Assembly: GCA_963674595.2 (NCBI GenBank) | Contig: CAXXFV010000004.1 | Span: 96,001 to 160,000, forward strand | Direction: 5' to 3' | Length of the DNA: 64,000 bases | DNA from: a bacterium | GTDB lineage: Bacteria; Zhuqueibacterota; Zhuqueibacteria; Residuimicrobiales; Krinioviventaceae | Shown here: positions 1 to 64,000 of the stretch, in pieces | Layout of the letters: each line of letters starts with the position of its first letter | Numbering within the stretch: the first letter of the stretch is position 1 | The notes under the pieces: generated by a model | Database searches by the model: none | The model's input: the letters and a program-made list of their open reading frames with translations, nothing else | What the model was told of the DNA's origin: nothing | Position numbers and translations under genes: made by a program

Positions 1-494
1 AATATGGAAACGACAGGCAAACTGAAATGAGGATCACAAAAAAAATTAAAAACAGACCATTTGTTCGGGGTGGTCAGGTAAAGCCACCCGCCTGGTTTTA
101 ATTTTTCATAAAGCGTTGTTATTAACAATCGATAGTCAGACACATGTTCCAGCACATCCGCTAAAATAATTGCATCATATTTTTCATTTGTGGAAAAATC
201 CTCAACAGATGTACAATGTGCGGCAATTTTCACATTTTCTTTTTCAGCCATTTTTTCAAGAACGGCAATTCTTTCCGGATCTATGTCAACCGCTGTTAAC
301 AACGCTCCCTGTTTTGCCAGTGCAACAGCAATGCCGCCATGTCCACAACCGACATCTAAAATTTGTGCACCATCTATTTTCATTTTTACAGCGAGAACAG
401 TTGCAACAAGACTTCCACGGGCCAGAGAGTAACGCTCATAATTTTCCCAAAGTTTTTCATTAGGGTTCCTGATAGCGCCTCCTACTCTTTCCAC
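1..494 (-). CDS. Class I SAM-dependent methyltransferase (runs off the window edge)
   Basis: Manual translation from GTG at 494: ...KIDGAQILDVGCGHGGIAVALAKQGALLTAVDID...YDAIILADVLEHV...LKPGGWLYLTTPN. Contains SAM motif I and the LKPGG motif. Missing from the ORF track because no stop lies in the window. Confidence 0.9.
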   Translation of the reverse strand, partial: MERVGGAIRNPNEKLWENYERYSLARGSLVATVLAVKMKIDGAQILDVGCGHGGIAVALAKQGALLTAVDIDPERIAVLEKMAEKENVKIAAHCTSVEDFSTNEKYDAIILADVLEHVSDYRLLITTLYEKLKPGGWLYLTTPNKWSVFNFFCDPHFSLPVVSI

Positions 495-1562
495 CTTATC
501 GTACAAAAAAGCGAACGAAAGCCGGCCACCAAATTATATAGTACAAAAAGTCCTTCCCAAACCAAAAATGAAAATAAATTAATATGATACCGAAACCGTC
601 CTGCCAAAACATTTAAAAATACAAAATCTAAAAAAATCTTGATAAAAAGAGGTAAAGCAAATAAAGGATTTAACACGGCAAAGGGCAAACCCAGCCATAA
701 AGCAAAATTCACAACATGAAAAAAGCTGTAACCCAATTGCTGCTGTTTTGAATAATATTGTCCTGCGGAAATATGCCTTTGTTTTTGAATTAAAAAAGCC
801 CTCAAATTTTTGGGACCTGCCGCCGGGACAATGGTTTGAGGATCACAATTATAGGTAACGTTCCAGCAAGGATGCTTTGCAACAGCCTGTAATAAAAAAT
901 CATCATCACCGGAAACGGAATTCGGAAAAGCACTATAACCACCGATTTCGTTTAAAGCCTGTCTTTTACAGGCAAGATTGCGGCCGGCGCAGGTAATTCC
1001 AAGGCCCCAGCCGATAGTTCCGCACGCTACAAACGCGGCTGATAGGCTGTCTATATAAAGCAAATTATCCCATGGCCCTTTTTTGACAACTTTTTGTGGA
1101 GAAAAACCTGCCACCAATCCAATGTTATTTGAAAATTGACAAACCATCTGCCGGATCCAGTTTTCAGGCGGCGTACAATCAGCATCTGTAAACAATAAAA
1201 TTTCTCCTGCCGCCTTTTCAAGCCCGGCCTGTAAAGCTGATTTTTTACGGCTCGAAAAATACTGTGTTGGATTATGTAAAACAACAAGATTAGCGGCACT
1301 AAAATCTTTTAAAATATCCCTTGTTCCATCTGTGGAAAAAATCATCAATAACAATGACCTCAAATTTATCTGAGGGATAATTTTGTCCCAGCAATGCCTT
1401 AACACAAGCAGAAATATAATCCTTTTCATTTCGAACCGCTATTAGGACAGACACAACAGGATATTCTTCCAGACGGTTGCTTTTAACGTTGCGCAGGCCT
1501 AAAAAAAGAAAAATTAAAAATATACTGTAAACAAATATGATTGGAATAACAAAAAATATCAT
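482..1562 (-). CDS. Glycosyltransferase family 2, membrane-associated (one apparent frameshift at ~1336-1341)
   Basis: N-part has VSVLIAVRNE..EVIVIDD; C-part has STDGT, FTDADC (DxD), SGDDD and QKQRH plus TM helices. Removing one base from the A6 run joins them as DDFSTDGT. Confidence 0.88.
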
Positions 1563-1662
1563 AATCTTCTTAAAGGTTTAATGCCTGCGAAAATAGAGAT
1601 AATCACAGATTTTTGCAAGGTCTATTTAAACGGCAAAATATAAATACGCCCCCTTGTTTGTA

Positions 1663-2771
1663 TTATAACAAGTTAAAAACCTCTTGAAACCAGGATTCCG
1701 GTAAACGTTTAAAGATTAAATCGGTTGACTGAAAATTCTTTTTACCTAAATTCCGCGGCCACTTGTAATAGGTCAACAAGGCATCATTATTCTGCCAGGT
1801 AATGCTGACATAGGCATAGGCAAAGGTCGTATCCGATTCTATTAATACCGGCGGGCTCCAGGTTTTTCCATCATCCGAAGAAAACGAAGCTGCCAACGGG
1901 GTACGGTTTCTCCACGGGCCGCTGCCTACCGGATTATGAACAATCATTAAATTATGATTATTTGGAATTCGGGTTACTGTTGCCGGAGAGGAAGGTGATT
2001 TAACTTTTGAAGATTTAGCCGCGCTCCAGGTCAATCCGTTATCCACAGATTCACTAAAATAAACATAGTCCAAATCGGTCCGAATGTTCATTAAAAGTGA
2101 GCCGTCCTCTTTTTCTTCTATCCCCGGTTCCATTAACGGATAATCAGGCAATTCAACAAAATTTTTACTTGTATTCCACGTTTTTCCCGGCATCATCTGA
2201 ATAGTAAATACCACATTTTTGTATATCAAAATGTTTTTTCTATATCATCTGTAAGTGCAAAAGGAACAATAATCCTGTTGTTTTTCGTTTGAAATACCCG
2301 GGCATTATTAACAACATGATAACCTTGCATTGAATTAATTTTTACAGGTGCTTCCCACTCTGTTGCCAGAGAATCTTTGGCTGTCATCATCATAATATCC
2401 AGTATCTGATGTGATCGCTCCGGGTCACGAATTAAAAAAAACAAGGCCAGCTTGCCGTTATTTAAATATAACAAGGATGCCGACATGACATTGGTATCGT
2501 TGATTATATATACCGGTTTTGAAATCGTCCATGTTTGACCGTTGTCAAACGAACGTGATTCCGCCAGATGCGCCACGGACATATCACCCCATCCGCCGGT
2601 AAACATGGAATAAACAACCAGCAAAGAGCCGTCCGGTAAAACCGCCAGATCACCTTCACTGTTACGTGGATTTTGTTCACTTGATTCAGCGATTATCGTT
2701 GATTTACTAAACTCATTCTCAATATGTGTACACATACAAGTCAAACATAAAAGAAAAAGAAAATTTTTCAT
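1663..2771 (-). CDS. BNR/Asp-box exo-alpha-sialidase-like beta-propeller (two apparent frameshifts)
   Basis: Asp-boxes SFDNGQTW, SVDNGLTW, SSDDGKTW. Correcting runs at 2234-2239 and 2181-2188 restores a fourth (YSDDAGKTW) and fuses ORFs 2226..2813 and 1663..2229. ATG 2771 has an RBS and a signal peptide. Confidence 0.82.
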
Positions 2772-2803
2772 AACATTCCCTCTTGGCAACTCTAAAACTG
2801 AAT

Positions 2804-3517
2804 CTATCGCCACTCTATAAGCGCCTGATTTAAACTGTCTTCAACTCGATTTTTTGGCGAATAAAAGGATGCAAGTCCATGCCCGGGAAGCATAACATCA
2901 AATTCTATTCGGCTGAATTTTTGCAATGTTTCCAGATAAGTTTTTTTATCAAAATCAATGGAACCATCCCAACCAAAATAACCATAACCCAACGTCCCTA
3001 TAATATCTCCGGTAACAAAAATCCTCCTGTTTTCAAGCTCAAATTCATAGGCCGTACATCCCCGGGTATGTCCCGGAAAATGATGAGCGGTAATCTGAAA
3101 ACCATCTATTTCAATAACCTGTTTATCTTTAACAACCAGATCAACATTACACGGATGAAAGGCCTTGTGATACAAAAATCCGCAACAACGTTCATCACCC
3201 GAGGCCAGGGCGTCTGCTGTGTGGGTATGTGCCACAAGGCTGATCCCTTTTTGCTGCAACAACCAGCCCGCACCGGCGTGGTCCCAATGAGGATGAGTCA
3301 AAAAACAGGTGCTGATCTTTTCAGCATCGAGGCCCCAATAGGACATCTGGGAAAAAATCTGCTCCAGGGTTTCTCCGTTTCCGCAATCAAACAGGACCAG
3401 TTCATTTTGCAATTGCAGCACATAAACATTACAGTCATCAAAAGGATCGGCAACGGAGGTATGCGTCAATCCCGAGAGACTCCCCCCGACCTGATAAAGT
3501 TGATGCAGTAATTGCAT
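2804..3517 (-). CDS. MBL-fold metallo-hydrolase
   Basis: THPHWDH, PGHT, TGD and PGHG motifs. ATG 3517 with a GGAG RBS is preferred over 3559. Confidence 0.88.
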   Translation of the reverse strand: MQLLHQLYQVGGSLSGLTHTSVADPFDDCNVYVLQLQNELVLFDCGNGETLEQIFSQMSYWGLDAEKISTCFLTHPHWDHAGAGWLLQQKGISLVAHTHTADALASGDERCCGFLYHKAFHPCNVDLVVKDKQVIEIDGFQITAHHFPGHTRGCTAYEFELENRRIFVTGDIIGTLGYGYFGWDGSIDFDKKTYLETLQKFSRIEFDVMLPGHGLASFYSPKNRVEDSLNQALIEWR

Positions 3518-3573
3518 AAAAACTCCGTAAAAAATCAGGCCCTGCAAACGATTTAACAAGGCCTTAAAAATTA

Positions 3574-4872
3574 TTATAACATTTTTTCAAGCTGTCGCAG
3601 ACGTAACAAAGTTTGAATGACGGCCCGGACAGAGTGATAGCTGATTTTCCATTCGTGGGAGAGGTGGTCCCATTTTATGGTTCCGTCGCGTTCAAAAAGA
3701 GCATACCATTCGCCTACCTCATGATTGATCATTTTGTTCCAGATAAATTCAAAAATATTTTCAAATGCGTCCCAATAATTTTGGTCTTTAAAAATCAAAT
3801 AACCGTCCAAAAATCCGGTCAAAGCCTCACCCTGCTGCCAGAATTCTTTAAGCGTTTGAATGGCTTCACCCTCATTAGGCCCTTCAACATAAATGCCGCC
3901 ATATTCCCAGTCAACGCCCCATTTATGGGCCTGGTCGTTAATTTTTTTCAAAATATCTTTATAAGGTTCCACATCCTTGCCCATAATATCCAGGGCCAGT
4001 TTCAACAGCCAGTTAAATTCTATATTGTGTCCGTAATTGGTATTATCCAGAGGCCGTGCCTCTTCTTCCGGCGCCCGGTCTGCGCCCCAAACATTTTGAA
4101 ACAGAATAGCCCTTAATGGATTAAAAAAGCGGTCAAACTGGGCGATTCCTGTTTTATACTTGGGATCGAGCATTTTTTCTATTAAAATCTCTATAATTTC
4201 TTCGAGTTTTCGTTTGTGGACAGGCAGTTGTGTCAATTCATACAAGGTTGTAAACGCTTCCATCAGGTGCATGTGGACATCGAGTGTTTTACGGTCACCG
4301 CCGTAAACACCGCCGGGTTTTATCGTCCAGTCACGATTGAACATTTCCCAAAAACCGCCGCCGTAAATATCGGAAGCGCATCGCATAATCGTATCAAAGG
4401 TTTTTTCTGCATATTCCTGTCCCCTGGGATCACCGGTTGCCAGTCCGTATTCGGCCATGGAATATACCCCGAAACAATGTCCGTACATGATTTTACTATC
4501 GTCAACCATCTTGCCGTCGCGTTCGGTAATCCAGTACCATCCGCCGTACTTTTCATCCCAGAAATGTTTTAGAACAAAATCCACACCCTGACGCGCCGCT
4601 TCGGCATATTCACCATTTCCAAGTCCCGCACGATGCGCACTGGCAAATGTAAAAATCATGCGTAATTGCATAATCAATGTTTTGTTTGTTTTACCGGATG
4701 GTTTGCCGTCTTTATCAAAATAGGTCAAGTATCCACCGATTTCATGGTCGATGGAATTATTATACCAGAAAGGGACTAATTTATTTTTTAAATAGGGATC
4801 CAAAAGACCGATAATTTCATTGATACGCTCTTTTGTAACGGGCACTCCTTTTGTCTTACAAAAAGTTTTCAT
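3574..4872 (-). CDS. AGE-family sugar epimerase/isomerase (cellobiose/mannose 2-epimerase-like)
   Basis: HMHLMEA, NYGHNIE, WQQGE and KISYHSVRA motifs of the (alpha/alpha)6 AGE family. Confidence 0.88.
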   Translation of the reverse strand: MKTFCKTKGVPVTKERINEIIGLLDPYLKNKLVPFWYNNSIDHEIGGYLTYFDKDGKPSGKTNKTLIMQLRMIFTFASAHRAGLGNGEYAEAARQGVDFVLKHFWDEKYGGWYWITERDGKMVDDSKIMYGHCFGVYSMAEYGLATGDPRGQEYAEKTFDTIMRCASDIYGGGFWEMFNRDWTIKPGGVYGGDRKTLDVHMHLMEAFTTLYELTQLPVHKRKLEEIIEILIEKMLDPKYKTGIAQFDRFFNPLRAILFQNVWGADRAPEEEARPLDNTNYGHNIEFNWLLKLALDIMGKDVEPYKDILKKINDQAHKWGVDWEYGGIYVEGPNEGEAIQTLKEFWQQGEALTGFLDGYLIFKDQNYWDAFENIFEFIWNKMINHEVGEWYALFERDGTIKWDHLSHEWKISYHSVRAVIQTLLRLRQLEKML

Positions 4873-5216
4873 AACAACTTCTCCAAGTCTTGCATGGGTT
4901 AATAGATTTTCATCAGGACTTAAACCAAAACATTACAATTTATACTAGAATATTATTCGAATGCAAAAAACAAATCATTACAACAACTTGTTCTTTGACA
5001 ATTAGAAACAGCAAGTTAAACAGGTTTATAAATGCAAAATAGTATAATTAGTTCAATTTGACAAGAATTTTAATAAAAATAATTGGATGAAATCCTTATA
5101 AAAACATTTTCCATAAAGCAATGTAACTGATTAATTCTATAAAATTAATTTGCAGTTTACATCTCAAATTATTACTATAAGAGATTAAAATAATATCTGA
5201 AACACAGGAAAAATAA

Positions 5217-6065
5217 ATGTCTTTTGGTGAACAAAAATCGCTTTTCACTGAAAAAAGCGATCATGAATTATTTGCAAACCTTTCTCTGGAACGACCACTG
5301 GTTGTTTTTGATCTGGAAACGACCGGTCTTGATATGAAAAACGATAGAATCGTTCAATTTGCTTTTTTACGAGTAAATCCGGATAAATCCAAAGATGAGT
5401 GGATGGAACTGGTAAAACCCGGTATTCGCATTCCACCGGAATCATCCCGCGTTCATAATATTACTGATGACATGGTCAAAGACAAGCCGACAATGGCACA
5501 CTTTGCGCCTAAAATAACAGAATTTCTTCAAAATTGTGATCTATGTGGATTCAACATTGCCAGATTTGATGTACCTTTTTTACAAGCAGAAATGGAACGA
5601 AACAATCATGCTCTGGATTTGAATGACATAAATATTATCGATGCCCAGGTTATTTTTCACAAACAGGAACCCCGCGACCTGTCTGCAGCTTATCGGTTTT
5701 ACTGCAACCAGGAACACGAAGACGCTCATGATGCCATGGGAGATGTTCAGGTTACATTGGAAATATTTGACGCTCAATTACAGCGTTATCAAAATATCCC
5801 CAGGGACATAAAAAAGCTGCATGAATTTTGTTCCCCCAAAGATGACAGATGGGTGACGCAGGACAGAAAATTTTACTGGCGGCACGGTAAAGCAACAATC
5901 GGTTTTGGTAAACACAAAGGCAAAAGCCTGGAATGGATTGTTGAAAAAGACCGCGACTATCTTATGTGGATGAAAAGCGGTGATTTCTCTGCGGATACAA
6001 AAGAAATGATTATCAATGCATTAAATGGTACTTTTCCCGTAAATAACGGATCAAACGACGATTAA
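5217..6065 (+). CDS. DEDDh 3'-5' exonuclease (DnaQ/epsilon-like)
   Basis: FDLETTG, GFNIARFD and AHDAMGD motifs; C-terminal FGKHKGKSL domain. Confidence 0.92.
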   Translation: MSFGEQKSLFTEKSDHELFANLSLERPLVVFDLETTGLDMKNDRIVQFAFLRVNPDKSKDEWMELVKPGIRIPPESSRVHNITDDMVKDKPTMAHFAPKITEFLQNCDLCGFNIARFDVPFLQAEMERNNHALDLNDINIIDAQVIFHKQEPRDLSAAYRFYCNQEHEDAHDAMGDVQVTLEIFDAQLQRYQNIPRDIKKLHEFCSPKDDRWVTQDRKFYWRHGKATIGFGKHKGKSLEWIVEKDRDYLMWMKSGDFSADTKEMIINALNGTFPVNNGSNDD

Positions 6066-6091
6066 TTTTTGTACAACAGTGTGAATGATAT

Positions 6092-7012
6092 GTGGAACGG
6101 TTTTTTATAAAATTTTCCATTTTCCTTATAATACCAGGTATATTCTATTTCGGCTGTAATAAACCTGAATCAAAAAAAACAAATGACCCTTGTTTTTTAC
6201 AAATTCATAATGATTATCCGGCTGCATGGGGGAGGTGTCTTATTTCGGAAAAATATAAACTAACTTATACGCTTTTGCAAAAAAGCGATACGGTTGTTAT
6301 AAAACCAGAGATGCCTTTTTTTAACGATTCCTCATACATCCAGGGAGAAGCTTTTTATAAAACACCGTTTCAATGGCAATATCCCAAAATATCAGTTAAT
6401 TGTCCCGGCAAAGAGTGTGATGCCATTGAATTTTGGATTGTTGACAAAAAACAACTGAATGAACCATTACTTGCAATACAAAACAACAAGTTGAACACAT
6501 TAAAAACGGGATTGAATATAATAAATTACGGCTGGAAACCGATAACAGGTATTACAGTTGAATATAATATAGATTCCAATTTTTCAGAAAACGACGCGGC
6601 TGCAAATTTTACATATATAGAAAAATTTACCGTTTTAGACACTATGATATATCTTGACCTGACAAACAAGGTAAAAAAATTAAAAGGAACATCTTTACGG
6701 TTAAACGTATCAGGCCGGATGAATTATCAAACAAACAGCGGTTTAAAAAAAACACAGCCGTTTCAGTCACTGTTATGGCTGGAGCAGGAAGAGGCCGGAA
6801 TACCCGTACCGCCTGAAAACAAAGCATCATTTATGCTGGATGACCCGGAAAAAACCAAATTTATAAAAAAACCAAACCGTTTCCCGTATTTAATTCAGCC
6901 CGGTGCTCAACGTTCAACAGAATTTATGTTAAAAATTGTTTTAAAAAAGAATGATGCTATCATCGCTTCAATACCGGTAAAAATTAACATTTGGATCCCG
7001 AAATATAAATAA
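6092..7012 (+). CDS. Hypothetical lipoprotein
   Basis: 306-aa ORF spaced like an operon member; hydrophobic N-terminus ending YFGC. Confidence 0.65.
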   Translation: MERFFIKFSIFLIIPGIFYFGCNKPESKKTNDPCFLQIHNDYPAAWGRCLISEKYKLTYTLLQKSDTVVIKPEMPFFNDSSYIQGEAFYKTPFQWQYPKISVNCPGKECDAIEFWIVDKKQLNEPLLAIQNNKLNTLKTGLNIINYGWKPITGITVEYNIDSNFSENDAAANFTYIEKFTVLDTMIYLDLTNKVKKLKGTSLRLNVSGRMNYQTNSGLKKTQPFQSLLWLEQEEAGIPVPPENKASFMLDDPEKTKFIKKPNRFPYLIQPGAQRSTEFMLKIVLKKNDAIIASIPVKINIWIPKYK

Positions 7013-7025
7013 GAAAGTATAAACA

Positions 7026-8960
7026 ATGCGCTCGATTATGATGACAACCTGTTTAATTTTTCTGTTCACTTTATCTGCTATGTCCAAAGATAATGAAAAT
7101 TTTGACAGGCAACTGAAAAACTGGAGCCCGCAAACACTGGCACATCCGAGAATATATTTTCCACAAAACAATGCAAATTTTATTGCAGAACGACGAAAAT
7201 TAGTACCTGAACTGTATGACCAATTTTTAAGTGAATGTGACAGTTTACTGCTGCACCCTGTTCCTGATTTTTCAAATTTTTCCACGCAACGGCATAAAGC
7301 ACGATTAATGGCGCAAAAATTCGCGTTTGCTTATCTGGTGACCAAAGAGTTAAAATATGCAGAACGTGCTAAAAAAATTGTCTCTCAAATGCTGGCCTGG
7401 CCGGATTGGGTTTATAAAGTCCACAAGCCCTTGACTGTCGATCTGGGTGTTGCAACAATCGCCAACAGTTTGAGTATCTGTTATGACTGGTTATATGAAA
7501 CCTGGACAGACCAGGAAAAAACCGACCTGGAACAAGCTGTAATCAACCGGGGTATTTTACCGTTTTTTAAAGTTTATCAGGCAAAATCAGAAGGCTGGAC
7601 ACAAGTAGACCACAACTGGCGTTCGGTTATATGCGGAAAAATTGGAACGGCCGTTTTGGCGTTCTATGAAAACCTGGAAAATCCAAAAGCAATATTAAAG
7701 GACTGTATTGACGGCGTGGGACATGTATTAAACAAAGGCGGTCGTGACGGCGGCTGGAACGAAGGCGTCAGTTATTGGGGATATGGAATCGGAGAAGCGG
7801 TTTATTTTGTTGAAGCGCTTTATAACGTAACGAACGGTGATGTGAACTTGTATGATATCCCGTTTCTTAAAAACACCGGTGATTTTGGATTGTATACAAA
7901 CATTGCTCCCAAATATTGTTTCAATTTTTCCGACTGTAATATGACTCCCCCCTTGCCCTGGCTGATGCTTCTTCTGGCAAACAGGATGTCGAACCCAATA
8001 TGGCAATGGTATGGCGTTCAGCATGTGTCACATGAAATTGATATGCTGCTGTTTTACAATCCAAAACTTGAACCAAAAAAACCGGACACCTATCCGTTAG
8101 GAAAATGGTTTCACGATATAAATATCACGGCCATGAAAAGCGGATGGGAACAAAACGATCTTTATATCGGTGTAAAAAGCGGGCAAACAGCAATCAACCA
8201 TTCGCATTTGGACTTGAATTCATTTATTTTTTATGCTTATGGCATTCCATTCATCGTGGATACCGGCACCTGGCCCTATGCACACGGTCTTGGATTTTTT
8301 AAAAATGAAGGCCCCAGATGGGACTTTGAAGCCCTTGCCACATCGGCACATAACACGTTGCTTATTGACGGTCAGGGACAAAAATATGGGACAGAAAATT
8401 ACGGCGAAATTATAAACTTTTTAACAGAATCGAACCTGCAATGGACGATAGCCGAGGCCCACAGAGCCTATGGCGATCTGCTGGATAAATTCACCCGCTA
8501 CTTTGCGTTTATTGATAACAAAGCCCTGGTTATTGTCGATGACATTTCCGCATCTGACGTCAGAAAAATGGAATTTTTACTGCATTATCAAGGGCAGATA
8601 AAAGAAAATCAGAACGGACAATTTTTATTGGAGAACGAAAATGCTTTTATGGACATTTGTTTTCTGAAACCACAGAAACAAGACAACAGGACTGTAGAAT
8701 TTATTAATAGTCAGACAAGTTACCAGGCGACGTCCGAAACCTGTAACGAAACCGTTCAGTATATATCCGTACGACCATTACATCGACAACAAAATTATAA
8801 ATTTATAACCGTTCTTGTCCCATTCAGGCAGGAACCAATATTAAAAAAAGCTGAAATTCTTTCAGAAAATGATAATCAGGTACAAATCACAATTCAATTG
8901 AATAAACAAAATTTTGTGCTTGTTTTTAATCTTGCTGAACAGCATATTTCAATAAAATAA
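7026..8960 (+). CDS. Heparinase II/III-like polysaccharide lyase, secreted
   Basis: Signal peptide; HPRI, HNW, DGGWNEGVSYWGY, NFSD, NHSHLDLNSF and HNTLLIDG motifs. Confidence 0.85.
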   Translation: MRSIMMTTCLIFLFTLSAMSKDNENFDRQLKNWSPQTLAHPRIYFPQNNANFIAERRKLVPELYDQFLSECDSLLLHPVPDFSNFSTQRHKARLMAQKFAFAYLVTKELKYAERAKKIVSQMLAWPDWVYKVHKPLTVDLGVATIANSLSICYDWLYETWTDQEKTDLEQAVINRGILPFFKVYQAKSEGWTQVDHNWRSVICGKIGTAVLAFYENLENPKAILKDCIDGVGHVLNKGGRDGGWNEGVSYWGYGIGEAVYFVEALYNVTNGDVNLYDIPFLKNTGDFGLYTNIAPKYCFNFSDCNMTPPLPWLMLLLANRMSNPIWQWYGVQHVSHEIDMLLFYNPKLEPKKPDTYPLGKWFHDINITAMKSGWEQNDLYIGVKSGQTAINHSHLDLNSFIFYAYGIPFIVDTGTWPYAHGLGFFKNEGPRWDFEALATSAHNTLLIDGQGQKYGTENYGEIINFLTESNLQWTIAEAHRAYGDLLDKFTRYFAFIDNKALVIVDDISASDVRKMEFLLHYQGQIKENQNGQFLLENENAFMDICFLKPQKQDNRTVEFINSQTSYQATSETCNETVQYISVRPLHRQQNYKFITVLVPFRQEPILKKAEILSENDNQVQITIQLNKQNFVLVFNLAEQHISIK

Positions 8961-8987
8961 CTATTCATTTTCACACAGGAAAAACTT

Positions 8988-10136
8988 TTGAATTTTCACC
9001 TTGACAATCTTTCACCAAAGCCCTATTGCATAAACAATCCGGCACAGATAAAAACACCCAGGCTTGTTCTGTTTGAAGATCGTGTGGACGAAAATATTCA
9101 AACCATGCAAAACCTTTTAAAAGAAAAAAATCAAAACCTGAACTTGAAAAACCTGTGCCCGCACGTTAAAACACATAAATCGGCATTGATAACACAAAAA
9201 ATGATTAAAGCGGGTATTTCCTTTTTTAAATGCACAATGAATGAAATCGACATGCTGATTCATGCCGGCGCCAAACACATTTTTATTGCTTACCCGTTGT
9301 TAAACCATTCAGCATCAGATGTTGCTCAATACATTATTAACAATCCGGATATCGTATTTTATATCCAGGTCAGCCGTTCCGAACATATAGATATTCTGAC
9401 ACAGACAGCAAAAGAGGAAAACATTCACTGGAATATATTAATTGATCTGAATGTCGGTATGAATCGTACCGGTTTGAACCCATCTGAAACATTGGAATTA
9501 TATAACGAATTAAAAAAGCTGAGCGATTTCACTTTTTACGGATTCCATGCCTATGACGGGCATGTCCATTTTGAAAACGAATCCGAAAGCAGAACAGAAG
9601 CCCAAAAAAGCATGGACCGCCTTTTAAACGTTATTAAACAATTTCAGCAAAATAATGTGCCGGTAAAAATGATAAACATCGGCGGAACCCCCAGTTTTCT
9701 GTATGATATGGAAGCAATCCGAAACCTGGACCGTAACATTCAGATTTTTCTTTCACCGGGTACATGGGTCTATTTTGATTCAAAATCGAACCGGTTTTTA
9801 CCCGATACTTTTCAGGTTGCAGCCTGTATTTTGACACAAATCATTGACAAGCCCGGAACAGACCTGGCTACGTTAAACATCGGCCATAAACGCTGGTCTA
9901 TTGACCAGGGCCAGATAACGGATTTCAGTATTAAAGGCATGAAGGCTGTTCAATGGAGTGAAGAGCATACGGTCGTTTCCATTCCTAAAGATGTTCAACT
10001 GAATATTGGTGATTTCATTTTATTCGCTCCCACACATGTTTGTTCAACTGTAAATTTGTGGGAATATATGACAGTGATTGATGGTAAAGGAGAAATAAAA
10101 ACCGAAAAATCTTTAATAGAAGCACGGAACAGATAA
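8988..10136 (+). CDS. Fold-type III PLP enzyme (D-threonine aldolase / D-serine dehydratase-like)
   Basis: TPRL, PHVKTHK (PLP Lys), NRTG, YDGH, GGTP, SEEH and PTHVC motifs. Confidence 0.88.
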   Translation: MNFHLDNLSPKPYCINNPAQIKTPRLVLFEDRVDENIQTMQNLLKEKNQNLNLKNLCPHVKTHKSALITQKMIKAGISFFKCTMNEIDMLIHAGAKHIFIAYPLLNHSASDVAQYIINNPDIVFYIQVSRSEHIDILTQTAKEENIHWNILIDLNVGMNRTGLNPSETLELYNELKKLSDFTFYGFHAYDGHVHFENESESRTEAQKSMDRLLNVIKQFQQNNVPVKMINIGGTPSFLYDMEAIRNLDRNIQIFLSPGTWVYFDSKSNRFLPDTFQVAACILTQIIDKPGTDLATLNIGHKRWSIDQGQITDFSIKGMKAVQWSEEHTVVSIPKDVQLNIGDFILFAPTHVCSTVNLWEYMTVIDGKGEIKTEKSLIEARNR

Positions 10137-10186
10137 TGTAATTCTTTTGTTTAATAACATGAATTATAACCATAAAATAAAGGGAT

Positions 10187-11890
10187 GTGGAAATGGGACA
10201 TAAAATAGCTGTTTTTCTTTTGTTGATCACTTTTCAATCGGTTTTTGCAAACAGTCTTCAAAGTGAAAGGCCCTACGAGCCGGTTGTTTTAAATGCCTAC
10301 AAATTATCGCAACTGGCCGGCACACCGGTTGATGAAATGTTTTTATATTCTTATAATGCAACTTCTCAAACATGGACCATGATGCCGTTTCAGATTGATG
10401 AAATGAGCTTTTTGTTCGATCCGGTGCGTACGGATACGGTTTGGAGTTACTTTGTCATGCCGGGTTCCAACCTTACGCAGCACGACGGAATTTTTAACCA
10501 GCGAGATGAACTGGTTTTTATGATTCGCGATTTGGGAGACAAGGCGCCGGAGAGAAGTTTTATCAACAATGCAGAGGCTGCAACACACTCTAGAATTGAA
10601 ATAAACGTAACAGATCCGCTGCAGCCGGACAAAAAAGCCTATGCCTATGTGTTCCGTTCTTCAACCATTGCAGATGCCGTACCAACGCCCTATGGTTTTT
10701 CTTATGATGACGAACAAGACATGATTACAACAAACACCTATTCATTAGGAATCAACGAACACGGCACAGTTGAAGACATTAAAATCCTTGAACCGGGCGG
10801 CAACGGTCAGGATATTTTGGATATGCTCAAAGTCCGGTTTAATGGAATTGTGGATTTTATCTTTCCCATACCAATCCAATTGGACGAAAACTATTTGGTT
10901 TTACTTGAAGATAGATTTGTAACCCAAAATCCTGTTGTTCGGTTTATTCGTCTGGCATATATGACGCTTAGTATTGAAGGATTTACATTTGATGCCATAA
11001 CGTTTCCTGTTCGTACAAAATTCTACCCCTATAACGGCACAATAAAAGGTGGCACAAGCCTTTGGCCGGATGATTTAAAAACCTATTACAATGGAATAGA
11101 AGTCATTGTCATTCTTAAAGATATGCGAGAATCCTGGGATTTTAATGTGAATGCCACTGGCATGAAATTTTATAACAAATATAACGACGGCATCCTTATC
11201 GACGGTGTTCCGGACACACCGGATACGACAGTTGATGTACCGATCAACGCCTGGGATTTAACTACTGGTGATCAGGGCTCGTTATTTAAAGTCGGCCATT
11301 TTAAAGAACAAAAATGGCTTGGTGTAGGCCTTTATTATTATGATAATAGTGAAGGCGGACAAGGCGACAGCGACTTGTTTGGGGAAAATGACAGCGGAGA
11401 CGGAAAATCATACGGCGATAACGGTATTCTTTTTCGCAACAAACCGGAAGGAGACAGTATTACCATTGAATTGGACTATACGGCCTATTTTATCCCGGAA
11501 AAAAATCTGGATAAAGCCTATGGCGAAAAACTGGCCGGACAACTGGAACAGCCGGTAACGGTTCAAACCGAACTTGTGACCGACGTCGATGGTGAAAACA
11601 ATCCCCTTGCGACAAGTTTTCAGTTGCACCAAAATTATCCGAATCCGTTTAACAGTTCAACAAAAATATCATTCAGTATTACAAAACCGCAAAAAGTAAC
11701 GATATCCATAGTTAATACCAGAGGACAAACAATTCAAATCCTTGCGGACAAACAATACAATGCCGGTCAGTTTGAGGTCCATTGGAACGGTCGGGATATT
11801 CAGGGCCGGGACGTACCCTCAGGGCTTTATCTCTATAAAATAACATCCGGCACATACGAGCAGACCAAAAAAATGTTATATATAAAATAA
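10187..11890 (+). CDS. Secreted protein with T9SS-type/FlgD-Ig C-terminal domain
   Basis: Signal peptide; C-terminal LHQNYPNPFNSST...WNGRD..G..VPSGLYLYKI...KKMLYIK. Confidence 0.85.
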   Translation: MEMGHKIAVFLLLITFQSVFANSLQSERPYEPVVLNAYKLSQLAGTPVDEMFLYSYNATSQTWTMMPFQIDEMSFLFDPVRTDTVWSYFVMPGSNLTQHDGIFNQRDELVFMIRDLGDKAPERSFINNAEAATHSRIEINVTDPLQPDKKAYAYVFRSSTIADAVPTPYGFSYDDEQDMITTNTYSLGINEHGTVEDIKILEPGGNGQDILDMLKVRFNGIVDFIFPIPIQLDENYLVLLEDRFVTQNPVVRFIRLAYMTLSIEGFTFDAITFPVRTKFYPYNGTIKGGTSLWPDDLKTYYNGIEVIVILKDMRESWDFNVNATGMKFYNKYNDGILIDGVPDTPDTTVDVPINAWDLTTGDQGSLFKVGHFKEQKWLGVGLYYYDNSEGGQGDSDLFGENDSGDGKSYGDNGILFRNKPEGDSITIELDYTAYFIPEKNLDKAYGEKLAGQLEQPVTVQTELVTDVDGENNPLATSFQLHQNYPNPFNSSTKISFSITKPQKVTISIVNTRGQTIQILADKQYNAGQFEVHWNGRDIQGRDVPSGLYLYKITSGTYEQTKKMLYIK

Positions 11891-11903
11891 AGCAGAGAAT
11901 AGT

Positions 11904-12731
11904 TTGAAAAAATTTTACATATATTTCCTTTTTTTACTTTTATTAGCAGCATGCAGTGACGACCACGGACTTGCGCCGTTGCCGGGAAAACTGGGTGTGG
12001 ATGTTATTTTTATAAACAGTAAAATCCCTGAAAACACTCAGGGAATTTACCTGTTTGTCGCCCCGACATTTCCGCCCCATGCTATTAATGAAATATATCT
12101 GCTGCCGAACAGCCTGCCCTTTCAGGAAATTGATCGAGATGTCGGTGCAAATGTGCGGGATACACTCTATACGGAAATTGATTTGCCATACGGGCATTAT
12201 GAAGCTATCGGTCTCTGGTGGTATAATACGGAAACGGAATCCAATCTTGCCGATGTGTTCACCCTCAAGCTGGGGTCGGATTTTATGCCGGTCCCAATTG
12301 ATATTACGCCGGAGCAGCCTTTTGTTCACACCGACTTGTGGGCCAATCTTTCCAGAATGGAAAGAAACTCATTTATCGAAGGAACTATAAATTTTAACGG
12401 TCCCTTTCCTGAAAACACCATGGCAACAGCCATTGCCGCCTATTTTAAAAAACCGGACAAAGAAATCGAATATCTGGTATATCTGCTGTCCATGGATTTC
12501 AGCATTGATCAAAATCCTTATCATTTTAAACTTCCGGTACCGACCCGGTTTCGCACAATCGATTATCTTGTGGTGTTGTGGCTGTCGGAAAGATCAGGAT
12601 TGGATGATTTTAAAACAATCGGTTATTACCGTGATCCGGCAAATCCGGACCAACCGGGACAGGTTAAAATTGTTCCGGATGGCACGGTTTCAGGATTTAA
12701 CATTCAGGCGGACTGGTCATTAATTGAATAA
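11904..12731 (+). CDS. Lipoprotein of unknown function (two tandem domains)
   Basis: Lipobox LAAC; internal duplication (PENT motif twice); overlaps the TonB receptor ORF. Confidence 0.8.
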   Translation: MKKFYIYFLFLLLLAACSDDHGLAPLPGKLGVDVIFINSKIPENTQGIYLFVAPTFPPHAINEIYLLPNSLPFQEIDRDVGANVRDTLYTEIDLPYGHYEAIGLWWYNTETESNLADVFTLKLGSDFMPVPIDITPEQPFVHTDLWANLSRMERNSFIEGTINFNGPFPENTMATAIAAYFKKPDKEIEYLVYLLSMDFSIDQNPYHFKLPVPTRFRTIDYLVVLWLSERSGLDDFKTIGYYRDPANPDQPGQVKIVPDGTVSGFNIQADWSLIE

Positions 12732-14916
12732 AATATACTCTATGAAAAAATTTATTAAAAAAACTATTTTTATTTATTTAACCTTTTTTTTCCCGATTTC
12801 TGTTTTTGCCATAAACGGAAAAATTTCCGGGATTGTTAAAGACGCTGATACAAACGAACCTCTTCCGGCGGTTAATATTGTTCTGCCCGGCACTGTCCGT
12901 GGGGCCAGCACAGATATGCAGGGACAATTTATCATCAAAGACCTGCCGCCCGGAACCTATTCTGTTCGTGTTTCAAGAATCGGATACAGGACAATAACCA
13001 AACAAAACATTAAAGTTCAGTTAAATAAAGAAAACCGCCTTTCAATTTCCATGAAAGAAACAGCATTGGAATTTGATCCGATTGTTGTGCTGGCAGGGAA
13101 ATCCCAACAACAACTGGACCAGGCAAATGTTTCCATGTCCGTTATCACATCAACCGAAATTGAACGTCGGAACCCTGTTGATGTCATACAAGCGCTTGAA
13201 ACAGCGCCCGGAATTCATTTTGTGGGAACACAAATCAATATTCGCGGTTCTTCCGGGTTTTCATTTGGAGTCGGGAATAAAGTACTCTTACTATTGGACG
13301 GTGTGCCTGTTTACGCCAGTGATACCGGAGAATTTAACTGGGACATGATCTCTCCGTCAGACATTAAGCAGGTTGAAATTTTAAAAGGCGCAGGTTCCAC
13401 ATTATGGGGCGCATCAGCCCTGGGCGGCGTTGTCAATATTATCACCAAAGATCCGACGCCTGAAGGAAAATTTCACGTTGCCTACACAATAGGCAAATAC
13501 GATCATCCATACCATTCCGAATGGGAATGGACAGACCCGGACCGGTTACACTATACAAGAGAGGACATTAGTTACAGCAAACAGGCTGGTAATATCGGTT
13601 TTCGTATTTCCACCGGACGTCTGATTTCAACTGGGTACAGTCAACTTGGTGATGCCGTCAAATTTAATATTGCCGGTAAATTTGATTACAAATTCGGTGC
13701 AAATTATAAATGGACATTTTACACAGCCTATAACGAAAATGAACGGGGATTTTTTATTCAGTGGAAGGGACCAAATTCTCCCTATGAAGTAGAACCGATA
13801 AACCTGGAAAACAGGGCCAAAGTAAAACAGTTGAACACTTATACAAAATTCAGTTTTCCCCTTTCTGCCAAATTTGCGGTGAACCTGCGTTTTTCATTTG
13901 TGCGGTCACTTATGGGGAACCAATTTGGTCACGGCTCCAGTTTTAATCCGGCCATTGGTCAGGGTATGGAAGTACAAAGCGACTGGATTCCTGTTGACGG
14001 ACATATCATTACCAGCGGCATCCAATACCAGTACGACAGCGGTAATGCAAAATATTTCGGCAGCCACAAAGGTTACCTGATCGGACCCTATGTGCAGGAT
14101 GAGTGGAAGATCCAAAAAAACCTGCGTCTCACAACCGGATTCCGCTACGACCGCTACCAGCTAATCGGCGGCGAAAAAGAAGACTTGTTCAGTCCGCGTA
14201 TGGGCATCAACTGGCAGGCATGGCCGACCACAAGTTTTCGTGCTTCTGCGGGCAGTGGTTTTCGTGCAGCCACTATTGTTGAACGATTTTTAGAATTATC
14301 CATAATGAACTTTAAAATAGTCCCGAACGATACGCTAAAAGCTGAAAGTTCCTGGGCATTTGACGCCGGTATGCGGCATTATTTTAATGAAAACTGGAAT
14401 ATAGATATATCCCTTTTTCAAAACGACTATTGGGAATTAATTGAAGCACATTTGGACCTTTTTCGCGGACAAATAAAATTTCGCAACGTACCCCGTGCAC
14501 GGATTAAAGGCCTGGAAATTACAACAAATGCCGGTTTTCCGATGCAAATTAAAAACAAACACATGACCCCCGGATTTCAGATCAGTTTGACAGCTATGGA
14601 CCATAAAGATTTGAAATATAATGAACCGCTGACTTATCGTCCGGATGTACTTTTTTCTCTAAAATCGTTTTTACAATTCAGCGTTTTTCGTTATGAAATA
14701 GATTACAGATATGCCAGCCGCATTGAACAGGTTAAATTATATCCGGTTAACGAAAGGGTCCCTATGAAATTTGTGGATACCCGGCTGTCATGGAACTATA
14801 AAAACTTGACTGTACAGTTTAGTATCAATAATTTGTTTAACTATAATTATGCGCCCATGGAAAGTAATCTTGAACCGATGCGAAGGTTTATCCTGGGATT
14901 AAAAGGTGATTTTTAA
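12724..14916 (+). CDS. TonB-dependent receptor with N-terminal CarboxypepD_reg-like domain
   Basis: GKISGIVKDADTNEPL domain; plug motifs INIRG, LLLLDGVP, VEILKGAGSTLWGASALGGVVNIITK; terminal Phe. ATG 12742 is an alternative start. Confidence 0.93.
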   Translation: MNKIYSMKKFIKKTIFIYLTFFFPISVFAINGKISGIVKDADTNEPLPAVNIVLPGTVRGASTDMQGQFIIKDLPPGTYSVRVSRIGYRTITKQNIKVQLNKENRLSISMKETALEFDPIVVLAGKSQQQLDQANVSMSVITSTEIERRNPVDVIQALETAPGIHFVGTQINIRGSSGFSFGVGNKVLLLLDGVPVYASDTGEFNWDMISPSDIKQVEILKGAGSTLWGASALGGVVNIITKDPTPEGKFHVAYTIGKYDHPYHSEWEWTDPDRLHYTREDISYSKQAGNIGFRISTGRLISTGYSQLGDAVKFNIAGKFDYKFGANYKWTFYTAYNENERGFFIQWKGPNSPYEVEPINLENRAKVKQLNTYTKFSFPLSAKFAVNLRFSFVRSLMGNQFGHGSSFNPAIGQGMEVQSDWIPVDGHIITSGIQYQYDSGNAKYFGSHKGYLIGPYVQDEWKIQKNLRLTTGFRYDRYQLIGGEKEDLFSPRMGINWQAWPTTSFRASAGSGFRAATIVERFLELSIMNFKIVPNDTLKAESSWAFDAGMRHYFNENWNIDISLFQNDYWELIEAHLDLFRGQIKFRNVPRARIKGLEITTNAGFPMQIKNKHMTPGFQISLTAMDHKDLKYNEPLTYRPDVLFSLKSFLQFSVFRYEIDYRYASRIEQVKLYPVNERVPMKFVDTRLSWNYKNLTVQFSINNLFNYNYAPMESNLEPMRRFILGLKGDF

Positions 14917-14940
14917 AAAAGAAAATATTTTGTAAATTGT

Positions 14941-16161
14941 ATGATGGTTCCTTTAGAAACCGAAACAATCTCCAGAACTCCGGTTATAGCCGTTATTGAT
15001 GACGAAGAAATGGTAACAAAGTCCATCGAATCATTTCTCATGCTTGAAACAGACTATCAGGTGCTGACATTTCAATCTCCTGTTGCCGCATTGCAATGCC
15101 TGAAAAAAACACCCCCGGATGTTGTTATTGCAGATTTTTTGATGCCCGAAATGAATGGTCTTGAATTTTTAAATGAACTTAAAAATCAATACCCGGATGT
15201 ACCCGGTGTTTTATTAACAGCCTATGCAGACAAAGAAAATGCCATTAAGGGTATTAATGAAGTGGGATTATTTCAATATATTCAAAAACCCTGGGACAAT
15301 GATAATTTAAAAATGATTATACAAAACGGGCTGGCCAATAAAAGCTTAAAAACAACCTTGAAAGAAAAAATAAAAGAGATAGACAATGTTTTAAGGCAAC
15401 GAGACGAACTATTCAAGTTACATAATATATTAAATGAAGAAATGGCCTTTGCCAAACGAATTCATAATAAACTTTTACCGCCCAATTATTTTAATATTAA
15501 TGACATTATTATTGATACGACCTATAAACCGGCTTTGGAAATCGGCGGAGATTTTTATGATGTCATTCCATTAAAAGACAACAAAATTGCTTTACTCGTT
15601 GCCGATATAACCGGTCATGGAATTCAGGCCGCATTGTGTACGGCCCTTCTCAAATTCTCGTTTTCTGAATTCTATAATAAAGACACCACCGGAGAACAAA
15701 TCTTAAAAGGAATGAACCAGGTACTGTTTAAAGGATTGCCTGACAATATTTTTGCTGCGGCCCTGGTTGTAATTATTGATACGGCAACCCGGGAGTGTAC
15801 GATGCATAATGCCGGTATTCCCCACCCTTTTTTAATTCAACGACAAAAACAAAATGTTGAAAAAATTGTTTTAAACGGACTTGTTCTTGGATTTGTTAAA
15901 GAAACAATATATGATCCCGGACCATCAATAACAATCCAGTTACAAAAAGATGATATGTTGTTGATTTTTTCTGACGGACTATCTGAAATAAGGGATAAAG
16001 ATAATCATTTTTTTGGCGATCACCGTTTGAATGATGTCCTTGAAAACAATATCTCTTTGGATAATAAAAAACTGTGCGAATTAATTCAAAAAGAAGCATC
16101 ACAGTTTAACAATCATAATAAAATGGATGACCTCATGATTGTTAACGTGTCCGGTAATTAA
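14941..16161 (+). CDS. Response regulator receiver-PP2C (SpoIIE-type) phosphatase fusion
   Basis: REC: VIDDE, ADFLMP, LTA, QKPW. Coiled linker. PP2C: GGDFYD, ADITGHG, NAG, SDGL, DD. Confidence 0.92.
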   Translation: MMVPLETETISRTPVIAVIDDEEMVTKSIESFLMLETDYQVLTFQSPVAALQCLKKTPPDVVIADFLMPEMNGLEFLNELKNQYPDVPGVLLTAYADKENAIKGINEVGLFQYIQKPWDNDNLKMIIQNGLANKSLKTTLKEKIKEIDNVLRQRDELFKLHNILNEEMAFAKRIHNKLLPPNYFNINDIIIDTTYKPALEIGGDFYDVIPLKDNKIALLVADITGHGIQAALCTALLKFSFSEFYNKDTTGEQILKGMNQVLFKGLPDNIFAAALVVIIDTATRECTMHNAGIPHPFLIQRQKQNVEKIVLNGLVLGFVKETIYDPGPSITIQLQKDDMLLIFSDGLSEIRDKDNHFFGDHRLNDVLENNISLDNKKLCELIQKEASQFNNHNKMDDLMIVNVSGN

Positions 16162-16256
16162 TTATTACTTGCGGATGGCAGCAATTCCTTATATATTATA
16201 AATAATACATAAAATATTTTAGGCGGAAATATATTTCATCTAAATGGGAGAACAGT

Positions 16257-16370
16257 ATGAAATATTTATCGAGTATTTTACTTTCTTTTTCGGTTTTATT
16301 TCGTTGTCCGACAGATAATGATGATAATCCTTCAAATTCGGAATGGGTGTCAACAACATTTCCACATTAA
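16257..16370 (+). CDS. Putative 37-aa small secreted or lipoprotein-like peptide
   Basis: GGGAGA RBS; MKYLSSILLSFSVLFRCPTDNDDNPSNSEWVSTTFPH*; terminator hairpin 5 nt after the stop. Confidence 0.45.
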   Translation: MKYLSSILLSFSVLFRCPTDNDDNPSNSEWVSTTFPH

Positions 16371-16375
16371 AAAGT

Positions 16376-16408
16376 AAAAGAGCAGGAAAAAAATTTTCTG
16401 CTCTTTTT
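16376..16408 (+). terminator. Intrinsic terminator
   Basis: AAAAGAGCAG/CTGCTCTTTT inverted repeat with T-tract. Confidence 0.65.
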
Positions 16409-16445
16409 ATCACATTTTTTTGATATTTGTCAACAATCTTTGACG
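16408..16445. promoter_or_regulatory. Tandem palindromic upstream activator (bEBP) sites
   Basis: TATCA-N8-TGATA (16408-16425) and TGTCA-N8-TGACG (16428-16445), 20-bp period, ~85-120 bp upstream of a sigma54 promoter. Confidence 0.55.
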
Positions 16446-16526
16446 CATTTTTCCCCATATGATAACCACTTAAAATCAAAACCCACGAACACCATAAAAA
16501 ACAACATCAAAATCCGGTTAAAAACT

Positions 16527-16542
16527 TGGTATGCTTGTTGCT
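16527..16542 (+). promoter_or_regulatory. Sigma54 (-24/-12) promoter
   Basis: TGGTATGCTTGTTGCT, with GG-N10-GC; 67 bp upstream of ATG 16609. Confidence 0.72.
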
Positions 16543-16608
16543 TAAAGCAAACTAGATTTTCCATCCGAACCTATAATGTACTAGTTCAAGATTCAGGAGG
16601 TTTTCAAA

Positions 16609-16854
16609 ATGACACTACCACCAAGCTCTCATTATTTATGGAGAGAAATTGTAACCGGAGCAAAAAAGCATGATTTTAAATTTTTTGCTGCAAAAATGGT
16701 TGTTGGACGAGCGTCAATCATTTTACGAAATGATTCCTCAGAAACAAAAATAAAAGGCTTTATTGATGAATTAAGAGATGTTTTTGAAAAAAACATTAAA
16801 CTGCCCAAAGTCCAACAAGATTTAATCACAATATTTGGACAAGGAGGTTTATAA
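16609..16854 (+). CDS. Small hypothetical protein (81 aa)
   Basis: AGGAGG RBS; TAATG stop/start overlap with the next gene. Confidence 0.8.
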   Translation: MTLPPSSHYLWREIVTGAKKHDFKFFAAKMVVGRASIILRNDSSETKIKGFIDELRDVFEKNIKLPKVQQDLITIFGQGGL

Positions 16855-17846
16855 TGCAACAAGTTATGTTTGATGTGAATGCGGTTATCGAGAAAATTAA
16901 TCAGGGAAAAAAACTTGTTATTAGCGGCTGACGAAAAAAATTCTTTTCTCAATTACCTCAAGGTAATTGGATAGGAGGAACAATTCCATACTTTATGGCG
17001 GAACAAGGTGGTCCTATTTACCAAAGATAAAAATATTCGTAACAGAAACTACCCGAATATATCGAAAACATCTCTATTAAAAATTATGATGAAAAAAACA
17101 TTGAAAATGTTTATCTGGAAATACCGGATAACGGTTTCGGATGTATCATCATTCCAGCCAGTTGCCAGACACATCTCAACTTTGCATTAAATGCTCCCGG
17201 GTATAAAGGTTTTGCCACACATCCCCTGGTAGGTTGGATATCGGGAATAGACCTGAATGATTTAGGAAAAATATCACCCAAAGTTTTTAACGGGCAGGAA
17301 CAAAAAGGTTATGAAAACGGTGCAATCGTTATGCAAGTCCAGCTACCGGAAACAAAAATCGCCGACATAAACATTATCAACATTTTTGAACAAGGTGATG
17401 GAGATGCCATCGAATTCCCTCAAGACTCTTTTCAGGCTTCCGAGGCTATTGTTAAAGGAGAAAAAATAAATTTTGCCTCTTATATCAAAGAAAACAATCT
17501 GGACACCAAGCTGCCATTAGTCGCCGATTATTATGGCGCAATGATCAATATCAGCTTTCAAGCTGTTGAAGATCAGAATGTTTCCTTTTATGCGCCTGTA
17601 TTTTCCGGTATGACATACAAACAAGCCAAACCGGTGCAGGATTATGTTACTAAATTTTTATCTGAAATGCCCAACGAAGGAACAGACCAGATTATTTTTT
17701 CATGTAATTGTATTCTCAATTATCTGTACTCAGAATTGGAAGGAAAAACAACCGGAGGTATTACAGGCCCCATAACATTTGGTGAAATTGCTTATCAACT
17801 GTTAAACCAAACCCTTGTATATCTAACCATAACGGATATTTCTTAA
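16854..17846 (+). CDS. DUF6976-like / FIST-like protein (multiple apparent frameshifts in 16905-17100)
   Basis: Reconstructed MQQVMFDV...LLLAADE..LSQLPQGNWIGGTIPYFM...VGWISGIDL...LPLVADYYGAMINISF...FYAPVF...SCNCILNYLY...GPITFGEIAYQLLNQT. The ORF track shows only the last 171 aa. Confidence 0.75.
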
Positions 17847-17852
17847 AATAAA

Positions 17853-17888
17853 AAAGGTCTGTCAAAATTTGACAGACCTTTATTTTTT
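17853..17888. terminator. Bidirectional intrinsic terminator
   Basis: AAAGGTCTGTCA...TGACAGACCTTT between convergent genes, with A/T tracts on both sides. Confidence 0.85.
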
Positions 17889-18827
17889 CTAATTGGAATT
17901 TTTGAGATATTTTAAATAATCCGAATCTGTACTTAAAATTATCACCGAAGACTTGTCTATCGTATTTCGATAGGTATCAAGTGTCTGTAAAAAGGAATAA
18001 AATGCCGGATCCTTTGAAAAAGCATTGGCGTAAATTTCAGTAGCTTCCGCGTCGCCATTTCCCTTAATCTGCTGCGCCGACCGATAGGCTTCAGATGAAA
18101 TACGTTGTAGTTCCTTTTGCATCTGCCCTTCAATCTGGGCTTTACGGCCTTGTCCTTCGGAACGGTAAAGCTCAGCAATCCTTTTTCGTTCGGAAATCAT
18201 ACGATCAAACACTTTTCTTCGTACTTCTTCAATATAGTTTACCTGTTTAATCCGAATATCCAAAACTTCAATTCCATATTGAGGAACAATTTGTTGTACT
18301 TTGGCCAGGATGGCATTTGTAATCGCTTCCCGACCTTTTTCTATTGTCAATGAATCCACCTGAACAATATTAGCGCCTTCTTCTGTAGAAATAGCCAGTT
18401 CCCGGTTGGAATTTCGAACAATTTCAATCAACAGATTTTCACTAATAAAATCACGGGTTATACCATCCATAATATCATCCAACCGTCCCAATGCATTTCT
18501 GTAGTTATTGACTGACTGGAAAAACTTTAACGGGTCCGTAATTCGCCAGCGGGCAAATGTATTAACAAGCAAATATTTTTTATCCGAAGTTGGAATCTGA
18601 TTGGCATCACCATCCCACTCCATTATACGTTTTTCAAAAGTCGTCACTTTATAAATAAACGGAACCTTGGCATGCAAACCAGCTTCGGTAACCGGATCAC
18701 CAACCGGTTCACCGAATTTTGTAATAATGACCTGCTCTGTTTCATCAACGATATAAAAAGCATCAGATACAATGATAACAGCAAAAAATATCAATATGCC
18801 GTAAAAGTAAAGTTTTGATTTATTCAT
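17889..18827 (-). CDS. hflC: FtsH protease modulator HflC
   Basis: N-terminal TM, SPFH domain, RMISERKRIAELYRSEG, YANAFSKDPAFYSFLQTL. Confidence 0.95.
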   Translation of the reverse strand: MNKSKLYFYGILIFFAVIIVSDAFYIVDETEQVIITKFGEPVGDPVTEAGLHAKVPFIYKVTTFEKRIMEWDGDANQIPTSDKKYLLVNTFARWRITDPLKFFQSVNNYRNALGRLDDIMDGITRDFISENLLIEIVRNSNRELAISTEEGANIVQVDSLTIEKGREAITNAILAKVQQIVPQYGIEVLDIRIKQVNYIEEVRRKVFDRMISERKRIAELYRSEGQGRKAQIEGQMQKELQRISSEAYRSAQQIKGNGDAEATEIYANAFSKDPAFYSFLQTLDTYRNTIDKSSVIILSTDSDYLKYLKNSN

Positions 18828-19808
18828 TATTTCCCCTCCTTTCCGTCAAGTTGTAACAGGGGCAGAAATGATTTTAACTGATCATCAATAATGTATTTTT
18901 GATCTATTTTCGGCAAAACATCATTCATCATTTCCAAATATAAACGGCGTTTTGTAACGTCTTTGGCTTTATTATATTCTCGCCAAACCGAGATAAATTT
19001 TTCAGCATCACCTTTTGCACGGTTAATACGGTTTGTTGCGTATCCCTCAGCTTCTAAAATAATCTGTTCGGCCTGACCTTTTGCCTTTGGAATGGTGGTG
19101 TTATAGGCTTCCCAAGCTTCATTGATAATACGTTCCTTTTCCTGCCGGGCTTCGTTCACTTCGTTAAATGCAGGTTGTACCGGCACCGGTGGATTAACAT
19201 CCTGAAGGTTTACGGTAACGATATCAATACCGGTTTCATAATCATCCAATAATTTTTGCATTAACTCCATTGCACGAAGCGCAATATCTTTTCTTCGCAG
19301 GATAATGACTTCATCAACACTGTTATCACGGCCACCTGCCGCATAACAGATTCGGAAACATCTCGTATGGTTGAAGTTACATTTTGAACTTTGAACAGAA
19401 ACTTTGCCGGGTCCTTAATCCTATATTGAACAATCCATTCTACCAGTGCAGAATTCAAATCTCCTGTTAACATAAGAGATTCACGGCTAAAGTCTCCCCG
19501 AACATATTCGGTTTGAACTCCGGCCCGGGCCGTACGAAATCCGAATTCTTCTTTAAAAACTCGCTGTACTTTAACTTTTTTTACAGTCTCAATTCCCAGG
19601 GCAATTTAAAATGCAATCCAGGTTGAGTAGTAATTCACATATTTTCCAAATCTTTGAATAACACCAACCTGATCAGCATCTACAGTATAGATGGAAGAAA
19701 AAACAATAATCAAGGCAACTATCAAATCACACCATATAAAATAGTCCGATTATTGACGTCCGGCACCTCGATATTTTCTCCACCTACGTTAATGACACGT
19801 TTTTTCAT
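18827..19808 (-). CDS. hflK: FtsH protease modulator HflK (several apparent frameshifts)
   Basis: Fragments QRFGKY..PGLHFKLP, LMLTGDLN..VEWIVQYRIKDP, VNLQDVNPP..VQPAFNEVN and VTKRRLYLE. ATG 19808 has a GGAG RBS. Directly upstream of hflC. Confidence 0.9.
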
Positions 19809-19829
19809 GCAGAGATTCTCCTTATTATT

Positions 19830-21118
19830 TTAAATAACCGTATTATCACGTATAACAGCTCCTTTTGTAACAATTACAATTCCACTATTAATATAATAAC
19901 CACTCTCCTCGTTAGTTTCTTCTGCAATATCTTTTCATTAATTATTTTTACATTCTTTCCAATTCTGGCATTTTTATCGATAATTGCTTTTTTTATGATT
20001 GTATTTTGGCCGATTCCTATGGGTGGAATATCGGAATTACGATCCGATTCAATTTCATCATGGGTCTGATAAAAATCCGCACCCATAATTAAAGAATCTT
20101 CAATTATAGAATTAGGACGGATTCGGGAACGAATGCCTATAATTGAACCTTTTACTATTGCCTGACTTATTATACAACCATCACATATCATCGAATTATC
20201 GACATGACTATCAAATATTTTGTTTGGCGGCAAAAAACGGGGCCGGGAAAAAATTTGTTTATCTGCATCATAAAAACTAAATCTGGGGTTTGGGTGCTCA
20301 AGCAAATCCAGATTCGCTTTATAAAAAGCTTCAATCGTTCCTATATCTTCCCAATAGTCATTAAACAAATATGCCTGAACATTTAATTCATCTAAAGAGG
20401 ATGGAATAATCTCTTTACCAAAATCTGTTTGGTTTGCATTTTCGGATAAAAGTTTTATTAGCACTTCTTTTTTAAATACATAAATACCCATCGAAGCGAT
20501 ATAAGGTTTTTGTGTTGCTGTTTCTTTGTCAAGCCCAAGAACTTTCGTGTCCACTTGCATGGACTTTAAAGCATCACCTGTTGGTTTTTCTTTAAACTCT
20601 TTAACCCTTCCATGATCATCTATTTTAAGCAACCCAAATTCAGATGCATTTTTTTCGCCTTCGGGAACAACGGAAATGGTTATATCGGCATTGGTTTCAC
20701 GATGATGATCAACAAATTTCTGATAATCCATACGGTAGAGGTGGTCACCGGACAAAACCAAATAATCAGTCACACGCATATGTTTAAACCGATGTATATA
20801 TTGACGAACAGCATCAGCGGTTCCCTGAAACCAATTGGTGCTTTCCGGGGTTTGTTGTGCGGCCAGAATTTCAACAAATCCATCCATAAAGGGAGAAAAC
20901 TGGTATGTTTTAACAATATGACGGTTTAAGGATGCAGAGTTAAACTGGGTGAGGATATAAATTTTCTGAATACCGGAATTAATACAGTTACTGACCGGAA
21001 TATCAATTAAACGGTACCTTCCGGCTAAAGGAACGGCAGGTTTTGCACGCATTTTTGTAAGCGGATAAAGACGTGTGCCTCTACCACCTCCAAGGATAAT
21101 CGATAATACGTTGTGCAT
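19830..21118 (-). CDS. glgC: Glucose-1-phosphate adenylyltransferase (frameshift at ~19932-19935 hides the true C-terminus)
   Basis: [43 protein letters not shown] and WEDIGT. Adding one base gives ...[23 protein letters not shown] ending at 19830. Confidence 0.95.
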
Positions 21119-21227
21119 AAAAAATTCCTGTGTTTGGTTATTTTAGTATTTACGGTGCTGCCGCAGTAAGAAATGGTACTAGTAATATATCGACTCCATA
21201 TCAAAACTGCAACAGCCAAATAATATT

Positions 21228-24200
21228 TTATCGTTCCGGATAGGAAGGAATTTTAGGTTTTGAGGACACTGTTTTCAATTGTTCCAGTAAATACTCTATA
21301 GCTTTGTCTAATTGCGGGTCCAGACCATTAACAACCTGTTCAGGACGATTTTCCACTTCCATGTCAGGGGCAACGCCTATATTTTCCACGGCCCATTTAC
21401 CTTCGGTATCAAAAAAACTGAACTGAGGAATGGTTATCGATCCACCATCAATTAAAGCAGGATTGGCAGTGATTCCAATTAATCCTCCCCACGTACGCTT
21501 TCCGATAAGCGGGCCAAGCCCTCTTTTGCGAAAATAATAAGGAAAAGCGTCGCCGCCGGAACTAGAGTATTCGTTTATCAGACATACTTTTGGGCCTTCA
21601 TGCACAAAAGCCGGTGTTTGTGTAATCACCTCTCCACGGCGCGCCCAGTAATTGACAACCTGACGGTCCAACAGTTCGATCATTCGTTCCGGAATAAATC
21701 CGCCGCCGTTATATCGCACATCAATAACAAGTGCATCCTTTCCGGCTTGTGGATAAAACCACCGAAACAATTCCTTGTTACCTTCAAACGCCGTGTTCGG
21801 CAAATGAATGTAACCGACACGACCGTTTGTTTTTTTATCCACATAATCACGGTTCTTAGCAACCCAATCCAGATAGCGTAAATCCGATTCACTGGCTATG
21901 GGTTTGAATTTTACGTCCCACGCGCCCTGATAGGAAGGTTTATTATTAATGGTTAATGTAACGATAGTGTTTAAAGTATTTTCCGTATATTTGTAAAAAT
22001 TATCTTTGGCGGTAACTTTATTTCCATTAACAGCTAAAATATAATCGCCAACTGCGGCCTTAACGCCCGGCATTGTTAATGGTGATCGCCAGTTTTTATG
22101 CCAGTTTTCACCTTTGAATATTTTTTCTATTCTATAAAATCCGGAAACCGGCTGCAGTTCCGCGCCTAAAAGGCCGGATTGAATTCTTTTAACTTTTGGC
22201 TGGTCTCCCGGCTGCACATAAGTATGCCCGGTTGCCAGTTCTCCCACCATTTCACCAAAAATATAATCCAAATCAGCACGATGGGCAACATAAGGGACGA
22301 GTGGCTCATATCTGTTTTTAATGCCTTCCCAATCCACGCCATGCAAGGAAGGATCATAAAACCAGTCCCGAAAAATCCTGTAAACATCGGTAAACATTTG
22401 CACCCACTCTTTTTTGGGATCTATATGCATGGTCAATTTATCTGTTGCCAATTTACCGTTTTCTTTTTGGTTCGGTTTCAGGTCGGCAATCCCGTAGGAT
22501 TTTCCATTTTTATAAATAAATTTTTGTGCATCAAACGTCAATCTGTAACTGTTAATATTAGTCATGACCGTTTCTTCTTTTCGGTTTTCCATGTCATAAT
22601 AAAACAGCGATGTTTTACCATTATGACGACGTAAATATACCGGACCGGTTGTTGATGCGCTCAAGGCCTGATAACCACCAGGTGAAATATCCAAAGCTAC
22701 TACCCGGTCAGGAAAACCGTCAATATCGATTTTTATATCACCATTGTGGTTGTTATTTGATTCATCCTGTTCTTTACCCTGATTTTCTTCATCGCTCTTG
22801 GGTTCAAAAGGATTAGGGCATGCTTTTGTTAGCGTCACTAAAAAGATCCGATTGCTGTTATCATAAATATAATCAAATTCGTATTCACTAAAACTCAGGT
22901 TAAAATCACGCTGGGAGATAAAATACAGGTATTTCCCGTTCGGATCAAAAACCGGATTGGTGTCCTGTGTATAATCCTTTGTCAATTGAAAGATTTTTTT
23001 GTTTCTAGTATCATACAACCAAATACTGTTCATCTGATTTTCAGATTGTTTGGTGTAGGTGAGCCAACGACTGTCCGGTGACCAGTTTATATCGTTGATT
23101 ATAGAATAGGATGCTTTATCAGCCACAATAATTTTACCTGTGGAAATATCAAGGATTCCAAGCTGCATTTTTTTATCAGAAAACGCAACACAGCGTGAAT
23201 CCGGCGACCACACAGGCTCAAATGTCCACACATTATTTCCGGATGTCAATTTTTTCGGGGGATTTTTCCCCATAGGATCTGCTAAATAAAACTCGTATTC
23301 GCCGGAAGCATCACTTTGGTAAATGATATGCTTTCCATCCGGTGACCACACAGGCGTTCGTTCACGCACGCCCTGGGTATTGGTAATATTTCGAACATTA
23401 CCGTTTTCAGCCGGTATGGTAAAAACATCTCCCCGGGCACAAAACAAGGCCCTTTTGGCTGAAGGAGAGAGACTAAAAGATTCAATCCACTTATCCACTG
23501 TCTTGTAAACAGGTCTTGTCATTGGAAGATCATCATAAATTGAAACATCAATTTTCCGACTTTTACCGGTTTTGGTATCCAAATGGTAAATATATCCGCC
23601 GTTTTCATAAACAATACCGCCGACCCCTCTACTGGGCCACAAAACATCGAACTCTGAATAATCCGTTACTTTTTGTGTATCTTTTGTCTCTGTGTTATAT
23701 TTGTACAAGTTTAATTTGTTATCCCTATCCGATGTAAAATAAATATCTTGATCCACCCACATGGGGAAATTATCCGTTGCATCCGTATCTATTATTTTTT
23801 CGGAACTGTTTTCAGCAAAATTATAAATCCAGATGTCCTGTGCGCGTCCACCGCGATACCGTTTCCATGTTCGAAATTCACGTGAAATAGGATTGTAGGC
23901 GATTTTTTTCCCATCCGGGGAATAGGTGGCAAGCCCGCCTTCGGACAAGACCAGTTCCTGTTCATATCCGCCTGAAATATCAACAAGGTAATATTTGCCC
24001 AATCTTTCGCCGTAGGGCACGCGGTTGCACCGGACCAGTATCTTTTTACTGTCCGGCGTCCAATCCATAATTTGATAATCCCAACCGCCTCTTGGGGGCA
24101 ACGGACCTACATCGGCATAAAAAGTCAGTTGTCTGGGTTCTCCACCGGTGGAAGGCATCACATAAACCTGACGGCTCCCGCTGTATTCAGCAGAAAAAGC

Positions 24201-24428
24201 AATCCATTGACCATCAGGAGAAAATCTGGGAAAAAGCTCCATACCTTCATGAGATGTTAAACGTCGCGCCGTACCACCCTGTGCTGAAACCAGCCACAAA
24301 TCACCTGCATATACAAAAACAACATCGTTGTTATGAATATGTGGAAAACGCAATAACCGTGCTTCGGCAAAAACAAGGCTAACCATGGAAAAAAGAATGG
24401 CCAAACAAAGTAATATTTTTGATCTCAT
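21228..24428 (-). CDS. Tricorn-like S41 protease, periplasmic
   Basis: Signal peptide, PD40 beta-propeller repeats (FSPDG/WSPD), PDZ-like region, DVRYNGGG, SSSGGDAF and GKRTWGG. ATG 24428 has an RBS. Confidence 0.93.
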   Translation of the reverse strand: MRSKILLCLAILFSMVSLVFAEARLLRFPHIHNNDVVFVYAGDLWLVSAQGGTARRLTSHEGMELFPRFSPDGQWIAFSAEYSGSRQVYVMPSTGGEPRQLTFYADVGPLPPRGGWDYQIMDWTPDSKKILVRCNRVPYGERLGKYYLVDISGGYEQELVLSEGGLATYSPDGKKIAYNPISREFRTWKRYRGGRAQDIWIYNFAENSSEKIIDTDATDNFPMWVDQDIYFTSDRDNKLNLYKYNTETKDTQKVTDYSEFDVLWPSRGVGGIVYENGGYIYHLDTKTGKSRKIDVSIYDDLPMTRPVYKTVDKWIESFSLSPSAKRALFCARGDVFTIPAENGNVRNITNTQGVRERTPVWSPDGKHIIYQSDASGEYEFYLADPMGKNPPKKLTSGNNVWTFEPVWSPDSRCVAFSDKKMQLGILDISTGKIIVADKASYSIINDINWSPDSRWLTYTKQSENQMNSIWLYDTRNKKIFQLTKDYTQDTNPVFDPNGKYLYFISQRDFNLSFSEYEFDYIYDNSNRIFLVTLTKACPNPFEPKSDEENQGKEQDESNNNHNGDIKIDIDGFPDRVVALDISPGGYQALSASTTGPVYLRRHNGKTSLFYYDMENRKEETVMTNINSYRLTFDAQKFIYKNGKSYGIADLKPNQKENGKLATDKLTMHIDPKKEWVQMFTDVYRIFRDWFYDPSLHGVDWEGIKNRYEPLVPYVAHRADLDYIFGEMVGELATGHTYVQPGDQPKVKRIQSGLLGAELQPVSGFYRIEKIFKGENWHKNWRSPLTMPGVKAAVGDYILAVNGNKVTAKDNFYKYTENTLNTIVTLTINNKPSYQGAWDVKFKPIASESDLRYLDWVAKNRDYVDKKTNGRVGYIHLPNTAFEGNKELFRWFYPQAGKDALVIDVRYNGGGFIPERMIELLDRQVVNYWARRGEVITQTPAFVHEGPKVCLINEYSSSGGDAFPYYFRKRGLGPLIGKRTWGGLIGITANPALIDGGSITIPQFSFFDTEGKWAVENIGVAPDMEVENRPEQVVNGLDPQLDKAIEYLLEQLKTVSSKPKIPSYPER

Positions 24429-24447
24429 AAACCCACTCCCGTTATTA

Positions 24448-25407
24448 TTATGCAAGCTGATTTCCTAATTTTAAAAATTCCCGGCACATCGCATCAATTG
24501 CTTGCTGAGTGTGCCCGGCACCAACCGGGTCCGAATACCACCTGGGAATAAAACCGCCCTTTGACGTTCCCAAATGACGAACCATATCGCGGCAATATTT
24601 TCGAATATCATCCATTGAGCCGTTAACCATGGTATTTTGAATATCTACCGGAGCAAAAAAGGTCAATCGTCCCCGGAAGCGATTCCCCAGCTCTTCAAGG
24701 CCCATATTTTCCTGCTGGTCCATGTGAATGACATCCAAACCAATTTCTATTAAATCATCCAAAATGTCAACAATATATCCGCAACTATGTAAAAACGTCA
24801 GCAACCCGGCATCATGGGCCGCACGATAAATTCGCTCATAGCGCGGTTTCCAAATTTGACGCCATTTTTCCGGAGAAATCATCAACTTGTTTTGCAATCC
24901 CCAGTCATCCGGAAAAATATAACCATCGGCTCCCAATTCTGCATATTTTTTAATGGCATATAAATTCATTTCAACGAGAATATCAATAATTTCGCCCAAT
25001 TTTTCGGGATTTTCATAAATATCCATCCAAGTGTTTTCCAATCCCCGAATAAAGTGCACCCTTTCATAAATTGAAACACCGGAGGCCAGAATAAATTTTT
25101 CTCCGGCCTGTTCACGAATATTTTCAAGACTTTTCCATCTTTTATCATCCGAAATATCCGGAATTTTTAAATTGGATAGTTGACTCCACTCTTTTAACGG
25201 AAACTCCTGTACTTCTCCAAGGTTCATATTGCCAATATTTTTCCAAACTGCCCCCCATTCATCGATGCCGTTTTTAGGACGATCATCAGGTGACGGCGAC
25301 ATATTTACAAAAACAAAATCAGAACCATAATTTTCCGGAAAATCATAGGCAAGTCGTTCAGGGGATTTGAACAGAATTGAATTCATCACTAGTTCTTGGC
25401 TGGTCAT
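24448..25407 (-). CDS. Uroporphyrinogen decarboxylase-family (MtaA/CmuA-like) protein
   Basis: DEWG, RGLEN, DDWG..MISP, HSCG and VDIQ motifs. Confidence 0.85.
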   Translation of the reverse strand: MTSQELVMNSILFKSPERLAYDFPENYGSDFVFVNMSPSPDDRPKNGIDEWGAVWKNIGNMNLGEVQEFPLKEWSQLSNLKIPDISDDKRWKSLENIREQAGEKFILASGVSIYERVHFIRGLENTWMDIYENPEKLGEIIDILVEMNLYAIKKYAELGADGYIFPDDWGLQNKLMISPEKWRQIWKPRYERIYRAAHDAGLLTFLHSCGYIVDILDDLIEIGLDVIHMDQQENMGLEELGNRFRGRLTFFAPVDIQNTMVNGSMDDIRKYCRDMVRHLGTSKGGFIPRWYSDPVGAGHTQQAIDAMCREFLKLGNQLA

Positions 25408-25449
25408 CAGGTACCTCGTTATTTATTGTTAGATTATTTCCAGATATAA

Positions 25450-26637
25450 TTAAGAATCAAAGCAGTCGGAAAGCAATACGCAAATTTCATCGTATAATAA
25501 TATTCCCTGCTCTGTTAAAAACAAATATTTATCTTTAAATCCAAAGTATTTTTCTGTTGTTGAATTTTGAAACGGCAATACTTTATTATCAATTCCACCA
25601 AGCCGGTCAATAGCTTTTAGAGCGGATTGCAGGAAATCACCTCCTGTTTCAAACTTCCATTCGGATAAATTAATTCCTCTTTTTCTACGGAGACCCAGAA
25701 GGATCAATTCTTCATGTCTTTTTGTATTATCCAATTTTTCATACTCCTGCACCGGTAATTGTTCGGTTTTAAGCCTGGAACAATAATCATCAAGGTCAGA
25801 TACATTCCACCATCGGCGTTGTCCGTCAAAAGAGTGAGCAGACGGGCCCAAACCGAGAAAATGAGTGCCGTCCCAGTAAGACATATTATGAATGGATTCA
25901 TGTCCGGGCCGGGCGAAATTGGATATTTCATAGTGATCATATCCGGCCGCTTCGAGTGTTTTTTTCCCCTGCAAATACATTTCACGTTCCAGTTCTTCCG
26001 GAGCAGAAATCACATCACCCTGTTCCAGCATGTGCCGCAACGGTGTAGCTTCTTCATAAGTAAGCCCATACATGGAAATATGATCAGGAGATATATTGAC
26101 AGCTTGCTCAAGAGACTGCTTCCAGTCTTTCTGTGTCTGCCCGGGAATTGCATAAATCAAATCAATACCAACATTTTCAAAACCGGCTTGTTTCGCAGCA
26201 AGAATGGCTTGTTTTGACTCAGTGACATCATGTATACGCCCAAGAATTTTCAGTTCTTTATCTAAAAAAGATTGTACCCCGAATGTAATACGATTAATTC
26301 CAGCTTTACGGTATATTAACAATTTTTCCGGCGTAACAGATTCCGGGTTGACCTCAACCGATATTTGTATATTTGCAGACAGCGAAAAATTTTCATGAAT
26401 GGTTTGCAGAATATCTTTAATCTGTTCAACCGACAACAGAGAAGGTGTCCCGCCCCCCAGATAAACAGATTTTATTGTTTCCCCGGTAAAAATTTTATTC
26501 TTATAAAGTTGAATTTCAGTTTTCAATGTTTGAACAAAACACTCTATTTTGGACAAATGTGTTACCGAAAAAAAATCACAATATAAACATTTCTTTTTGC
26601 AAAAAGGTATGTGTATATACAAAACAGGGTCAGCCAT
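25450..26637 (-). CDS. hemW: Radical SAM heme chaperone HemW
   Basis: YIHIPFCKKKCLYCDF, GGGTPS, GVQSF, YEISNFA and HNMSYW. Confidence 0.92.
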   Translation of the reverse strand: MADPVLYIHIPFCKKKCLYCDFFSVTHLSKIECFVQTLKTEIQLYKNKIFTGETIKSVYLGGGTPSLLSVEQIKDILQTIHENFSLSANIQISVEVNPESVTPEKLLIYRKAGINRITFGVQSFLDKELKILGRIHDVTESKQAILAAKQAGFENVGIDLIYAIPGQTQKDWKQSLEQAVNISPDHISMYGLTYEEATPLRHMLEQGDVISAPEELEREMYLQGKKTLEAAGYDHYEISNFARPGHESIHNMSYWDGTHFLGLGPSAHSFDGQRRWWNVSDLDDYCSRLKTEQLPVQEYEKLDNTKRHEELILLGLRRKRGINLSEWKFETGGDFLQSALKAIDRLGGIDNKVLPFQNSTTEKYFGFKDKYLFLTEQGILLYDEICVLLSDCFDS

Positions 26638-26658
26638 ATTTTATCCATAAATATAATT

Positions 26659-26687
26659 AAAAAAAGCGGTTTTAAAGCCGCTTTTTT
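26659..26687 (-). terminator. Intrinsic terminator after lepB
   Basis: AAAAAAGCGG-N8-CCGCTTTTTT. Confidence 0.75.
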
Positions 26688-27411
26688 AATGAATAATATT
26701 AAAAATCCTGTTCCATCTAATCTTGGAAACAAGCTTCCAAATCGGTTCACTTTTGTCCCACGACCAATAAATCACCAGCGCCTCACCGACAATATTTTTC
26801 TTTGGTAAATATCCCCAATAACGGCTGTCCTGACTGTTATCCCGATTGTCACCAAGCATAAAAAAATTGTCCTCGGGAACAACAAAAGGCCCCATGTCCT
26901 GATAATGTGGACTATAATCTGCATATCTCCGAATCGTATAATCACAACCATTGGCCGTTTTAACGTGGTAATAATTAACATAATGCCCGTCAGCAGGATC
27001 AAATTCTTTTGTAACAAAATTTATATCGCCTTCCAGAGAACCGTTTATATAAATATCACCCTGCCGAATTTCCAATGTATCCCCTGGCAGCCCGATACAT
27101 CTTTTTATATAGTCAAGTTTTTCATCTTTAGGATATTTAAAAACAATAATATCACCTCTTTTGGGTTCTTTAAAGGCCGGCATGCGTAACGAAGGTAATT
27201 TAACATCTAAAAGAGGAATTCGGTCCGGGGTCCTGGCTCCATATATAAATTTGTTAACCAACAAAAAATCACCAACGAGTAATGTATCTTTCATGGAGCC
27301 TGTCGGGATACGAAAAGCCTGAATGACAACAGCCCTTAATATTAGAGCTGCTATAATTGCAACTGTAAAAGCTTCTACATATTCCCGCATTGCAGTTTTT
27401 TTCTTGTCCAT
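26686..27411 (-). CDS. lepB: Signal peptidase I
   Basis: IPTGSMKDTL (Ser), YIKRCIGLPGD (Lys) and GDNRDNSQDSRYWG. Confidence 0.96.
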   Translation of the reverse strand: MDKKKTAMREYVEAFTVAIIAALILRAVVIQAFRIPTGSMKDTLLVGDFLLVNKFIYGARTPDRIPLLDVKLPSLRMPAFKEPKRGDIIVFKYPKDEKLDYIKRCIGLPGDTLEIRQGDIYINGSLEGDINFVTKEFDPADGHYVNYYHVKTANGCDYTIRRYADYSPHYQDMGPFVVPEDNFFMLGDNRDNSQDSRYWGYLPKKNIVGEALVIYWSWDKSEPIWKLVSKIRWNRIFNIIH

Positions 27412-27439
27412 TTTTTAACCTTTCACACTGACTTTTGAG

Positions 27440-29041
27440 CTAGTACAACCAGTCCAGTCTATATAACTTTTTTACTGATAAAACAGTTCCCGTTGAAAAC
27501 ACTAATATACAATAAATTATAAAAGCAATCAAACCATAAAATAACAAATTATAGGTCACACTTATAGCAAGGATACAAACACCAATAAACCAAAATACAA
27601 TGGTAATTATAATAGAAAAAAGTGTTCCACCTGCCTGGTACATTTGTCTTGGATTATTCCAATCAAATTTTGAAAAATAAAATCCCATAAAAACACCAAT
27701 GGTAGAAACACCCAGACTGCCGAAAATAAGGTAAATTACCGCCGTCCAAAACAATTCCATCGTGCTATTAAAACGATAAGCTACAATAGCAGATGAAATA
27801 ACAGACAAGGCAGCTATGATGAAAAAAGAAAATGATATTTTCGATAAAACGAATTTCAGTCCGGCTTGCGGAATAATTTTAATGATACCCAAATTTCGAC
27901 CTTCCAAAGGTAAAAGTCGCATTGTATGGTTTACAGTTAAAACATGATGAAAAAACGATATAAAAAGATACGGGTAATACAAAACCCAGGTTTCATAAAA
28001 ACCGTCCATGTCATTCTGCACAATAAACGGAAGGACCAACAGAACAGCAAATAACATAAAGTATTGACTCATGAACCGGCTGTCTCGTTTAATCAGCTTT
28101 ATATCTTTGCTTAAGAAAGAAAAATAAACCTTGTTTTCAAAAGGTCCTCTCATTTTTGTGATGTGTTTTTCAGAAGAACCTTGTGAAAAACAATAAACAT
28201 TTGAAAATCGACTTGCCAATTTTATGGCAACATAATAAAGTAACGCTGCAAAAGCAAACATTAAAAAAATATTCAAGATTGAAATTTTTAAATCAGAGTT
28301 AATATATCCGTACACAATTTTAATAAACCAGGTTGACGGCAATAAAGAAGAATATTCCAAAAACCGGGTGTCCGAATATTTCAGCAAACTATTAAATTCA
28401 AAAGATGTTGATGCCGGATCAAAGTGGGAAATTCGTAAAAACTGATAAGCGATCCATGCTACAATAAAAACAATTACAACAATTATGGACATTATATTTT
28501 TTGCCTTTTTCGGCTGAAATACATGCACAAAACCGATACTTATTATTGATGCAAGAGCTGTCGGAATAACAAGAAAAAGCAAACTTGTAATAAAAAGTAA
28601 GACAATAAAAAACAAGGATGGTATCTCTACCACAACTAATGCAGCAAGTGCAGGAACCAGAAACAATATATAGATAAAAAAATTAGTAAATATGGCATTG
28701 ATAAACTTGGAATAATATATCGATTCTCTGGAAATCGGTAATGCAAATAGAAAGGATAAATCTTTTGCCAGAAAATTTTGGTGCAGCATAAGAGGGATGC
28801 TACTTAACACAAAAAAAAAGAACATACCCGAGCATAAATAAGCTAAAAAATTTAAATAAATATTGATCCCGAAACCCGGAATGGAAATCCATGTAGAATA
28901 GAAATGATAAAAATTGGAAAAAAATACAGACCCGAAAAACAAAACGACCATATATCTCAGGACATTCTTTTTATTTTTACCGGAAATTTTAAACTGATTA
29001 AAAATTTCAGAAATTTTAAGTCGTAATAATAATACGGTCAT
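27440..29041 (-). CDS. Putative ABC exporter permease (polytopic membrane protein)
   Basis: More than 10 hydrophobic segments; DLSFLFALPIS motif; follows the ABC ATPase. Confidence 0.8.
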   Translation of the reverse strand: MTVLLLRLKISEIFNQFKISGKNKKNVLRYMVVLFFGSVFFSNFYHFYSTWISIPGFGINIYLNFLAYLCSGMFFFFVLSSIPLMLHQNFLAKDLSFLFALPISRESIYYSKFINAIFTNFFIYILFLVPALAALVVVEIPSLFFIVLLFITSLLFLVIPTALASIISIGFVHVFQPKKAKNIMSIIVVIVFIVAWIAYQFLRISHFDPASTSFEFNSLLKYSDTRFLEYSSLLPSTWFIKIVYGYINSDLKISILNIFLMFAFAALLYYVAIKLASRFSNVYCFSQGSSEKHITKMRGPFENKVYFSFLSKDIKLIKRDSRFMSQYFMLFAVLLVLPFIVQNDMDGFYETWVLYYPYLFISFFHHVLTVNHTMRLLPLEGRNLGIIKIIPQAGLKFVLSKISFSFFIIAALSVISSAIVAYRFNSTMELFWTAVIYLIFGSLGVSTIGVFMGFYFSKFDWNNPRQMYQAGGTLFSIIITIVFWFIGVCILAISVTYNLLFYGLIAFIIYCILVFSTGTVLSVKKLYRLDWLY

Positions 29042-29059
29042 TATAAAAATATTTGTCTG

Positions 29060-29818
29060 TTATTTATTATACAAAAAATCGGATATTTTGGATTCTTTGT
29101 TTGTTTCCGTTAATTCGAGAAATAATTCTTCCAAGTTGACTGCTTTGGAAGAAAAATTTTGTTTAATCTCTTCAATCGTGCCAAGGGCAACAATTTTTCC
29201 GTCTTTAATAATTGCAACCCGATCACACATACGCTCTGCGATTTCCAAAATATGTGTTGACATAAAAACCGTTGTCCCCTTTTCCACCAGTCCTTTTAGC
29301 ATATCTTTAAGATTTTTAGCAGCTTTGGGGTCCAACCCAACAGTAGGTTCATCTAAAAAAAGTATTTTAGGATCGTGTAATAAAGCGCCGATAATCGCCA
29401 CTTTTTGCTTCATTCCATGAGAAAAATCTTCGATCAAGTTATCCAACCGGTCAGATAACTCAAAAATCTCCGCAAGCTGCAGCAAACGATGGTTTGCATC
29501 ATCGTTATTAACGTTATAAACATTTATAAGAAACCTGAAATATTCCCGGGGTGTCAGTTTTTCATAGATATAAGGTTGCTCGGCAACATAACCGAATTGT
29601 TTTTTGGCTTGTAAATCGTTGCTGTGAACATCCAAACCGTTTAAATGAACAAAACCATTTGTCGGTTTTAAAAGTCCTGTCATCATTTTTATTGTTGTGG
29701 TTTTTCCGGCCCCGTTAGGCCCCAAAAACACAAACAATTCATTTTCAACCTGCAAATTCAGATCAGATACGACAACCTTGTCACCAAACTTTTTACACAG
29801 ATTTTCGCATAAAATCAT
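29060..29818 (-). CDS. ABC transporter ATP-binding protein
   Basis: GPNGAGKTT, FSHGMKQK, LFLDEP and H-loop. Confidence 0.95.
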   Translation of the reverse strand: MILCENLCKKFGDKVVVSDLNLQVENELFVFLGPNGAGKTTTIKMMTGLLKPTNGFVHLNGLDVHSNDLQAKKQFGYVAEQPYIYEKLTPREYFRFLINVYNVNNDDANHRLLQLAEIFELSDRLDNLIEDFSHGMKQKVAIIGALLHDPKILFLDEPTVGLDPKAAKNLKDMLKGLVEKGTTVFMSTHILEIAERMCDRVAIIKDGKIVALGTIEEIKQNFSSKAVNLEELFLELTETNKESKISDFLYNK

Positions 29819-29820
29819 AA

Positions 29821-31614
29821 TTAAACTTTCAATATGGCAAGGAACGCTTCCTGAGGCACTTCAACTTTGCCAAGTTGTTTCATGCGTTTCTTTCCCTCTT
29901 TTTGCTTTTCCAGCAGTTTCCTTTTTCGGGTTATGTCACCACCGTAACATTTTGCTGTTACGTTTTTTCGCATGGCTTTGATTGTTTCGCGGGCAATAAT
30001 CCGGCTGCCGACGGAAGCCTGAATAGCGACCTGAAACATTTGCCGAGGGATAAGGTCTCTTAGTTTTTCACAAACCTTTCGACCCCATTCATAGGCTTTA
30101 TCACGATGAACAATGACAGACAAAGCGTCTACGGATTCTCCGTTTAAAAGGATATCCAGTTTTATTACGTTACCTGGTTTATAGCCGAGAAATTCGTAAT
30201 CAAACGACGCATAACCCCTGGTGATTGATTTAAGCCGGTCATAAAAATCAAAAATAACCTCTGCCAGAGGAAATTGGTAATGCAAGTTTGCACGGGTCTT
30301 GTCAATATATTCCGTGTTAAGATAAACGCCTCTTCGTTCCATAGCTAGTGACATAATACTGCCGATGAATTCTGTGGGTGTTAAAATGCCGGCGCTTATA
30401 TAGGGCTCTTCGACCCGTTCAATATCGCCCAAAGAGGGCATATTTGCCGGATTGTCCAAAACGAGTTTTGTACCGTCTTTAAGATATGTGTGAAATTCAA
30501 CATTTGGGACTGTTGTCACCAAATCAAGCCCATACTCCCGCTCCAGCCTTTCCTGAACAATTTCAAGATGAAGCAGGCCTAAAAATCCACATCGAAAGCC
30601 AAAACCCAGCGCCGCAGAGGTTTCCGGTTCATAAAACAGTGCCGAATCATTCAACTTTAATTTTTCCAGTGCGGTCCGCAAATCTTCATAGTTTTCGGCA
30701 ATAGATGGAAAAAGGCCGCTAAAAACCATAGGTTTAACTTCTCTGTATCCGGGAAGAGGCTCAGTTGCAGGATTATGCACATGTGTAATGGTATCACCAA
30801 CCTGTGTATCGCTGACTTCTTTGGCGCCGGCAATTAAATAACCGACATCTCCGGCAGACAGTAAGTCTTTCTTTATCTGCTTGAGCCGCATAACCCCCAC
30901 TTCCTGCACTTCAAACTTTTTACCGGTTGAAAAAAATTTGATCATGTCACCGGCTTTTAGTTCACCTTCCACAACCCGAATGTAAGCAACGGCGCCTCTG
31001 TAGGCATTAAACATTGAATCAAAAATGAGCGCTCTCAGAGGCTTTTCGGTTTCAATAGCAGGCGGCGGAATGCGGTGAACGGCCGCTTCTAAAATTTCAG
31101 AAATTCCGATTCCGGATTTTGCACTTGCCAATAATATTTCACTCTCATCACAACCAATAATGTCAACAATTTGCTGTTTAACCACATCGACTTGGGAACT
31201 TGGTAAATCAATTTTGTTGATTACCGGAATGATCTCCAAATCATTTTCAATTGCTAAATAAAGATTACTAACGGTTTGTGCCTCAATTCCCTGTGCAGCG
31301 TCAACAACTAAAAGAGCGCCCTCACATGCGGCCAAACTTCGGGAAACTTCATAGGTAAAATCAACGTGTCCCGGGGTATCTATCAAATTCAGGACATATT
31401 TTTCTTTATTCTCAGCCTTATATTCCATAGTAATAGAGTGCATTTTAATTGTAATGCCGCGTTCACGTTCCAGGTCCATGGAATCGAGCACTTGCTCTTT
31501 CATTTCCATTTTGGACAATGTGCCGGTTGCCTCTAAAAGCCGGTCTGCCAGCGTCGATTTACCGTGGTCTATATGGGCAATAATACAAAAATTTCTAATA
31601 TTGTTTTGTTTCAT
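29821..31614 (-). CDS. lepA: Elongation factor 4
   Basis: [39 protein letters not shown] and [25 protein letters not shown]. Confidence 0.98.
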
Positions 31615-31683
31615 TTCTTTATGCTTTAAAAAATAAAAATAGTTTCATGGAAATTAACATTTAAGATAATAAAAAATAATATA

Positions 31684-31713
31684 GGAATCAACAATTGCTT
31701 TCCTGTTGATTCC
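31684..31713 (-). terminator. Hairpin / likely terminator
   Basis: GGAATCAACA-N10-TGTTGATTCC perfect 10-bp inverted repeat just after the stop at 31727. Confidence 0.55.
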
Positions 31714-31726
31714 GATGCCTGACAAT

Positions 31727-33589
31727 TTACTCAAGTTCAATTTTATAGGAAACCTTTTGTTGTGACCGGCTTGAATCCGGAAAAATTTCAAGTTCAATCG
31801 GATAACACTTGATAGAGGGGAAAGGGGCCCAATATTTTTCTTTATTCCTTCCTATTATCAATTTTGCATTTCCTGATGTAACATTAAAATTGAACTTTTT
31901 ATCCTTTGCCAAAATTTCAACGTGCCTGTCAGTTTTTTGTATAAACTGCATGCCCGAGTTCCAGACAACAGGCTCAACAATTCGTACAGTATCTCTCTTG
32001 CCGTGATATTTTACAAGAACTTGTTTTTCAACAACATTGTCTGAAATAACGTGCCGCCATTGATACCCAATACCGCCCGGGAACAGTTCTCTGTCTTTTA
32101 ATTGACCGTCTGTTTGTATAATATATTTTCCATTGTTCTGAGCACATGTCATTTGGCCGTCATATTCGTAAAGATTTGTAAAATACCCGTCCTTGTCCGA
32201 AAATTCTATTCTCGGGGTTACAGGTAATATGCCCGGCGCTTCCGGAAAGTGCATGGGTTCCCATTGATAATATTCGGTTTGACCGGCAAGCTGTAAAAAG
32301 CCATAATCCTGCACCCACAAGTTGGAAATCGAACCGCCGGTAGCGCGATGCATATATTTGCTTTTATACCTTCGAAATATATCTTTATAACGATAAGCCG
32401 TTATTGTGGTCATAAAATTTTTGGTTCGGGTTACGGTTACGTCAACCGTCTTGAATTCCTGCATCCAACCGATCTTATCTGATGGTAATGCGGGTAAGCT
32501 GACATTTGTTTCATCCAATAATTCAAGAGACAAAGCCAAATTCTTTGCCCTGGCAAAGGTGGTGTAATTACAGGGTAAAACGTCAAAAATATCATAATAA
32601 TGCGGACCATACCCTATCCATTCTGACTTGAAAAGCGATTTTAAATAGGTCAAATTTCGATAGGCTGCGGTATAGCACCGACTATCACGGGGGCCATATA
32701 ATGTAAAAAGCACCTGACACCCGTCCGCAGTTGAACTGCCAAAGGTGGTCCATTTATTTGAACGAACACCCCAGGAGCCATCGATACTTCCATCCGGATA
32801 AACAAAATAAAAGTGTGTTTTTACAGCATTAAAAACAAGACTATCAACAAAACTGTTACTGGTAATACGGGCATATAAAGCGAGCCCCCACAAAGACATA
32901 TCCAGCTCGTAGCCAATGTCCGAACCATATTTAATACCGAAACTCCGGCCGCCTTCACCATGAATAAAACCGTCCCGGTCCATTTTATCTATTACCTGCC
33001 TGGCAAGCTTATCAGCCTTTCGAATATAGCTGGAATCCGGGAAAAGTTGAAAAACAGAAGCCAATGTTGCTGTTGAGGTCGCACAATAGTTTATACTGGC
33101 AAAATCCGGATCCATGACGTTTACCAAATAATCTGCTGCACGTTGAATACTATTTTGCCACGACTCGTATTCTTTTGATGTCAGAGAGTCTTTAACGATT
33201 GAAAAAGTACGGACCATCATAAGTAATTGATCGGTCGTTGTACCGGTCCATTCTTCCGGCGTTTCTTTCCATGCACCATTTTTCAATTGCTGTTTTATCA
33301 ACCAGTTCCCCAGACGGATTGCTGCTTGCAAATACTTGCTATTTTTTGAATTCTTATAAACAACAGCAAACGGGTACATGGCCTCTGCAGCCCGTGTATG
33401 GCGTATATCACATCTTTTACATTGCAAAGCGCCATAATCTGTATTATCTTTATCAAGTATCTGCGTTTCCAGCAATGTGTCTGTAAGGTTCTCCAGAAAT
33501 ACTCTATACTCATTTCCAATTTCAATTTTAGGAACCGGGGTGGTACAAAAAACAATAAAGGCAAGTAGACTATAGATCAAAAATTTCAT
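31727..33589 (-). CDS. Hypothetical exported protein, probable alpha/alpha-toroid carbohydrate-active enzyme
   Basis: 620-aa ORF with signal peptide and Cys; YLQAAIRLGNWL..QQLKNGAW helical repeats; beta-rich C-terminus. Function is inferred. Confidence 0.7.
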   Translation of the reverse strand: MKFLIYSLLAFIVFCTTPVPKIEIGNEYRVFLENLTDTLLETQILDKDNTDYGALQCKRCDIRHTRAAEAMYPFAVVYKNSKNSKYLQAAIRLGNWLIKQQLKNGAWKETPEEWTGTTTDQLLMMVRTFSIVKDSLTSKEYESWQNSIQRAADYLVNVMDPDFASINYCATSTATLASVFQLFPDSSYIRKADKLARQVIDKMDRDGFIHGEGGRSFGIKYGSDIGYELDMSLWGLALYARITSNSFVDSLVFNAVKTHFYFVYPDGSIDGSWGVRSNKWTTFGSSTADGCQVLFTLYGPRDSRCYTAAYRNLTYLKSLFKSEWIGYGPHYYDIFDVLPCNYTTFARAKNLALSLELLDETNVSLPALPSDKIGWMQEFKTVDVTVTRTKNFMTTITAYRYKDIFRRYKSKYMHRATGGSISNLWVQDYGFLQLAGQTEYYQWEPMHFPEAPGILPVTPRIEFSDKDGYFTNLYEYDGQMTCAQNNGKYIIQTDGQLKDRELFPGGIGYQWRHVISDNVVEKQVLVKYHGKRDTVRIVEPVVWNSGMQFIQKTDRHVEILAKDKKFNFNVTSGNAKLIIGRNKEKYWAPFPSIKCYPIELEIFPDSSRSQQKVSYKIELE

Positions 33590-33713
33590 TCAAATTTATC
33601 TCCTTTTTTTGAAATATAGTACTTTTCGTTACTTTTTCAAGACAAATTGCTTTGAATTTTTCAGATAAAACTCTATATTAAATGACACTAAAAGACAGGA
33701 AAAACCAGATTTT

Positions 33714-36700
33714 ATGAATCAAAAGAAAACCAAACTCTTAAAAATTTTCTGCATTTTCCAATTTTTATCGCAGGGACATCATTTTCACAACAATTACAAA
33801 TAGTTGAACAAAATGCAACAACTATTCGGCTGCATTTAGCTACAGATTTCTCTCCGATTCTGGAGGGAGGAGGCACTTTTAATGATCTTGTGTCTCTGAC
33901 GGATCTGGCCCTTTTTAAAAAATCAAATGGTCAGGAAATACCCTATTATCCGGTTCTTTTGAATATTTCTTCAGACAGGGCGCAGGTCAATCTTTTATCT
34001 GCAAAGGATAAAGCAGTTGTTTTGGACCACGTTGTCAATTTTATTGACACCCCCCTTTCCGGGACAGATTCTTTAACGACTGACAACAGGTCCGGCAATA
34101 TAACCACACAAAATAACAACATGATACCCCCTGTTACAATCGAAAAAAAGGGCGTGTTACAAGGGAATAATATTTGGAAAGTGAATATTTACCCCTATGA
34201 TTTTAATTCAAACACGAATGAGATTATATATCGTTCAGATATTTTATTTGAAATAATCGTTCCATCTACCCCATCCAAAAACAATTCACAGCCATACAAG
34301 TTTGAAATTGTAAACGACATTAAAACTCTTTCCAATACATCTACATTAGCCTCATCTTTATCGGCACAAAGCCTGAAAAAAACCATGCAAACCGAAGAAG
34401 CCTGGAAAATCATTGTTGATACAGATGGCATTTATAAAATCACAGGAGAGGACCTTCGGGATGCTGGCTTGACATTACTGAATATTGATATCGAAACCCT
34501 GAAATTGACATGCAATAATAAAAATATTGCTGTTTTTGTTCATGGCTGGGAAGACGGGGAATTTGATGTGGATGATTATATTGAATTTTGGGGAGAAACC
34601 AATAAACAAACATTTCAAAACCTCGCACCCGATATGTATGTGGACCCGTACACAGCATCCAATATCTATTGGTTGAGCTGGGGCACTGAAAAAGGCACGT
34701 GGATGCTTGAGGAACAAGGCCAGGTAATTGAATCACAATCATCACAATACATTCGTCCCTATTCTTTCCGCCAGAAAGTACATGTGGAAAAAGACGTATA
34801 CTATGACCGATTGAGCGAAATTCCAGTTAATACGTTACGGGATTTATGGTTTTATGACACAGGTATTTCTGCAAGTAAAAAGAGAGATTATACTTTTGAA
34901 CTGTGGCACCCCGACGATCAGGCCTCATTTGGTGTTGAAGCCCGTTGTATTGTTGGTGGACGAACAAGTATTGACAGCATTCAGCATAACATTTCCGCAT
35001 TTATAAACGACAGTTATTTGTTTTCCGGTCAATGGAAAAACCAGGATTACATTGATTTACAATTACTTGAACCAAGTCCGGTAACAGGTGCGGATCTTGA
35101 AAACGGTGAAAATGTATTTAGTATTTATAATAATATAGATTACAAGCTTTATGATTATGTAATGCTTAACTGGTTTGAAATCTCCTATCCACGGCTTTAT
35201 CGTGCTCATGAAGATTATTTAGAATTTACAATTCCACCCGGTTATACTTCAGGGCATTTTCTGTTTAAAATTGATGGCTTTGAGTCAGAAATAATTGATA
35301 TTTATAAAATCGGTTACAGTAAAATTGTCGGCGGCAAAGTGATAGAGTATACCGATTATAAAGATTTTACATCAATGCAAATTTCTTTTCAGGATAATGT
35401 CACATCTCAGGAAACACATTATGTAGCAGTTACTCAGGATAAAAAACTTCTACCGCTTGCAATAATAAAAGACGAACCGTCTCAATTAAAAACCAGTAAT
35501 ATTGCTTCTGATTATATGATAATCGCTCACAAGCGGTTTATCAACGATGAAAGCATCGAAAAACTTTTACAACTGCGCCAGTCTCAAGGTTTACAAACAA
35601 GCAAAATTAATGTTCAGGATATTTATGATGAATTTAACTATGGACGTCCAAGCCCATACGCCATTAAAAGTTTTTTAAAATGGGCTTATGACAATTGGAA
35701 CCAGCCCAGGTTAAAGTATGTTCTGCTTGTGGGCGACGGATGTTATCAACGATATTCAGCGGTTGGCGACACCCTGGACCTGATACCGGTATTCATGCGC
35801 AAAACGCTTAATTTCGGTTCGGCTGCCAGCGACCATTGGTATGCCCTTCTTGATGGAAACGATGAACTGCCGGAAATTCATATCGGTCGTTTGCCTGTAA
35901 AAGAGACTCAGGAATTGGAAAATGTCATTGCAAAAATTATAAGCTACGAAACCGAACCTCCCAGTGGTGATTGGAGTAACCGATTATTATTTATCGGTGG
36001 AAATGGTCAAGTATTCCGCACTCAAGGCAACTCACTTGTCAGAACGACACCGGCACGATTTGAATCAAAAAAACTTTTTACCTTCAAAGATACCAATCTG
36101 GATTTTGACCCCTACCATGGATCGACAACAGATTTCCTTGATTATTATGATAAAGGATGTGCTTTAATAAGCTTTCACGGCCATGGCGGTGGTGCTATTT
36201 GGGCAGATAACGGTCTGTTGCGTCTTGATGATGTAGATCGTATGTACAGTCAAGGCAAATTGCCTTTTATTCTCAGCATGACATGTTTTACTGGTTCGTT
36301 CGAATCTCCTTCCACAGGGTCATTGGCCGATGCATTACTTTTCACCGAAAATGATGGGGTTGTCGGATTTTTGGGAGCCAGCGGTGTGGGCTGGACCTGG
36401 AATGACTATTACCTGCAATCGGAAATTTTAAAATATCTTTATACACATCCAACGGAGCCAATGGGTGCTATTATAGATGCCGGCAAGATTAATTATTATC
36501 TAAGTTATCAAACTGACCAAAATTTTTCTCAAGTCAACCAATACCATTTACTGGGAGACCCCGCAACTCGTCTTTATTTGCCATCTCAAATAATAAATGT
36601 TCAATTAGACAAACAGCTAACAACACAAAATGATTCTCTAACTGTCTCTGTAAAATTTCCCTATCAAAACGGCACCGGCAAAATTGTAATGACAGATAGT

Positions 36701-38527
36701 GTAAAAGATGATGTTCTATCGAAAGACATTTCTTTTTACGATGGTCAATATAGCACTATTTTCCGAGTCCCTAAATATTATCCTTTTCAAACCGGGTATT
36801 TTCGAATTTTTTCTCAAGATGGATCAGCAAATGCAAGGGTTCATGGCTCGGCAAATTTTGTATTAAAATCATTTTTATTCGACTCTGCTCTTGTTGAAAC
36901 TGAAAATGAAAAGCTGTATTTTTCATGCAAGTTGCAAACAACAGACGAAATAAAAGAAATGTATTGCAGGGTTGGTGGCGACACACTACTTTTGCAAAAA
37001 CAAAACAATTCTTGGTACAAAACACAAGAGGGATATGACTTTGAATATCAGGGTTATAACCTGTCATATATCTTTTATGCCATAAAAAATGATAATAGCA
37101 TAATATACAGCCCCACTTATGTGTACAATGTATCAAATGTGTATAATCTCTCGATTGATACAAATTCTATACAACTAGGCGGGCAAAATCAGGTAGAAAT
37201 TCAATTTGAAATTAACAATCTGTCTGAAAACAGTACCAATGTACCTGTTTCAGTATCCGGCAAAATTCCAGGTAATACAACATACTCTATAATAGGAACG
37301 GATACACTGTTCGTCATGCCCTATTCTCCATGTCGAGGCTCTGTTCCATTTTCAGCAACGACAGACATGATAGATATTCAGGTCACCATTGACCCGGATT
37401 CTTTATTAAATGAACAAAACAGATCTGACAACATTGCTTTTAAAAGTATTGAAATTAATAAATTCAACTTTAAACAAAACTCCGGCCTTTTTGTAAACAA
37501 TACACAAACCGACAGCCTTAAAAAAGATGAATTTAAAGCTATTATTTCAAAAAATTGTTTTTCCCAAACCGGTACTATCTCTTTGGAAAAATTGTCCAAA
37601 ATAACTATTCTCGAACAACCTGATTTTTCATCATTTTCGGGATTATCTGCTTTCACTCTCACACATTCTTTTGTTAATGAATCAGCTACCCCGATTATTG
37701 TACAGTTTTCCATAGATGACCTGACACTGGCAAAAATTGATTCTCAAAATTTGGAAACATATATCTATCAATATGTAGCAAATACAAATAAATGGCTTAA
37801 AATCCCGACCACCAGAGCAGGACGTTTATTTTCAGCACAAACAATAAACACCGGAACATTTGCACTTTTACATAGTGCCGACACACAAGGCCCAAATATT
37901 GAAATTTCAATAAACGGTCAGCCCTATGTTCCGAATTCATATTCAAGCCAGGAACCGCAAATCAGTATATACATTCAAGATCTAAACGGCATTGATATAT
38001 CCACAGACAAGCTACAGGTTTATTTAAATGGTGAAAAGCTGGACAACCATGATGAGCTGGCTTTACCGGATACAGTTAAAAATGGTAACCAGATCATGTT
38101 AGCCCTGAATCCCAAGCTATCATCCGGAAATCATTTTTTAAACATTGTAACCCTGGATTGTAACGGCAACATGACTGAATTGAATGATCTGACAATTAAA
38201 GTTGCAAACTCTTTTGAAATAAAAATGCTTGGTAATTATCCAAACCCGTTTTCGGAAGAAACAAATTTTGCCTATATATTGACACTACCCTGTGAAAATT
38301 TATCACTTAAAATTTATTCAGCATCAGGTCGGCTTATTCGCGACATAAATCCAAGAGAAATGAGTGAAGATCCCAATCCATATAGCTCCGATTACCATGA
38401 AATTCTATGGGACGGGACAGATAAAGAAGGATATCCGGTTGCGAACGGATTGTATTTTTATAAACTGTCCGCAATCGCTGATGGAAAAACTCATGAAATA
38501 ACCGGTAAAATAGCACGAATTCAATAA
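33714..38527 (+). CDS. Peptidase C25 (gingipain-family), PorU-like sortase with C-terminal FlgD-Ig/CTD (apparent N-terminal frameshift)
   Basis: IYDEFNYG, YVLLVGD, IGRLPV, FHGHGG (His), MTCFTG (Cys), LLGDP, DTQGP..DLNGID and NYPNPF. The signal peptide is restored from ATG 33714 by a one-base shift at ~33740-33765. Confidence 0.85.
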
Positions 38528-38535
38528 AGCAGAAT

Positions 38536-39552
38536 ATGAAAAATCTAAAATTTTACATCCTTAGTTTAGCAATTCTATCATCCTCTATAAACCTGTTTGC
38601 CGGTGGACGTTATGCCGGAGCATCAATGGAATTAGGGATTGGGGCAAGACAACTGGCTTTAGGCGGTGCTGCAGCCGCTATGAACGGTTCTGCTGAAAAT
38701 TTCTATTATAATCCAGCATCATTGGGTTTAATTTCCAAACGGTCTTTTCAATTTATGTATGCCCCAACATTCGGCAGTTTAAAAGATCCCATGGCTTTTT
38801 ACAACTATATCGGCTTTACCTACCCCTTAAAAGGCGGCGGAACCGTCGCATTCAACTGGACCCGCTTTTCCGCAGACGACATACCACAATACCCGGAACT
38901 TAAAGGCAGTTCATTTGAAGAGCGGAATAACGATATCACCCTTCGGCCGGACGGTACAGTGCTGGGTTATTTTAAAGATACGGAAGATGTATATTATTTC
39001 TCTTTTGCCAAAATAATGAAAATTGTTATACCGCTTGGATGGTTATATACAGATCTGCCGGTTGATATTCCCTTTGGTGTAAATTTTAAGGTGCTAAGAC
39101 AAAAACTGTTCGATGCATCAGCTACAGGCATGGGAATTGATATCGGATCAATGATTCGTTTTAGCCTGGGAACTCTTTTTGACAAAAAATATTTGGGTGA
39201 TTTTTCAGTAGGGCTTTCTTTTTCCGATATTACACAAACTTCAATTATCTGGAATACAGACCATCAAGACAGGGTTCAAAGAACTATATTATTTGGTCTT
39301 GGTTATAATCAATACATCAAATTCCTTAACGCAGATCTTAATTTTTATTGGACACAATACAATAAATATGAAAAACATCATCTTTTCGGTACAGAAATTT
39401 TGTACCACGGTATTGCCATACGGACAGGGATAAACCAAACAGACCTTACATTCGGCGCCGGAATACATTTCTGGAAAACTTTGATTGATTATGCATTTAT
39501 CCCAACTGACCTTGATAAAGTTCATCGATTAAGTTGTTCTATTCAGTTTTAG
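38536..39552 (+). CDS. PorV/PorQ-family outer-membrane beta-barrel
   Basis: Signal peptide; ELGIGARQLALGGA, YYNPASL, GIDIG and terminal HRLSCSIQF. Confidence 0.82.
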   Translation: MKNLKFYILSLAILSSSINLFAGGRYAGASMELGIGARQLALGGAAAAMNGSAENFYYNPASLGLISKRSFQFMYAPTFGSLKDPMAFYNYIGFTYPLKGGGTVAFNWTRFSADDIPQYPELKGSSFEERNNDITLRPDGTVLGYFKDTEDVYYFSFAKIMKIVIPLGWLYTDLPVDIPFGVNFKVLRQKLFDASATGMGIDIGSMIRFSLGTLFDKKYLGDFSVGLSFSDITQTSIIWNTDHQDRVQRTILFGLGYNQYIKFLNADLNFYWTQYNKYEKHHLFGTEILYHGIAIRTGINQTDLTFGAGIHFWKTLIDYAFIPTDLDKVHRLSCSIQF

Positions 39553-39555
39553 ACT

Positions 39556-40230
39556 ATGAAAAAATTTATATTCATAATAATTTTTAGCACTCTTTATCTA
39601 GTAAATTGTGAAAAAAATCTAAACAGCCCGATAATAGAGCTTGCAAAACCTGTTCTATTATCGACCCCCGCTGATACATTAATAAATGAGGCCGGAATTG
39701 ATGCAATCCCAGAAAAGGACGCCATTGAAATAAACTGGCTGCTAAACCCGGAATTTCATACTTTTCAACTTTACCGGAAAGCATCAAAAGACTCTGTTTT
39801 TAAACTATTGAGTGAATTCACACAAAAAGATAGTAATTATGTCGATGAAGACATTTTGTTAAACGAACGTTATTATTATTTTCTTATCGGTATTGATCAG
39901 CAAAATCGTAAAAGTGAACCGTCAGATACATTGGACTACCAGCTTGTAGAAAAAGCATTCAACTTGTTCACAAGTTTGCCTCAAGTCATTTTTCATTGGC
40001 AAATCAGCAATTTTTTTTATGACAGCTATATTATTAAATTATTTGATGATAACCAACAATTGATATGGATGAAACAAATTGATTCACCTCATCAACCCTT
40101 CAACTCAGACAGTACTGCTAAAATCTCAAAACTGGTTTCAGGGAAGAGATATAAATGGCGGGTTGATATTGTTGGAACTGAAATTCATTCGGGTAGTGAA
40201 TCTGACTGGAAATTCTTTTTAATGCCTTGA
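39556..40230 (+). CDS. Fibronectin type III-like lipoprotein
   Basis: Lipobox LVNC; FQLYRK, YVDEDI..YYYFLIGID..SEPS and YKWRV. Confidence 0.78.
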   Translation: MKKFIFIIIFSTLYLVNCEKNLNSPIIELAKPVLLSTPADTLINEAGIDAIPEKDAIEINWLLNPEFHTFQLYRKASKDSVFKLLSEFTQKDSNYVDEDILLNERYYYFLIGIDQQNRKSEPSDTLDYQLVEKAFNLFTSLPQVIFHWQISNFFYDSYIIKLFDDNQQLIWMKQIDSPHQPFNSDSTAKISKLVSGKRYKWRVDIVGTEIHSGSESDWKFFLMP

Positions 40231-40279
40231 AAGAAATTTTAATAACATGCAGGTAATTTAGAATATTTAAAGATTTATC

Positions 40280-40307
40280 TTGACTATTTAAAAAAAAATA
40301 TTAGATT
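40280..40307 (+). promoter_or_regulatory. Sigma70-type promoter
   Basis: TTGACT-N16-TAGATT upstream of ATG 40352. Confidence 0.5.
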
Positions 40308-40351
40308 TAAGACAATAGTAACTTTATAAGCTCTTATGTGGAGGTTGGGAA

Positions 40352-41557
40352 ATGAAAACTAACAAGCCAACACTCATACTAATGCTCATGCTTCTGATGA
40401 TAAATGCAGCCGGAGCAGTAGTAATAAATAGCGGAAAGGGATTGCCCCATACAAAAGCCGCTTGGGTATCAGAAAAAGGCAGATTAACATTTTTATCTCA
40501 TACACGTTTCTGGGGTAAAGTTCATGAAAACGACAATATAGGGTTAAATGTAAAAACAGCTACAACCTTATGGAATGTTCAAGGTTTAGTCGGCCTGAAT
40601 TATGGGATAAGCGATCGAATCGAACTCAGTGTAACTCCTGTTTTATATCAGGATACACACAGAGGAAACGGCAAAGAATACCCGTGGGATACATTTATTA
40701 ACTTAAAAATCGGTTCATTTGGCAATAAAGCCAGTTCAATGAAATACGGTGTTGAGTTAAATACCAGGTTTGCTACCGGTGAACAATACAATTTCCCCTA
40801 TGAAGATTATTCTGCTGGTAAAACAGAATGGGGTTTTACCGGATTATTTAGCTATGCTCTGGATCCTCTTTATCCGGAAGATTCATTCAACTTGCATTTT
40901 AACCTGGGCTATTTGAATCATAATGATGTTGGTGCAAATCTTACTGACAATGAAACTGACAAGCTTAGCGAAGTCTTGAAACAAAGTCAGGAAATGCAAT
41001 ATGCCCTCGGTTTAACCATTCCTATGGAAGATTGGGATTATGGATTTGAGATTTACGGCATAAACTGGCTGCAACAACCACCACCGAATGCCGCAAGCCG
41101 TGAAAATTATACATATATGGCATTGACAATAAAGTATAAACCCTACCGATGGTTTAACTTTTATATAACCGGAGATTATCGATTATCTTCCGATAAAGAT
41201 GAAACAAATCGGATTGCTGCCAACAAAGCTTTTTATCAACCCGATGATATTCCAAATTACAATACCTGGCGAATTAATGCCGGTATTAAAATGGTTCTTT
41301 TACCGACCAATATCTTTCGTTTAAATGAACGTGACTTGTTAATGCAAAAAGCAGAAACACGCCGGGAATTGTTTGAACAAATCATTAAAGAGCGTCGTGA
41401 AACAGAATCAGCAGAAGAAGAACTTGATAGAATTAAAGATGAAAGACGTAAAGCAGAAAAAGAATTGGAGCGCTTACGGAAAATTCTTGAAGGTCAGACA
41501 GACAGACGCAATCAGCTTGAAGAAATGCGAAAAGAGCTGGAACCAACCAATCCATAA
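40352..41557 (+). CDS. Hypothetical outer-membrane beta-barrel-like protein with C-terminal coiled coil
   Basis: Signal peptide, alternating beta-strands (LNYGISDRIELSV, FNLHFNLGY), ~70-aa E/R/K/L heptad tail. Confidence 0.75.
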   Translation: MKTNKPTLILMLMLLMINAAGAVVINSGKGLPHTKAAWVSEKGRLTFLSHTRFWGKVHENDNIGLNVKTATTLWNVQGLVGLNYGISDRIELSVTPVLYQDTHRGNGKEYPWDTFINLKIGSFGNKASSMKYGVELNTRFATGEQYNFPYEDYSAGKTEWGFTGLFSYALDPLYPEDSFNLHFNLGYLNHNDVGANLTDNETDKLSEVLKQSQEMQYALGLTIPMEDWDYGFEIYGINWLQQPPPNAASRENYTYMALTIKYKPYRWFNFYITGDYRLSSDKDETNRIAANKAFYQPDDIPNYNTWRINAGIKMVLLPTNIFRLNERDLLMQKAETRRELFEQIIKERRETESAEEELDRIKDERRKAEKELERLRKILEGQTDRRNQLEEMRKELEPTNP

Positions 41558-41566
41558 TAGAATTTG

Positions 41567-41599
41567 AAAACCTGTCATTTCGATGACAGGTTTTTTTTT
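41567..41599 (+). terminator. Intrinsic terminator
   Basis: AAAACCTGTCAT-TTCG-ATGACAGG followed by T9. Confidence 0.92.
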
Positions 41600-41688
41600 G
41601 CCAAAACAAAAATTTGAAATGTATTGCTCTTTTTGTAAATACTTGCTATCTTTTAAAAATTTTTGTCTAACTAAAAAGGTGCTATTCT

Positions 41689-42567
41689 ATGGAAGGTATT
41701 TTAACAGCCCTTATTACTCCATTTAAAAATGAAAAAATAGACTGGGATGCCCTGTCTTTCCTTATAGACAAACAAATTCAAGCCGGTATTACCGGCCTTA
41801 TTATCAGTGGGACAACCGGTGAATCGCCGACATTATCTGTAGATGAAAAAAAACAACTTTTCAAGTTTGTGTTGGACCACGCCCGGAACAGTATTAAAAT
41901 AGTTGCCGGAACAGGTAATTATTCCACTATAGAATCCATAGAATTAAGTCAATGGGCGGCTGACCTTGGTATAGATGCGTTGTTAACGGTTGTACCTTAC
42001 TATAATAAACCTTCCCAGGAAGGATTGTTTCAACATTTTTCACGAATCGCTGATGCTGTTTCACCCACCCCAATTATACTTTACAACGTTCCTTCCCGAA
42101 CCGTTACGGATTTATTACCCGAGACAATAGCACGATTAGCAAAGATAGAAAATATAAAATATGTTAAAGAAGCCACCGGGAAAATGGAACGGGTAACGGA
42201 AATTTTAGAACAGGCGCCTCATTTAACAATCCTGTCTGGAGATGATACCACATTTTTTCAGGGAATGAAGCACGGCATGCACGGCATTATTTCAGTGGCC
42301 TCAAATATATTCCCGGAGGCAATGGTTGAACTTTATCAGCATTTTAAAACAGGAAATATGGGAAAAGCAGAATCAATCGATACCATTCTAACACCATTTT
42401 ACAAAGCACTGTTTTGTGAATCAAATCCGGTCCCGGTTAAAACAATGGCCGCACTAAAGGGCTGGATATCTCCGGAGGTTCGGCTGCCTTTGGTACAATT
42501 ATCATCACAAAACGCAGAAATTGTTCAAAATACTTTAAACAATGTTGATGAAAAATTAAATGTTTGA
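41689..42567 (+). CDS. dapA: 4-hydroxy-tetrahydrodipicolinate synthase
   Basis: TALITPF, GTTGESPTL, PYYNKP, LYNVPSRT, VKEA, LSGDD and ESNPVPVK. Confidence 0.96.
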   Translation: MEGILTALITPFKNEKIDWDALSFLIDKQIQAGITGLIISGTTGESPTLSVDEKKQLFKFVLDHARNSIKIVAGTGNYSTIESIELSQWAADLGIDALLTVVPYYNKPSQEGLFQHFSRIADAVSPTPIILYNVPSRTVTDLLPETIARLAKIENIKYVKEATGKMERVTEILEQAPHLTILSGDDTTFFQGMKHGMHGIISVASNIFPEAMVELYQHFKTGNMGKAESIDTILTPFYKALFCESNPVPVKTMAALKGWISPEVRLPLVQLSSQNAEIVQNTLNNVDEKLNV

Positions 42568-42816
42568 GGGCAGCGACTAATAACATTTTTAGTTGTCATG
42601 ATTTTAGCGCTGCTTCGTTTTCAATATATTTAAAAGATATAAGCAAGGGGATAATGTTTAATTCTTAATATTAATAAAAATGATTTCTTGAATAACAAGA
42701 GTATTTCATACAAGTTCATTTCGTATTCAGTCTTAAAATAAAGCTATTCTTTGCCGACCAAATTAAAACCAGCAAAAAAAAATGTGTCACTCCACTTTTA
42801 ATAACGACTAGAAACT

Positions 42817-44169
42817 GTGTATAAAATGAAAAAAGCATTTATTATCGGTATGGGAATAAGCGGCATGAGTGCCGCCGAATTATTAAACAGACATGGTTAT
42901 TCCGTTTTTGTCGCTGAAAATCGGCCTGCTGATAAAGTCAAAAATCAAACTCAAAAACTTGAACAACTCGGTGTTTCCTATGAAACAAATTGCCAGAGTT
43001 CGGTCCATTTAAATGACACAGACTTTATCGTAAAAAGTCCGGGGGTGCCAAACACCAACCCGTTCATTACAGAAGCTAAAATAAAAAAAATACCCATTCA
43101 CAGTGAAGTTGAAATTGCAAGTTGGTTTTGCAAAGCGCCGGTCATTGCAATTACAGGGTCAAACGGCAAGTCTACCACAACCTGTTTAACCGGAGCATTG
43201 ATCAAAGACCACTTTCCGCAAACATTTATCGGAGGTAATCTGGGGATACCTTTCAGCGAGCATGCTGATAAATTAACAGATAAAGATTACGCGGTTGTTG
43301 AACTCTCCAATTTTCAACTTGAAGACAGTACAATTTTTAAACCCTTTATTGCCATTTTGTTAAATATAACCCCGGACCATCTTGACCGTTATCCCTCCTT
43401 TTCTGCTTATATTGCTACTAAATTTCGTATCATTAAAGATCAAACACTTGACGATTATTTTATATACAATGTTGATGATCCAATAGTTATGCAAAACATG
43501 CGGGCAATCCCTTCACAGCCTCTTACGATCAGCCTGGATAAAAATCGTTGCAGCTTTGTCTATTTTGAAAAGGAGAAGCTTTATACAAAAGATGGAGACT
43601 TTATTATAAATTATAATGATATGAAATTAAAAGGGATCCATAATAAATATAACATTTTGGCTTCTGTAACCGCAGCCCTGTGCCTGAAAATCCCTCTTTA
43701 CATCATTCAAAAAAATTTATTATCTTTTGTGCCGATTGAACATCGACTGGAATATGTCGATACGATAAACGATGTTATTTTTTACAATGATTCCAAAGCA
43801 ACAAATACCGATGCAACAAAATGGGCGTTAAAGGGTTTTAACGAGTCTATTCATTTGTTGGTTGGAGGAAAATTTAAAGAAAAAGACTTTTCAGCAATTA
43901 TACCTGTTTTAAAAGAAAAAAAATTAACATTTTATATTTTTGGTAAAAGTAAAACGTTTATAGCAGATCAATTCAAAGACCTTGGTCATGATTTATACGT
44001 CTATGAAGATTTGGAAAGCGCTTTTAAACAAAGTTGTAAAAATGCAAAAGCGGGTGAAATAGTTCTTTTATCACCCATGTGCGCCTCATTAGACCAATAC
44101 AATAGTTTTGAAGAACGAGGGCGACATTTCAAAACACTTGTTAAAAATATAAAACAGCAGGATGTCTAA
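42817..44169 (+). CDS. murD: UDP-N-acetylmuramoyl-L-alanine:D-glutamate ligase
   Basis: KSPGV, ITGSNGKSTT, GGNLG, ELSNFQLE, PDHLDR, NDSKATN and LLSPMCAS.D..SFEERG. Confidence 0.95.
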   Translation: MYKMKKAFIIGMGISGMSAAELLNRHGYSVFVAENRPADKVKNQTQKLEQLGVSYETNCQSSVHLNDTDFIVKSPGVPNTNPFITEAKIKKIPIHSEVEIASWFCKAPVIAITGSNGKSTTTCLTGALIKDHFPQTFIGGNLGIPFSEHADKLTDKDYAVVELSNFQLEDSTIFKPFIAILLNITPDHLDRYPSFSAYIATKFRIIKDQTLDDYFIYNVDDPIVMQNMRAIPSQPLTISLDKNRCSFVYFEKEKLYTKDGDFIINYNDMKLKGIHNKYNILASVTAALCLKIPLYIIQKNLLSFVPIEHRLEYVDTINDVIFYNDSKATNTDATKWALKGFNESIHLLVGGKFKEKDFSAIIPVLKEKKLTFYIFGKSKTFIADQFKDLGHDLYVYEDLESAFKQSCKNAKAGEIVLLSPMCASLDQYNSFEERGRHFKTLVKNIKQQDV

Positions 44170-44172
44170 AAC

Positions 44173-45357
44173 ATGGAAAACCCGAAAAAACCGATAATTG
44201 TGCAAAAATATGGCGGCAGTTCACTTGCAACGCCGGAGCATATTAAAAATATTGCCAGACATATTGTAGACCGAAAAAATACAGGTATTGATTTGGTAAT
44301 AGTTGTTTCTGCAATGGGTAAAACAACAGACCAATATGTAAAACTGGCCCATGAGTTAAATCCTAATCCGGACCGTCGTGAAATGGACATGCTGTTATCC
44401 GTTGGTGAACGTATATCCATTGCAGCACTGGCATTGGCCATAAATGCAACGGGTGAACAAAAAGCAATCAGCTTTACCGGCAGCCAAATTGGAATTATAA
44501 CAGACAACAATCATACACAAGCCCGTATTCTGGAAATAAAAGGGCATCGTTTACTGCAAGCTTTGGACGAAGACAAAATTGTTATCGTTGCTGGCTTTCA
44601 GGGTGTTTCCTTGAACAAAGAAATTACAACTCTGGGAAGAGGCGGTTCGGACACAACGGCCGTAGCCCTTGCCGCCGCTCTCAAGGCCGATTATTGTGAA
44701 ATCATGTCTGATATTGACGGCATTTATTCGGCAGATCCCAAACTCATAAAAACCGCCAAACGAATTGATCATATTCATTACGACCAGGCCCTGGAAATGG
44801 CCTCTGCCGGGGCAAAAATGCTGCAACAGACATCGGTAGAGTTTGCCAAAAGACATCAGGTTAAATTGTCTCTGGGATCATCAGCTACCGGTGAAATCGG
44901 TACAATTGTTACCAACGAAAGCCTGAATAAAAATTGTGTCTCCGGGATTACAATCGATAAAAACTTGTCAATCATTCGATTTTCAACCAATCAAAACAAC
45001 ACCCTATTGCTGCCTTATCTTTTTTCAAAAGAAAAAATAATGGTTAAAATTTGGCAGCTTGTACAAGGATTGGGAATAATGGGAGTTTCTCAAAGCGATT
45101 CGGGTTTTGTTAAAAGACTTGTCGAACCACATATTAATAGCATACATATTGAGGATAAATGGGCGGCCTTAACGGTTGTCGGTGCCGGCGTCGGCATCGG
45201 CAGTAAAACCTGTCAACTCTTTCTCGAAACATTGGAAAAACTTTTAATTCAACCGGAACTTTTAAGATCTGACGAATTGTATCTTAAAATTATCATAGAA
45301 GAATCAAAGGCAGATAATCTGTTGGAGGAACTGCATAAAGTCTTTTTTAATGACTAA
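44173..45357 (+). CDS. lysC: Aspartate kinase
   Basis: VQKYGGSS, VVSAMGKTTD, AGFQG and TTLGRGGSDTTAVALAAAL. Confidence 0.93.
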   Translation: MENPKKPIIVQKYGGSSLATPEHIKNIARHIVDRKNTGIDLVIVVSAMGKTTDQYVKLAHELNPNPDRREMDMLLSVGERISIAALALAINATGEQKAISFTGSQIGIITDNNHTQARILEIKGHRLLQALDEDKIVIVAGFQGVSLNKEITTLGRGGSDTTAVALAAALKADYCEIMSDIDGIYSADPKLIKTAKRIDHIHYDQALEMASAGAKMLQQTSVEFAKRHQVKLSLGSSATGEIGTIVTNESLNKNCVSGITIDKNLSIIRFSTNQNNTLLLPYLFSKEKIMVKIWQLVQGLGIMGVSQSDSGFVKRLVEPHINSIHIEDKWAALTVVGAGVGIGSKTCQLFLETLEKLLIQPELLRSDELYLKIIIEESKADNLLEELHKVFFND

Positions 45358-45411
45358 AAAATAACTATATTAACTTTTAAAAAATAAAATTATAAAAAAT
45401 AAACGGTAAAC

Positions 45412-46695
45412 ATGGAAAAATTTGTTATTGAAGGCGGACACCAGTTAAAAGGGTCCGTGCGAATTTCCGGCAACAAAAACGAAGCGTTGCCTGTTTTGGC
45501 GGCTACACTTTTAACGGACGAAACAGTTATTTTGAGAAACGTTCCCCGCATTGGTGATGTCAACATGATGTTGGATATCATGAAAAGTATTGGTGTTAAA
45601 ATACGGGAACTATCGGAAAATGACCTGGAAATAAACAGCAGTGACATTAAACACGCCGAACTGGATGAAAAAAAATGTTCCACATTGCGGGCGGCTTTGC
45701 TGTTGGCAGGACCGTTAATTTCTCGATTTAATAAAGTATTACTTCCTCCCCCGGGTGGTGATGTTATCGGACGACGCAGGTTAGACACCCATTTTATAGC
45801 CTTTAAAAGCCTGGGTGTGGATGTGTCGGAAAAAAATAAAAAATACTATTTTGAAAAAAAACATTTACTGGGCAGTGACATTTTTTTAGAGGAACAATCG
45901 GTCACAGCTACTGAAAATGCGTTAATGGCAGCGTGTTTGGCAAAAGGAGAAACAATTTTACGTAATGCCGCCTGTGAACCACATGTTACCGGATTAGCCC
46001 GCATGTTAAACTCGATGGGGGCAAATATTACCGGCATTGGAACAAATATTTTAAAAATAAATGGTGTAGAAAAACTTGGCGGTACGGAACATGCCATCGG
46101 ACCGGATTATCTGGAAATCGGTGGTTACATTGTGCTGGCAGCGGTTACAAACTCGGAAATCACAATTCAAAATGTAAATTCCGATGATCTTTGTGTTATT
46201 CATTCCACATTTCGAAAAATCGGCATTAAATATGAAATTAACGGAAATGAAATGTTTGTACCGGCAAACCAAAAAATGGAAATTGAACCGGATTTCGCCG
46301 GAGACGTACCGAAAATTGATGACGGCACCTGGCCGGCTTTTCCTTCTGATTTAATGAGCATTATCGTTGTGGCGGCTACCCAGGCCAACGGCACAGCACT
46401 GATTTTTGAAAAAATGTACGACGGCCGGCTTTTCTTTGTCGATTATCTGATCTCCATGGGTGCGCGGATTGTATTATGCGATCCTCATCGCGCTGTTGTT
46501 GTTGGTCCTTCTCAGCTTTATGGGAGCGAATTACAAAGCCCGGATATTCGTGCCGGTATGGCCCTTATCATTGCCGCTTTATGTGCAAAGGGTAAAAGTA
46601 TCATTTATAACATCCGCCAAATCGACCGGGGTTATGAAAATCTGGAGAAAAAATTACAACAACTGGGCGCTAAAATAACACGTGTATCCGAGTAA
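45412..46695 (+). CDS. murA: UDP-N-acetylglucosamine 1-carboxyvinyltransferase (Asp in place of the catalytic Cys)
   Basis: SGNKNEALP, PGGDVIGRRRLDTH, SVTATEN, NAACEPH, SPDIRAG and IDRGYE. Confidence 0.96.
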   Translation: MEKFVIEGGHQLKGSVRISGNKNEALPVLAATLLTDETVILRNVPRIGDVNMMLDIMKSIGVKIRELSENDLEINSSDIKHAELDEKKCSTLRAALLLAGPLISRFNKVLLPPPGGDVIGRRRLDTHFIAFKSLGVDVSEKNKKYYFEKKHLLGSDIFLEEQSVTATENALMAACLAKGETILRNAACEPHVTGLARMLNSMGANITGIGTNILKINGVEKLGGTEHAIGPDYLEIGGYIVLAAVTNSEITIQNVNSDDLCVIHSTFRKIGIKYEINGNEMFVPANQKMEIEPDFAGDVPKIDDGTWPAFPSDLMSIIVVAATQANGTALIFEKMYDGRLFFVDYLISMGARIVLCDPHRAVVVGPSQLYGSELQSPDIRAGMALIIAALCAKGKSIIYNIRQIDRGYENLEKKLQQLGAKITRVSE

Positions 46696-46698
46696 TAA

Positions 46699-47601
46699 TT
46701 GATGAATACAGACTTTTCCGATAAATTTAAAATTCAACATAATGTCTCACTGGCAGATTATACATCTATAAAAATCGGGGGTAATGCTAAATATTTAGCC
46801 TCCATCTCCGACCTTAATTTGTATATAGAACTGTATCTTTTTTGCAAAGAAAAAAATATCCGCTTTTTATCACTGGGGCATGGTACAAATGTATTTTTCC
46901 CCCAAACAGGTTTTGACGGACTTGTTGTGATAAATAAAATGGATAAAATATGTACATGCAGCGGAAACTCGATCCTTGCCCAGTCAGGCGCTTCTCTTGC
47001 TGATGTAAACAAAACATGTCTTGAAAATTCATTGACGGGTTTTGAATTTACCTCGGGCATCCCGGGCTCAGTTGGCGGCGCTGTTTTCGGAAACGCCGGC
47101 GCCTACGGATGTGCTATTGGCAACAGACTGATACGTGCAAAAATATTGACACCGGAAGGAAAAATTTCATTTGTAGATAATGATTTTTTTAAATTTTCTT
47201 ATCGCAGCTCATACCTCAAAGTTTATAATGCCATACTTTTAGAAGCAGAATTTCAATTCCAAAAAGGGGACCAGCAGATTATTGAAAATAAAATCAATGA
47301 AATTTTGGAACTTCGCAGGCAAAAATTACCTGATCATAATGTCCCGACTGCCGGTTCGTATTTTAAAAATTTAAAAGACCAAAAGGGAAACCCGATCGCG
47401 GCGGCAAAATATCTTGATGCTGTAAACAGCAAACAAACCAGTGTTGGCGACATTGGCGTTCATTTTAAACATGCCAACATTTTTTATAATAAAGGCAAGG
47501 GCACTGCCGACCAGGTGCTGGAACTTGAAAAAATTTTAAAAGATAAAGTCCTTAAAAAGTTTGGAATCGACCTGGAAAGAGAAGTCATGTTCCTGGAATA
47601 A
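46699..47601 (+). CDS. murB: UDP-N-acetylmuramate dehydrogenase
   Basis: IGGNA, GHGTN, GIPGSVGGAVFGNAGAYG, YRSS, AGSYFKN, KHAN and LEREV. Confidence 0.95.
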   Translation: MMNTDFSDKFKIQHNVSLADYTSIKIGGNAKYLASISDLNLYIELYLFCKEKNIRFLSLGHGTNVFFPQTGFDGLVVINKMDKICTCSGNSILAQSGASLADVNKTCLENSLTGFEFTSGIPGSVGGAVFGNAGAYGCAIGNRLIRAKILTPEGKISFVDNDFFKFSYRSSYLKVYNAILLEAEFQFQKGDQQIIENKINEILELRRQKLPDHNVPTAGSYFKNLKDQKGNPIAAAKYLDAVNSKQTSVGDIGVHFKHANIFYNKGKGTADQVLELEKILKDKVLKKFGIDLEREVMFLE

Positions 47602-47683
47602 AACAATTCTGTGTTTTTTTTAATTTTTTGCACGGGGATTTGAAACGAATTTATCAATTTTGATTTTATAAACCGCTATAACG

Positions 47684-47715
47684 TACAAAAGGTCCGGAGG
47701 ACCGGACCTTTTGTA
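47684..47715. terminator. Bidirectional intrinsic terminator
   Basis: Perfect 14-bp inverted repeat TACAAAAGGTCCGG-AGGA-CCGGACCTTTTGTA. Confidence 0.88.
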
Positions 47716-47853
47716 ACTGGGCAATGTTAATGCGGGGGTGAATGGAGTTTTTATAAAAACCAGAGCTCACTGATGAATATCAATGGGGCTCTTCAGGGGA
47801 TGTTAAAAATGTAACTCGGCCATCCCGATAGTGAACCCTGGATTCGTTTTCTA
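47686..47853 (-). ncRNA. Candidate sigma54-dependent small RNA (~165 nt)
   Basis: Sigma54 promoter at 47864-47879 and terminator at 47684-47715 bracket a GC-richer segment with no meaningful ORF. It holds two hairpins and a C-rich single-stranded region. Confidence 0.55.
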
Positions 47854-47863
47854 CTTTTACTTT

Positions 47864-47879
47864 AGCAACATTCATTCCA
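47864..47879 (-). promoter_or_regulatory. Sigma54 (-24/-12) promoter
   Basis: Minus strand TGGAATGAATGTTGCT, with GG-N10-GC. Confidence 0.65.
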
Positions 47880-48009
47880 TTTTGGAAACATTTATCCAAA
47901 AACAATTAAAAAAAATATTGCACAAGTCTTTATTTTACAATACCAAAAAATGTTAATTTTTTGTCAAAACAGACAGGCGGGCCAATGATTGAGGCCTGAA
48001 TGAAAAAAA

Positions 48010-48047
48010 CGACATAAATGGATGACAAAAGTCTTAAAAAAGTGTCG
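48010..48047. promoter_or_regulatory. Tandem upstream activator (bEBP) sites
   Basis: CGACA-N8-TGACA (48010-48027) and AGTCT-N8-TGTCG (48030-48047), 20-bp period as at 16408-16445. Confidence 0.45.
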
Positions 48048-48049
48048 GG

Positions 48050-49741
48050 TTAATTTTTATAATAGAGAGTTATACCCCATGAATCCGGATTATCAGGTTC
48101 GCAAGCATTCCAATCTTCAAAGCTGTGGCTATCATCACTGATATAATAAAGCACATAATCTCCAACGTGCAAATTTATTTGATCTTTACATAAACGATTT
48201 TTTTGAGCGCCGCCGGCACTGGTCGTATTTTGATATTCCATCTTCCAGACGACAGTTCCCTTAGAATCTTCAATCCAGCCATAATCATACATTTCCATTT
48301 GTTCCCCTTCCCCAAGGGCATAGATAAGGATGGGGGAATTCTGAGAAACAGTAAATTGCTTTTGTCTTTTTTCATTATCGCCGACTTTAGTAATGGAAGC
48401 GATATAGTTCGGATCATTTTCTTTAACATAAGAAATAACATCATCCGGTACAAACGAGCTGTCAGCCGGGAAAAGAGAAATTCCCCAAAATTCAGAATCA
48501 ACCGGAGGTGCATCGTTCCATTGATTATAGGCATGAGAATCATCTGAACGATAATACAGGTAATAAGCCCCTGCGGGCAGTTCAATAATCTGGTCCGCCA
48601 TGCGGTTCTTTTTTGCTCCACCGGCATGTACAGTATTATTTCTATTCATTGACCACACCGTTTCATGGGTTCCGGCATTAACAATCCAACCATGATCAGA
48701 AAATTGTTTACTATGTTTTACCTGTTCACCAAGAGCATAGATTCTCACCTTGGTATCTTTTAACAGCTCAAAGCCCTTTTTAATAAAAGCATTGTCTTGC
48801 ACATTGGTAATTTTAATAATGGTTTTATCAATAATTTCTTTGTTGTTTAAAAATTCCACAAATTTCATATCTTTCGGAGAGAACCACAAAGTTATTCCCC
48901 AGTATTCCGGATCATAGGGAATACAATCATTAAATTCTTCAAAGGAATGAGAATCGTCTGTAATAAAAGTCAGTTCATATTCCCCCGGAGGAATGGAAAT
49001 TATTTCTCTAAAAAGTCTGTTTTTTCTGCTGCCACCGGCATAACGTCCTTGTCCGGATTGGGGCTGCCAAACAACCTTTCTTGTTTTTGCATTTAAAATA
49101 ACGCCATAATCAAACAAATCCCGGTCCGACCTCTGGGCTTCCCCCAGCATATAAATTTCAGCTTTTATGGTTTTTTTAACCACAAACAACGATTTTAAAG
49201 ACTGATCATCCCCAACCTTAGTTAATTGAATACCGGGCCGGCTGGTAATAAAATTTTTTAACGGATAGCATTGATCCTGGTTGCTTTTATAGGGTGTAAT
49301 TTTCAGGTAAAAGTTGTCTTTTTTTGATTTTAATTTCAGCCCAGCCATCAATTCGTCAAATAAGCCTTTATCATGTTCATTTACTTCCTGTTCAAAGCAT
49401 AAAATACCGGCATAGGCTTCGTAGGATCCTTTTCTTAAAACAACCTGATTTTGAATTGTTACAAAATTATAATCTTTTGAGGAAACATCGGTTCGGTCCA
49501 CTTTCCATACAAGGTCACGCGATTCGGAATCCAGCAACCAAAATAAAGCTATAGGTTCTTCATCCACCACCGGAATAACAGCATCTATTTTTACTGTCAT
49601 TTCATCATCGACCCGAAATGATTGTTTTTCCCACTGGTTTTCCTCAAATTGATTAATAAGGACGACCGGGTCACCCCAGGTTTGAGCCGTTAAGAGTTGA
49701 ACAGAAAAAATCCAAAATCCTAAAATTAATTTTATATACAT
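48050..49741 (-). CDS. Secreted protein with 3 conserved and 1 degenerate ~125-aa repeats (DDSH motif)
   Basis: Signal peptide; repeats share LGE, D[YH]G, VW, AGGxxKNR, DDSH and WGI. Confidence 0.85.
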   Translation of the reverse strand: MYIKLILGFWIFSVQLLTAQTWGDPVVLINQFEENQWEKQSFRVDDEMTVKIDAVIPVVDEEPIALFWLLDSESRDLVWKVDRTDVSSKDYNFVTIQNQVVLRKGSYEAYAGILCFEQEVNEHDKGLFDELMAGLKLKSKKDNFYLKITPYKSNQDQCYPLKNFITSRPGIQLTKVGDDQSLKSLFVVKKTIKAEIYMLGEAQRSDRDLFDYGVILNAKTRKVVWQPQSGQGRYAGGSRKNRLFREIISIPPGEYELTFITDDSHSFEEFNDCIPYDPEYWGITLWFSPKDMKFVEFLNNKEIIDKTIIKITNVQDNAFIKKGFELLKDTKVRIYALGEQVKHSKQFSDHGWIVNAGTHETVWSMNRNNTVHAGGAKKNRMADQIIELPAGAYYLYYRSDDSHAYNQWNDAPPVDSEFWGISLFPADSSFVPDDVISYVKENDPNYIASITKVGDNEKRQKQFTVSQNSPILIYALGEGEQMEMYDYGWIEDSKGTVVWKMEYQNTTSAGGAQKNRLCKDQINLHVGDYVLYYISDDSHSFEDWNACEPDNPDSWGITLYYKN

Positions 49742-49751
49742 AATAAATCCG

Positions 49752-50594
49752 TTATTTTACAGTTATATCCAGTTCGCCAATTCCCGATGAAATGACAAGA
49801 TATAATGAATTTTCAGCCGTGTTATAGTTTTCCGAATAAAGATATTTGCCTTTTTTTGAAAACCTGGTCGGAAAATTAATTTGGGACAAAAAAGATAAAG
49901 ATGAAACTTTGATTTTTGTACCAACCGATTCAGGAATAATTACCGATGTTTCACCAATGTCGAGATCGATTTTGGCCATGGTTCGGTGTATTCTCTCACC
50001 GGTAAAATCGACAGTCATTTCACCAATGCCGCCGTTTATGTCAGCTTCTTTAAAATTCGCATTTCCAAGATTTCTTAATGTAAGCTCACCGACTTTAACA
50101 TTGACGTCAAATGTTTCCATGGGTATTTTATTGGGCTGGAAAAAGTCAACATCAACTTGACCTGCCCAGTTTATCAAATCAAAATTTTTTATTCTCAAGC
50201 CGCCTACATCATACTTGATTTCACCAGCCTTTATTCTGCTTTTTATATTAATAAAGGGCTTTTCAGGCAAACGAACGATGAGTTTTGCGCTTTCCTGACC
50301 ATTTGTGTTTTTCCAGACTTTCCAGTTTTTAAAATCAAATTTAATATCGAGTTCATTTTTTCTTTCATTAAAACGGATATCACCTCTGCTGTTTTTTTCA
50401 CTGTACTTTAGTGAAACCCAAACATAATCCTCATCATGTCTTTCGACAATGACAATGCCGCCGTCTACCTCCAAATTAATCTGAACATTGTCTTCCACGA
50501 CATAAGATTCTTCTATAACTACCCGTTGTTCCTGCGCAAAGACACAGGTAACGAGCAACAAAAAAAATGAACATAAGATAATAAACTGCTTCAT
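49752..50594 (-). CDS. Exported beta-helix protein, DUF2154/LiaF-like (adhesin-like)
   Basis: Signal peptide; GE-repeat coils (KAGEIKYD, KVGELTL, GIGEMTVD, DIGETSV, GIGELDI). Confidence 0.72.
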   Translation of the reverse strand: MKQFIILCSFFLLLVTCVFAQEQRVVIEESYVVEDNVQINLEVDGGIVIVERHDEDYVWVSLKYSEKNSRGDIRFNERKNELDIKFDFKNWKVWKNTNGQESAKLIVRLPEKPFINIKSRIKAGEIKYDVGGLRIKNFDLINWAGQVDVDFFQPNKIPMETFDVNVKVGELTLRNLGNANFKEADINGGIGEMTVDFTGERIHRTMAKIDLDIGETSVIIPESVGTKIKVSSLSFLSQINFPTRFSKKGKYLYSENYNTAENSLYLVISSGIGELDITVK

Positions 50595-50632
50595 CAGTCC
50601 TCCTGATTCCCAAAAATTTTATACAAAAAAAA

Positions 50633-52396
50633 TTAAAATTCCTTTTTCAATCGTATTGTAACAACAATATCGCCGTCTCCGACATCGGTCCGTTTTGCAA
50701 AATTGATGCGGAAATCATCATCATCACTGGACAGGCCAATTCCGACATTTGTTTTTAAAGAACTCCATGTCAATGAGCTAAAAGAGTCATCCAGCTTTTT
50801 CTCGTTCATTTTGTCCACATATTTCGGGTCCATGGGCCAATACGATTGCATTTCAGGAGTATTGCTTTCAGCGAACCAGGCACATCCGGAATCAACAAAT
50901 AATACAAGGTTCATTTCATCGAACAACGTCCAGTCCAATTCACTGGTTTCTAACGTGTATTCAATATTTGCTAATAACATCCGGTCACCTGTAAATTCTT
51001 TATGACGGTACCCTCTCAAAGTCGACAATCCTCCCAAATCAAACCAATACATGGGCGGTAAAACACCATTTGACGAACCAATTCGCAGCCGAAGGTCCAG
51101 TCCTTCATCCCATCCAAGTGGTTGATATCGCCTCACATCAAGAATTTGTCTTTGGAAATCAAGATCACTTTTCAGACCATTTCCGGCTTTTTCAGCAAAA
51201 AGATTAATAAACCATCCACGTTCCGGGTTTTCGTCATCATCCCTGGTGTCATAAACCAGATTAAATGAATAACTTTGCAGATTCATGTGGGGATCATTAC
51301 CGGCCGCTATCTCGTTCAAGCAGTAACCATAGGGAAGAGCCCAGGGATTGGGCCGAAAATCTTTACTCTTGCCAAACACGGCCCATTCGGTATTTTTTTC
51401 CAAATTATTTATTTTATCGTTATGATAGCCAAATTTTAATGACAACTGATCAAAAAATCTGTTTTTTGCATATATCGAAAAACCTTCCCGTTTATAATAG
51501 TCCCGGAAATCTTCATTTATTAAAAATGCACCCAGGGCATTTTCCAAATCACTGATAATCCAACGGTCTTGTGTATCTGTCATATCGTGGGCCTCGGCCC
51601 CGACTGTACACGCAAAAATTGGAAACACACAACGTTCCAGACCTATTTGATATTGTATATTTTTGCTTGAAAAGGAATAACCAACTTTACCTATTACACC
51701 GATTCTTTTTTGCTCTTTACGCCACCATTCGCTTGACGGAAAATTGAAACCGAGTGTCAACCCATCAACCCGGTTATAATCCGCGTAAACAGGTTCATGA
51801 TCTGACTGGAAGTTATGACGAACAATTTTGCGTTTTGGACGATGATGCTCGGTTGTAACATGAATTTCTTGTTCCTGCCTTTCCTCATCCGAAACACGGT
51901 TATAATGATTTGAACTTTGTCGCTCTATAATATCACCTTCAACAAAAGCATTTCGATCTTTCCAGATTTTACCGTCTACACAAACAACGTCTCCCTCAAC
52001 ATAAGCATCTGCTTCAAGATGAATATCTCCAAACAAGGTCAATATCGTTCCTTCAACCTGTCCGTATAACGTCAGGGTGCCTTTTACAACTAATATATCC
52101 GACCCAATCACTTTATCGGACGCAATTTCAACATCACCAAAGTATCTTTCAATATGGTTACCAACTCTTTCCTCTTCACCGATTTCGCCCTCTGTCTCTT
52201 TACCGGTACGAAATTCATTCATCCCTAGATACTTTTTCTCCATCTTTTCAGCAATTTCCTGCTCCTTTTCTGAAAGATTGGAATATTTCGGATCCTGAGC
52301 ATAAGTCCTTTTTGTCAGTAATAAGCTTAAAATAATAATAATTGCCATAATAGCCCAAATCCAGTACAGAATTTGTTTTGCCCGTGATTGTCCCAT
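50633..52396 (-). CDS. Omp85/BamA-TamA-family beta-barrel with N-terminal bactofilin-like beta-helix
   Basis: GDVEI..GTLTLYGQVEG..GDIHL..VEGDVVCVDG coils; YNRVDG; L6 motif LGGLSTLRGY; LFVDSG; terminal Phe. Confidence 0.8.
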   Translation of the reverse strand: MGQSRAKQILYWIWAIMAIIIILSLLLTKRTYAQDPKYSNLSEKEQEIAEKMEKKYLGMNEFRTGKETEGEIGEEERVGNHIERYFGDVEIASDKVIGSDILVVKGTLTLYGQVEGTILTLFGDIHLEADAYVEGDVVCVDGKIWKDRNAFVEGDIIERQSSNHYNRVSDEERQEQEIHVTTEHHRPKRKIVRHNFQSDHEPVYADYNRVDGLTLGFNFPSSEWWRKEQKRIGVIGKVGYSFSSKNIQYQIGLERCVFPIFACTVGAEAHDMTDTQDRWIISDLENALGAFLINEDFRDYYKREGFSIYAKNRFFDQLSLKFGYHNDKINNLEKNTEWAVFGKSKDFRPNPWALPYGYCLNEIAAGNDPHMNLQSYSFNLVYDTRDDDENPERGWFINLFAEKAGNGLKSDLDFQRQILDVRRYQPLGWDEGLDLRLRIGSSNGVLPPMYWFDLGGLSTLRGYRHKEFTGDRMLLANIEYTLETSELDWTLFDEMNLVLFVDSGCAWFAESNTPEMQSYWPMDPKYVDKMNEKKLDDSFSSLTWSSLKTNVGIGLSSDDDDFRINFAKRTDVGDGDIVVTIRLKKEF

Positions 52397-52435
52397 TGTA
52401 TCCTCAAATTATAAATATCTGTTTTTTCGGTAATA

Positions 52436-52451
52436 CGCAATCCTTATGCCA
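52436..52451 (-). promoter_or_regulatory. Sigma54 (-24/-12) promoter
   Basis: Minus strand TGGCATAAGGATTGCG, near consensus, 40 bp upstream of ATG 52396. Confidence 0.8.
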
Positions 52452-52522
52452 CAAAACGACCCAACTTAAAACGGCGTAATTCAAATAAAAACAATGTAAG
52501 TTATTTAAAACGATTCACGCCC

Positions 52523-52573
52523 TGTTGTTAAAATACACAGTAAAATATTTAATTAATGTAGGAATTTTACACA
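52523..52573. promoter_or_regulatory. Paired TGT-N11-ACA putative bEBP sites
   Basis: TGTTGTTAAAATACACA (52523-52539) and TGTAGGAATTTTACACA (52557-52573), ~75-125 bp upstream of the sigma54 promoter. Confidence 0.45.
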
Positions 52574-52574
52574 A

Positions 52575-53555
52575 TCAATAAAAACTGGAATTTCTTAATT
52601 CTTCCAATAATTGATTCATGTCATCGGGGATTGGGGCTTCAAAGCGAACAACCTCATCTGAAACAGGATGTTTGAATGAAAGACACCTGGCATGCAGCAT
52701 TTGACGTTTATACTCCTTGAGAAGACTGTTGACAAATTGAGAGCGTTTTTTATTAAGCCCGGCTAATTGTTTTCCTCTTCCTCCATAGACAGAGTCGGAA
52801 AACACGGGATGCCCCAACGAGGTCATGTGGACCCGAATTTGATGTGTACGTCCGGTTTCCAGATTAAGTTTTACATAGGACGTTAAGGCCATTTCCTCTA
52901 AAACCTGGTAATGTGTAATAGCATGTTTCCCATCATTCCGGATCATCATACGAGTCCGGTCCTTTGGGCTTCGTGCGATGGCTGCTTCAACCGTGCCGGA
53001 AGGTTCTTTAAAATGCCCCCAAACAATGGCCCTGTATTCTCTTTCCATTTTATATTGAGAAAGCTGTTTAGCCAATGTTACATGGGTCACATCGTCTTTT
53101 GCAACAACAAGCAGGCCGGATGTGTCTTTGTCCAGGCGGTGGACAAGCCCCGGCCGGGTATCACCCCCAACATCCGACAATTTTTTGCAATGCGAGAGCA
53201 AAGCATTTACAAGAGTGCCTTTCATATTTCCATAGGCAGGATGAACAACCATGTTCGGCGGCTTGTTGACAACAAGCAAATATTCATCTTCAAATACAAT
53301 ATCCAATGGAATGTCTTCCGGTTCCAGCGTTGTTTCTTGTCTGGCGGGAAAAACAACATGTATTTTTTCTCCGGGACGAATCAGGTACCCTGCCTTAACA
53401 GACCGTCCATCAACAGTAATCCTGTCCTCGTCAACAAGTCTTTTTAACTTGGCCCGGGTGACAGATGTCAATTGAGCGGCTATAAATTTATCCAACCGTT
53501 CCTTTACGACGCCATCAGGAACGATAAATTCCAAATCTTTTTCTTCCATTACCAA
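52575..53555 (-). CDS. rluD: RluA-family pseudouridine synthase with S4 domain (RluD)
   Basis: RLDKF S4 domain, VVNKP..VVHP, VHRLDKDTSG, LETGRTHQIRVH and QMLHA. Confidence 0.92.
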   Translation of the reverse strand: MVMEEKDLEFIVPDGVVKERLDKFIAAQLTSVTRAKLKRLVDEDRITVDGRSVKAGYLIRPGEKIHVVFPARQETTLEPEDIPLDIVFEDEYLLVVNKPPNMVVHPAYGNMKGTLVNALLSHCKKLSDVGGDTRPGLVHRLDKDTSGLLVVAKDDVTHVTLAKQLSQYKMEREYRAIVWGHFKEPSGTVEAAIARSPKDRTRMMIRNDGKHAITHYQVLEEMALTSYVKLNLETGRTHQIRVHMTSLGHPVFSDSVYGGRGKQLAGLNKKRSQFVNSLLKEYKRQMLHARCLSFKHPVSDEVVRFEAPIPDDMNQLLEELRNSSFY

Positions 53556-53668
53556 AAACTCCTAAACGGAATTTTGAAAAATAATACTTGCTCTGTTATT
53601 TTATAAGCTTTATTATTAAGAAAATACAAAACCGGTTTGAGTTGAGCAACAATTTCTTTGTTTTATTC

Positions 53669-53697
53669 TTGACTTTAGCCTTATAAAATTATATAAT
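53669..53697 (+). promoter_or_regulatory. Sigma70-type promoter
   Basis: TTGACT-N17-TATAAT. Confidence 0.7.
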
Positions 53698-53738
53698 ACA
53701 TCTCTTTTTGAGATAACTATTTTTTTTTGGAGACGATA

Positions 53739-54980
53739 GTGCAAAGTAAAAATATAGGTTCTTTTTTAACAATATGCCTATGTGTTCTTTTGCTCCTTTC
53801 TTGTTCAAAATATAAACCTGACACGCCGTTTCCAATTATTGCCTGGTACGGACCTGAAGTAACAACTTTACAGAATTCCTATAATTTGGTAAAAGAGGCT
53901 GGATTCACAGTCCTTTTTCCCGGATTTAACGATCCCTCTCAAAACCTTAAAGCTTTAGACGCAGCAGATTCCAGCGGCTTGCAGCTTTTATTAAGCGATC
54001 CGCGTATTGAACAACTGCGTACAGGTAAAGACTCGGTTTTTACAAGGCTGGACAGTGTTATTACCGATTACCAAACTCATCCCGCATTTTGGGGTTATTA
54101 TTTACATTTCGAAGCAGGATTAAAAGATATAGACAGATTAATGTTAATAAAAAATTACATCGAAAAAAAAGATTCCGTTCATTATGTTTACCTGAACTTG
54201 TTGCCGATATACACCCCCATTAGTCAGCTTGATACAACAACATATACAGCCTATTGCAAAACTATGGTCCAACAATTAAATCCCAAATTTATCAGTACTC
54301 CACTTTTTTCGATAACAACAAACGGACTAGAACCAGAATATTACAAAAACCTGGAAATTATGAATTGGCTTTCGGAAAAATTTCAAATACCATTTTGGAC
54401 CTTTGTTTTGACAACTCCCCATAGTAATTATGTCGAGCCTTCCCTTTCCAGGCTGAAATTTCAAGTTTTTAGCGCATTAGCTCATGGAGCAACAGGGCTT
54501 GAATATTTTACCTATGCAACCCCGAATATTAATTCATGGAAATGGGGTGCCTCAATGGTAGATGAAAATGGAGCGCCAACCCATACCTATAATCTGGTGA
54601 AATCAATAAATAATCAAGTTAATAACTGGATACCATATTTCAGTAAATTCACACCAAAAGGAACATTTCACAGTTCTCCTGTTCCTACCGGTTCCAGAGA
54701 TATTGAACAGTCGAACATTATTATAAAAATAAATGGGTCATCTATTTTAGCCGGCTTTTTCAAAGATGAGGACAACCATCAATACGTTTTACTGGTCAAT
54801 AAAAACTATACCCACGGATCCATGCCCCTTATCTATTTTTCTCCCCAAATCACAAAAATCCGGGAAATCCCTAAAAACAACATTCGTCCTCTGGTACTAA
54901 AATGGACGGTAGATGAAGAAAAAAGTCATAAATTTATTTTCAAGGCAGGTGGCGCCCGATTGTTTCGGCTTTATTACTAG
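53739..54980 (+). CDS. Hypothetical lipoprotein with glycoside-hydrolase-like TIM barrel
   Basis: Lipobox LLSC; FPIIAWYG, EAGFT, HPAFWGYY, YYKNLE and LAHGATGLEYFTY. GTG 53739 has a GGAG RBS. Confidence 0.72.
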   Translation: MQSKNIGSFLTICLCVLLLLSCSKYKPDTPFPIIAWYGPEVTTLQNSYNLVKEAGFTVLFPGFNDPSQNLKALDAADSSGLQLLLSDPRIEQLRTGKDSVFTRLDSVITDYQTHPAFWGYYLHFEAGLKDIDRLMLIKNYIEKKDSVHYVYLNLLPIYTPISQLDTTTYTAYCKTMVQQLNPKFISTPLFSITTNGLEPEYYKNLEIMNWLSEKFQIPFWTFVLTTPHSNYVEPSLSRLKFQVFSALAHGATGLEYFTYATPNINSWKWGASMVDENGAPTHTYNLVKSINNQVNNWIPYFSKFTPKGTFHSSPVPTGSRDIEQSNIIIKINGSSILAGFFKDEDNHQYVLLVNKNYTHGSMPLIYFSPQITKIREIPKNNIRPLVLKWTVDEEKSHKFIFKAGGARLFRLYY

Positions 54981-55072
54981 AAACAGATTTAAAAAGCATT
55001 GCCTTGATTAATTTAAAATAAATCATTATTATCATCATTTAATCAACACTAAATCATACAATCGGAGGAATA

Positions 55073-56791
55073 ATGTTATCCTTTTCAAAAAGAATTGATC
55101 CATTTACAGGAGAAGAATTTGTAGAAATACCGTTTAAAGGACGTTTTTTAACAGAACATCCTATTTTTAATAAAGGCACGGCGTTTCCGGAAGATGAAAG
55201 ACAGGCACTGGACTTGTGTGGAATTTATCCGGATACCGTTACAACGCTTGAATTACAAAAACAACGGTCTTATGCATGTTTTTCATCCAAAACAGATGAA
55301 TTGGACAAGTATACGTATTTAATGGCACAACAAGACAGAAACGAAACATTATACTATGCAATGATTTTGGACCATCTTGAAGAAATGCTGCCTATCGTTT
55401 ATACACCAACAGTTGGTAAAGCTTGTCAAAAATTCAGTCAATTATTTCGTCGCCCCAGAGGTTTGTATATAAATTCCAGCAATATCCAGCACATCGATAA
55501 AATGTTATCATCAGCTTCATTTTCTAATATATCTTTGATTGTTGTTACAGACGGCGAACGAATTCTCGGACTTGGCGACCTTGGTGCAAACGGTATGGGT
55601 ATCCCAATCGGCAAAACAAGTTTATATGTTGCTGCAGCGGGTTTACATCCGGCTTATTGTTTACCTGTTTGTATAGATGTAGGGACAAACAGACAGGAAT
55701 TACTGGATGATCCTCTTTATATCGGTCTGCGACAAAAACGCCTGACCGGAGATGCTTATGACCAGATTATAGAAACTTTTGTAAACGCTGTAAAACGAAA
55801 ATTTCCCAGTGCCCTGCTTCAGTGGGAAGATTTTGGCAAAGGTAATGCATTCCGGTTATTAGACAGATACAAAGAACGAATTTGTTCATTTAACGATGAC
55901 ATTCAGGGTACCGGCTCTGTAGCATTGGGTGTTTTACTTTCTGCTGTAAAAATTAAAAAACAAAAATTTGCAGACCAAAAATTCATTCTTTACGGCCAGG
56001 GTCAGGCTGGTTTAGGAATTGGACGAGCAATTTATACAGGCCTTCGAATGGAAGGATTAAGCGATCAGGAAGCAAGAAACCGAATTTTTGGAATTGATAT
56101 TGACGGTCTGCTTGTCGAAGGAATGAATGTCAGTGAAGAACAAAAATTACTGTTAAAAGATAAATCCATGGTGGCAGACTGGAAACTGGAAAATCCGAAT
56201 AAAATTGGACTGCTGGATACGATCCGTAATTCAGGAGCCACAGTGCTGATCGGTGTTACCGGACAAAGCGGTGCGTTTAATGAAGACGTTATCAAAGCAA
56301 TGGCGGCAAATGATGAAATGCCTATTTTTATGCCGCTATCTAATCCCACAATTAAAGCAGAATGTACACCGGAATCCGCATTAACAATTACAAACGGCAA
56401 GTGTTTAATAGCAACAGGAAGCCCATTCAAACCTGTAACCGTAAACGGAAAAGAACACGTTATTTCACAATGTAATAACCTGTACATCTTCCCGGGCGCC
56501 GGTTTGGGAGCATTGGTTTCCGGCACACCCAAAGTAACGAATGAAATGTTTATGGCTGGTTCTAAAGCGTTGTGTAGTCTGGTACCGGAAAGCATGCTGA
56601 AATCAGGAAGAATGCTGCCGGCAATCAATTCCATTCGTGAAGTTTCTGCTCAGGTCGCATTGGCTGTGGCAATAGAAGCACGTGAATCCGGATTGGGAAT
56701 ACGAGCGGATGATGAAACGTTATTAAAAATGATTAAAAAAGCAATGTGGGAACCAAAATATCTGCCTTATCGATATGTAAAACCGGAATAA
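55073..56791 (+). CDS. maeA: NAD-dependent malic enzyme
   Basis: FNKGTAF, PIVYTPTVG, VVTDGERILGLGDLG, QWEDF, FNDDIQGT and PLSNPT. Confidence 0.95.
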   Translation: MLSFSKRIDPFTGEEFVEIPFKGRFLTEHPIFNKGTAFPEDERQALDLCGIYPDTVTTLELQKQRSYACFSSKTDELDKYTYLMAQQDRNETLYYAMILDHLEEMLPIVYTPTVGKACQKFSQLFRRPRGLYINSSNIQHIDKMLSSASFSNISLIVVTDGERILGLGDLGANGMGIPIGKTSLYVAAAGLHPAYCLPVCIDVGTNRQELLDDPLYIGLRQKRLTGDAYDQIIETFVNAVKRKFPSALLQWEDFGKGNAFRLLDRYKERICSFNDDIQGTGSVALGVLLSAVKIKKQKFADQKFILYGQGQAGLGIGRAIYTGLRMEGLSDQEARNRIFGIDIDGLLVEGMNVSEEQKLLLKDKSMVADWKLENPNKIGLLDTIRNSGATVLIGVTGQSGAFNEDVIKAMAANDEMPIFMPLSNPTIKAECTPESALTITNGKCLIATGSPFKPVTVNGKEHVISQCNNLYIFPGAGLGALVSGTPKVTNEMFMAGSKALCSLVPESMLKSGRMLPAINSIREVSAQVALAVAIEARESGLGIRADDETLLKMIKKAMWEPKYLPYRYVKPE

Positions 56792-56821
56792 TTTTGATTT
56801 CTTAAAAATACTTTCAACAAA

Positions 56822-56855
56822 AAAAGGCATATAATTTTTAAATTATATGCCTTTT
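56822..56855 (+). terminator. Intrinsic terminator
   Basis: AAAAGGCATATAATTT/AAATTATATGCCTTTT 16-bp inverted repeat after the malic enzyme gene. Confidence 0.75.
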
Positions 56856-56885
56856 GTATTAATTAAATTTGGAACGACACTCAAT

Positions 56886-57884
56886 ATGAGAATACCGTTT
56901 AAAAAAATGCATCAGGAATTTTTTAGAATTTTAAGTAATCTGGGCATGAAACCTGAACGGGCTGAGCTTTGTGCAAAAATATTTACAGAAACAAGCTGTG
57001 ACGGGGTCTATTCCCACGGTTTAAATCGTTTTCCCAAATTTGTCGAATACATTGAATCCGGTCTTGTAGACATTCATGCCTTCCCGGATAAAGTCAACTC
57101 TTTTGGTGCATTGGAACAATGGGATGGAAATCGCGGTCCGGGAATTTTAAACGCCCATCATTGCATGCAAAGGGCCATTAACCTGGCCGAACAAAACGGC
57201 ATGGGGTGCGTTGCTTTAAAAAATACAAACCACTGGCTGCGAGGCGGCACTTATGGCCGACAGGCAGCGGAAGCAGGATTTATGGGAATATGCTGGTCAA
57301 ACACCGAACCAAACCTGCCGGCATGGGGTGCAGCGGAACCTGTTACGGGCAATAATCCGCTTGTAATTGCCATTCCCAGAAAAAGCGGTCATATTGTGCT
57401 GGACATGGCCATGTCACAATTTGCTTATGGAAAGCTGGAGACCTATCGCAGAAACCAGGAAAAACTCCCTTTTGCCGGAGGATATGATTTAAACGGACAG
57501 CTCACGGATGACCCGGCCCTTATTGAACAGTCAAGGCGACCACTCCCTATTGGATATTGGAAAGGTTCCGGATTGGCACTGGTGCTGGATATGATGGCAG
57601 CAATCCTTTCCGGTGGTTTGGCTTCATTTGAAATTCAAAAACAACAAAAAGAAACCATGTTGTCTCAGGTATTCATCGCTTTTGACATTTCAAAAATCGG
57701 AGGTAAAACGTTAACGGATAAAATGGCTCAGGAAATTATCGATCATTTTCATTCTGCAAAACCGAAAGATAAAAACAGCAGAATATATTATCCGGGAGAA
57801 CGTACCTTGGAAATACGTTCCGAAAATTTACAAAAAGGTATCCCTGTCGATAAAGAATATTGGCACCAAATTCTGAACATGTAA
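56886..57884 (+). CDS. yiaK: 3-dehydro-L-gulonate 2-dehydrogenase (Ldh_2 family)
   Basis: DGVYSHGLNRFP, NTNHWLRGGTYG, GNNPL, LDMAMSQF and PIGYWKGSGL. ATG 56886 is chosen because 56847 lies in the terminator. Confidence 0.9.
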   Translation: MRIPFKKMHQEFFRILSNLGMKPERAELCAKIFTETSCDGVYSHGLNRFPKFVEYIESGLVDIHAFPDKVNSFGALEQWDGNRGPGILNAHHCMQRAINLAEQNGMGCVALKNTNHWLRGGTYGRQAAEAGFMGICWSNTEPNLPAWGAAEPVTGNNPLVIAIPRKSGHIVLDMAMSQFAYGKLETYRRNQEKLPFAGGYDLNGQLTDDPALIEQSRRPLPIGYWKGSGLALVLDMMAAILSGGLASFEIQKQQKETMLSQVFIAFDISKIGGKTLTDKMAQEIIDHFHSAKPKDKNSRIYYPGERTLEIRSENLQKGIPVDKEYWHQILNM

Positions 57885-57885
57885 A

Positions 57886-58608
57886 TCAGCTATTGTTTAT
57901 AATCTCATAAAATGCCTGTAAGGTATTACCGGCCTCACCAATGGGCGGTGTATATTTCCAGTTTATGGAATCCTCTCCGTCATGATTTATAATCACATGA
58001 GAATAATTTTTACTCCATTGCACCTCTTCCCACGCATGCGAAGCGCGTATTTGAACGTCTTTTAACACAGCCGGTGTTAATAACTTGTTCTGTTGTTGGT
58101 AACGTGATAACAATTTTGGAGTCATTATATGTGTTGCAGCTTCAGCAGGACTATTCAGGTTATTAACTTTTTGAATAGTTGCCAATTCCTCATCCGTAAA
58201 AGGCTTTATAAAGACGGATGTGACTTTGTGTTTTTCAAAAAGAGATGAAAAACTTTTATGTTTTATTATCGTTTCAACCAGTGTCGGATAGGCTTCCAAA
58301 ATGATTATGTTTTCCTTTTGTAAAACATTTTTAGTCGTTTTAATATCCAAAGCCTGCCACAAATGGCGTACAGGCCCGATAATAAAATCATCCTGAGGCA
58401 AATTTTTAATAAATTCTTCTGATCGGAAAATAAAATCCTGACCGTCAATTTCGTTTTGCCGTGGTTCCCGGCTTGTGTATAAAACGGGTTGTTCGAACCT
58501 GAAATGTTTATACACCATCCTGAGTTTTTTTATTAAAGGTGTTTTCCCCACACATGAAGGTCCTGATAAAAAGACAATTTTTTTTAACACCCGGTCCTCC
58601 GTAGTCAA
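57886..58608 (-). CDS. Guanylate kinase-like P-loop protein
   Basis: LSGPSCVGKT, YTSREPRQNEIDGQDFIF, VFIKP and VIINHDG; divergent C-half. Confidence 0.75.
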   Translation of the reverse strand: MTTEDRVLKKIVFLSGPSCVGKTPLIKKLRMVYKHFRFEQPVLYTSREPRQNEIDGQDFIFRSEEFIKNLPQDDFIIGPVRHLWQALDIKTTKNVLQKENIIILEAYPTLVETIIKHKSFSSLFEKHKVTSVFIKPFTDEELATIQKVNNLNSPAEAATHIMTPKLLSRYQQQNKLLTPAVLKDVQIRASHAWEEVQWSKNYSHVIINHDGEDSINWKYTPPIGEAGNTLQAFYEIINNS

Positions 58609-58792
58609 ATTTAACTCTATAAATATTCTGCTTTTAGTAAATTTAAATAAAAATACCTTTTTGGTTTAATAAAAAATTAAATATATTAATCATACTTTAA
58701 ATATAAAAATTTTATTTATAATAATTCTTTTATTCTGCATTTCGTTGGAACAACATCTATATTATATAAACTGTAAGAAAAGCAAGCGTTGT

Positions 58793-59599
58793 TTACAAAA
58801 TATCGGGATAAAAATATTGAATTAGTTTTTCTTCAGGAGTTAGTCCATCAATGCCTTTATGAGGTCTTACTCCGTTGTAATAATTGACAAATCTTTTTAG
58901 CTCATTTTTACGATGGGCTGATGATTTAAAAACAGTTTTATTATGCCAAAGCTCGACAAGAGTTCGTATAACTCTTTCAGCTTTGCCATTTGTTTGTGGC
59001 CTTTTAACTTTGGTAAATTTTTGTTCAATACCATGTTCTTTGCACAACTTCATAAACTTATGATTATTCGGATCACCTCGGTACTCTCGGCCATTATCAG
59101 TATAAAATTGTTCTATTGTATATGGACATTCATCCACGACTTGCTCCAAAAACTTTTTAGCTGAATATTGGGTTTTATCAGGTAAAATAGCAGCATACAG
59201 TTCTCTAGAAAAGTCATCAATGGCCACAAACAGGTATTCCGTTCGTTCAAAAGGAGATTCCCCCTTAATTAAGGGAAGTTTTTTAGTGTCACCATGTATC
59301 ATTTGTCCTGGATAGTCTTTATTATATCGTTTGGCCTGACGTTTTAGCTTGTCCTCAAGTTTTTTTTCGATTTTAGCCAAACGTTTAATGCCGTATTTTA
59401 AACAGCGAAAACGCTTGTTTACACTCTTGTGAATTGAATAATCTTTTTGTCGGCCATTATGGATTATTTTATAAATTGTAGGTCGACTGACATGAAACTC
59501 TCGTGCTAAATCACAAACACGTCTTTTTTCGGAAAAATATAATGTGCAAACTTTTTCCCGTTGAATCGGCGTTAATCTGGTCTTTTTATGAATTACCAT
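58793..59599 (-). CDS. IS481-family DDE transposase
   Basis: H..TRLTP start, HTH (LAREFHVSRPTIYK), HGDTK, AIDDFSR, TDNG.EY, PQTNGKAER and YNGVRPH. Confidence 0.93.
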   Translation of the reverse strand: MVIHKKTRLTPIQREKVCTLYFSEKRRVCDLAREFHVSRPTIYKIIHNGRQKDYSIHKSVNKRFRCLKYGIKRLAKIEKKLEDKLKRQAKRYNKDYPGQMIHGDTKKLPLIKGESPFERTEYLFVAIDDFSRELYAAILPDKTQYSAKKFLEQVVDECPYTIEQFYTDNGREYRGDPNNHKFMKLCKEHGIEQKFTKVKRPQTNGKAERVIRTLVELWHNKTVFKSSAHRKNELKRFVNYYNGVRPHKGIDGLTPEEKLIQYFYPDIL

Positions 59600-59658
59600 A
59601 GGATCTCCTTTTATTAAAAATTAGGAAATCCCGAAATTGCAAACAACATTAAATTTGC

Positions 59659-59712
59659 TTCTCATGAATTGAATCCTATCTCTTTATAAGGAACGGATTC
59701 AATTCATGAGAA
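59659..59712. repeat. Perfect 18-bp inverted repeat inside the IS end
   Basis: TTCTCATGAATTGAATCC-N18-GGATTCAATTCATGAGAA. Confidence 0.9.
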
Positions 59713-59768
59713 AACTGTAAACAACTCTAATTTAATTTACATATAAACATAAAAATTTATCACTTCAT

Positions 59769-59784
59769 TGGCATTAAAATTGCC
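59769..59784 (+). promoter_or_regulatory. Sigma54 (-24/-12) promoter
   Basis: TGGCATTAAAATTGCC, near consensus, oriented toward the gene at 59944. Confidence 0.72.
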
Positions 59785-59943
59785 GTTTAACTATTATTCA
59801 AAAATTTTTAAAATATATTTATTTTTTCAAGCGTAAAAAGTCTCTTAATTTAAAAAAAACAACCAATCTGGATCCACAAAAAACAAATAAAATGGCATAA
59901 CGACACAAATTTGTGACACCAAAAGAGATAAAAAGGGTTTACA

Positions 59944-61785
59944 TTGAAAGCAGAGCTGGAAAATAATTTAACCTCGAAAAATCATACAATCTGGATTCTT
60001 TTAGCACTTGTTATATTGGCTGCGGGATTAAGAATTTATCACCTGTCTTACAAAAGTATATCAATCGACGAAGCCATTGGTAGTTTTTATGCTGTTGAGG
60101 ACCTGGAGCGAGTCGTCATTTTAACGATTAATGATGTTCATCCGCCGTTGTTTTATGTTGTACATCATTTTTGGATTAAAATATTCGGCACGAGTGAAAT
60201 GGCCCTCAGAAGCATTGCCATATTTTTTGCACTGCTTTCCATCCTGTTATTATACCGACTCGGCAGTATTATATTCAATAGAAAAATAGGGCTTATAGCC
60301 GCCTTTCTCCTGAGTATTTCTCCCTGGCATGTTTGGATCAGTCAAAATGCCCGCTCCAATTCAATGTTGCTATTTTTGGTGCTTTTATCAACCTATTGTT
60401 TTTATAAAACCATCCAAAACGGTCATAAAAAATGGTTGGTTTTTTATACCATTGTTACTTCCATTTCATTATACACACATTATTTTTCTTTTATGGTCTG
60501 GTTTGCTCAAAACCTTTATGCTCTTTCCAGTCCTTATATTAGAGAACATAAATCAAAAAACTGGTGGCAGGCACAAATCATTATCGTTTTGCTTTATTTT
60601 TTATGGCTTCCTTTTATGATAAGTCAGTTTATCACCAAAAGCCGGCCAATGTATAAAGTCTTTTCCGTACATTTTCTTGAAAATTTGTTTGATCATTTAA
60701 ATGCCTATGCGCCAATAAGCAAATCCCCACTGTTTATTGCCGGACAAATTTTATTTCTCTTTCTCTTTTTATTCGGAATTTATAAAATTTTTCGTACCCG
60801 GGCTACAATCCAGCCATCATTAACGAATAATGAAGAACCTCTTTTAATGAAAAATAAAACCCTGGCAACGCTGTTTATTTTAGCAACAGTACTTTTTGTA
60901 ATAATCGGTATTTATTTCAACTATGCCCGTGTTATGCCGATGCTCGAATCACACATTGACCAAAATTGTAAAGTTATTTATGCATCAAAAATTAAACCCT
61001 ACCATATCGAACAAATTCGCTCATTACCCTATTCATTTTTTGGTGCAGCCATAATCAGCTATATTTTATTTATTTTAACAATATTTTTCTCAAAATTTGT
61101 TCAGGCATTATCATATATCGGAAAATTTTTAGAAAAAACATTTAAAACAAAGAACAATTTTTCCATATTGGCTTTTTTATTGGTGCATTTGATTTTACCG
61201 ATAATCATTGCTGCCCTGTTATCTATAAAAAGTCCATATCTACTATTACGAAACATGATAATTGCGTTTCCCGCATATTTGTTAATTATATCGTGCGCTA
61301 TTTATTATTTACCCAGATTATGGACGAAATCACTTGTTTTTATTGCAATAATCTTTTTAACCGTGTTTTCTTTTTTAAATTTTGAAAACTGGGAAATGAA
61401 AAACGATTGGCGTCATGCCGCTTTAACGGCAAAAGAACACATTAAAGACGGAGATATCATCCTTCTCGATCATCTGTTTGGGAAAAAACCGTTTTTCTAT
61501 TATGGATTGGAAACAGTTAAACCATTAAAAAGGTTCAAGTCAGAAAAGGAAATCAAGGAATTTCAGGGAGATATTTGGTTTCTAATGTCATATCCCAATA
61601 AATGGTCTGCTTATCAATTACTGGAAGAAAACTTTGAAAAAGAGCAGGTTTGGAGTTTCACAGGTTCAACAAACCAGGATGACATGTCAACAATTGACGG
61701 AAAAATCCACCTGATTCACTTTAAAAAGAAAAACAAATCAATAACTGAAAAACAAAATCTTGCAATTAATAATAAAGAAGGTTAA
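59944..61785 (+). CDS. GT-C fold membrane glycosyltransferase (GT39/PMT-ArnT-like)
   Basis: LRIYHL..SISIDEA, DVHPPLFY, ISQNAR, LYTHYF, many TM segments and DWRHAA. Confidence 0.85.
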   Translation: MKAELENNLTSKNHTIWILLALVILAAGLRIYHLSYKSISIDEAIGSFYAVEDLERVVILTINDVHPPLFYVVHHFWIKIFGTSEMALRSIAIFFALLSILLLYRLGSIIFNRKIGLIAAFLLSISPWHVWISQNARSNSMLLFLVLLSTYCFYKTIQNGHKKWLVFYTIVTSISLYTHYFSFMVWFAQNLYALSSPYIREHKSKNWWQAQIIIVLLYFLWLPFMISQFITKSRPMYKVFSVHFLENLFDHLNAYAPISKSPLFIAGQILFLFLFLFGIYKIFRTRATIQPSLTNNEEPLLMKNKTLATLFILATVLFVIIGIYFNYARVMPMLESHIDQNCKVIYASKIKPYHIEQIRSLPYSFFGAAIISYILFILTIFFSKFVQALSYIGKFLEKTFKTKNNFSILAFLLVHLILPIIIAALLSIKSPYLLLRNMIIAFPAYLLIISCAIYYLPRLWTKSLVFIAIIFLTVFSFLNFENWEMKNDWRHAALTAKEHIKDGDIILLDHLFGKKPFFYYGLETVKPLKRFKSEKEIKEFQGDIWFLMSYPNKWSAYQLLEENFEKEQVWSFTGSTNQDDMSTIDGKIHLIHFKKKNKSITEKQNLAINNKEG

Positions 61786-61839
61786 CTTTTATCCGTAAAA
61801 CGTGATTAATCAAACATTTTATGGATGAAAGGTATTCGT

Positions 61840-64000
61840 GTGAAATATAGGGTTTTTTTCGGATTTTTATTATCAGCTTCTTTATCCATCTATCTTTCTT
61901 CATTAAACGCATCAACATTTACAGTAACAAAAACTACCGGACATGCCGATAGCACACTCATTTGGGCGTTGGAGCAATGCCAAACCAATCCCGGTGCGGA
62001 CACTGTTAACTTTGATCTTTCACAAGACGATCCTCAATATAATTCACAATTCTGGACAATAGAACTCGATGGATCCCTTCCCACCCTGACAGACGATGCT
62101 ACATTTATCGACGGCCAGACGCAGAAGGACAGAATTTCCTATGAATGGGATGGACCGGTCATTGAAATAAACGGCCTGGCGTCATCTGCCAGCCATCCGG
62201 GGCTGCAAATAAATTCAAGTTATAATATTATTTCTCATCTTGCATTTGTAAATTTTCCGGCAACAGCAATTTCCATTTCCGGCGCAAGTTCCAAATACAA
62301 TACAATAACAGGTTGTTATATAGGAATCTCTGCTGACGGCAGCACAAGTAAAGAAAATAACGGAAACGGTATTGAATGTGTTAATTATTCAAGCCATACC
62401 AGTATTTGTTACGGTAATGTCATATCAAACAATACCCGCTATGGGATCCAATTTGAAAACAGCAGCGATAACAAAATTTTAGGAAACATTGTCGGCACCG
62501 ATGCATCCGGTTTGGAAGCCAGGCCAAACGGAGCTTATCCAAAAAAATATGCCGGAGTCAATATTTCGCACATCTCTAAAAATAATCAGGTAGGAGACGG
62601 AACAGAAACAGGAAGGAATATATTATCCGGTAATCATCGTACAGGGATAAGATTTGAAAAAACAGGCGCAGAAAATAATATCCTTCAGGGAAATTATATC
62701 GGAGTCGGTTCTGATGGTATTACCAAAATTCCCAATGGAGAAGCCGGTTTGTTAATTGGCCGGGATGCAAAATACAATATAGTCGGTGGAGACACACCGG
62801 AGCAGGCAAATATCATCTCCGGTAACCATTCCAGTGGTGTTCAAATGGCCAGAGAATCTTCTTTTAATACTTTGAAAGGTAATTTGATAGGTCTGGATGC
62901 AAGTGGAACGGTTGCCGTCCCCAATGATCATAACGGTATCTATTTTTACGGGAATGATGAGGAAGGGTATCCCCATGACAACACAATAGGTCCCGGTAAT
63001 ATTATTTGTGGAAACGGTACTTCGCCCTATGATCAGTTTTGGGCAGCTATCTCAATAGACAATCGCGGTACTGTAAACAATACATGTTACGGCAACTGGT
63101 TAGGAACAAATCCCTATACATCTTTTAACGACGGACAACCCACCGGCATTTTGGTCCAGCACGGCGCCCATAACAATATTTTAGGACCGGACAATGTTAT
63201 TGTAAACTGTGATTTTAACGGTGTTCATATTTTAAACGACAGCACAACGTCCAATAAAATCACACGTAATCTTATCTATAATTATCAGGAAAAACCAATA
63301 CTAAATGAAGACGGCGGCAACAATTCTTTAGAGCGGCCGACAATTCACACGGCAACTGGTAAAAGAATTACCGGAAAAAGCTTTGCTTTTGCAGTTGTGG
63401 AACTTTACGCCGGCTATACAGGTGCGGCAAACGAATATTTGGGCTCTGCAACAGCCGATTCAACAGGTTATTTTCAATGGTTTGGCGCTGTTCCGGATGC
63501 ACTTATTTCGGCAACCGCAACAGACCAAAACGGAAACACGTCAGAATTTTCCGAAAGCGTTCCTTTACCGGTAGAAATGTTATCGTTTACAGTCACTCAA
63601 CAAAACAAAGAGACTGTTTCACTGATTTGGCGGACAACCAATGAAATTAATAATCATGGCTTTCGAATAGAACGAAAACATGATGACTTACAGTTTGAAA
63701 ATATTGGTTTTGTACAAGTTAAAACTGAAGGCTCTGTGTGTGAATACCAATTTGATGATAAAATACAATCACCCGGTAATTATTCCTATAGAATCATACA
63801 AATTGACAACAATGGTAACGAAACAATTTCCGGGTTGCAGTCGATTTTCATTTCCCCGGAACAATTCAAACTTGTTCTTGAAAACTATCCAAATCCATTT
63901 AACAACTCAACCAAAATTGACTATTATGTCCCGGGTTCTGAAAGAACAAAAATAGAAATATTCAACCTTAAAGGTCAGCTCTTGAAATCTTTTACAAACA
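61840..64000 (+). CDS. Secreted parallel beta-helix surface protein with T9SS-type C-terminal domain (runs off the window edge)
   Basis: Open frame from GTG 61840 (or ATG 61825): signal peptide, TFTVT, repeated GNxIGxxxxG..PN / NIxSGN coils, ATATDQNGNTSEFS, LPVEMLSF and ENYPNPFNNST. Not in the ORF track. Confidence 0.88.
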   Translation, partial: MKYRVFFGFLLSASLSIYLSSLNASTFTVTKTTGHADSTLIWALEQCQTNPGADTVNFDLSQDDPQYNSQFWTIELDGSLPTLTDDATFIDGQTQKDRISYEWDGPVIEINGLASSASHPGLQINSSYNIISHLAFVNFPATAISISGASSKYNTITGCYIGISADGSTSKENNGNGIECVNYSSHTSICYGNVISNNTRYGIQFENSSDNKILGNIVGTDASGLEARPNGAYPKKYAGVNISHISKNNQVGDGTETGRNILSGNHRTGIRFEKTGAENNILQGNYIGVGSDGITKIPNGEAGLLIGRDAKYNIVGGDTPEQANIISGNHSSGVQMARESSFNTLKGNLIGLDASGTVAVPNDHNGIYFYGNDEEGYPHDNTIGPGNIICGNGTSPYDQFWAAISIDNRGTVNNTCYGNWLGTNPYTSFNDGQPTGILVQHGAHNNILGPDNVIVNCDFNGVHILNDSTTSNKITRNLIYNYQEKPILNEDGGNNSLERPTIHTATGKRITGKSFAFAVVELYAGYTGAANEYLGSATADSTGYFQWFGAVPDALISATATDQNGNTSEFSESVPLPVEMLSFTVTQQNKETVSLIWRTTNEINNHGFRIERKHDDLQFENIGFVQVKTEGSVCEYQFDDKIQSPGNYSYRIIQIDNNGNETISGLQSIFISPEQFKLVLENYPNPFNNSTKIDYYVPGSERTKIEIFNLKGQLLKSFTN

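Follow-up and report, generated by a model that had tools for sequence, protein, structure and literature searches.

A candidate lineage-specific small RNA in the 3′ tail of a sigma-54 operon

Within the 64-kb window (the whole stretch of DNA analysed here), a minus-strand operon of three genes runs towards murB, the gene for UDP-N-acetylenolpyruvoylglucosamine reductase on the plus strand (46699..47601; Pfam MurB_C and FAD_binding_4). Gene 1 (50633..52396) encodes an Omp85-like outer-membrane protein of 587 aa (Pfam Omp85, 4.3e-19; DUF5686, 1.6e-10), gene 2 (49752..50594) follows after a gap of 38 nt and encodes a ‘toastrack’ protein of 280 aa (LiaF-like_C, 3.4e-08; DUF4097, 6.5e-07), and gene 3 (48050..49741), another 10 nt on, encodes P0001, a protein of 563 aa with a hydrophobic N-terminus and three internal repeats that matched no Pfam family. 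A canonical sigma-54 promoter, TGGCATAAGGATTGCG (52451-52436, minus strand), scores 18.0 bits with the genome’s own sigma-54 matrix and lies about 40 nt 5′ of a GAGGA ribosome site and the ATG at 52396. From the P0001 stop (48050) through a bidirectional intrinsic terminator at 47684..47715 there are 365 nt, and this tail of the operon, on the same strand as P0001 and convergent with murB, holds the features of interest: a weak terminator-like hairpin (CGACA...UGUCG followed by U7; 48003..48047) directly 3′ of the P0001 stop, a long AU-rich imperfect hairpin (47859..47927), a sigma-54-like -24/-12 motif in its 3′ arm (47864..47879), and the candidate small-RNA body (47716..47853) with two hairpins and a C-rich single-stranded tract.

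The element is tied to sigma-54 by its place at the end of an operon whose canonical sigma-54 promoter is conserved. Specifically, 18 of 20 loci, with the own one counted, have a site of at least 14 bits in front of the homologous gene. The genome has a single rpoN (208.6 bits) and 37 matches to Sigma54_activat, 30 of which, at 197 bits or more, represent strong enhancer-binding proteins. The operon may serve in envelope stress, judging from its Omp85 and toastrack domains only. Homologs of P0001 (37-44% identity) are encoded in 13 of the 42 other genomes of the order, and a search of metagenome contigs found no relatives. The ORF maps 3′ of murB differ among 14 relatives’ loci, and murB and the P0001 homolog are on separate contigs or about 170 kb apart in all six genomes where both are placed. 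In 5 of 11 loci from relatives, the next gene after P0001 encodes a membrane protein of about 200 aa. The idea that the gap is a remnant of this membrane-protein gene was rejected, because tblastn of the gap reached E 0.9-1.2 at best and an intact copy exists elsewhere in the genome (C4:326911-327480).

An earlier note, written from the letters of this DNA, had proposed a small RNA with its own sigma-54 promoter, and much of the anatomy it described is indeed present. Both hairpins are found on the minus strand, GGGAUG/CAUCCC at 47826-47797 and AGAGC..CAUUGAU/AUCAGUG.GCUCU, with its single U-G pair, at 47792-47762. The terminator is a 14-bp inverted repeat (47684-47697 / 47702-47715) that is 100% complementary around a 4-nt loop (TCCT), symmetric, with a TTTTGT tail on each strand. 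A change in strain X17 at 47709 takes the minus-strand stem from -23.5 to -23.2 and the plus-strand stem from -23.1 to -18.9. The C-rich tract, ACUCCAUUCACCCCC (47748-47734), is likely to be unpaired as was claimed, with a predicted mean unpaired probability of 0.78 and a predicted opening cost of 0.78 kcal/mol, and UCACCCCC inside it matches the 3′ end of the organism’s 16S rRNA, UCACCUCC, at 7 of 8 positions.

These features can arguably be read without invoking a regulator. The terminator, common to murB and the minus-strand candidate, would exist regardless of an RNA, because it is symmetric and lies 83 nt beyond the murB stop. The whole predicted RNA folds with z -4.58, and its body without the terminator folds no better than shuffled sequences (z -1.66; 10 of 200 shuffles fold equally well). 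Both facts suit an inert 3′ UTR or spacer that simply ends at the terminator murB needs, in which no trans-acting RNA is made and the motif, the two small hairpins and the C-rich tract arose by chance. We regard this as unlikely, while granting it appreciable weight, and the length of the region is one point against it, as an unused spacer of 335 nt is long for a genome that is about 88% coding (crude gene calls).

Another point against an inert spacer is the hairpin at 47927-47859 (minus strand), which comprises 25 pairs, four of them G-U, and has a folding energy of -21.1 (z -5.01; 0 of 200 shuffles fold equally well). The plus strand of the same region reaches -7.4 (z -1.51), so that the structure is strongly strand-specific, and just 0.95% of 2217 intergenic 81-nt windows with a GC content of at most 30% fold as well. 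It adjoins the border of a block that is conserved among strains (see below). Because the -24/-12 motif forms its 3′ arm, this hairpin can fold only in an RNA that was begun upstream. Four strain changes fall in 47685-47927, and each replaces A by G on the minus strand; in three of them an A-U pair becomes G-U, and the fourth lies in an internal loop. In a test for structure-preserving variation, the three changes found in strain X7 reduce the stability of the hairpin by 2.1 kcal/mol (null mean 4.46), which is not significant (P = 0.25) and was not counted as support.

In X7, the 448-nt non-coding gap carries 18 difference events, none of which falls in the 190 nt from 47673 to 47862, a stretch that is free of differences in X5 as well. 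The flanking non-coding DNA has 9 events in 71 nt on one side and 9 in 140 nt (47863-48002) on the other, and neighbouring non-coding DNA differs at 6-13%. The distal part of the tail is thus more conserved than the proximal UTR (0 versus 9 differences in X7, at the level of strains only). Against the rest of the non-coding gap a clean run of this length has P = 0.0007, which an inert spacer does not readily explain. Across all 1101 nt compared, the value is P = 0.058, and the same strain is also free of differences over 167 nt inside the P0001 coding region (48153-48319); both fit the proposal that the clean block reflects recombination mosaicism or sampling around an inert sequence. The strain evidence comes mainly from one diverged lineage. 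Taken with the strand-specific fold, it supports an RNA-like, constrained element on the minus strand at this position.

Such constraint need not act on an RNA as such. The earlier claim that no ORF exceeds a few codons was loose, since a 34-aa GTG frame (47770-47666) and a 41-aa TTG frame (47905-47780) exist; neither has a Shine-Dalgarno sequence, and none of three short frames gave a Pfam hit at E up to 1. The block could, in principle, encode a small protein of 31-41 aa (frame 47905/47875-47780) or act as a DNA-level operator, for which the palindrome TTCCA-AAA-TGGAA and two direct repeats, ATAAATGTTTCCAAA and ATGAATGTTGCTAAA, 20 nt apart, are candidates. The frame, palindrome and repeats are real features of the sequence. 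The frame, however, spans just the first third of the clean block, and the one strain change within it (47863) would replace Lys by Glu, whereas the repeats are short, two-copy and of a kind that often arises by chance, and they lie outside the block. In either form, this explanation is very improbable.

How such an RNA would be made is the next question, and here the -24/-12 motif comes in. TGGAATGAATGTTGCT (47879-47864, minus strand) is present as first described, with GG and GC correctly spaced at 10 nt, and agrees with the sigma-54 consensus, TGGCAC-N5-TTGCW, at 10 of 12 specified positions; a start near 47853 is predicted from it. On a matrix from whose training it was excluded, the motif reaches 14.8 bits, which is rank 66 for intergenic sites and rank 149 for all sites. 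There are 64 intergenic sites at or above 14.8 bits, compared with 11.65 in shuffled intergenic DNA, an excess that narrows around the motif’s own score (23 versus 10.6 between 14 and 16 bits, and 8 versus 6.15 between 14.8 and 16 bits). Going by sites that have no gene downstream, the chance that this one is a real promoter may be put somewhat below even. The spacing of a sigma-54 promoter is thus present, and a dedicated promoter is uncertain, given a mid-range score and a position in the arm of an RNA hairpin.

If the motif does work as a promoter, the element could be a small RNA with its own sigma-54 start. In this arrangement the operon would end at the hairpin-U7 behind P0001. Transcription from TGGAAT-N5-TTGCT would depend on an activator bound within the 170-nt spacer and would give a primary RNA some 165 nt long, predicted to run from about 47853 to 47686. 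Several observations favour it. Apart from the correct spacing, the genome’s single rpoN with 30 strong enhancer-binding proteins, and the overall excess of sites at or above this score, TGGAAT or TGGAAC occurs at well-placed promoters elsewhere in the genome (C23:155956 and C6:41633), the former 91 nt upstream of a gene and some 660 nt past the part of an enhancer-binding protein gene that matches the AAA+ domain. Of 20 orphan sites with at least 14 bits (the candidate included), most are followed by small ORFs, none resembles the candidate RNA, and the candidate alone combines the lack of a plausible ORF with a terminator about 165 nt on. The motif is also intact in X7, while both adjoining positions (47880 and 47863) differ, and the clean block starts at its 3′ edge.

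The hairpin-U7 bears on the same question. It has a folding energy of -7.4 kcal/mol (z -2.84; 2 of 200 shuffles fold equally well), and X7 shows no differences across 48003-48088, which includes it. Such conservation would be in keeping with a functional terminator, which would make the RNA beyond it a transcription unit of its own. A terminator scan, on the other hand, called none between 48050 and 47715, hairpin-U7 included, and the end of the operon that a separate unit needs is a weak one. Further doubts attach to the motif, whose letters could be explained without a promoter, either as the hairpin arm or by the palindrome TTCCA-AAA-TGGAA, which includes part of them. In Campylobacter jejuni, moreover, a similar RpoN-like motif precedes a 5′ end that is processed and not primary (PMC11187230). 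The tandem enhancer-like sites first seen upstream proved to be just short TGTC/GACA words (including TGTC-N6-GACA at 47975-47962) for which no support was found; no activator site was identified in the spacer upstream of the motif, no repeat family there rises above chance, and the spacer with these words carries 9 of the X7 differences. A small RNA made solely from this promoter is, in our view, improbable.

A sigma-70-like site in the same spacer (47937..47967, minus strand; TTGACA, a 19-nt spacer and TGgTATTGT), which would start transcription near 47930 at the foot of the long hairpin, was considered and set aside. TTGACA-N17-TAnnnT is enriched in the genome (77 occurrences versus 4.9 in shuffles); support for the site is low because the N19 form is not (7 versus 5.2).

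Homology searches were carried out at several depths. Rfam 15, whose families include Qrr, GlmY/GlmZ and 6S, gave no match at gathering thresholds across the 64-kb window. With E relaxed to 10, the region 47550-48100 gave six matches, of which the best reached 18.7 bits (its threshold is 50), and the Qrr, GlmY/GlmZ, NrsZ and CrcZ families are absent among the six. The element is single-copy in its own genome, and plasmid and phage collections gave no match to it. On these searches it belongs to no known RNA family and is no repeat. DNA searches returned the element’s own match plus one AT-rich match of 38 nt in 41 genomes (40 of them relatives), and its own plus two matches of 30-55 nt (E 0.007-0.009) in 167 genomes of the phylum. 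A covariance model built from the single sequence scored its own locus at 233.9 bits and the best foreign one at 23.8 bits in 43 genomes of the order, and the foreign alignments keep neither the hairpins nor the seed. An exact 18-nt seed pattern occurs in 15 metagenome and 13 genome stretches from unrelated organisms, none recognised by the covariance model (best score 8.9 bits, E 0.5). The 11 loci of relatives that have a P0001 homolog all lack such a tail. The element thus appears to be lineage-specific and confined to near-identical strains.

The proposed action on G-rich ribosome-binding regions found no backing in the target searches. In a scan of 5200 initiation regions with a 24-nt seed, the best duplex reached -22.4, whereas the best duplexes of 25 shuffled seeds averaged -23.5 (sd 2.2). 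The initiation region of rpoN came 211th of the 5200. The longest exact complement of the seed is a 13-mer away from gene starts, and the exact-complement scan is likewise at chance level. A scan with a 47-nt seed region produced implausibly long duplexes and was dropped. Neither Hfq (Pfam PF17209) nor ProQ (PF04352) was matched in the genome, which is 97.6% complete. Chance-level targets, no homolog or comparable tail and no Hfq or ProQ all fall on the side of the inert spacer.

Weighing these lines, we tentatively favour, at somewhat less than even probability, a small RNA, specific to this lineage, that read-through and processing would produce from the 3′ end of the sigma-54 operon. More specifically, polymerase from the operon’s promoter (52451-52436) would read past the weak hairpin-U7 and stop at the terminator shared with murB. 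The long AU-rich hairpin at 47927-47859 would set the border, where cleavage (for example by RNase III, which the genome encodes) or protection would yield a stable fragment from the 3′ side, about 170 nt long (47853-47686), with the two hairpins and the exposed C-rich tract. The fragment would then pair in trans with G-rich ribosome-binding regions, without Hfq or ProQ, and as a product of the operon its level would follow the operon’s sigma-54 activator. Counted for this reading are (i) the 18.0-bit promoter, its retention in 18 of 20 loci and the lack of a called terminator, (ii) the strand-specific hairpin in the top 1%, the clean block in X7 and the four A-to-G changes and (iii) the open C-rich tract resembling the 16S 3′ end, RNase III and the precedent of CJnc230 (described below). 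Counted against it are the body’s z of -1.66, no homolog or tail found elsewhere, the whole-stretch P = 0.058, the P = 0.25 of the energy test, the unchanged hairpin-U7 in X7 and the chance-level targets.

Besides this route from the operon, sigma-54 may also start transcription directly at the border, from the internal TGGAAT-N5-TTGCT. A sigma-54 promoter placed in the 3′ arm of the hairpin would mean that one border is made in two ways, by cleavage or by direct initiation, and the fullest version of the idea is a dual-origin, chaperone-independent small RNA that gives a conserved sigma-54 envelope operon its negative arm, with UCACCCCC masking G-rich ribosome-binding sites. As a whole, this composite is a long shot. 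The original interpretation as a sigma-54 small RNA is thus partly supported; the position in the operon tail, the clean block in X7 and the role of the motif as the 3′ arm of a hairpin have been added to it.

If the operon-derived small RNA is real, it would extend both sigma-54-controlled small RNAs and small RNAs from mRNA 3′ ends to a small phylum that has been little studied and in which no Hfq or ProQ was found. It would also provide a post-transcriptional arm for an envelope operon with a sigma-54 promoter that is conserved throughout the order. As an orphan prediction it should carry modest weight. The locus also teaches caution, as a -24/-12 motif before a structured RNA may equally be a hairpin arm in a read-through transcript.

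Among known systems, Qrr (Vibrio), GlmY/GlmZ (Enterobacteriaceae) and NrsZ and CrcZ (Pseudomonas) are small RNAs that each have a sigma-54 promoter of their own; these promoters resemble the TGGCAC-N5-TTGC consensus closely, and their activator sites are mapped. Qrr works with Hfq. The layout of these RNAs (activator site, -24/-12 element, short structured RNA, terminator) is that of the proposal in which the RNA has its own start, from which the candidate differs by its mid-scoring TGGAAT and by the activator site, none being identified. CpxQ, from cpxP, and MicL, from within cutC, are Hfq-dependent envelope-stress small RNAs from mRNA 3′ ends in the enterobacterial Cpx and sigma-E regulons. 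Like them, the candidate would be the repressive arm of an envelope regulon and would come from the 3′ end of one of that regulon’s own transcripts.

Transcription of glnA is driven by sigma-54 and NtrC. GlnZ of Enterobacteriaceae is a base-pairing small RNA from the 3′ UTR of this nitrogen-regulated gene, ends at the terminator of the mRNA, is cut out by RNase E and is Hfq-dependent (PMC9731577). GlnZ thus needs a chaperone for which no match was found in the candidate’s genome, and the two share no sequence relation.

The closest precedent is CJnc230 (FlmE) of C. jejuni. This RNA of about 98 nt lies directly downstream of an RpoN-dependent gene with which it is co-transcribed, RNase III releases it where a long stem-loop is predicted, its 5′ end is closely preceded by a conserved RpoN-like motif, GG-N-TTGC, and it represses targets at their ribosome-binding sites (PMC11187230). 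It is conserved across Campylobacter, has an extra RpoD promoter, and was documented by Northern blot, dRNA-seq and RT-PCR (PMC11187230), whereas the candidate is a prediction from sequence, shows no sequence or Rfam relation to CJnc230 and is confined to near-identical strains. The parent gene of CJnc230, as described there, is flagellar, and that of the candidate is an operon for envelope proteins. The two are nevertheless alike in the sigma-54 gene upstream, the long stem-loop and the RpoN-like motif at the border.

The candidate small RNA lies in the 448-bp gap between two convergent genes, murB (46699-47601, plus strand) and the gene for P0001 (48050-49741, minus strand), a 563-aa protein matching no Pfam family. 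P0001 closes a tightly spaced run of three minus-strand genes, following those for an Omp85-like protein (50633-52396) and a LiaF-like/DUF4097 'toastrack' protein (49752-50594), with spacings of 38 nt and then 10 nt. A canonical sigma-54 promoter (TGGCATAAGGATTGCG, 52451-52436, minus strand, 18.0 bits) is found about 40 nt before the ribosome site and ATG of the Omp85-like gene, and in 18 of 20 loci from the order (own locus counted) a site scoring 14 bits or more precedes the homologous gene. Together these argue, with high confidence, for a sigma-54-dependent operon, and the pattern suggests a conserved sigma-54-controlled envelope module. The genome (6.62 Mb, 38.8% GC) carries one rpoN copy; the sigma-54 activator domain is matched in it 37 times, with 30 of these scores at or above 197 bits. 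The N-terminus of P0001 is hydrophobic, and the protein contains three clear internal repeats, all of which end ...AGG.KKNR...Y.L.Y.SDDSH....W......D...WGI.L.; its look-alikes in the Atlas are unnamed clusters, commonest in Bacteroidota and Acidobacteriota, and of the 42 other genomes from the order 13 have a homolog.

The sequence features described in the earlier note are all present on the minus strand, namely a -24/-12 motif (TGGAATGAATGTTGCT, 47879-47864), two hairpins that both appear in predicted folds, a C-rich tract (47748-47734) predicted to be largely unpaired (mean unpaired probability 0.78), and a perfect terminator formed by a 14-nt inverted repeat (47684-47697 and 47702-47715) with a 4-nt loop. 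The stretch is less free of ORFs than had been claimed, as frames of 34 and 41 aa are present, both lacking a ribosome site or a Pfam match, and the supposed enhancer-like sites are just short TGTC/GACA words; a small protein or a DNA operator is considered highly improbable here. The statistics are also weaker than the original description implies. Specifically, the complete RNA folds with a z of -4.58, and the 138-nt body (47716-47853) without its terminator with a z of -1.66, equalled by 10 of 200 shuffles. Being symmetric and placed 83 nt past the murB stop, the terminator is required whether or not a small RNA exists. Two 14-mer copies that are identical at 12 of 14 positions, AUGGCCGAGUUACA (47810-47823) and AUUGCCCAGUUACA (47712-47725), occur in the candidate RNA, one within the hairpin 1 loop and the other just before the terminator; this pair may be due to chance.

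The -24/-12 motif was scored with a sigma-54 matrix trained on 81 well-placed intergenic sites of the same genome, with the candidate left out, on the basis of crude gene calls (5212 ORFs, genome 88% coding). Its score of 14.8 bits places it 66th of the intergenic GG-N10-GC sites, or 149th when all sites are counted. Sites of at least this score number 64 versus 11.65 expected from dinucleotide-shuffled intergenic DNA, and the excess is found mainly above 16 bits (56 versus 5.5); the 14-16 bit bin holds 23 sites versus 10.6 in shuffles, and the 14.8-16 bin 8 versus 6.15. Once the lack of a downstream gene is allowed for, the motif taken alone would have a little under an even chance of being a real promoter. 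TGGAAT/TGGAAC variants are present at well-placed sites elsewhere in the genome (e.g. C23:155956, which lies 91 nt ahead of a gene and some 660 nt past the AAA+ domain match in a gene for an enhancer-binding protein), and the variant therefore does not disqualify the candidate. Of the 20 orphan sites examined that score 14 bits or more, only the candidate combines the lack of a plausible ORF with a terminator about 165 nt downstream. With this arrangement on one side and the score of the motif on the other, a stand-alone small RNA transcribed by sigma-54, as originally proposed, appears unlikely. The motif is also overlapped by a direct repeat, ATAAATGTTTCCAAA (47881-47895) and ATGAATGTTGCTAAA (47861-47875), at a spacing of 20 nt, and by the palindrome TTCCA-AAA-TGGAA (47875-47887).

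Other sigma-54 sites were encountered in the same survey. In the window, an 81-aa ORF that has a Shine-Dalgarno sequence and was missed by gene calling at a 90-aa cut-off comes 66 nt after TGGTATGCTTGTTGCT (16527-16542, plus strand, 17.5 bits), and a gene starts 160 nt downstream of TGGCATTAAAATTGCC (59769-59784, plus strand, 18.4 bits). A top-scoring site of the genome, TGGCATTTCGTTTGCA (20.5 bits), exists in two inverted copies (C3:50317-50332, plus strand; C3:65154-65169, minus strand) with near-identical downstream sequence for about 260 nt and no gene of at least 90 aa nearby, an arrangement resembling both ends of a duplicated or mobile segment.

No terminator was called by the scan between the P0001 stop and 47715, where the sole candidate, at 48047-48003, is a weak hairpin of 5 bp that has a large interior loop and a U7 run behind it (-7.4 kcal/mol, z -2.84), so that the candidate RNA is potentially the end of the operon transcript. 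When minus-strand RNA from 47932-47852 was folded and compared with 200 shuffles, an imperfect hairpin of 25 pairs was predicted (paired bases 47927-47859; -21.1 kcal/mol, z -5.01, 53% of the ensemble), which none of the shuffles equalled; among 2217 random intergenic 81-nt windows with a GC content of at most 30%, 0.95% fold equally well. The minus-strand hairpin includes four G-U pairs, and the plus-strand fold of the same stretch reaches -7.4 (z -1.51). Its 3′ arm is the sigma-54-like motif, in which TGGAA is predicted to pair with UUUUA and GAAUGUUGC with GCAAUAUUU. Such a hairpin would be foldable only in an RNA begun upstream of the motif, either by read-through from the operon or from a sigma-70-like start. 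A weak site of the latter kind exists at 47967-47937 on the minus strand (TTGACA, 19-nt spacer, TGgTATTGT); genome-wide, this pattern is found 77 times versus 4.9 in shuffles with a 17-nt spacer, and 7 times versus 5.2 with a 19-nt spacer, a form that is not enriched, and read-through is therefore the likelier source. A lineage-specific small RNA from the 3′ end of the conserved sigma-54 envelope operon is tentatively preferred, at somewhat less than even confidence.

Near-identical contigs from four runs were compared over 47300-48400, at low depth and with essentially one diverged lineage; among the runs listed for this region, none is recorded as RNA. The most diverged strain (X7) differs by 32 substitutions and a single deletion of 4 nt over 1101 nt, with 8 differences in murB coding sequence (302 nt), 9 events in 47602-47672 (71 nt), none in 47673-47862 (190 nt), 9 in 47863-48002 (140 nt), none in 48003-48088 (86 nt) and 7 in the rest of P0001. 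The longer clean block starts just past the terminator and reaches the 3′ edge of the sigma-54-like motif; a clean run of at least 190 nt has P = 0.0007 if 18 events fall randomly in the 448-nt gap, and P = 0.058 over the whole 1101 nt. Positions 47863 and 47880, flanking the 16-nt motif, are both changed in X7, and the motif itself is unchanged. All four strain changes in 47685-47927 (X7 47863, 47880 and 47907; 47709 in a second strain, X17) are A-to-G when read on the minus strand: three turn A-U into G-U pairs, and one falls in an internal loop. The terminator change at 47709 carries a cost of 0.3 kcal/mol for the minus strand versus 4.2 for the plus strand. By simulation, preservation of the hairpin is not significant (ddG +2.1 versus a null of 4.46 +/- 3.31, P = 0.25). 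Weighing the modest fold of the body against the clean block, an inert 3′ UTR is judged possible, if doubtful.

By sequence searches the candidate element is an orphan. It matches no Rfam family at threshold and is single-copy in its own genome, and the DNA search of 40 relatives was empty. Nothing was found by a covariance model over 42 other genomes of the order, by DNA search of 166 other genomes of the phylum, or in plasmid and phage collections, and none of the exact-seed matches from two public collections was recognised by the covariance model. Covariation analysis is therefore currently impossible. Downstream of P0001 homologs, 11 readable loci show a gene for a membrane protein of about 200 aa directly after in 5, a terminator within 30 nt in 2 and other arrangements in 4; neither an extended non-coding tail nor a sigma-54 site scoring 14 bits or more was seen in any of the 11. 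The gap as a relic of that membrane-protein gene was ruled out, the gene being intact elsewhere in the genome.

Genes for Hfq and ProQ were not found in the genome (97.6% complete), and RNase III is encoded. The RNase III domain match (C27:421343-421737, minus strand) consists of two overlapping pieces (profile positions 1-90 and 83-127) whose open frames differ, which may reflect a frameshift or an assembly error. The 16S rRNA ends ...GGAUCACCUCCUUUCU, and UCACCCCC within the C-rich tract differs from UCACCUCC by one base, so the tract is predicted to pair best with G-rich Shine-Dalgarno regions; a GGAG/GAGG/AGGA word lies upstream of about 41% of crude gene starts. The longest exact complement of the seed, a 13-mer, is not located at a gene start, and the proposed search for targets among 5200 initiation regions gave a best duplex of -22.4, compared with a mean best of -23.5 (sd 2.2) for 25 shuffled seeds. 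Target prediction is uninformative. The earlier observation is confirmed in part, and its interpretation partly supported. Separately, five ORFs of about 120 aa have the 10-mer GGGTGAATGG some 100 nt upstream (C3:41388, C3:82955, C3:129009, C5:31890 and C10:63585 (minus)), a recurrence that points to a multi-copy element.

Qrr, GlmY/GlmZ and NrsZ are small RNAs transcribed from sigma-54 promoters of their own and have no sequence relation to the candidate. If real, the candidate would be a further case of an already known kind of small RNA, and the weight of the finding is modest because the RNA is predicted only, with neither a homolog nor a better-than-chance target. GlnZ is freed by RNase E from the glnA 3′ UTR and requires Hfq (PMC9731577). 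The closest precedent found is CJnc230/FlmE of Campylobacter jejuni, which lies downstream of the RpoN-dependent flgE, is co-transcribed with it, is released by an RNase III cut at a predicted long stem-loop, carries a conserved RpoN-like motif immediately before its processed 5′ end, and represses its targets at ribosome-binding sites (PMC11187230).
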